Source of the DNA: Mustelus asterias
Lineage: Eukaryota
DNA: 64,000 nt
Direction of reading: 5' to 3'
Assembly: GCF_964213995.1 (NCBI RefSeq)
Contig: NW_027590347.1
Coordinates: 186,001-250,000 of the forward strand
The position numbers and the translations under genes are program-made. Of the stretch, positions 1-64,000 are shown piece by piece. The notes under the pieces were generated by a model. It worked only from the letters and a program-made list of their open reading frames with translations, had not been told where the DNA came from and ran no database searches. Within the stretch, counting starts at the first letter, position 1, and each line of letters begins with the position of its first letter.

Positions 1-640
1 CAATTACGTCGGGGACCTGGGGTGGAGGGTGACGCATGCAGCAGTTCCGCACAACCGTAGGATTCACTGGTTCACGGGCTCCGAAGACTGCCCTTTCTGT
101 GGCCTTGTGGAGTCCGTGGACCATGTCTATGTTGTGTGTCTTAGGCTGCACTCCCTTTGTGTTTTCCTGAAGAACCTTTTATTGATGTTTTGTTTGCACT
201 TCAGTCCCACGCTCCTGATCTACGGACACCCGGTGCGGAGAGGGGGAGGGTCGGGATGGCGACCTCCTCGTGAACCTGCTCCTGGGCCTGGCGAAACGCG
301 CCATTTACCGGTCCAGGCAGCGGGCGATCGAGGGGGCCGTCCATCCTGACTGTCTGCCCCTCTACCGCGGCTACGTTCGCGGCCAGGTGTCCCTGGAGAG
401 GGAGCATGCGGTGTCCACGGGCGAGGTTGACGCTTTCCGCGCCCGCTGGGCACCGCAGGGGTTGGGGTGCATTATTGACCCTAATAACTACATTTTAATT
501 TGATGTTTTTAAGTTTCCTTTGCATTTTGATTTCTGTTCGGGCTGTTCCCCCTCCTTTTTGGGGAGCTGCCCCTTTTACTTTGTCCTGATTTAATTTGAG
601 TTTGTTTACTTGGTTTGACCTAAAAAGAAAAAAAAAAAAA
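1..640 (+). mobile_element. 3' end of an L1/Tx1-clade non-LTR retrotransposon (frameshifted ORF2 C-terminus, T-rich 3' UTR, poly(A) tail)
   Basis: ORF 29..349 has the CCHC knuckle CPFCGLVESVDHVYVVC typical of L1/Tx1 ORF2 ends. It continues in another frame (270..503, NLLLGLAKRAIYRSR). An A-rich tail lies at about 622-640. Confidence 0.85.
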
Positions 641-751
641 GGGGACTTAAAGACCAGCCAAGCTGGTCTTTATATGATTTGGGTTCAATTACAAATCCAC
701 ATTGCAGCTCACAGATCTGATTCAGTGAGAGGAGGTGAGAGTGCCTTTGCC

Positions 752-790
752 GGTTTTTGTACGGGCTGACTGTGTCTCTGTAGCAGTGTG
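752..790 (-). promoter_or_regulatory. 23-bp-spacer recombination signal sequence of V segment 1
   Basis: Minus strand: heptamer CACACTG (784-790), 23-nt spacer CTACAGAGACACAGTCAGCCCGT, consensus nonamer ACAAAAACC (752-760), directly after the YHCALS codons. Confidence 0.95.
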
Positions 791-1226
791 GGGCTCAGCG
801 CACAGTGATACACGGCAGAGTCAGAGACATGGACCCCGGTGATTGTTAAAGGAACTGTTCTCTTGTCTTTGTCTAATTCAGCCGAAAACCGGTCAGGGAA
901 ATCTGGAGACTTTTCCCCCTGTCCCTTGCCGTATTTCTTCAGTAAATATCTCGGAGCGTCCCCGGGATGTTGAATGTACCAGAAGAGAGTCTCGCCAGTG
1001 TATTTTGTTGTGTAGTTGCAGTTCAATATTACCGTCTGCCCTTCCTGGACCGTGAATTCGGGCAGGTCCTGGGAAACTGAATCTTGGCCACTGGTTCCTG
1101 TAACAACATATAGAATGTGTGAGAAATCTGAGTGAATATAACCCATGAAACACACACTGAGGATTTGAGCTCAGACTCACCGGGCAGCATGACCATTATT
1201 ATCAGTAAAGCACACAGGGAACACAT
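791..1226 (-). CDS. TRAV/TRDV: T-cell receptor alpha/delta variable gene segment 1; leader exon 1181-1226, V exon 791-1097
   Basis: Leader MCSLCALLIIMVMLP ends at a GTGAGT donor (1180); acceptor ttgttacag at 1098-1099; phase-1 splice. V domain QDSVSQ...VILNCNY...LFWYIQHPGDAPRYLL...RFSAELDKDKRTVPLTITGVHVSDSAVYHCALS has Cys23, Trp41 and Cys104, followed by a 23-RSS. Confidence 0.93.
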
Positions 1227-1269
1227 GGTTCCTGATTGGACAGTAAACAGCCACACTGTTTAAACGATG

Positions 1270-1400
1270 TTGCTGCTTCTAGTTTATATCACAGAGTCAA
1301 CTCAGATCAGAGGCAACTGCAATTATTGGGAAACTGGGGGGCGTTTCTCAGTGCTGCGATTGGTTAGTCTGCCTGAGATGATGTTAGCTTTGGATCAATC
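1270..1400 (-). promoter_or_regulatory. Promoter of V segment 1 (TATA-like GATATAAAC, CCAAT box, degenerate CRE)
   Basis: Plus-strand gtttatatc at 1282-1290, about 60 nt before the ATG. gattgg (CCAAT on minus) near 1358-1363. tgatgtta at the position where the paralog at 7881 has TGACGTCA. Confidence 0.65.
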
Positions 1401-3900
1401 ACTGTTAGTTGACGACGAAGTGCGGCTGGCTTTCTCCAATCAAATTGTAGCCCAGGCTGAGTCCGTCTTTCTCACCCTCTTGCTCTCTGTCACATTCTCA
1501 GTCATTCTGTCTCTTTCTCGGTTTAACTCTCTTTCCTTCCAACCGGAGATCAGCTCTTTATATGACACCAGAGCCTGTCTTCATATTGCAATAGACCATG
1601 TTTCCCTTGCCATCAGTATAGTATTAATTACGATATCTATCGGTGCGTCTGTCAGAATTCAATCATTTTAGTCAGAGTAAATTAACGATAATAGTGAAAG
1701 AGTATATTTAATCTTATTAACGTTTCTAAGTACAAACCCAGAGGCCTCAGATGTCTGCGGTTTTATTTGATCGGATTAACTCGCTCATGTTAAATGTTAT
1801 TTATTTTTATACCAGTTTGTGACGACTTCTCAAGAACCTTAATCTTATTACCACGCGCTTGACCTGTTTACGCGGAACTTTTCGTTCTGACAGGTAGATT
1901 TCCTCGGGTTGCGATTGGAAATAGAACTGTACACGGATTGAACAACTGAGGATTTAGATGGAGATCCCGTGAGGGAAGCAAACGCTGCAACACAGGAATT
2001 TTCAGGCTAAGTAATAAAGATAAAGGGATGGAAAGACAATGGGAAACAATCTCATGTCTTTCGTCTGACTCCAGAGAATTATAACACAATTTACTCAGCA
2101 TTTCATCAATTTCAACATGGGGAACACGACAAGCCCCCTTTGTTCTACAGAACTTCCAATTTCATGCCATTCGTTGAATACTTCGTTGTCAAATTATTCC
2201 TTCTAAATTTAATCACCACTCTTTTCAGGGTTAAATTCCATCTGCAACTTACCGGCCCATTTGAACATTCCATCCATATCTTCTTGTCGTCAAAGAGACT
2301 CAACCTCAGTGTTAACCACTCGCCAAATGAAAGTGGTCATCTTTCAATCTGTATTCTCTGACAACGCTGGCAGTTTTAGACTTCGCAGTCAACTGATGGG
2401 ACGAGTGGAATGTGCAGGAAACGTTTTGATTGCAATTTATTGAAGGACTGAGTGTGGATTTTTCTCTCTCCCTTTGGCTCTCCACAATCTGGCCGATGAA
2501 AAACAGAATGAGAGAGAGGCGGAAAAGATAGGAGTATGAGGACGATGTTGATGTGGGGCGGTTTATTAAGAGAGGCAAAGGTTCTGTAGTTCTCTACAGA
2601 GTTGGAGTGGGGAGAGGTGACTGATAGAAGTTGGAGCTCAATTGCTGATGCTGAATGTACATACAGCACTAGTCCAGGCGTGAGGAGGTTTAGTGGTTGT
2701 GCAGGGAGAACCTGGCCAACCATCTCCAAAAGGAAACCCACCGATTCCTGTTAATCATCTGGAAAATCTGAACTGGACCGCCTCGATTGCAATTATATTT
2801 CCCTTAAAATAACGAGACGCAGGAGTATACACATTATTTCTAATATGGGTTCTCCATCCACAGTGCTGCAACCGTCAAAGCCTCGGGTCACTTGTTAGAG
2901 TGTGGTATTAAAAGGAGCTACTAGCTCCATTTGTCGCTCTTGTGTCCGGCGCCACACGATCAGCTGAGGTTTGCAAACTGAAAGGGTACTTATACTTATA
3001 CATTATATCGGGTCTATTTCAGATTAAATAATATTTTATTGCCAGTTTTACAAAAACTCTGGACTGATACTTTTTTTTTTCAATCTACCAATCAAAAGTA
3101 ATCGAAGGCTTTGAATATTACCAGAATAAGTTAGTTGAAAGTCCAAGACATTTCGAGAATGCAACAGTTCAAGATCGAGGGAATAGCTTCCACACAGACT
3201 GCAAGGAACATGGCATAAGGAAGAAGATGAAAGTTTGAATGAATGATACAGGACACATCCTCACTCATCTCCAAAGATACCAGAAATTGTACATGTGTTT
3301 CCGAAAGTAGTTTGGACACGTGATTTACCCCTCTCTCGGAGTAATCTCCATAAAATATTATCTGTGAACAACTTGAGGGTAAATGTCTGTCTTATTGATT
3401 TTAAACTGTTTCTTGCTGAATAGCAGCAGTGCGATGTTTCCAATCATCCTGCTTCTGGCACCTCTCTTGCATGAACAGAAGAATCTCGAATCTGCACTAA
3501 TTTCATGATTACAATTTCATTCAAATTCTGAAATTGTAGACTGACATTATGTGATAGAAATATTCGTAACTCCTTTAATTCACTTCAGTTCAGTACATAG
3601 TGTTAATCAATATTCATCTTTTTTCACCAAACTGCTGGACAAATCTGTTTGCCTTCAGTCAGTTCCTATACTATGAGTGCAAAAGACTTTCAATAAACAT
3701 ATATTTTGCAATAAAAGCCGAAGTCGTCATGTTTGTTCATTGATCGTGATTAATGTCATTCCGCACATCATTTAATTGTTTCACCAGGGGACTTTCCTCA
3801 CTCGGTAAATATAGAATGTTTTCATTGTGCGCATCAGTGTTAAAAGTGAGAGTGGTCTCCAGTACAACCAGTGATCATTGAATCTCTGAGTCACTAAACC

Positions 3901-5569
3901 ATGTTCTGGATTATTCCACTTGAGCTTCGTGTTGCTTGGGTACTTCACGATATCCAAAGGATTTACTACCCACTCCTCGCTGCAGTTGGTGTAGCTGGTG
4001 AGTTAAATTTCACTCTGTTGATTGCACTTGTCCGTGAGACCCAATCAATAATTTTATAATGTGCAAACTTCATGTTGCATATGTGCTAATGCAATTGGAA
4101 AATTTCTCTATCTTCCCAGCAGACATTTTCCCTACTCTTGCCTGGTGGTTGCTCTCTATTTCCCACTCTCTGCCCTCCCCACTACCAACCCCCTCTCCTC
4201 ACTCCCACCACACCTTCACCGGCCACTTCCACTATTCCTGCCTTAATATCTACAGGGTCCTGCCTCAGTAAAATAAAATATATAATTTCCAGTTTTGTGA
4301 TTTACAGCCAATTCCAAATCAACTGATGCAATATCTTCAGATGCACAGTCTGCAGCACAGCCACAGCAGAGTGACCCAGACCAGGAACATTCCGTCCAAA
4401 CCCATTGGTACCATTGTGTCTCCCAAATACAAATAAAGAGAAGGCAGGGAATTGGAGATCTGCTCTGTTGGTAAATTTAGTTTCTTGATACCTCAGTGCG
4501 ATGCTTTCCTACTGTGAACCCAGTCTCAGCAGAACAGGTGCATCCATGTTTTTCTGAGGCTGGACTCTGTAAAACAAAATCCTGCAGCTGTTCCCCAGAA
4601 ACCTGCCAGATTACTGCTCCTGTTCTCAGTCTGAAATATGAGTTAATTGTCTCTCACTTCCCTGCAGTGAACTTATTGACGATTCTTATCCTGTCTCGAG
4701 GGAGGTGTGGACTTTCCAAATGTGTCTCACGTTACCTAATTTCCATGTCAGCGGCGGATCTACTCGTCGTCATCATCGACCTCGTATTGAGGCAAATTCC
4801 CATCAGTTTCAGAGATCAATTTGTCTTCATGTATCATGTTAAAGTGTGCAATATCCATGCCGTCCTGCTTTACGCAGTCACTGACTGTTCTGTCTGGTTC
4901 ACTGTCACTTTTACCTTTGATCGATTCGTGGCCATTACTTGTCAGAAGCTGAAAATAAAATACTGCACTGAGGAAACGGCAACTGTGGTTCTAGGAACAG
5001 TGAGTGTGGTATTCACTGTAAAAAACACTTTCTGGTACTTTATGTGTGAGAATAGCTATTGGCTTTCCAATACTCCCTATTTCTGTTCTGTAGATTTTGA
5101 TGTCGCCTCCTCACCAGCATGGACAGCAGCTGAAAGTCTCCACTATATTTTAACCCCGACTATTCCTTTTGTGTTGGTTGTGCTGTTCAACGTTTTAACC
5201 GTTAAATACATTGTGGTGTTGAGTAAAGTCCGCAGGAGACTTCGGACCCACAAGAATGGGGAAAGTCCAAGTGACCCAGTGATAGAGAAAAGAAGAAAAT
5301 CTATCATCATACTGTTTGCAATATCGGGAAATTTTCTCCTGTTATGGTCAGTGTTCCTCTTCTATTGTTTTTATGACCGACTGTACATGTTTAAATTATT
5401 TCTGTCGCGTTTACCACATTTTCTTCAGGAATTAGGATTTATGCTCCAACTCCTGAGTTGCTGCACCAACACATGCATCTATGCAGTGACACAGACACAG
5501 TTCAGAGAGGATCTGAAAAATGTGGTGATGTTTCCAGTAACTGGAATTTTGAAATTCATTAAACAGTAA
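3901..5569 (+). CDS. Class A orphan GPCR, GPR139/GPR142-like, two coding exons (3901-3997 and 4668-5569), 332 aa
   Basis: Exon 1: aaccATG with an in-frame stop just upstream, MFWIIPLELRVAWVLHDIQRIYYPLLAAVGVA, then a GTGAGT donor at 3998. Acceptor cttccctgcag at 4666-4667, phase 1, joining VNLLTILILSRGRCGLSKCVSRYLISMSAADLL. Seven hydrophobic helices, TFDRFVAITC (DRY-equivalent), TM7 CCTNTCIYAVT, stop at 5567-5569, AATAAA at 5790. The ORF-track N-terminus (4496-4667) is intron. Confidence 0.9.
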
Positions 5570-6766
5570 TAAGCTATTCTATCACCACAACGTATTTATC
5601 TGATGTTTTGCTACAGAAACTCATCGCAATCAGAAACACACTGATGTCGATTTTGCTTTATTCATCCCGATAAATCCATGAACAACAATTGTAGAAATTC
5701 AAAAGGAAACGACTTCAGATCCAAAGCTGTCTGGATTTGAATCAGTTAAAATCAGCGATTTAACATGTGCTGGACACATTGAGTTCCAGAATAAAATATT
5801 CGCCTGTCAAATTCGGGAGGAAGTTACTGACCTTAGCATTTTACATCAACAGTCATCCCACAACGAAAATATCTGCCAGCACCACCTCTACCAGCCTCAC
5901 GGTACCGGCCCCACCACCCGATCTCTCACATCACACGTCCCCCTGCGCATCCCCCCCCCCCCCCCCGCCCACCCCCACCCCCAACCCCGTTCGGGAAATC
6001 TTCACTATTGTATCTAGTGATGGTGAATTGAAGAAGTGGATGTGCGATTAATGAAGGCTGGTATTGGGGAAGAGGAAGTGAAGGGAGGGGTGGTGGGCGG
6101 TTGCGAGTCATTTGTCGTGTGCTGAGACGACAATGTCCATAAAATATTAGCCCGAAACATCCATTCAGTTGCAATCAGAGTCATGTTGCAGCTGCGACGA
6201 CATTGAATAAAATCCAGTGCCAGCATTCGACAGCGCACTTGCTTCAATTCACTGAGAACTCAAATAACTGCACAGCAAATCAGTCCAATGCGCCCCTGAA
6301 TTTTGCAGTGTGTTATAGGTCAGAGTGACTTAAGGCCTCAAATGTGCCGGAGTGTAATCTTCAAATAAGCAAACACATTTTAATATAGATGGAACAGAAT
6401 ACAGGCAGGGTTGTGAAGGGTCTATGGAACACATGAGAACTCAATAATGGAAAATTCAGAGAAAATTAGATTTGTGTCCAATTATAATGAAATAATACTT
6501 AATAAAATCTGGATTTAAAAAGTAGCCAGCTCTTCCAAAAAATTAAAGTGAATGTAAAGAAATAATTAGCAGTTAAGAGACACATTTATTCGCGAGTGGA
6601 TGAATATAAATCAAGTATTAAATTCCCTATCCTTGGGCCAGATTTCCTTGTGGATATTATTGAGAGGGATGCGGATGCTGTTGCTTTCTGGGGAAGCAAG
6701 GTATTAAATTTATATTGAAAATCACCTCAAAACTGTTTATTTATCTTGAGTCTACAAATGATACAA

Positions 6767-6784
6767 TGCTACCATCTGCTGACA
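6767..6784 (-). promoter_or_regulatory. CTCF-like motif
   Basis: Minus strand TGTCAGCAGATGGTAGCA, a weaker match to the CCASYAGRKGGCRS core. Confidence 0.4.
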
Positions 6785-6852
6785 ACCCACAACTGCTGCA
6801 GACGCTGGTCTTTGTGAGTCTCAGAAAAGTTCAGTAACTCGAGACTGCATTT

Positions 6853-7170
6853 TTGATTTGATTTGATTTATCATTGTCACATGTATTAACATACAGTGAA
6901 AAGTGTTGTTTCTTGCACACTATCCGAATAAACATATTGTACTTAAAGAAGGAAAGGGGAAAGTACAGCATGTATGGCTACGGTCATAGGTAGGATGGAG
7001 AGAAAGATCAACTTTGGTCCATTCAACACTCTGATGGCAACATGGAAGAAGCTGTTCTTAAGTCTGTTAGTACGTGGCCTCAGGCTTTTGTATCTTTTTC
7101 CCAACAGAAGGTGGAAGAGAGAATGTCGGGATGCATGCGGCCCTTAATTATGCTGGCTGCTTTTCCGCGA
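6853..7170 (-). mobile_element. Rex1/Babar LINE 3' fragment
   Basis: (GATTT)n tail and 3' UTR shared with the longer copies at 13430 and 31858, which encode a Rex1-type ORF end. Confidence 0.75.
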
Positions 7171-7174
7171 CTTG

Positions 7175-7750
7175 AGTCAGTGGGGTTATGCTGCAACTGT
7201 ACAGGACCTTGGTGAGACCACATTTGGAATATTGTGTGCAGTTCTGGTCACCTCACTATAAGAAGGATGTGGAAGCGCTGGAAAGAGTGCAGAGGAGATT
7301 TACCAGGATGCTGCCTGGTTTGGAGGGTAGGTCTTATGAGGAAAGGTTGAGGGAGCTAGGGCTATTCTCTCTGGAGCGGAGGAGGCTGAGGGGAGACTTA
7401 ATAGAGGTTTATAAAATGATGAAGGGGATAGATAGAGTGAACGTTCAAAGACTATTTCCTCGGGTGGATGGAGCTATTACAAGGGGCATAACTATGGGGT
7501 TCATGATGGGAGATATAGGAAGGATGTCAGAGGTAGGTTCTTTCCACAGAGAGTGGTTGGGGTGTGGAATGGACTGCCTGCAGTGATAGTGGAGTCAGAC
7601 ACTTTAGGAACATTTAAGCGGTTATTGGATAGGCACATGGAGCACACCAGGATGATAGGGAGTGGTATAGCTTTATCTTGGTTTCAGATAAAGCTCGGCA
7701 CAACATCGTGGGCCGAAGGGCCTGTTCTGTGCTGTACTGTTCTATGTTCT
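7175..7750 (+). mobile_element. CR1 LINE 3' fragment
   Basis: [39 protein letters not shown] is the CR1 ORF2 C-terminus; it ends in (TGTTCTA)n. Confidence 0.92.
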
Positions 7751-7770
7751 AGAGAAGAAAGGAAAATTAT

Positions 7771-8390
7771 TTGCTGCCTCTAGTCTTATATCACAGAGTG
7801 AACTCAGATCAGAGGCAGCTTCAATTATTAGGAAACTGGGAGGCGTTTCTCAGTGCTGCGATTGGCTCATCTCCCTGAGCTGACGTCAGCTGCGAATCAT
7901 AAAATCCCTACAGTGCAGAAGGAGGCCATTCGCCCCATCGAGTCTGTACCGGTCACAATCCCACCCAGGCCCCACTCCCGCAACTCCGTGCATTTACCCT
8001 GCGTATCCCCTGAGACTCGGGTCAATTTAGCATGGCCAATCAACCCAACCTGCACATCTTTGGACTGTGGGAGGAATCAGCAGCAGCCGAAGGGGACCCA
8101 CGTAGACACGGGGAGAACATGCAAACTTCATACAGAAAGTGATCCGAAGCCGGAATTGAACCCGGGTCCCTGACACTGTGAGACAGCAGCGCTGACCATT
8201 GTGGCATCATGCCGCCCCGTAACCAGTGAAGCAATCACTGTTAGTTAATGATTTAATATAGCTGGCACTTTCCAATCACATTCCTTCCCTGGCCGTAAAC
8301 GTATTTCTAAGTTCCTTGTTCTGTCTCTGCTCTCTCCCACATAACCAGTTATTGTGTCTCATTAACTGGTGAACTCGCTTTCCTCAGAAC
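7771..8390 (-). promoter_or_regulatory. Orphan paralog of the V1 promoter/upstream region, interrupted by a SINE
   Basis: 7771-7897 aligns by eye with 1270-1397 (tatatcacagagt...ctcagatcagaggca...ggcgtttctcagtgctgcgattgg). It has a perfect CRE TGACGTCA at 7881-7888. Homology resumes after the SINE at about 8232 (caatcactgttagtt). Confidence 0.75.
7897..8219 (-). mobile_element. HE1-type tRNA-derived SINE
   Basis: Reverse complement of the GGCGGCA...TGGTCAGCGCTG...GGTTCAATTCC head with the CR1-like tail. Confidence 0.9.
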
Positions 8391-8467
8391 TCAGTCCATC
8401 AATCTTTCTGAAGGCAGATCCTTTTTTTCTAATTCAGGTGAAAAGTGAAACTAATTTAATCATTTAT

Positions 8468-8760
8468 GGGTGACACGGTGGCGCAGTGGTTAGCATTGCT
8501 GCCTCACAGCCCCAGGGACGCAGGTTCGATTCCAGCCTCGGGTCACTGTCTCTGTGGAGTTTGCACTTTCTCCCCGTGTCTGCGTGGGTTTCCTCAGGTG
8601 CTCCAGTTTCCTTCCACAGTCCTAAACTGTGCAGGTTTGCTGGATTGGCCACGCAAGATTGCCTTTAGTGTCAGGGGATAGCAGGTTAAATATGTGGGTT
8701 ACGGGGATAGGGCCTGGGTGGGATTGTTGTCGGGACAGGCTCGTTGAGCCTAATGGCCAT
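8468..8760 (+). mobile_element. HE1-type SINE
   Basis: A box ggtggcgcagtggttag, B box ggttcgattcc, conserved central tgtggagtttgcac...gcgtgggtttcctc domain. Confidence 0.9.
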
Positions 8761-8849
8761 GACTCAACATAATCAATAGTAGTGCTGTAAGTGTACCGGG
8801 GATAAGTAGTCACTCAACTCTGCACCAGGAAATATTTCACGGACTCATA

Positions 8850-9315
8850 ACATAGAAACTAGAAGCAGGAGCCTTCTCCGCCAATCATCGTAATCATAGC
8901 TGATCATGGAATTCAATATCCTGATCCCCCTTCCCCCTCGCCCATATCCCTCGAACCCTTTAGCCCCAAGAGCTATATCAAATTTCTTCTTGAAATCAGA
9001 CAACGTTTTGGCCTCAACTAAATTCGGTGGTACTGAATTCCATGCATCCAACACTCTCTGGATGAAGGGATTTTCCTTCACCTCAGTTTATCCCTTATCT
9101 TCAAAAGATGACCCTTAGTTCTGGATTCCACCATTGGGAACAGTCTCCTGAATCCACCCTGTCTAACCCTGTTAGAATTTTATAAGTTTCTATGAGATCC
9201 CCTCTCACTCTTCTAAACTCCAGTGAATATAATCCTAACGGATTTAATCTCTCCTCATATGGCAGAGCTGCCATCCCAGGAATCAGCCTGGTAAATCTTC
9301 ACTGTACCCCTCTAT
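8850..9315 (-). mobile_element. CR1 LINE 3' fragment
   Basis: ORF 8845..9081 FIQRVLDAWNSVP...FKKKFD matches the CR1 ORF2 terminus. Confidence 0.85.
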
Positions 9316-9703
9316 TCCCCAAATAGAAAAGCTCTGATTTCAATCAGTTATTATTTCTGCTCCACGGACTTGAAAATGGGACAATTCTGAGGCTGCATTT
9401 GACAATAGATCACTTTTAAAATGTGTGGCCGGGCAGATAGGCACCGAATCCAGAATCTTTCTAAGTACAGATTAAGGAAGTTATTCACCCGGGATAATCT
9501 GCAGATTTTGTGCGGATGGGGTCGGAGAATGGTTGGATTTGATCCGGGAATAATAGGATGGCAAATGTGACATTTCACAACACTGACAATGGCTGAGCTC
9601 AGTGGGGGAATATTATTCAGCTGGGGCTGTATTGTGGCCTTCATTTTCTGCGCATTTTCGTTGAGATCCGACTCTTTTTCTCTGACCCTGAAACGTCTGC
9701 GTC

Positions 9704-9742
9704 ACTTTTTGTCTGAGGCCCGCGGGAGCCTCACTCACTGTG
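9704..9742 (-). promoter_or_regulatory. 23-RSS of V segment 2
   Basis: Minus strand: CACAGTG (9736-9742), 23-nt spacer AGTGAGGCTCCCGCGGGCCTCAG, nonamer ACAAAAAGT (9704-9712). Confidence 0.95.
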
Positions 9743-10213
9743 GGTCTCAGTGCACAGTAATACACGGCGCTGTCTGTCATCTTCAAATCTTTCATGGACA
9801 AGTGAAAAGTGCTTTGTGTCTGGTTGAGATTCCCGCTGAAGTGTCCAAAGCCGGGAGCCGTGTCGGTAAACCCATAACTATTGGCTCTGAGCAGATACTG
9901 AGGAGCTCGGTGTGGATACTGGCGATACCAGAACAGGTCATGTTGTACAGCTGAACTCGGCACAGAGTAACTGCAGGGTATTGCTGAATCTTCACCCTCT
10001 GCTGCTTCAACTCCTGGTTCTGACTGGAACACTGAGTCTCCATTGCTCATCTCTGAAAATAAACAGCGGACGCACAGCGGGTTAGGAGACAGAGGAAGAC
10101 GATAGTCACACAGCGCTGGGAAAGGGAAATTGCACAAGGTTTGCAATATACTTTACAATCTGTGACCAGAATCACTGACCTGGGATCAGTGCAATAACTA
10201 GAATCAGGAACAT
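9743..10213 (-). CDS. TRAV/TRDV: T-cell receptor alpha/delta variable gene segment 2; leader exon 10180-10213, V exon 9743-10052
   Basis: Leader MFLILVIALIP ends at a GTCAGT donor; acceptor ttattttcag at 10053-10054. V domain GDSVFQSEPGVEAAEGEDSAIPCSY...LFWYRQYPHRAPQYLL...FHLSMKDLKMTDSAVYYCALR, followed by a 23-RSS. TATA-like GATATAAAA near 10349-10357. Confidence 0.93.
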
Positions 10214-10413
10214 TTTCACCCCCAGCGTTCCAGTCTGAGCTCCAGAAACGGAAACAATGATCTCTCTCTGTACCGGACCTGGAATGTGAGAAGTTGAAAG
10301 AGTCAACAAGGTGTGGTGCGATTGGCTGGGGTTTATTTCCCCACCCATTTTTATATCTGCAAATAGTCACTCTCTGCAGAAGGCAACTGTGATGTTCGGT
10401 AAGTGATCAGAGA

Positions 10414-10428
10414 GCGCCCTCCCGTGGA
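10414..10428 (-). promoter_or_regulatory. CTCF motif about 200 bp upstream of V2
   Basis: Minus strand TCCACGGGAGGGCGC. Confidence 0.6.
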
Positions 10429-10529
10429 CATTACAACCGCATTGGGAACAGACGCAGAAACAAGATCCCAGATATACACACGCCGAGAAATATAAAGACC
10501 CAGAAATACCCAGTACAGCTACAACACGG

Positions 10530-11160
10530 ACACGAGGGAATAGCCGCTCCACATCCACACCGTTAATACCCCTTATGGTTTTAAAGGTTTCAATGAAGTT
10601 ATCTCTGAGTCTTCGAAACTCAAGTGGATACAAACCCAACATCAATATTCTTACCGCGGATACAGATAACCCGCACGTACCTGGATACTATTACAGCAAA
10701 CCTTCTCTGAACGTTTTTTAACGCATTGCCATCTTTCTTTAGATAAGGAGATACGTATTGTCCGCAATACTCCAGGTGGTGGTCTCACCAATGCCCCGTA
10801 CAACGGAAACATACCCTTCCTATTTTATAATAGATTCCCTCGCAGTAAATGATCATATCTTATGACTTTTTTAATTAATTACGATACCTGTACCTTAGCC
10901 CCTTTCGATTCGTGCCCTAGGACAGCCCAATCCCTCTGTACCTCAGAATTTTGTAATCTTTCACCGTTTAAATATTAAGTGTATTTTATATTCATCCTGC
11001 CAATAGGGACATTTTCACATTTGACCACATTATACTCAATTTGGCGGAGCTTTGCCAATTCACTTAACCTACTTATGTTTCTTTATCGTATCCTTACACG
11101 CACTTCATCATTTATCTTCCTACCTATCTTTGTGTTGTCTGCAAATTTAGCATCCATATC
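10530..11160 (-). mobile_element. Degenerate CR1 fragment
   Basis: ORF 10367..10645 LGLYPLEFRRLRDNFIETFKTIRGINGVDVERLFP; degenerate FADNTKIG-like sequence near 11125-11150. Confidence 0.8.
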
Positions 11161-11410
11161 TGCTCTGTAAATATTACAGTGTATTCTAACAATTAATCCA
11201 GTTCTCCTTGATTACTGCTCTGTGACATATCACTGTGTAATCTAACAATGAATCCAATTCTCCTGGATTACTGCTCTGTAACATATCATTGTGTATTCCA
11301 ACAATTAAAGCAGAGTTCTCCTGCATTACTGCTCTCTATCCTTTAACCGTGTAATTGAATAATTCATCCTGTTCTCTTGGATTATGGCTCCCCAACATAT
11401 CCATGTGTTA
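11161..11410. repeat. Degenerate tandem repeat, about 56-bp unit, about 4.5 copies
   Basis: tgctctgt...atat...gtgta...aacaat...ttctcc...gatta recurs at about 11161, 11216, 11272, 11330 and 11386. Confidence 0.8.
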
Positions 11411-11454
11411 TGGAACCTGCTCCTGAAACAGTGAACACAAAAACACGGTGAGGG

Positions 11455-11470
11455 ATCGCCCTCTGGTGGT
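11455..11470 (-). promoter_or_regulatory. CTCF motif
   Basis: Minus strand ACCACCAGAGGGCGAT, near-consensus core. Confidence 0.7.
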
Positions 11471-12479
11471 GATGTGAGGTAAATGGGAGATCAGTGAATT
11501 CTCAGATGACTGAAGGATCTTGTTGCAGGATTTTGCTGCTGTATTTTTTCTTGTTCTCATGATTCTTATTATAATATACTTAAATTCAGGTGGAACCATG
11601 CACGGAACTAATACGAACTTCAGTCTGAATCCTCATCAATTAATTGCTTTATCTGTTTTGAGTGTTCCAGGCCTTTCTGTTAAACTATATTCGCGTTACA
11701 AAATTTGAAACCACAGCAATACTGCTAAGATTCGATCTCTTATTAAAGTTCTCTCCACACATCGAAAGGATGTAAATTTGACTCCAACCTCACATTTATC
11801 TGACAGATTGTCGGATTTCAGTGCACCTGCTTCAATTTTAAACTTTCCTCAGAGTTGTCATGATGATATTTTGGCTAACATATCAGCTGTCCCCTAATGG
11901 GGCTTGGGGAATTTATTGAAATAGGAGACTGGGAGAAATTGCATGTTCTAAATTCTGCACGTTGCTGGAAAACGGTTGAGGGAGAGAGGGGCTTTGAGAC
12001 ACAGAGAGAGGAGACAGACATTAGCCGCCAAAATATTGAGAGTGCAGGATGGACACCGAGGTGAACAGAGACCCAGAGGCGCAGAGAAAGACAGGCAGGA
12101 GCAGGTAATGTTATTGGGCTACAACCAATGTTGTTCGGTGGCCAATTCTTGACAACACTGAGAAACAAGCCAATCCTGTCATTGGGTAACGCCTCTTAGT
12201 CTCCCAATAAATGAGGACTGCCCATGATATAAAATTACTTCTTCACATCAGAGTACAAGAGTTGACATAATTTTACAATTCTGCTGATTTTGTGGAATTC
12301 TTCAGCTGGAAGCATGTTCTCCCAATGTTCTTCACTACTTTGTCTAGGAAACAATGACTGAACACAGGGGGTGAATGTGAGAAGCTGAAGTTTCCACTTG
12401 AAGACATTCCCAGTGTCTCTGAGCAGCTGAACTGGGGAAGCCTTTGGGCAGAGACTGTGCTGCTGCTATTGCCCTTCCT

Positions 12480-12810
12480 GGCCACCAGGCGTCGCTGTAA
12501 CGCTCCCGGGGGGGCTGCTCCTCCCAGTGTCACTTCTTGCCCACTCCGGCCCGGCCCATGCTCGTTGGCGGGACAACAGGGGGGGGTCAGTCGAGGGGGA
12601 AGGGCTGCCTGTGCGCATGTGCGGGACGGGAATGCTCCCAGAGGTCAGCGCGCGGGACGCCGCCGCATTGATGCCGTCTCCCCTGGCAACGCAAGATGGT
12701 CGCCGCCGCCGTCTCCCTTGGCAACGGAATATGGCCGCTGGCCGTCTCCCTTGGCAACGCAAGATGGCCGCCGGCGGTGGGTGTCATTGCGGCGCACGCG
12801 CAGTGAGGTC
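12480..12810. promoter_or_regulatory. CpG-island promoter with NRF1-like sites and three tandem RFX X-box plus YY1 units (copy A)
   Basis: CpG-dense. GTCTCCC(C/T)TGGCAAC at 12676, 12711 and 12744, each followed by CAAGATGG or AATATGG(C/T)CGC. tgcgcatgtgc and gcgcacgcgca flank the array. Confidence 0.7.
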
Positions 12811-12911
12811 TGTCTGCAGCCATTGTCCAGATTGCCCCCAGTGGATGGGGTTGGGATTGTGCAGCAGATGGAGCAACAATCCCAGTTTCAATAGGGGGAC
12901 AGAAGCTGCAA

Positions 12912-12930
12912 TGCTGCCCCCTGTTGGTCA
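12912..12930 (-). promoter_or_regulatory. CTCF motif (copy A)
   Basis: Minus strand TGACCAACAGGGGGCAGCA. Confidence 0.65.
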
Positions 12931-13009
12931 CTTCTCCCAGTCTCAGCATTGCAGAGTGTTTAAACAAGAGTGCATTGTCACAGCAGCACCTTGACCTTCA
13001 GTTTCAGTT

Positions 13010-13210
13010 TATTTATTAGTGTCAGAAGTAGGTTTACATTAACACTACAATGAAGTTACTGTGAGAATCCCCTAGTCGCCCACACTCCGGCGCCTGTTCG
13101 GGTTACACTGAGGGAGAATTTAGCACGGCCAATGCACCCTAACCGGCACATCTTTCAGACTGTGGGAGGAAACCGGAGCACCCGGAGGAAACCCACGCAG
13201 ACACGGGGAG
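13010..13210 (-). mobile_element. HE1-related SINE with alternative tail, head truncated
   Basis: Central domain plus a ...gtaacttcattg...ctaataaataaac tail on the minus strand. Confidence 0.8.
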
Positions 13211-13429
13211 GGGACAGCCCGGGGGAAAGCTCCATTCCAACTGTCCCTGGAGTGTCAGATTAACCTGGGTCACTCACGCACCCCCCCCGGCTAAGACTCA
13301 CCTCCCTCAGACAGTGAGACCCTCCTGTATCACTCACCTTACTGTAGTCAGATACCCTCAGACTCAGCACTGGGTCCTGGGCGTGTTCTTTAAATGCTGC
13401 GACCTATCGTGGAGGAAAGAATTGGGAGG

Positions 13430-14070
13430 ATTTTGATTTGATTTGATTTATTACTGTCGCATGTATTGGGATACAGTGAAAAGTATTGTTTCTTGTATGC
13501 TGTACAGACAAAACATACCGTTCATAGAGTACATCGGGGAGAAGTAAAAGAGAGGGTGCAGAATGTAGTGTTGCAGTCATAGGGAGGGTGTAGAGAAAGA
13601 TAAATCTAATATGTAGCAGGTCCATTCACAAGTCTGAGGGCAGCCGGGAAGTTCTTGAGTCGGTTGGTACGTGATCTCAGACTTTGTATCTTTTTCCTGA
13701 CGGAAGAAGGTGGAAGAGAGAATGTGTGCATGAGGTCCTTAATTATGCTGGCTGCTTTTCTAAGGCCGCGGGAAGTGTAGACAGAGTCAATGAATGCGAG
13801 GCTAGTCTGCGTGATGGACGGGGCGACATTCACGACCTTTTGTAATTTCTTGCAGTCTTGGACAGAGCAGAAACCAGACCAAGCCGTGATACAGAAAGGA
13901 TGCTTTCTATGGTGCATCTGTAGAAGTTGGTGAGAGTCGTAGCTGACATTCCAAATTTCCTCAGCCTCCTGAGAAAGTAGACGTGTTGGTGGGCTTTCTC
14001 AATTATAGTGTCGGCATGGGGGGACCAGGACAGGTTGTTGGTGATCTGGACACCTAGAAACTTGAAGTTG
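13430..14070 (-). mobile_element. Rex1/Babar LINE 3' fragment
   Basis: NFKFLGVQITNNLSWSPHADTIIEKAHQHVYFLRRLRKFGMSATTLTNFYRCTIESILS is the Rex1-type ORF end; (AAATC)n tail. Confidence 0.85.
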
Positions 14071-14094
14071 AGACCCAAATGACAAGTTGTCATA

Positions 14095-14425
14095 GTGTCA
14101 TAGATGTTTACTGCAGGGAAACAGGCCCTTTGGCCCAACTTGTCATTTTGACCTTTTTCTTTTAACCCCTAAGCGAGTCCCAATTCCCCACATTTGGCCC
14201 ATATCCCTCTACATCTATCTTACCCATGTAACTGTCTAAATGCTTTTTAAAAGATAAAATTGTGTCCGTCTCTACTACTACCTTTGGCAGCTTGTTCCAG
14301 ACGCTCATCACTCTCTGTGTGAAAAGATTGCCCCTCTGGACACTTTTGTATGTCCCCCCTCTCACCTTAAACCCATGCCCTCGAGTTTTAGACTCCCCTA
14401 CCTTTGGGAAAAGATATTGACTATC
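14095..14425 (-). mobile_element. CR1 3' fragment
   Basis: FTQRVMSVWNKLPKVVVETDTILSFKKHLD. Confidence 0.85.
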
Positions 14426-15480
14426 TATTGTGTGTCAACCATAGAATAGCCACAGAATGAAGGAGGCCATTCAGCCCATTCAGCTGGTGTCGACTCTCTG
14501 CTAGAGCAATCGAGCCAGTCCCACTGCTCCACCTTGTCCCTGGAGCCCTGCAAATCTTTTCCCATCAGCTTCCCATCCCATTTCCTCTGGAAAGACAGCG
14601 AGGAGCAGAGAGGAAAGAGGTACTTGGGGAATGGAAAGTTTCATCTGATGTTCTTGTTGGCAGATGCTCTGTGGTGGATAAAGCTGGCAGCCTCCTCCAG
14701 AAAGCAGCACAGAGTGAATGGAAGGGGCAGAATGTGAGTGAGATGAGACACGAGAGAGAGAGAGAGAGAGAGAGGTGAAAGCTTTCTGTTTGTCAGCAAA
14801 AAGCACAATGGTGGCCCTGTGTCCTTCAGGGAGCGGCCCAGGCCTCGCTCAAAGCCTGCCCTGTCCTCACACTCACTGGGAGACGGCCATTTCTAACATG
14901 TTGTCCATGCTTCTGAGCTGACACTGAGACAAACACAACAACAGCAGCCACTATCCGGACAAGTCCTCACGGAGAATGAAATGTCCAAAGCCACTTCAAA
15001 GGAAGATTGCGCGGCAGGATTTGTCCCCGAGCTGCGGAGGGAGAGATTTGGATGGATGACCAGAAGCTGGGTCAGTGAGGTTGTGTTTTAGCAATGGAGG
15101 TCCAGAGAACAGAAAAGGCCCTTCGGCCCATTGCATCTGTGCCGGTCAAAGACAAACCACCCAACTTGGCTCACGGCCTGGTAAGCCTTGGCATTGCAAA
15201 TGCATAGCTAAGCACTTCTTAAACGTTCTGAGGGTCTCTGCCTCCACCACCCTTTCAGGCAGAGAGTTCCAGACTCCCACCACCCTCTGGGTGAAAAAGG
15301 TTTTCCTCACATCCCCTGTAAACCTCCTGCCCCTTACCCTAAATCTATACCCCCTGGTCATTGATCCCACCACCAAGGGGAAAGCTTTCTTCCCGTCTAC
15401 TCTATCGATGTCCCTCATAATCTTATCCATCTCCATCATGTTCCCCCTCAGCCTCCTCTGCTCCACGGAAAACAACCCCA

Positions 15481-15615
15481 GGGTGGAATCTTATCACTGT
15501 TCAGGCCGGCAGGATTTTCCCATCCCACTGCAGTGAAAGGAGATTTGGCAAGTCACCAGATTCTCCGACCTCGCTGAGCGGGAGTGTGGCGTCAACAGGT
15601 GGTAAGATCACACCC
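15481..15615. mobile_element. Short MITE-like non-autonomous DNA transposon
   Basis: Imperfect terminal inverted repeats GGGTGGAATCTTATCACTGTT and AACAGGTGGTAAGATCACACCC; possible 3-bp target duplication cca/tca; paralog at about 33903-34037. Confidence 0.6.
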
Positions 15616-15646
15616 TCAGTCTATAAAATCTCTCTTCAGTTCGAGT

Positions 15647-15940
15647 GGCGGCACGGTAGCACAGTGGTTAGCACTGCTGCCTCACAGCGCCAGGGACCCG
15701 GGTTCAATTCCGGCCTCGGGTTACTGTCTGTGTGGAGTTTGCACATTCTCCCCATGTCTGCGTGGGTTTCCCCCGGGTGCATTGTCCATGCAAAATTGCC
15801 CTGAGGGTCCCACGATGTATAGGTTAGGGGGATTAGCGGGAACATACGTGGGGTTACGGGGTAAGCCTGGGTAAGAGTCCGTGCAGATTTGATGGGTCGA
15901 ATGGCCTCATTCTGGACTGTAGGGATTCTATGATTCTATG
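15647..15940 (+). mobile_element. HE1-type SINE
   Basis: tRNA-like head and CR1-like tail ending gattctatgattctatga. Confidence 0.9.
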
Positions 15941-16053
15941 AACTAAAACTCTCCAGGCCAGGCAACATCCTGGTGAATCTCCTCTGCACCTTTTCCAGTG
16001 CTATCACATCCCTCCTATCCTGTGCATTCCACAACTGCACAATGTTTCGATGA

Positions 16054-16350
16054 GGGGCAGCACAGTGGTTAACACTGCTGCCTCACAGCGCCAGGGACCC
16101 GGGTTTGATTCCTGGCTTGGGTCACTGTCAGTGTGGAGTTTGTACATTCTCCCCGTGTCTGCGTGGGTTTCCACCGGGTGCTGCGGTTTCCTCCCACAGT
16201 TCGAAAGACGCGCTGGTTAGGTGTATCAGCCATGCTAAATTCTCCCCAAGTTGCCCAAACAGGCGCCAGAGCATGGCGACTACGGATTTTCCACAGTAAC
16301 TTCATTGCAGTGTTAATGTAACCCTACTTGTGACACTAATAAATAAACTT
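16054..16350 (+). mobile_element. HE1-related SINE with alternative tail
   Basis: Same head and core; tail cagtaacttcattgcagtgttaatgta...ctaataaataaac. Confidence 0.88.
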
Positions 16351-17574
16351 TTAAACCTGATACTCGATTCCCCCATGTTGGCCTTGTTCTGTGATCATTA
16401 ATGCGGATGTTTAGATTATTCAATAGTTCTTTGAGGACAGCAGACACAGGGGAAAAAAAACATGTGACTCTGTACACAACAGATATATTTCAAGGGGATA
16501 TTGCAGCCAGCTGTATCTGAGTGGCAGTAATCTTCCCTCAGAATCAGACAGATTGTGGGTTCAGCTCAGAGCCTCAAATACTCGGCCCTTAGCATCGATC
16601 AGAGCCTCCGCGCACAGCATGATGGGAGAGCGGACAAAGGAAAGTGGTGTTGAATTTGTGAGCCTTGTTTTGTGGAAAGCTTTAGTGTTTGGTCAGAATG
16701 TTAATTTTTGAGTGGACCTACCATATATTAAGCTGATCTTTCTCTATACCCTATCGGTAACTGCAACACTGTATTCTGCACCCTCTCCTCCTGACAGTTT
16801 TGTTTTAAACTCTTTATCAATGTCCTTCCAGGTTTAGTGTGAAGGTTTGTGTTCCACACTGAGCCCCTCTCAGTCTCCACACGGAGCTTGTGTGTGTTGC
16901 TGATGCTCCTGTCATTTTGGATGGATACTGTGTGAAGCTGCATTCTCTCCCAGTGAGTTTCTGATCTACTTCACTCTCTCTGCGGCTGGAGCAGTGTCCA
17001 GCAGGCAGCAGAGGATGGCAGTGTATCACAGTCAGCACAATATAGACAAACAGCCTTTAGCAAGAGAGGCTTTGACCCTTTTTCAAACCAAATCCCCAAT
17101 TTGATGTTTCCAGCTGCGCTGTTTACAATGCTGCTGAATATTGTATGTCTTTGGTAAACTGGGATGTGTAGCATTCAGTCACATTAAGTGGTCAATAAAT
17201 ACGTCCACACTGTGTATATCTTTCTGTGTGTGTGTGTCAGCGTGCATGTGTGTCAATGTATTTAAATCTCAAAGGAAAATAGGAGCAGGTGTAGGCCATT
17301 TGGCCCATCGATCCTGCGCCAGCATTCAAACAGATCATGGTGCACGTACGCACACAAAACACGCACACACCAACACACACAAAACACACACACACCAACA
17401 CACACAAAGCACGCACACACACAAAGCACGCACACACACAAAGCACGCACACACACAAAGCACGCACACACAAACACACATAAAACACGCGCAAAAAGCA
17501 CACACACAAATCACACACACAAACACAATAAACACACACACACAAACACACAGAAACACACACATCAAACACAC

Positions 17575-17885
17575 AGTTAGCACTGCTGCCTCACAGTGCC
17601 AGGGACTCGGGTTCGGTTCCCGGCTTGGGTCACTGTCTGTGCGGAGTTTGCACGTTCTCCCCGTGTCTGCGTGGGTTTCCTCCGGGTGCTCCGGTTTCCT
17701 CCCACAGTCTGAAAGACGTTCTGGTTAGGGTGCATTGGCCGTGCTAAATTGTCCCTCCGCGTCAGGGAGACTAGCTCGGGTAAATGCATGGGGTAATGGG
17801 GATAGGGCCTGGGTGGGATTGTGGTCGGTGCAGACTCAATGGGCCAAATGGCCTCCTTCTGCACTGCAGGAGTCTAGGATTCTAC
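17575..17885 (+). mobile_element. HE1-type SINE flanked by (CA)n-rich sequence
   Basis: Core and CR1-like tail; paralog at 37560-37875. Confidence 0.85.
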
Positions 17886-18485
17886 GAAAACACACAGAAA
17901 CAGATATTCTCACCCAGTAACACTCAGACGCACACAGTAATAAACACACACGGAAACATGTCCACACACACACACACACACACACAGATTCCTATTTTAT
18001 TTCACACAATCGATTTGTGTCTTGAACATGCTGAATGATTGGGCTTCCACATCCCCCTGGAATAGAACATTCCAAAGATTCACCACCCTCTGAGTGAAGA
18101 AATTCCTCCTCATCTCAGTCTTCAATGGTCTGCCCCTGATTCTGAGATTGTGTCCCCTGGTTCTAGTCTCACCAGCCAGGGGAAACATCCAATCTACATC
18201 CACCCTGTCACAGCCTGTAAGAATTTTAAGTCTGTTTCAATGGGATCGCCTCTCATTCTTCAAGGGTTCAAGGCCGACTTCCGGACTTGATGGCCATGGA
18301 AGGTGTGCTCATAACGGGGCCAAACAGCTGGATTACCAAACAGTAAATCCTGCCGGGATCATGGGTCCGTAAACTCTGCCCGAAACCTCTCTCAGTTATT
18401 ACAATCTGGGCCTTGTATCAGTAATCTCTGCCTGAAACCTCTCTCAGTTATTACAATCTGGGCCTGGTATCAGTAATCTCTGCCC

Positions 18486-20938
18486 GGATTTTAACTTGAC
18501 TAATATTGACTGGAATTGTTATAGCTCTAGCTCGTTAGAGGGGTCAGTTTTTGTTCAAAGCGTGCAGGAAGGTTTTTTGACTCAGTATGTAGACAGGCCA
18601 ACTAGAGGTGAGGCTATATTGGATCTGGTGCTGGGAAATGAGCCAGACCAGGTGCTAGACTTGGAAGTTGGTGTGCATTTTGGTGATAGTGACCACAATT
18701 CGGTTACGTTCACCTTAGTGATGGAAAGGGATAGGCATGAACCTCGGGCCAGTGGTTTTAGCTGGGGGAAGGGTAATTATGAGGCTATTAGGAGAGAATT
18801 AGGAAACATAGGTTGGACTAGGAGATTACAGGGACTGGGAACGTCCGACATGTGGAGTTTTTTCAAGGAGCAGCTACTGCGAGTCTGTGATAGGTATGTC
18901 CCTGTCAGGCAAGGAGGAATTGGTAGGGCTAGGGAACCGTGGTGCACCAAAAAAGTTTCTTTGTTGGTTAAAAAGAAAAAGGAGGCTTATGTTCGGATGA
19001 GACGTGAGCACTCGGGTAGTGCACTAGAAAGCTTTAGATTGGCTAAGAGGGAGTTGAAGAGCAAGCTTAGAAGGGCTAAAAGGGGACATGAGAAGACTTT
19101 GGCGGATAGGGTTAAAGAGAATCCTAAGGCGTTCTATAGGTATGTCAAGAACAGAAGGTTGGTTAGGGCAAGTTTAGGGCCAGTTATAGATGGCAGAGGG
19201 AAGTTATGTGTGGAACCGGAGGAGATTGGTGAAGCATTGAACCAATATTTCTCTTCGGTGTTCACGCAAGGGGACATGAATATAGCTGAGGAGGACACTG
19301 GGTTGCAGGGGAGTAGAATAGACAGTATTACAGTTGATAAGGAGGATGTGCAGGATATTCTGGAGGGTCTGAAAATAGATAAATCCCCTGGTCCGGATGG
19401 GATTTATCCAAGGATTCTCTGGGAGGCAAGAGAAGTGATTGCAGAGCCTCTGGCTCTGATCTTCAGGTCGTCGTTGGCCTCTGGTATAGTACCAGAAGAT
19501 TGGAGGTTAGCGAATGTTGTCCCATTGTTTAAGAAGGGGAACAGAGACTTCCCCGGGAATTATAGACCGGTGAGTCTCACTTCTGTTGTCGGCAAGATGT
19601 TGGAAAAAATTATAAGGGATAGGATTTATAGTTATTTGGAGAGTAATGAATTGATAGGTGATAGTCAGCATGGTTTTGTGGCAGGTAGGTCGTGCCTTAC
19701 TAACCTTATTGAGTTTTTTGAGAAAGTGACCAAGGAGGTGGATGGGGGCAAGGCAGTGGACGTGGTATATATGGATTTTAGTAAGGCGTTTGATAAGGTT
19801 CACCATGGTAGGCTTCTACAGAAAATGCAGATGTATGGGATTGGGGGTGATCTAGGAAATTGGATCAGGAATTGGCTAGCGGATAGGAAACAGAGGGTGG
19901 TGGTTGATAGTAAATATTCATCATGGAGTGCGGTTACAAGTGGTGTACCTCAGGGATCTGTTTTGGGGCCACTGCTGTTTGTAATATTTATTAATGATCT
20001 GGATGAGGGTATAGTTGGGTGGATTAGCAAATTTGCTGATGACACCAAAGTCGGTGGTGTGGTAGACAGTGAGGAAGGGTGTCGTAGTTTGCAGGAAGAC
20101 TTAGACAGGTTGCAAAGTTGGGCCGAGAGGTGGCGGATGGAGTTTAATGCGGAGAAGTGTGAGGTAATTCACTTTGGTAGGAATAACAGATGTGTTGAGT
20201 ATAGGGCTAACGGGAGGACTTTGAATAGTGTGGAGGAGCAGAGGGATCTAGGTGTATGTGTGCATAGATCCCTGAAAGTTGGGAATCAAGTAGATAAGGT
20301 TGTTAAGAAGGCATATGGTGTCTTGGCGTTTATTGGTAGGGGGATTGAATTTAGGAGTCGTAGCGTTATGTTGCAACTGTACACAACTCTGGTGCGGCCG
20401 CACTTGGAGTACTGTGTGCAGTTCTGGTCCCCACATTACAGGAAGGATGTGGAGGCTTTGGAGAGGGTGCAGAGGAGGTTTTACCAGGATGTTGCCTGGT
20501 ATGGAGGGGAAATCCTATGAGGAGAGGCTGAGGGATTTGGGATTGTTTTCGCTGGAAAGGCGGCGGCTAAGAGGGGATCTTATTGAAACATATAAGATGA
20601 TTAGAGGTTTAGATAGGGTGGATAGTGATAGCCTTTTTCCTCTGATGGAGAAATCCAGCACGAGGGGGCATGGCTTTAAATTGAGGGGGGGTAGTTATAG
20701 AACCGATGTCAGGGGTAGGTTCTTTACCCAGAGGGTGGTGAGGGATTGGAATGCCCTGCCAGCATCAGTTGTAAATGCGCCTAGTTTGGGGGCGTTTAAG
20801 AGATCCGTAGATAGGTTCATGGACGAAAAGAAATTGGTTTAGGTTGGAGGGTCACAGTTTTTTTTTTAACTGGTCGGTGCAACATCGTGGGCCGAAGGGC
20901 CTGTTCTGCGCTGTAATGTTCTATGTTCTATGTTCTAT
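18486..20938 (+). mobile_element. Young 5'-truncated CR1 LINE (reverse transcriptase ORF2, one frameshift near 20480)
   Basis: ORF 18496..20520 has PGNYRPVSLTS, DFSKAFDKV, GVPQGSVLGPLLF and KFADDTK; it continues in 20300..20842; (CTATGTT)n tail. Confidence 0.97.
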
Positions 20939-21530
20939 GAAACCTCTCTCAGTTATTACAATCTGGGCCTTGTATCAGTAATCTCTGCCTGAAACCTCTC
21001 TCAGTTATTACAATCTGGGCCTGGTATCAGTAATCTCTGCCCGAAACCTCTCTCAGTTATTACAATCTGGGCCTTGTATCAGTGAACTCTGCCCGAAACC
21101 TCTCTCAGTTATTACAATCTGGGCCTTGTATCAGTAATCTCTGCCCTAAACCTCTTCAAGTTATTACAATCTGGGCCTGGTGTCAGTAAACACTGCCCTA
21201 AACCTCTCTCAGTTATTACAATCTGGGCCTTGTATCAGTAATCTCTGCCCTAAACCTCTCTCAGTTATTACAATCTGGGACTTGTATCAGTAATCTCTGC
21301 CCTAAACCTCTCTCAGTTATTACAATTTGGGCCTTGTATCAGTAATCTCTGCCCTAAACCTCTCTCAGTTATTACAATCTGGGCCTTGTATCAGTAATCT
21401 CTGCCCGAAACCTCTCTCAGTTATTACAATCTGGGCCTGGTATCAGTAATCTCTGCCCGAAACCTCTCTCAGTTATTACAATTTGGGCCTTGTATCAGTA
21501 ATCTCTGCCTGAAACCTCTCTCAGTTATTA

Positions 21531-23777
21531 CTGTTATCAATTTGAAAGAAGGAAGGCAGAATCAGATGTGAAGGTTCTACAGTTAAATAAAGGTAATTAC
21601 AGGCGCATGAGGGAGGAACTGACAAAAATCGACTGGAAGCAGAGCCTAATGGGAAAGACAGTAGAACAGCAATGGCAGGAGTTTCTGGGAGTAATTGAGG
21701 ACACAGTGCAGAGGTTCATCCCAAACAAAAGAAAGGTTATCAGAGGGGGGATTAGGCAGCCATGGCTGACAAAGGAAGTCAGGGAATGCATCAAGGCAAA
21801 AGAGAGAGCCTATAATGTGGCAAAGAGTAGTGGGAAGTCAGAAGATTGGGAAGGCTATAAAAACAAACAGAGGATAACAAAGAGAGAAATAAGGAAGGAG
21901 AGGATCAAATATGAAGGTAGGCTAGCCAGTAACATTAGGAATGATAGTAAAAGTTTCTTTAAATACATTAAAAACAAACGGGAGGCAAAAGTAGACATTG
22001 GGCCGCTCCAAAATGACGCTGGTAATCTAGTGATGGGAGACAAGGAAATAGCTGAGGAACTTAATAAGTACTTTGCGTCAGTCTTCACAGTAGAAGACAT
22101 GAGTAATATCCCAACAATTCAGGAAAGTCAGGGGGCAGAGTTGAATATGGTTGCCATCACAAAGGAGAAAGTGCTAGAGAAACTAAAAGGTCTGAAAATT
22201 GATAAATCTCCGGGCCCAGATGGGCTACATCCTAGAGTTCTAAAGGAGATAGCTGAAGAAATAGTGGAGGCGTTAGTTATGATCTTTCAAAAGTCACTGG
22301 AGTCAGGGAAAGTCCCAGAGGATTGGAAAATCGCTGTTGTAACCCCACTGTTCAAGAAGGGAACAAGAAAAAAGATGGAAAATTATAGGCCAATTAGCCT
22401 AACCTCAGTTGTTGGCAAAATTCTAGAATCCATCGTTAAGGATGAGATTTCTAAATTCTTGGAAGTGCAGGGTCGGATTAAGACAAGTCAGCATGGATTT
22501 AGTAAGGGGAGGTCGTGCCTGACAAACCTGTTAGAGTTCTTTGAAGAGATAACAAATAGGTTAGACCAAGGAGAGCCAATGGATGTTATCTATCTTGACT
22601 TCCAAAAGGCCTTTGACAAGGTGCCTCACGGGAGACTGCTGAGTAAAATAAGGGCCCATGGTATTCGAGGCAAGGTACTAACATGGATTGACGATTGGCT
22701 GTCAGACAGAAGGCAGAGAGTTGGGATAAAAGGTTCTTTCTCAGAATGGCAACCGGTGACAAGTGGTGTCCCGCAGGGTTCAGTGTTGGGGCCACAGCTG
22801 TTCTCTTTATATATTAACGATCTAGATGACGGGACTGGGAGCATTCTGGCCAAGTTTGCCGATGATACAAAGATAGGTGGAGGGGCAGGTAGTATTGAGG
22901 AGGTGGGGAGGCTGCAGAAAGATTTAGACAGTTTAGGAGAGTGGTCCAAGAAGTGGCTGATGAAATTCAACGTGGGCAAGTGCGAGGTCGTACACTTTGG
23001 AAAAAAGAATAGAGGCATGGACTATTTTCTAAACGGTGACAAAATTCATAATGCTAAAGTGCAAAGGGACTTGGGAGTCCTAGTCCAGGATTCTCTAAAG
23101 GTAAACTTGCAGGTTGAGTCCGTAATTAAGAAAGCAAATGTAATGTTGTCATTTATCTCAAGAGGCTTGGAATACAAAAGCAGGGATGTACTTCTGAGGC
23201 TTTATAAAGCACTGGTTAGGCCCCATTTGGAGTACTGTGAGCAATTTTGGGCCCCACACCTCAGGAAGGACATACTGGCACTGGAGCGGGTCCAGCGGAG
23301 ATTCACACGGATGATCCCAGGAATGGTAGGCCTGACATACGATGAACGTCTGAGGATCGTGGGATTATATTCATTGGAGTTTAGGAGGTTGAGGGGAGAT
23401 CTGATAGAAACTTACAAGATAATGAACGGCTTAGATAGGATGGACGTAGGGAAGTTGTTTCCATTAACAGGGGAGACTAGGACGCGGGGGCACAGCCTTA
23501 GAATAAAAGGGAGTCACTTTAGAACAGAGATGAGGAGAAATTTCTTCAGCCAGAGAGTGGTGGGTCTGTGGAATTCATTGCCACAGAGGGCTGTGGAGGC
23601 CGAAACGTTGAGCGTCTTCAAGACAGAAATTGATAAATTCTTGATTTCTCGAGGAATTAAGGGCTATGGGGAGAGAGCGGGTAAATGGAGTTGAAATCAA
23701 CCATGATTGAATGGTGGAGTGGACTCGATGGGCCGAATGGCCTTACTTCCGCTCCTATGTCTTATGGTCTTATGGTC
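21531..23777 (+). mobile_element. Young 5'-truncated CR1 LINE of a different subfamily, open to the stop codon
   Basis: ORF 21568..23694 (708 aa) has all RT motifs and the CR1 C-terminus but no endonuclease domain; (CTTATGGT)n tail. Confidence 0.97.
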
Positions 23778-36660: not shown

Positions 36661-38527
36661 CTGGAAACAAATTAACACTTTAATCACCCAAAAAGCTGAA
36701 TGTCCATTCAAACACCTCCCTCCCCATATCCTTGTAAATGCAAAGATAACTCCCATTTCCCCAAAGCAGGAAGATGTGAAATGGAAACATCTTCAGCTTT
36801 TTACACACTGCACTTTTCCACGGACCAAAATGTTTCAAAACATTTGCTGAAGTTTTGTTTTAAACTCTTTATCAATGTCCTTCCAGGTTTAGTGTGAAGG
36901 TTTGTGTTCCACACTGAGCCCCTCTCAGTCTCCACACGGAGCTTGTGTGTGTTGCTGATGCTCCTGTCATTTTGGATGGATACTGTGTGAAGCTGCATTC
37001 TCTCCCAGTGAGTTTCTGATGTACTTCACTCTCTCTGCGGCTGGAGCAATGTCCAGCAGGCAGCAGAGGATGGCAGTGTATCACTGTCAGCACAATATAG
37101 ACAAACAGCCTTTAGCAAGAGAGGCTTTGACCCTTTTTCAAACCAAATCCCCAATTTGATGTTTCCAGCTGCGCTGTTTACAATGCTGCTGAATATTGTG
37201 TGTCTTTGGTAAACTGGGATGTGTAGCATTCAGTCACATTAAGTGGTCAATAAATACGTCCACACTGTGTATATCTTTCTGTGTGTGTGTGTCAGCGTGC
37301 ATGTGTGTCAATGTATTTAAATCTCAAAGGAAAATAGGAGCAGGTGTAGGCCATTTGGCCCATCGATCCAGCGCCAGCATTCAAACAGATCATGGTGCAC
37401 GTACGCACACAAAACACGCACACACCAACACACACAAAACACGCACACACCAACACACACAAAACACGCACACACACAAAACACACACACACACACACAC
37501 AAACACACATAAAACACGCACAATAAACACACACAGAAACACACACACACACATCAAACACACAGTTAGCACTGCTGCCTCACAGTGCCAGGGACTCGGG
37601 TTCGGTTCCCACCTTGGGTCACTGTCTGTGTGGAGTTTGCACGTTCTCCCCATGTCTGCGTGGGTATCCTCCGGGTGCTCCGGTTTCCTCCCACAGTCTG
37701 AAAGACGTTCTGGTTAGGGTGCATTGGCCGTGCTAAATTGTCCCTCCGCGTCAGGGAGACTAGCTTGGGTAAATGCATGGGGTAATGGGGATAGGGCCTG
37801 GGTGGGATTGTGGTCGGTGCAGACTCAATGGGCCAAATGGCCTCCTTCTGCACTGTAGGAGTCCAGGATTCTATGAAAACACACAGAAACAGATATTCTC
37901 ACCCAGTAACACTCACACGCACACAGTAATAAACACACACGGAAACATGTCCACGCACACACACAAACACGCATGCACACACAAACANNNNNNNNNNNNN
38001 NNNNNNNNNNNNNNNNNNNNNNNNNNNNNNNNNNNNNNNNNNNNNNNNNNNNNNNNNNNNNNNNNNNNNNNNNNNNNNNNNNNNNNNNNNNNNNNNNNNN
38101 NNNNNNNNNNNNNNNNNNNNNNNNNNNNNNNNNNNNNNNNNNNNNNNNNNNNNNNNNNNNNNNNNNNNACACAATCGATTTGCGTCTTGAACATGCTGAA
38201 TGATTGGGCTTCCACATCCCCCTGGAATAGAAAATTCCAAAGATTCACCACCCTCTGAGTGAAGAAATTTCTCCTCATCTCAGTCTTCAATGGTCTGCCC
38301 CTGATTCTGAGATTGTGTCCCCTGGTTCTAGTCTCACCAGCCAGGGGAAACATCCAATCTACATCCACCCTGTCACACCCTGTAAGAATTTTAAGTCTGT
38401 TTCAATGGGATCGCCTCTCATTTTTCAAGGGTTCAAGGCCGACTTCCGGACTTGATGGCCATGGAAGGTGTGCTCATAACGGGGCCAAACAGCTGGATTA
38501 TCAAACAGTAAATCCTGCCGGGATCAT

Positions 38528-40149
38528 GTATCAGTAAATTCTGCCCGAAACCTCTCTCAGTTATTACAATCTGGGCCTTGTATCAGTAAACTCTGCCCGA
38601 AACCTCTCTCAGTTATTACAATCTGGGCCTTGTATCCGTAAACTCTGCCCGAAACCTCTCTCAGTTATTACAATCTGGGCCTTGTATCAGTGAACTCTGC
38701 CCGAAACCTCTCTCAGTTATTACAATCTGGGCCTTGTATCAGTAAACTCTGCCCGAAACCTCTCTCAGTTATTACAATCTGGGCCTTGTATCAGTAAACT
38801 CTGCCCGAAACCTCTCTCAGTTATTACAATCTGGGCCTTGTATCAGTAAACTCTGCCCGAAACCTCTCTCAGTTATTACAATCTGGGCCTTGTATCAGTA
38901 ATCTCTGCCCGAAACCTCTCTGTTATTACAATCTGGGCCTTGTATCAGTAAACTCTGCCCTAAACCTCTCTCAGTTATTACAATCTGGGCCTTGTATCAG
39001 TAATCTCTGCCCTAAACCTCTCTCAGTTATTACAATCTGGGCCTTGTATCAGTAATCTCTGCCCTAAACCTCTCTCAGATATTACAATCTGGGACTTGTA
39101 TCAGTAATCTCTGCCCTAAACCTCTCTCAGATATTACAATCTGGGACTTGTATCAGTAATCTCTGCCCTAAAACTCTCTCAGTTATTACAATCTGGGACT
39201 TGTATCAGTAATCTCTGCCCTAAACCTCTCTCAGATATTACAATCTGGGCCTGGTATCAGTAATCTCTGCCATAAACCTCTCTCAGTTATTACAATCTGG
39301 GCTTTGTATCAATAATCTCTGCCCGAAACCTCTCTCGGTTATTACAATATGGGCCTTGTATCAGTAATCTCTGCCCTAAACCTCTCTCAGTTATTACAAT
39401 CTGGGCCTGGTATCAGTAATCTCTGCCCTAAACATCTCTCAGTTATTACAATCTGGGCCTTGTATCAGTAATCTCTGCCCTAAACATCTCTCAGTTATTA
39501 CAATCTGGGACTTGAATCAGTAATCTCTGACCTAAACCTCTCTCAGTCATTACAATCTGGGACTTGTATCAGTAATCTCTGCCCTAAACCTCCCTCAGAT
39601 ATTACAATCTGGGACTTGTATCAGTAATCTCTGCCCTAAACCTCTCTCAGTTATTACAATCTGGGCCTTGTATCAGTAAACTCTGCCCTATACCTCTTTA
39701 GTTATTACAATCTTGGCCTTGTATCAGTAAACTCTGCCCTATACCTCTTTAGTTATTACAATCTGGGCTTTGTATCAGTAATCTCTGCCCGAAACCTCTC
39801 TCGGTTATTACAATCTGGGCCTTGTATCAGTATATACTGCCCTAAACCTCTCTCAGTTATTACAATCTGGGCCTGGTATCAGTAATCTCTGCCCGAAACC
39901 TCTCTCAGTTATTACAATCTGGGCCTTGTATCAGTAATCTCTGCCCTAAACCTCTCTGTTATTACAATCTGGGCCTGGTATCAGTAATCTCTGCCCTAAA
40001 CCTCTCTGTTATTACAATCTGGGTCCTGTATCAGTAATCTCTGCCCTAAACCTCTCTGTTATTACAATCTGGGCCTGGTATCAGTAATCTCTGCCCTAAA
40101 CCTCTCTCAGTTATTACAATCTGGGTCTTGTATCAGTAATCTCTGCCCT
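38528..40149 (+). repeat. 52-bp tandem satellite (copy B), uninterrupted, about 31 units
   Basis: Period of 52 measured between 38551 and 38603. Confidence 0.95.
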
Positions 40150-40925
40150 TCAGCTGATTGGAGAATATCATTGTGAATATTACTGTGTTTGGGATGTAAT
40201 ATTTTCCTGCTGTTGCCAATATGGCTATTTTTAACATAGTTTCTGGGATCCTCCAGTCTCCCCTCAGCAGCTTTCTGGGCAGTGAGAGGTGACACACCGT
40301 TCACTAGCAGAGGGAGTTTTTGGTCCTGTCGCTGTCAATGGGATTTCCCATTGAAGTCACCTCACGCTAGCAGGAAACCAGAGGCAGGGGAACGAGAGCA
40401 GAGAATTCCCCACGAGTGAACAGCCGGAGAATCCCGGACATTCGCTCCTTTCCCAGTTATCACTGCACTCAACCCAGTCGCTGTTTATACGCTCAGTTGT
40501 CTCAGTGAATACTACATTACACCATGCTGCTGTGGACACTACAATCAACCCTTTTTGAGTTCTCACTGTATTAATACCATGTATGGATTGATATTTCATT
40601 GGACAATGTGCTGGGTTAGATGAATATTTATTGATTCTTGTGATCTGGGTGTCACTGGCTAGGTCAGCATTTATTGCCCATTCCTAGTTGCCCTGGAGAA
40701 GGTGGTGATGAGCAGCCGTCTTGAACCCGCTGCTGTCTATGTGGTGTAGGTACACCCACAGTGCTGTTAGGGAGGGAACCTGCTTCAATTATCACTGCAT
40801 TTAACCATGTCACTCTTTATAAAAAATAAACTAGACCATGTCTGGGTAATGAATGTGGAGCATGTCTCCATTTCTCTTTACCTCAGCACTGTATCTGTGT
40901 ATATAACACTTTATACAGTTTCAAT

Positions 40926-41214
40926 GTTATTTATTAGTGTCACAAGTAGGCTTACATTAACACTGCAATGAAGTTGCTGTGAAAATCCCCTAGTTGCCAC
41001 ACTCCGGTGCTGTTCGGCTTCACTGAGGGAGAATTTAGCATGGCCAATCCACCGAACAGCATGTCTTTCAGACTGTGGGAGGAAACCGGAGCACTCGGAG
41101 GAAACCCAGACACGGGGAGAACATACAGACTCCACACAGACAGTGACGCAAGTCGGGAATCGAACCCGGGTCCCTGGCGCTGAGAGGCTGCAGTGCTAAC
41201 CACTGCGCCACCCC
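40926..41214 (-). mobile_element. HE1-related SINE with alternative tail
   Basis: Full element in copy B; only its tail tip survives at the copy A junction (about 26050-26069). Confidence 0.88.
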
Positions 41215-42154
41215 TATAAACTAGATACAGTTTCTCTTCTTAATGCATGGGGCCATCCCTCTGTATATACTACAATTGGTCTTTACTTAGTTATTGCTTC
41301 ACTCAACTATGTCACTGTTTCCAATGCACTCAGTGAAGTCACAGTTATTAACGCACGCAGCCATGCCTCTATCTACACCACACCCGACAATTTCTAAGCT
41401 GTTGCTGCACTTCCCCAGGAATAGATTTGATCTGTTTCTCTTACATTCAGCATCATCGGAGATACTGCTGTGTTCGGCCTTGTTTCATTCATTACTCAAC
41501 TCACCTGTGTCTCAGTTTTATTTTACACAAGTTCCTGTCTTTCTTATTCCTACATTCTACCCTGTTTCAGTTGTTACTGCACTGAAAAATCTCTCTGTTA
41601 GATAGACAGAGAAAGAGAGTCAGCTGGATGGATAGACGAATATTCCTTTCAAGTTATATATTTGTGTGGGTCAGCTGGTGCCACCACTCTTGTTTGGAAC
41701 AGTTTTTGTTTGGTCTTGTTACCAGCTATTGGGTGTTGTGTGAAATGTCCAATTGCTCCAGTATTGTGTGTGTAATATTGGTGTTGAAAGATTGGGTGAA
41801 TTTCGCTCGAGTCTCTTGGAGATGAGCAGAAATTGAGGAAGGGAAATAAAGTTGAACATCGGTAAAGGGAAAGTGACCACAGTCCCAGATGACGATCTGC
41901 TGCTCTCCCCTTTGAGGGGGAGAACTCACTGGCGGTGATTTACCACACCTCAGGCCAGGGGAAAGGTTGAAAGGGTTGGGCTTTCATGACGTGTTGGAGA
42001 CTTTGTGCATCTCAGACCAGCTGTCCAGCCAACTGAGTGAAGCAACTTCCATATTGCCACATTTCAATGCATGTTGCACAACCTGGTCACAAACTATTGC
42101 ATTGGAGATTACTCACTGATATTGGGATTGATCTGTGACAATTCTCACAGTCGC

Positions 42155-42310
42155 GTATGTGTGCAGGAGTTCCTCAGGGTGAGTGTCCGAGGCCCCAACC
42201 ATCTTCAGCTGCTCCAACGCTGACCTTCCCTCCATCACAAGGTCTGAAGTGGGGATGTTCGCTGATGATTGCACAATGTTCAGCACCATACGCAACTCCT
42301 CAGATACTGA
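42155..42310 (+). mobile_element. CR1/L2-clade RT fragment
   Basis: GVPQG...PTIFSC...DLPSITRSEVGMFADDCTMFSTI. Confidence 0.8.
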
Positions 42311-43109
42311 AACAGAAAATAAGGACATACCAAACAGGTCAGGCAGCATCTGTGGAGAGAGAAACAGATTCTGGGACCAGGGGGACTGAGAGACAGGCAG
42401 ATTGAGAAAAATATGCACACACACTAACACTCACACTCAGACAGCCTAAAACTAAACAGATATATAATGGAGGAGGAATCCCTTCTCTCTCTGTAAATAG
42501 ACATTAACTAGATTTCTCTTCCAAAAAGACAGCACATCTGGATGGGCAGAATAGTCTCCAATTCTACCCATGGTCCTTTTCTGATCTCCATTCTTCACAT
42601 CTGCACACGTTGGCTTCAGCTCCAGTTTGTGAATGAAAGCAAACCCCTGTTCATTACAAATCCACTCAGCCTTTTCCCTCTGCTCTCTCCACACACAATC
42701 TACAAGACACAAACAGGAAACATGGATTCCAGGAGAGAAAGGTCACACCTGATCCTCCTCTCAATGGATTCTCTGTCGCCAGAGAGAACATTCCAGCTCC
42801 TACAGAAAGTCACAACTGATTAATGTCAGGGACAGAATTGGAATGAATTAGACACAAGAGAGATGAAAGGTTTCTGCTCATCATAAAAAGCTAAAGAGTC
42901 ACTCAATGTCATTAAGGGAGAGACCTCGCTGGTCTATCTTTGACCCAAGTCACACACTGACTCTGAATGTCCTCACAGCAACTTGGGGGATGGACATTTC
43001 TAAAGTACTATTCATGGCTTTAGGGTTTCCAAAAGCGTTTCACCGACAATGGAGCGCTTTTGAAATGTTGTCAGTGTTATTTAGGAAATGAGCAAACTTT
43101 TGACGCCAC

Positions 43110-46100
43110 ATGCATTGAGTTTAAAAATTGGCAAGCCATGTTGCAGCTTTATAGAACCATTGTTAGGCCGCACTTGGAATATAGTGTTCAATTCTGGTCG
43201 CCACACTACTAGAAGGATGTGCAGGCTTTGGAGACGGTACAGAAAAGATTTACCAGGATGTTGCCTGGGATGGAGGGCATTAGCTCTGAGGAGAGTTTGG
43301 AGAAACTTGGTTTGTTCTCACTGGAATGACAGAGGCAAGGGGGGTGATCTGATAGAAGTCTACAAGATTATGAGAGGCATGGACAGAGTGGATAGTCAGG
43401 AGCTTTTTCCCAGGGTTGAAGAGTCAATTACTAGGGGGCACAGGTTTAAGGTGTGAGGGACAAGGTTTAAAGGAGATGTACGAGGCAAGTTTTTTACACA
43501 GAGGGTGGTGGTGCCTGGAACTCGCTGCTGGGAGAGGGAGTGGAAGCAGATACGATAGTGAGTTTTAAGGGGCGTCTGGAGAAATACAAGAATAGGATGG
43601 GAATAGAGGGATATGGTCCCTGGAAGGGGAGGGGGTTTTAGTTCACACATGGTTGGTGCAGGCTTGGAGGGCCGAAGGGCCTGTTCTTGTGCTGTAATTT
43701 TCTTTATTCTAATTTCAGAGAGAGATATATACAGATACAGAGCCATAGAGAGACAGAAACAGGATGGGATTGTGCTGTACATGTTTCCGAGCTGACATTG
43801 AGACACACACGAGATGTACACCAATGATTTGGATGAGGGAACCAAAAATAATATTTCCAAGTTTGCTGATGCCATGAAACTTGTTGGGAATGTGAGTAGT
43901 GAGAAGGATGTTAAAATGTTTCACAGTGACTTCAGAAAATTGAGTGAATGGGTAAATCCGTGGCAGATGCTTTATAACGTGGACAAACGTGAATTTAACT
44001 ACTTCGGACAGAGAAGCAGAATGGCAGAGGATGATTTAAATGGTGATAGATTGGGAAATGTTGATATACAAAGGGACCTGGGTGTCCCAGTACACCAGAG
44101 ACTGAAAGCAAGCATGCAGCTACAGCAAACAGTTAGGAAGGCAAATGATATGTTGGCCTTCATTGCAAGAGAACTTGAGGAAAGGGGCAAGGATGTCTTA
44201 CTGCAGCTGTACAGGCCCTCGGTGAGACCCCACCTGGAATATTGTGTACAGTTTTTGTCTCTGTAACTATGAAATGCTGCACTTACCATAGAGGGAGAGC
44301 AGCGGAGGCACACCAGACTGATTCCTGGGATGGCAGGATTGTCGTATGAGGAGAGATTGAGTCGACTGGGCCTGTATTCACTGGAGTTCCGAAGAATGAG
44401 AGGGGATCGAATTGAAATGTATAAATTCTGACCGGGCTGGAGTGACTGAATACAGGGATGTTGTTTCCTCCAGCTGAGGGGCTGAGGGGGTGGGGAGAGG
44501 GGGGGGGGGGGGCGGGGGAGAGGCTGGAACAAGGGGTCACAGATGGTGAAACTTTGCAATATGTTTAATCTGTAGAAACCTATCCATCTCAGTCTGTGAA
44601 CGATGACTGAGCCTCCACAGCCCCCTGGGACAGGGAATTCCAAAGATTCACCATCCTGGAAGCACATGGAATTCAGGAAAACTTGGCGAGATGGATCCGA
44701 AACTGGTTTAGTAATTGGACACAAAGGGTGGTGTTGGAAGGCTGTTTGAGTGGCTGGAGGCCGGTGTCCAGTGGTGCACCACAAGGCTCCGTGCTGGGGG
44801 GCTTATTGTTGTTATACATAAATGAGACAGATGATAATGTGGGGGCAATGATAAGCAAGGTTCCAGATGACACCAAGATTGGTAGGATGGTTCATAGTGA
44901 AGAAGGTTGTAGGTTACAGGAAGATATCGCTGGGTTGGTCAGATAGGCAGAGCAGTGGCAGATGGTATTTGACCCTGATAGGTGCGAGGTGATGCACTTT
45001 GGAAGCAGTAACAAGGCAAGGGAGTATTTAATGAGTTGCAGGACACTGGGAAGCTCAGAGGAACATATGGATCTTGGGCAATTATTCACAGATCCCTGAA
45101 GGCAGCAGAGCAGGTGAATCAAGTGGTAAAGAAGGCAGATGAGACACTTGCTTTTATCAGTCATGGCGCAGAGTAGAAGAGCAAAGAGTTAATGTTGGAG
45201 TTGTACAGAGCGTTGGTTAGGCCACACCTGGAGTACCGTGTGCAGATCTGGTCACCACACCAGAGGAAGGATATGATAGCACTAGAGGGGGTACAGAGGA
45301 GGCTCAGCAGCAAGTTGCCTGGGATGGAGTATTTGAGCTATAAGGAGAGACTGGATAGGTTTGGATTGTTTTCTTTAGAGCAGAGAAGGCTGATTGAGGT
45401 GTATAAGATTATGAGGGGTATGGACAGGGTGAATAGGAAACAGCTGTTCCCCTTGGTTGAGAGGTCAATCATGAGGGGACATAGTTTTAGGGCAAAGGGC
45501 AGGAGATTCAGAGGAGAGTTGAGAAAAACATTCACTCAGCGGGTGATGGGAATCAGGAATGTACTGCCTGGGAAGGCAGTGGAGGTCGGAAACCTTACAA
45601 CCTTTCAAAAGCATTTGGATGAGCACTTGAAACATCACAACATTCAAAGATATGGTACAAGAGATGGAAAATTGGATTAGCACAACTTCAGTGGTAGTTA
45701 CTTGTTGCTGCAGACTCAATGAGTCGAAGGGCCTTTTCTTCACTGTACCACTCTATGACTCTGAGGGAAGAAATTCCTCCTCACAGGAAGCAGAGAGTCG
45801 GAATAAATGGGTGCTTTTCTGGTTGGCGGATGGTAACTGGTGGCGTGCCGCAGGGATCGGTACTGGGGCCTCAACTATTTATCATTTATATAGACGATCT
45901 GGAGGAGAGGCCTGAGTGTAGGGTAACAAAGTTTGCAGACGACCCAAAGATAAGTGGAAAAGTGAATCGTGCGGAGGGCGTAGAAGGTCTGCAGAGAGAT
46001 TTGGACAGGCTGAGTGAGTGGGCGAGGATCTGGCAGATGGAGTATAACGTTGACAAATGCGAGTTTATTCACTTTGGAGAAAATAATAGCAAATTGGATT

Positions 46101-46916
46101 ATTATCTAAATGGAAAAAAAATTACAACATGCTGCTGTGCAAAGGGACCTGGGGGTCCTTGTGCATGAGACGCAAAAACCCAGTCTGCAGGTGCAACAGG
46201 TGATCAGGAAGGCAAATGGGATGTTGGCCTATATCGCAAGGGGGATAGAATATAAAAGCAGAGATGTCTTGCTGCATCTGTACAGGGCATTGGTGAGGCC
46301 GCAGCTGGAATACTGTGTGCAGTATTGGTCCCCCTTATTTGCGGAAGGATATATTGGTCTTGGAGGGAGTGCAGAGAAGGTTCACCAGGTTGATACCAGA
46401 GATGAGGGGTGTTGATTATGAGGAGAGACTGAGCGGATTGGGTTTGTACTCGTTGGAATTTAGAAGGCTGAGGGGGGATCTTATAGAGACCTATAAGATA
46501 ATGAAGGGGCTGGATAGGGTAGAGATGGAGAGATTCTTTCCACTTAGAAAGGAAGCTAGAACTAGAGGGCACAGGCTCAAAATAAAGGGGGTCAGCTGAG
46601 GACAGAAGTTGAGGAGGAACTTCTTCTCTCAGAGGGTGGTGAATCTCTGGAATTCTCTGCCCACTGAAGTGGTGGAGGCTACCTCGTTGAATATGTTTAA
46701 ATCACGGAGAGATGGATTCCTGATCGGTAAGGGAAGGGGTTATGGGGATCAGGCGGGTAAGTGGAACTGATCCACTTCAGATCAGCCATGATCTTATTGA
46801 ATGGCGGGGCAGGCTCGAGGGGCTAGATGGCCTACCCCTGCTCCTGTTTCTTATGTTCTTATCTCAGTCCGAAATGTCCTGCCCCCTTACTCTGCGACTA
46901 TGCCATGGTTCTAGAC

Positions 46917-46948
<32 letters not shown>

Positions 46949-48850
46949 ACCCCCAAGCCAGCGGAAACATCCTTCCTCTATCTACTCAGCTAATGTTTGG
47001 GGGTTGGGGAGAGTTATAGAACAAAGAGATCTCGGGGTACAGGTTCATAGCTTCTTGACAGTGGAGTCACAGGTGGACAGAGTGGTGAAGAAGGCATTCG
47101 GCATGCTTGGTTTCATTGGTCAGAACATTGAATACAGGAGTTGGGACGTCTTGTTGAAGTTGTACAAGACATTGTTAAGGCCACGCTTGGAATACTGTGC
47201 ACAGTTCTGGTCACCCTATTTTAGAATAGATATTATTAAACTAGAAAGAGTGCAAAAACGATTTACTAGGATGCTACCGGGACATGATGGTTTGGGTTTT
47301 AAGGAGAGGTTGCACAGACAGGGACTTTTTTCCCTGTAGCGTAGAAGACTGAGGGGTGATTTTATAGAGGTCTATAAAATAATGAGGGGCACAGATCAGC
47401 TAGATAGTCAATATCTTCTCCCAAAGGTAGGGGAGTCTAAAACTAGAGGGCATAGGTTTAAGGTGAGAGGGGAGAGATACAAAAGGGTCCAGAGGGGCAA
47501 TTCTTTTCACACAGAGGGTGGTGAGTGTCTGGAATGAGCTGCCAGAGGTAGTAGTAGTGGCGGGTACAATTTTATGTTTTAAAAAGCATTTAGACAGTTA
47601 CATGGGTAAGATTGGTATAGAGGGATATGGGCGAAACACAGGCAATTGTGATTAGCTTAATGGTAAAAACTGGGCGGCATGGACAAGTTGGGCCAAAGCG
47701 CGTTTCCATGCTGTAAACCTCTATGACGCGACCCTGCTGAGCCCTGTAAGAATTGTCCAAGTTTGAATGAGGTCACCTCTCATGCTTCTCAAGTGCCTAA
47801 AGTAAAAGTCCAGTTTATTTTCCTTCCTCAGAGGACAATCCCTCCAACCCAGGAATTAATGCAGTGAAATGTCATTGAAGTCCCTCTCGGACAAGAATGT
47901 CTTTCCTTAGGTAAGAGGATAAAACTGTCCACAACACTCCGTGTGTGGTTTCACCACTAATTCAGCCTCTCCCACATCCCCTTGAAGAGTCTACATCCTC
48001 CTCACAACTCACACTTCCACCTGCCTTCAGGTCATCTGCAAACTGGGAAATATTACATTTGATCCCAAACGTCCAAATCAATGATATGGATTGTGAATAG
48101 CTGGGCTCCCGAGTACTGATCCTTGTGATAAGCCGCTGGTCACAGCCTGCCACCCTGAAAATGACCCATTTGTACCTCAGCTCTGTTTTCTGTCCGTTAA
48201 CCATTTCTCAATTCATGCCGGTATTATCAGGGTAAATACGTTGCATCACGGGGATAGGGCCTGGGTGGGAATGTTGTTAGCGCAGGCTCGATGGGCTGTA
48301 TGGCCTCCTTCTGCACTGTAGGGATTCCATGATTCTAATATGTACATACGTCAGTGAAGGTGGCAGGGCACTTTGAGGGAGCAGTAAATGAAGTATATGG
48401 TATCCCAGCTTTTATTAATGGAGGAATTGAGGACAAGAGTAAGGAGTTCATATTGAACTTGTATAAGACACTTGTTAGGCCTCATCTGGAGACTGCGCCC
48501 AGTTCTGGGCACCGTACTTGAGGAGGGATGTGAAGACATTGGAGAGAGTGCAGAGGAGATTCACAAGAATGATTCCAGGGAATAAGATCCGTAGCTACGA
48601 GGGTAGATTGGAGAGATTGGGACTGTTTTCCTTGGAGGAAAGAAGGCTGAGGTGAGACTTGAGAGAGAGATTCAAGATCCTAAGGGGTATCCACAGGTTA
48701 AAGAGTGAGAAACTCTTCCCTCTCAAGAGATGGTCATGAACTAGAGGGCACAGATTCTAAATGATGGGGAAATGGATCAGAAGTGAAGTGAGGAAAAGCA
48801 CTTCATCAAGAGGGTGTTTGGAATCTGGAACAATCTTCCTGAAAGCCTGT
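43110..48850 (+). mobile_element. Pile-up of nested degenerate CR1 fragments (mostly plus strand; about 47720-48225 minus)
   Basis: Repeated [16 protein letters not shown] and FTQRVV motifs in short frameshifted ORFs. Confidence 0.9.
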
Positions 48851-51209
48851 TCCAATATTCAATAAGGTCCTGGCTGATCTGTGATCTAACTCTCTGTCTC
48901 TTAACCCCTTGGACTGAGGAAAATCTATCAACCCCAGATTTACAATAATAACAAGTGACTGAGCATCAATAGCCATTTGCAGAAGATTGTTTCAAACTAA
49001 CTCCACACCACATCTGGCAATGTTTCCATTTCTACAATTCTAAAATTCTAAACTGAGGCTAACATTCAAATATTCCCAAATCCTGGAGTTCCCAGACAGT
49101 AGAAAAACTTGTTCTTTATCAGCCTCTCCCTTTCCCTCATTATTTTCAATGTTTGATTAAATCAGCCCCCAACTTAAATTCCAGCGGTTAAGAATAACGT
49201 TTAATCTGCACTGTTCATCAAATGTTCCCAACACAAATACTGTAATGGGCTAAATACAGAGTAAAATTCCCTCTGCTCTGTCCAAGGAATGTTTCATCAC
49301 AGATTTTTATTTTGAAGTTTAGGAAAAACAGGAATCAAATTGCTCAGCATCCCAGTGTGGCCTCCTGTTTATTTCAATCAGCCCTTCACATTCAAACATG
49401 AAGTTGAAGCTTCGAATACTGTCTGTGGCAGCGTTTGTGGATTCAGTTGTTCTCCTGCTTTTTCACTTGTCTGAAGGATTTGAATTATAGACATTGTTCA
49501 ATCATTCCTTTCTCTCAGCACATGGAACTTGTGAATCTTCAAGGCAGACAATCTCATGTAATTAACAACAAACTGCATCTTTATTCATCCGTCCATTTCC
49601 TATCTCTGAATGGATCACACACATTTCCAGAATGCAGGAAGCTCTCAATGGAAACTGCTTCCAATTATTCCCCAATACAATTGTTCACACTTTACTGTGA
49701 ACTACATTCCACTGACACTCCCAAAGCAGCCACAGAAAAGTGACTGGTTATTTTAAACATTGAACCTGAACTATTTGAGCTGATGATTCACTCACATTGT
49801 ACAGAAATGTTGACCCTGTTTTGATGAGAGTGATCAGATTAACATTGTAACATGAAGACAGCCTCCGTACTGAGATTCACCACATTTACAACAATTCCGC
49901 AATATCAGATCCATTGCTGTGTGTTTTGTGTGAATCCAGCTGTGAAATATCTGGACATTTGGAGCTTCCACTGTTTCTGTCATTTCATCATTTATTAAAG
50001 TACGCTGTTCTATCCCTTTTAAATCTAAGTTGTGTCAGTTTACATTTCCCTGCACTGAAACCTCTCCACCAGTTTTGTCCATGTACAAAATATGAATAAC
50101 TCTTTGCAATGTGATGTTTCCAGCTACGCTGCTTACAATGCTGTCTAATGTTTTGTGTCATTGGCAAACCAGGATGTGTAGCATTCAGTCACATTAAATG
50201 GTCAATAAATATGTCNNNNNNNNNNNNNNNNNNNNNNNNNNNNNNNNNNNNNNNNNNNNNNNNNNNNNNNNNNNNNNNNNNNNNNNNNNNNNNNNNNNNN
50301 NNNNNNNNNNNNNNNNNNNNNNNNNNNNNNNNNNNNNNNNNNNNNNNNNNNNNNAATGTATTTGAATCTCAAATATGTTCAGTTGGAGGCCATTTGACCC
50401 ATCGAGCCTGCTCCCCCACTCAAACAGATCATGACAAACACACACACACACATACACACACACAGACAAAGAGAGAGGCACACAGACACTCACGGACACA
50501 CACACACAGAGAGACACAAACACACATTCACGGACACACACGCACACACGCAGAGAGACACAAACACACACTCACAGACACACATGCACAAAGACACAGA
50601 GAGAGACACACACACAGACACACACACACAGGCAAAGAGAGAAACACACAGACACTCACGGACACACACGCAGAGGGACACAAACACACACTCACAGACA
50701 CCCATGCACAAAGACACAGAGAGAGAGACACACACAGACACACACTCACTCACAGACACACGCAGAGAAACACAATCACACACACAGAAACACACATTGA
50801 AATAGACACTTGCACACACTTAGAAACTGTCTCTCTCTCTCACACACACACACTCACACACAGAAATACAAAAACATAAGCACACCGACACTCTCATTCC
50901 TATTTCTGTTTTACTCCTCAATGCCCCAACTAAAAAGTACTGGGATCTGAACTTGAAATGCTGGAACTGATCATGGAGGAACGAGTGGGGCCTAATAGAC
51001 ACTGAGAAGTTAACTTGTGTGTGAATCATAGAATGGTGACAGCACAGGAGGCCATTCAGCCCGTCAAGCCTGGATCGACACACTGCAAGAGCAGTTTCAC
51101 TATTCCCAATCCTCCACCCTCTCCCCGTAACCCTGTCAATATTTTCCCTTCAGCTTCCCATTCAATTTCCTCTTGATGGAATCTTCTCCCACCTCTGACT
51201 CAGGCAGAA

Positions 51210-64000: not shown

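What the first reader, a model, noticed from the sequence alone, without database searches (positions are those of the whole stretch)
3901..5569. Intact GPR139-like receptor gene embedded, antisense, between two functional TCR V segments
Seen: a clean two-exon 332-aa GPCR with canonical splice sites and no disruptions, lying between V1 and the RSS of V2. Known: mammalian TRA/TRD V regions contain interspersed olfactory receptors, and shark annotations carry many GPR139-like genes. Inference: if V2 joins D/J by deletion, this gene is excised on the signal-joint circle, so its copy number in a T cell would depend on V usage. It may also share the V array's thymic chromatin opening. This suggests a V-interleaved GPCR family duplicating along with the V genes.
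Basis: partly seen in the sequence, partly recalled or inferred. Interest (0 to 1): 0.78.

Follow-up and report, generated by a model that had tools for sequence, protein, structure and literature searches.

The report
Receptor hitchhiking in shark T-cell locus
An intact cell-surface receptor gene from a large shark gene family was likely copied once, on a 5-kb piece of DNA, into the array of T-cell receptor alpha V segments and then multiplied with them to about ten copies; it is most likely a passenger, but most copies sit head-to-head with one V type, so T cells using that V might switch it on.

Summary
Observation confirmed: an intact two-exon, 332-aa class A GPCR (3901-3997, 4668-5569, +) lies between two intact-looking TRAV segments on the - strand. 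It is a recent capture, not a unique insert. A 5.13-kb piece (2042-7171: upstream DNA, intron, gene) matches four V-free copies at 95-96% and joins V1's upstream DNA at a 2-base microhomology; four V1 sites lack it. Ten full-length copies beside V segments form one side of a tree branch (93/98). Of 12 descendants, 9 are intact. V1-GPCR-V2 holds in only 3 of 10 copies; head-to-head with V1 (2.7 kb) in 8 of 10. The contig has no J but shares 95-99% blocks with a contig holding 129 J and C-alpha. Its V segments lie on both strands (18-/16+), so deletion at V2 is not established. A second, older receptor lineage is broken in all 5 array-type copies read. No RNA was available. Best reading: a passenger, like olfactory-receptor and trypsinogen genes in mammalian TCR loci. 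Bold reading: V1-J joining keeps the gene beside the active promoter, giving clone-linked expression. The scan noted this neighbourhood before in other shark and skate genomes (unchecked); I found no paper on it.

The parts
752..790 (-). V1 23-bp-spacer RSS
   Evidence: 1 mismatch in the heptamer, 0 in the nonamer
791..1097 (-). V1 exon (TRAV-type, open, YHC motif)
   Evidence: 12 copies at 96-100% in the genome
1181..1226 (-). V1 leader exon; its ATG is 2,675 bases from the GPCR ATG, head-to-head
2042..2043 (.). left capture junction: V1 upstream DNA joined to the receptor piece at a 2-base microhomology
2042..7171 (+). captured 5.13-kb piece (1.86 kb upstream, both exons, intron, 3' flank), 95-96% identical to four V-free copies
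3901..3997 (+). GPCR exon 1
4668..5569 (+). GPCR exon 2 (rest of TM1 to stop)
7174..7751 (+). repeat fragment (LINE-like by my reading) right of the captured piece
   Evidence: multi-copy in the window; junction
7765..8400 (-). upstream remnant of a V1-like gene without its V; marks the inferred deletion that put V2 next to the GPCR
9704..9742 (-). V2 23-bp-spacer RSS
9743..10052 (-). V2 exon (TRAV-type, open)
10180..10213 (-). V2 leader exon
   Evidence: read

Best explanation
This intact GPR139-like receptor gene is most likely a passenger that was copied once, with its intron and upstream DNA, from a V-free site into the TCR-alpha V array and then multiplied by the array's own segmental duplications. 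Shown: gene structure, both junctions, V-free copies, empty V1 sites, and 12 descendants in different V contexts. Inferred: direction (V-free to array), a DNA-level non-homologous event (intron kept, 2-base microhomology, no RSS-like heptamer at the ends), and linkage to the J-C-alpha contig. It would be transcribed, if at all, from its own promoter in the family's usual tissue. V-J joining would delete or flip some copies as a bystander effect with little dosage consequence. The copies are predicted to decay over time, as a second receptor lineage in the array has.
For: Junction spanned at 10 places, V1-side only at 4, receptor-side only at 4, among the 40 scored hits. The 10 array copies form one side of a branch, 93/98, 91% of bootstrap trees, with V-free copies outside. 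Five different V arrangements surround the 10 copies. Decay: one nonsense copy (C1506), one cut inside exon 2 (C387), one that lost the gene (C741). Among the 10 copies, 15 non-synonymous (one is the stop) versus 2 synonymous distinct changes, P=0.39 against neutral; the non-synonymous rate per site is 0.020 versus 0.026 in non-coding DNA, P=0.40, whereas pN/pS to the older C71 copy is 0.32. A second lineage (about 45% identity) is broken in 5 of 5 array-type copies read. Zinc-finger ORFs also lie between V and J on C546. Precedent: trypsinogen genes in mouse Tcrb are not expressed in T-lineage cells (PMC10772921, PMC4291525 passages); olfactory receptors are interspersed with TRAV (PMC2275272 passage).
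Against: The frame is better kept than neutrality predicts: 0 coding indels against 2.7-4.4 expected from non-coding rates (P 0.07-0.013). Changes fall at family-variable sites (mean conservation 0.67 vs 0.81, P=0.025, simple resampling). So some constraint may remain, though gene conversion could mimic this. Of the 12 V1 copies at 96% or more, 9 carry the junction, so the linked form is the majority. Tree support is below the starred threshold and the root is a midpoint. Unchecked scan notes place such receptors among V segments in other sharks and a skate, which could mean a selected link rather than chance.
Confidence: 0.66

Rival explanations
1. Clone-linked expression. The receptor lies 5' of V1's promoter, so V1-J joining by deletion or by inversion would leave it 2.7 kb from the active TCR-alpha promoter and bring it near the alpha enhancer. 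V1-using T cells would then transcribe it, tying a receptor variant to a V choice.
For: Head-to-head with V1 in 8 of 10 full-length copies, 7 of them intact. ATG-to-ATG gap 2,675 bases. Upstream DNA conserved at 75-83% with distant paralogues. Mouse Prss2 is switched on in thymocytes when active Tcrb chromatin reaches it (PMC4291525 passage). No coding indels.
Against: The same paper shows such a neighbour is completely silent in wild-type alleles. The alpha enhancer is described as strongly inhibited in mature mouse alpha-beta T cells (PMC7696796 figure legend). 3 of 12 descendants are broken, the older lineage decayed, and replacement changes run at a near-neutral rate.
Confidence: 0.12
2. 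The array acts as an amplifier for a receptor that is useful outside lymphocytes, such as a chemosensory or peptide receptor. Copies are kept and diversify at ligand-facing sites, and the TCR setting only supplies the duplication rate.
For: With the V-free copies included, 18 of 29 amino-acid changes lie on the extracellular side (35% expected, P=0.003), and changed sites are family-variable (P=0.0001). 13 of 14 near-identical full-length copies are intact.
Against: For array copies alone the extracellular excess is not significant (7 of 14, P=0.18), and dN/dS does not differ from 1. Loops tolerate change under relaxed selection too. The topology bounds were set by hand from a moderate model (pLDDT 64.7).
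Confidence: 0.14
3. One reading: V2 joining by deletion removes the gene on a circle, so receptor dosage in a T cell tracks V usage and matters to the cell.
For: The gene lies on V2's RSS side. 7 of 10 V segments on the J contig face the J cluster for deletion.
Against: Orientation to J is unknown. V2 follows the gene in only 4 of 10 copies. At least 14 near-identical copies and 131 family hits buffer any loss.
Confidence: 0.04
4. The contig is an orphon array cut off from J-C, or the copies are partly assembly duplicates, so no rearrangement touches this gene.
For: C315 has no J and is not joined to C546. The genome has C-less V-J orphon clusters.
Against: 34 of 41 V hits on C315 are open and near full length, nearly all with good RSS. 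73% of the first 64 kb of C546 has matches of 95% or more in C315. Copies differ in their flanking V order.
Confidence: 0.04

Closest known systems
Olfactory-receptor genes interspersed with TRAV1 at the 5' end of mammalian TRA/TRD (PMC2275272, passages read)
   Same: GPCR genes among TRAV segments of the same locus
   Different: There they are at the distal edge with one or two V segments. Here a non-olfactory class A family sits inside V clusters, was recently captured and co-amplified to about ten copies.
Trypsinogen (Prss) genes in mouse Tcrb (PMC4291525 and PMC10772921, passages)
   Same: Multi-copy non-immune genes inside a rearranging TCR locus; silent in T cells unless a chromatin barrier is removed
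   Different: They lie in blocks beside the V cluster; here each copy lies 2.7 kb from a V promoter.
RefSeq/UniRef 'probable G-protein coupled receptor 139' models of Heptranchias, Heterodontus, Pristiophorus, Mustelus and Scyliorhinus
   Same: Mostly 60-71% identity over the whole of exon 2; same size range; clustered, multi-copy
   Different: Automatic names only; their position relative to TCR V segments could not be read here.
Human GPR139 (PDB 7VUG, 9M42)
   Same: Best sequence match among solved structures (E 1.5e-6 single, 7.8e-14 profile)
   Different: About 22% identity; several pocket residues differ; the shark family has at least 131 hits in this genome.
Elasmobranch antigen receptor complex, AgRC (PMC12227049; parts 1-2 of 8 read, word search of the main text and 2 supplements)
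   Same: TCR alpha/delta-type V exons scattered outside the core translocon
   Different: No mention of GPR or G-protein receptors was found in that paper.

Membership tests
Class A (rhodopsin-like) GPCR | 7tm_1 domain above the curated cut-off and a seven-helix bundle | tested here: met
   Pfam 57.3 bits vs cut-off 30.5; helical bundle model matching class A structures, best E 2.8e-4
Class A (rhodopsin-like) GPCR | Signature motifs (TM1 N, TM2 D, DRY, CWxP, NPxxY; motifs recalled) | tested here: inconclusive
   GxxxN, MxxxD and DRF are present; the TM6 and TM7 prolines are absent, as in the family profile
GPR139 orthologue | Single-copy gene with high identity to human GPR139 (expectation recalled) | tested here: not met
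   About 22% identity; at least 131 family hits in this genome
GPR139 orthologue | Trp/Phe pocket residues E108, F109, H187, W241, R244, N271 (numbering recalled) | tested here: not met
   By the profile alignment, the TM5 His and TM6 Trp are kept; the other four differ
GPR139 orthologue | Groups with vertebrate GPR139 rather than beside it in a tree; conserved synteny | not tested
   No vertebrate GPR139 or GPR142 sequence was held under an id; the tree has shark sequences only
Elasmobranch-expanded 'probable GPR139' family | High identity to the annotated shark models; nests among them | tested here: met
   1,656 hits, the best 120 nearly all so named; nests with Heterodontus, Pristiophorus and Heptranchias members, 100/99; Atlas clusters of the same name, 0.97
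Functional TRAV segment (V1, V2) | Split leader, open V exon with conserved Cys/Trp/Cys, 23-bp RSS | tested here: met
Functional TRAV segment (V1, V2) | Linked to TRAJ and TRAC | tested here: inconclusive
   Not on one contig; shared 95-99% blocks and V families (76-97% aa) with C546, which holds 129 J, a C-alpha-like exon and a TCR-alpha-type TM exon (C-alpha named from recalled motifs)
Functional TRAV segment (V1, V2) | Found rearranged and transcribed | not testable with these tools
   No RNA holder listed
Silent passenger gene of a TCR locus (OR/trypsinogen type) | Non-rearranging gene with its own promoter among V segments | tested here: met
   (promoter inferred from conserved upstream DNA)
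Silent passenger gene of a TCR locus (OR/trypsinogen type) | Not expressed in T cells | not testable with these tools
   No RNA holder listed

The most novel reading that the evidence does not exclude
Sharks carry V-linked receptor cassettes. A GPCR sits head-to-head with one TRAV subfamily, so V1-J joining by either route places a particular receptor variant beside the active TCR-alpha promoter. T-cell clones would then express a chemosensory-type receptor chosen by their V(D)J outcome.
Probability: 0.1. Interest if true: 0.85.

Novelty: new variant of a known kind. Interest (0 to 1): 0.45.

Why it matters
As a passenger, it is an unusually clean record of how a gene enters a rearranging locus: V-free source copies, empty sites, the junction, amplification and early decay all lie in one genome. 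It also gives sharks a counterpart of the mammalian olfactory-receptor neighbours, built from another GPCR family that I found no paper on. The head-to-head link with V1 makes an old question directly testable: does an activated antigen-receptor promoter switch on a bystander gene clone by clone? Each copy's private changes would serve as the label.

Tried and rejected
Expression: no RNA holder listed. The four coded runs were contigs; none of the listed joints or loose ends showed a V-J junction (132 loose ends not shown). Neither result is evidence either way.

Depth: long pieces of the cassette had depth 67-107 (X1) and 77-117 (X2), against 9.4-10.5 and 11.9-13.7 behind C-alpha (likeness settings 93 vs 95). 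The tool says depth is no copy number and X1/X2 may be the assembled sample, so this is only a hint that the copies are not haplotig doubles.

Cross-species test: V searches gave 2 longer and 18 near-length proteins, none on the contigs that carry the closest GPCRs, so synteny in other sharks stays open. The genome search has no relatives for this genome, and the representative-protein search never ran.

Retroposition is rejected because the intron and upstream DNA are kept. RAG-mediated transposition is unsupported: no heptamer-like site within the 90 bases scanned at either end. C-delta was not recognised between V and J on C546 by a crude ORF scan. The first J regex was one base short and gave zeros (fixed). 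A unique-stretch computation failed. The fold search did not single out GPR139 (ranks 34 and 49 of 50 shown).

Literature: searches found no paper on a GPR139-like expansion in sharks. Searches found no assembled shark TRA map naming such genes; one search was swamped by unrelated words. PMC8455134 (passages) notes a relative paucity of GPCRs in cartilaginous fishes. PMC5931798 (passages) had no assembled locus. PMC11979771 has no GPR139 mention in its main text; its supplement, which may hold tissue expression of this family, could not be read.

Full report
Observation. The gene is as described. Exon 1 (3901-3997) and exon 2 (4668-5569) with GT-AG sites give 332 aa without a stop, scoring above the Pfam 7tm_1 cut-off. 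V1 (exon 1097-791) and V2 (exon 10052-9743) are open V-set exons on the - strand with split leaders and 23-bp RSS. No other V lies in the window.

What the receptor is. Exon 2 finds 1,656 proteins; the best 120 are nearly all shark models named 'probable G-protein coupled receptor 139', mostly at 60-71%. Human GPR139 is the best solved sequence match but only about 22% identical, and four of six recalled pocket residues differ. In this genome 131 of 5,908 candidates were scored and all matched, a lower bound. It is a member of an expanded elasmobranch family, not the GPR139 orthologue. In a 28-row shark tree, it and 10 relatives from this genome form one group (100/100) beside Heterodontus, Pristiophorus and Heptranchias members.

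What the locus is. The window is G000:C315:186001-250000. I read the whole contig: 41 V hits in three clusters, of which 34 are open and near full length, 18 on - and 16 on +, and no J. A J pattern (86 matches, control 6) led to C546, read whole. It holds 10 V (7+, 3-), 129 J on + and a C-alpha-like exon with a TCR-alpha-type TM exon (named from recalled motifs). Only two such C exons were found among 42 candidates: C546 and C71:18.42 Mb at 73%. 73% of the first 64 kb of C546 has matches of at least 95% over at least 1 kb in C315, on both strands, including the V-free part of this window. So C315 most likely belongs to that V array, but it is not physically joined and its orientation to J is unknown.

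How the gene got there. Fourteen hits are 96-100% identical and one is 90%. I read 10 kb around these and around 6 of the 116 more distant hits. Ten of the 14 have a V within that span. Four (C147, C91 twice, C173) and the 90% copy do not; wider reads of three of them found one broken V 24 kb away. The V-free copies match the window only from 2042 to 7171. A V1 copy without the receptor matches up to 2042, and the two sides share two bases at the joint. A DNA search across the joint found 10 places that span it, 4 with only the V1 side and 4 with only the receptor side at 95% or more, among 40 scored hits. A tree of 15 copies puts the 10 array copies on one side of a branch (93/98; 91% of bootstrap trees; midpoint root, with the 90% copy outermost). 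I infer one DNA-level capture into V1's upstream region, followed by amplification. Flanks then reshuffled into five arrangements: V1 upstream in 8 of 10, V2 downstream in 4 of 10, both in 3 of 10. The window's order appears derived: from 7765 on it matches the DNA upstream of a V1-like gene that lies about 11 kb and five V segments beyond the other C315 copy.

Selection. Of 12 descendants, 9 are intact, one has a stop at codon 286, one is cut in exon 2 and one lost the gene. The 10 full-length copies show 15 non-synonymous and 2 synonymous distinct changes (P=0.39 vs neutral), while pN/pS to the older copy is 0.32. Against pure neutrality: there are no coding indels where 2.7-4.4 are expected, and changes prefer family-variable sites (P=0.025). 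These tests are crude and gene conversion was not screened. I read this as young copies under weak or relaxed constraint. A second lineage (about 45% identity) has a broken copy at C315:180.8 kb. I read 11 of its copies: broken in 5 of 5 array-type copies (C315, C391, C2654, C386, C815; C2654 assigned by 99% identity), broken in 2 more, and with an open exon in 4, three of which lie 3.5-11 kb from damaged V segments in the DNA read and one about 7 kb from two stop-bearing V segments. A third lineage (71%) borders a C-less V-J cluster on C106 and C119. Receptor clusters and TRA pieces have therefore exchanged DNA several times.

Mechanism. Deletional V2 joining would excise the gene, but orientation is unknown and the loss is buffered by many copies. 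The more stable geometry is head-to-head with V1 (2,675 bases). Whether V1 joins by deletion or inversion, DNA 5' of its promoter stays beside the assembled gene (inference from standard V(D)J geometry; PMC10772921 passage). In mouse Tcrb, trypsinogen neighbours are silent in T cells and are switched on only when a barrier is deleted. That precedent favours silence but shows activation is possible. No RNA was available.

Comparison and verdict. It works like the olfactory-receptor and trypsinogen passengers of mammalian TCR loci but differs in family, position inside V clusters and recent co-amplification. I found no paper on it (word searches). Four earlier scan notes report such receptors among TCR V segments in other shark and skate genomes; I could not test them and do not count them as support. 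Passenger 0.66; amplifier for a non-lymphoid receptor 0.14; clone-linked expression 0.12; dosage by excision 0.04; orphon or assembly effect 0.04. New variant of a known kind; interest 0.45.

Noticed in passing
G000:C315 whole contig; C546:32109-63388: TRA-type V segments with good RSS lie on both strands (18-/16+ and 7+/3-), so about half would join by inversion, whereas mouse Tcra/d rearranges almost only by deletion (PMC10772921 passage).
   Followed up: partly
G000:C546:138887-236947 and C71:18374550-18431907: Two TRA J-C loci: 129 J with one C, and 33 J with a 73% C paralogue. The second has no V in the 164 kb upstream, which is a zinc-finger cluster.
   Followed up: partly
G000:C106:666847-749453; similar J hits on C71 (3 places), C90, C110, C111, C115, C123, C138, C154, C173, C181, C401, C850, C973, C3311: About 17 small J clusters without a C-alpha hit, many with V segments 40-60 kb away; apparently amplified orphon pieces of the TRA locus. 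Only C106 was read.
   Followed up: partly
G000:C315:180779-181645 (L109); C815:127655-127960; C386:250411-250716: A broken receptor of a second lineage in the V array. In two places a fragment of it abuts V1's upstream DNA within about 10 bases of the same breakpoint, suggesting a rearrangement hot spot.
   Followed up: partly
window 7765-8400: Upstream region of a V1-like gene with no V left, interrupted by a short repeat at 7894-8217.
   Followed up: yes
G000:C546:113560-113700 and 120750-120900: Two similar elements with RSS-like sites around a short G-rich core, possibly D-delta-like; no C-delta was recognised nearby.
   Followed up: no
window 12340-16223 / 30767-34644 and 16791-18486 / 36847-38651: Internal duplications at 92-98% and 52-bp minisatellite arrays in the V-free 54 kb of the window.
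   Followed up: no
window 4668-5569: The receptor lacks the usual TM6 and TM7 prolines and has no N-glycosylation sequon; the prolines are also missing from the family profile.
   Followed up: partly
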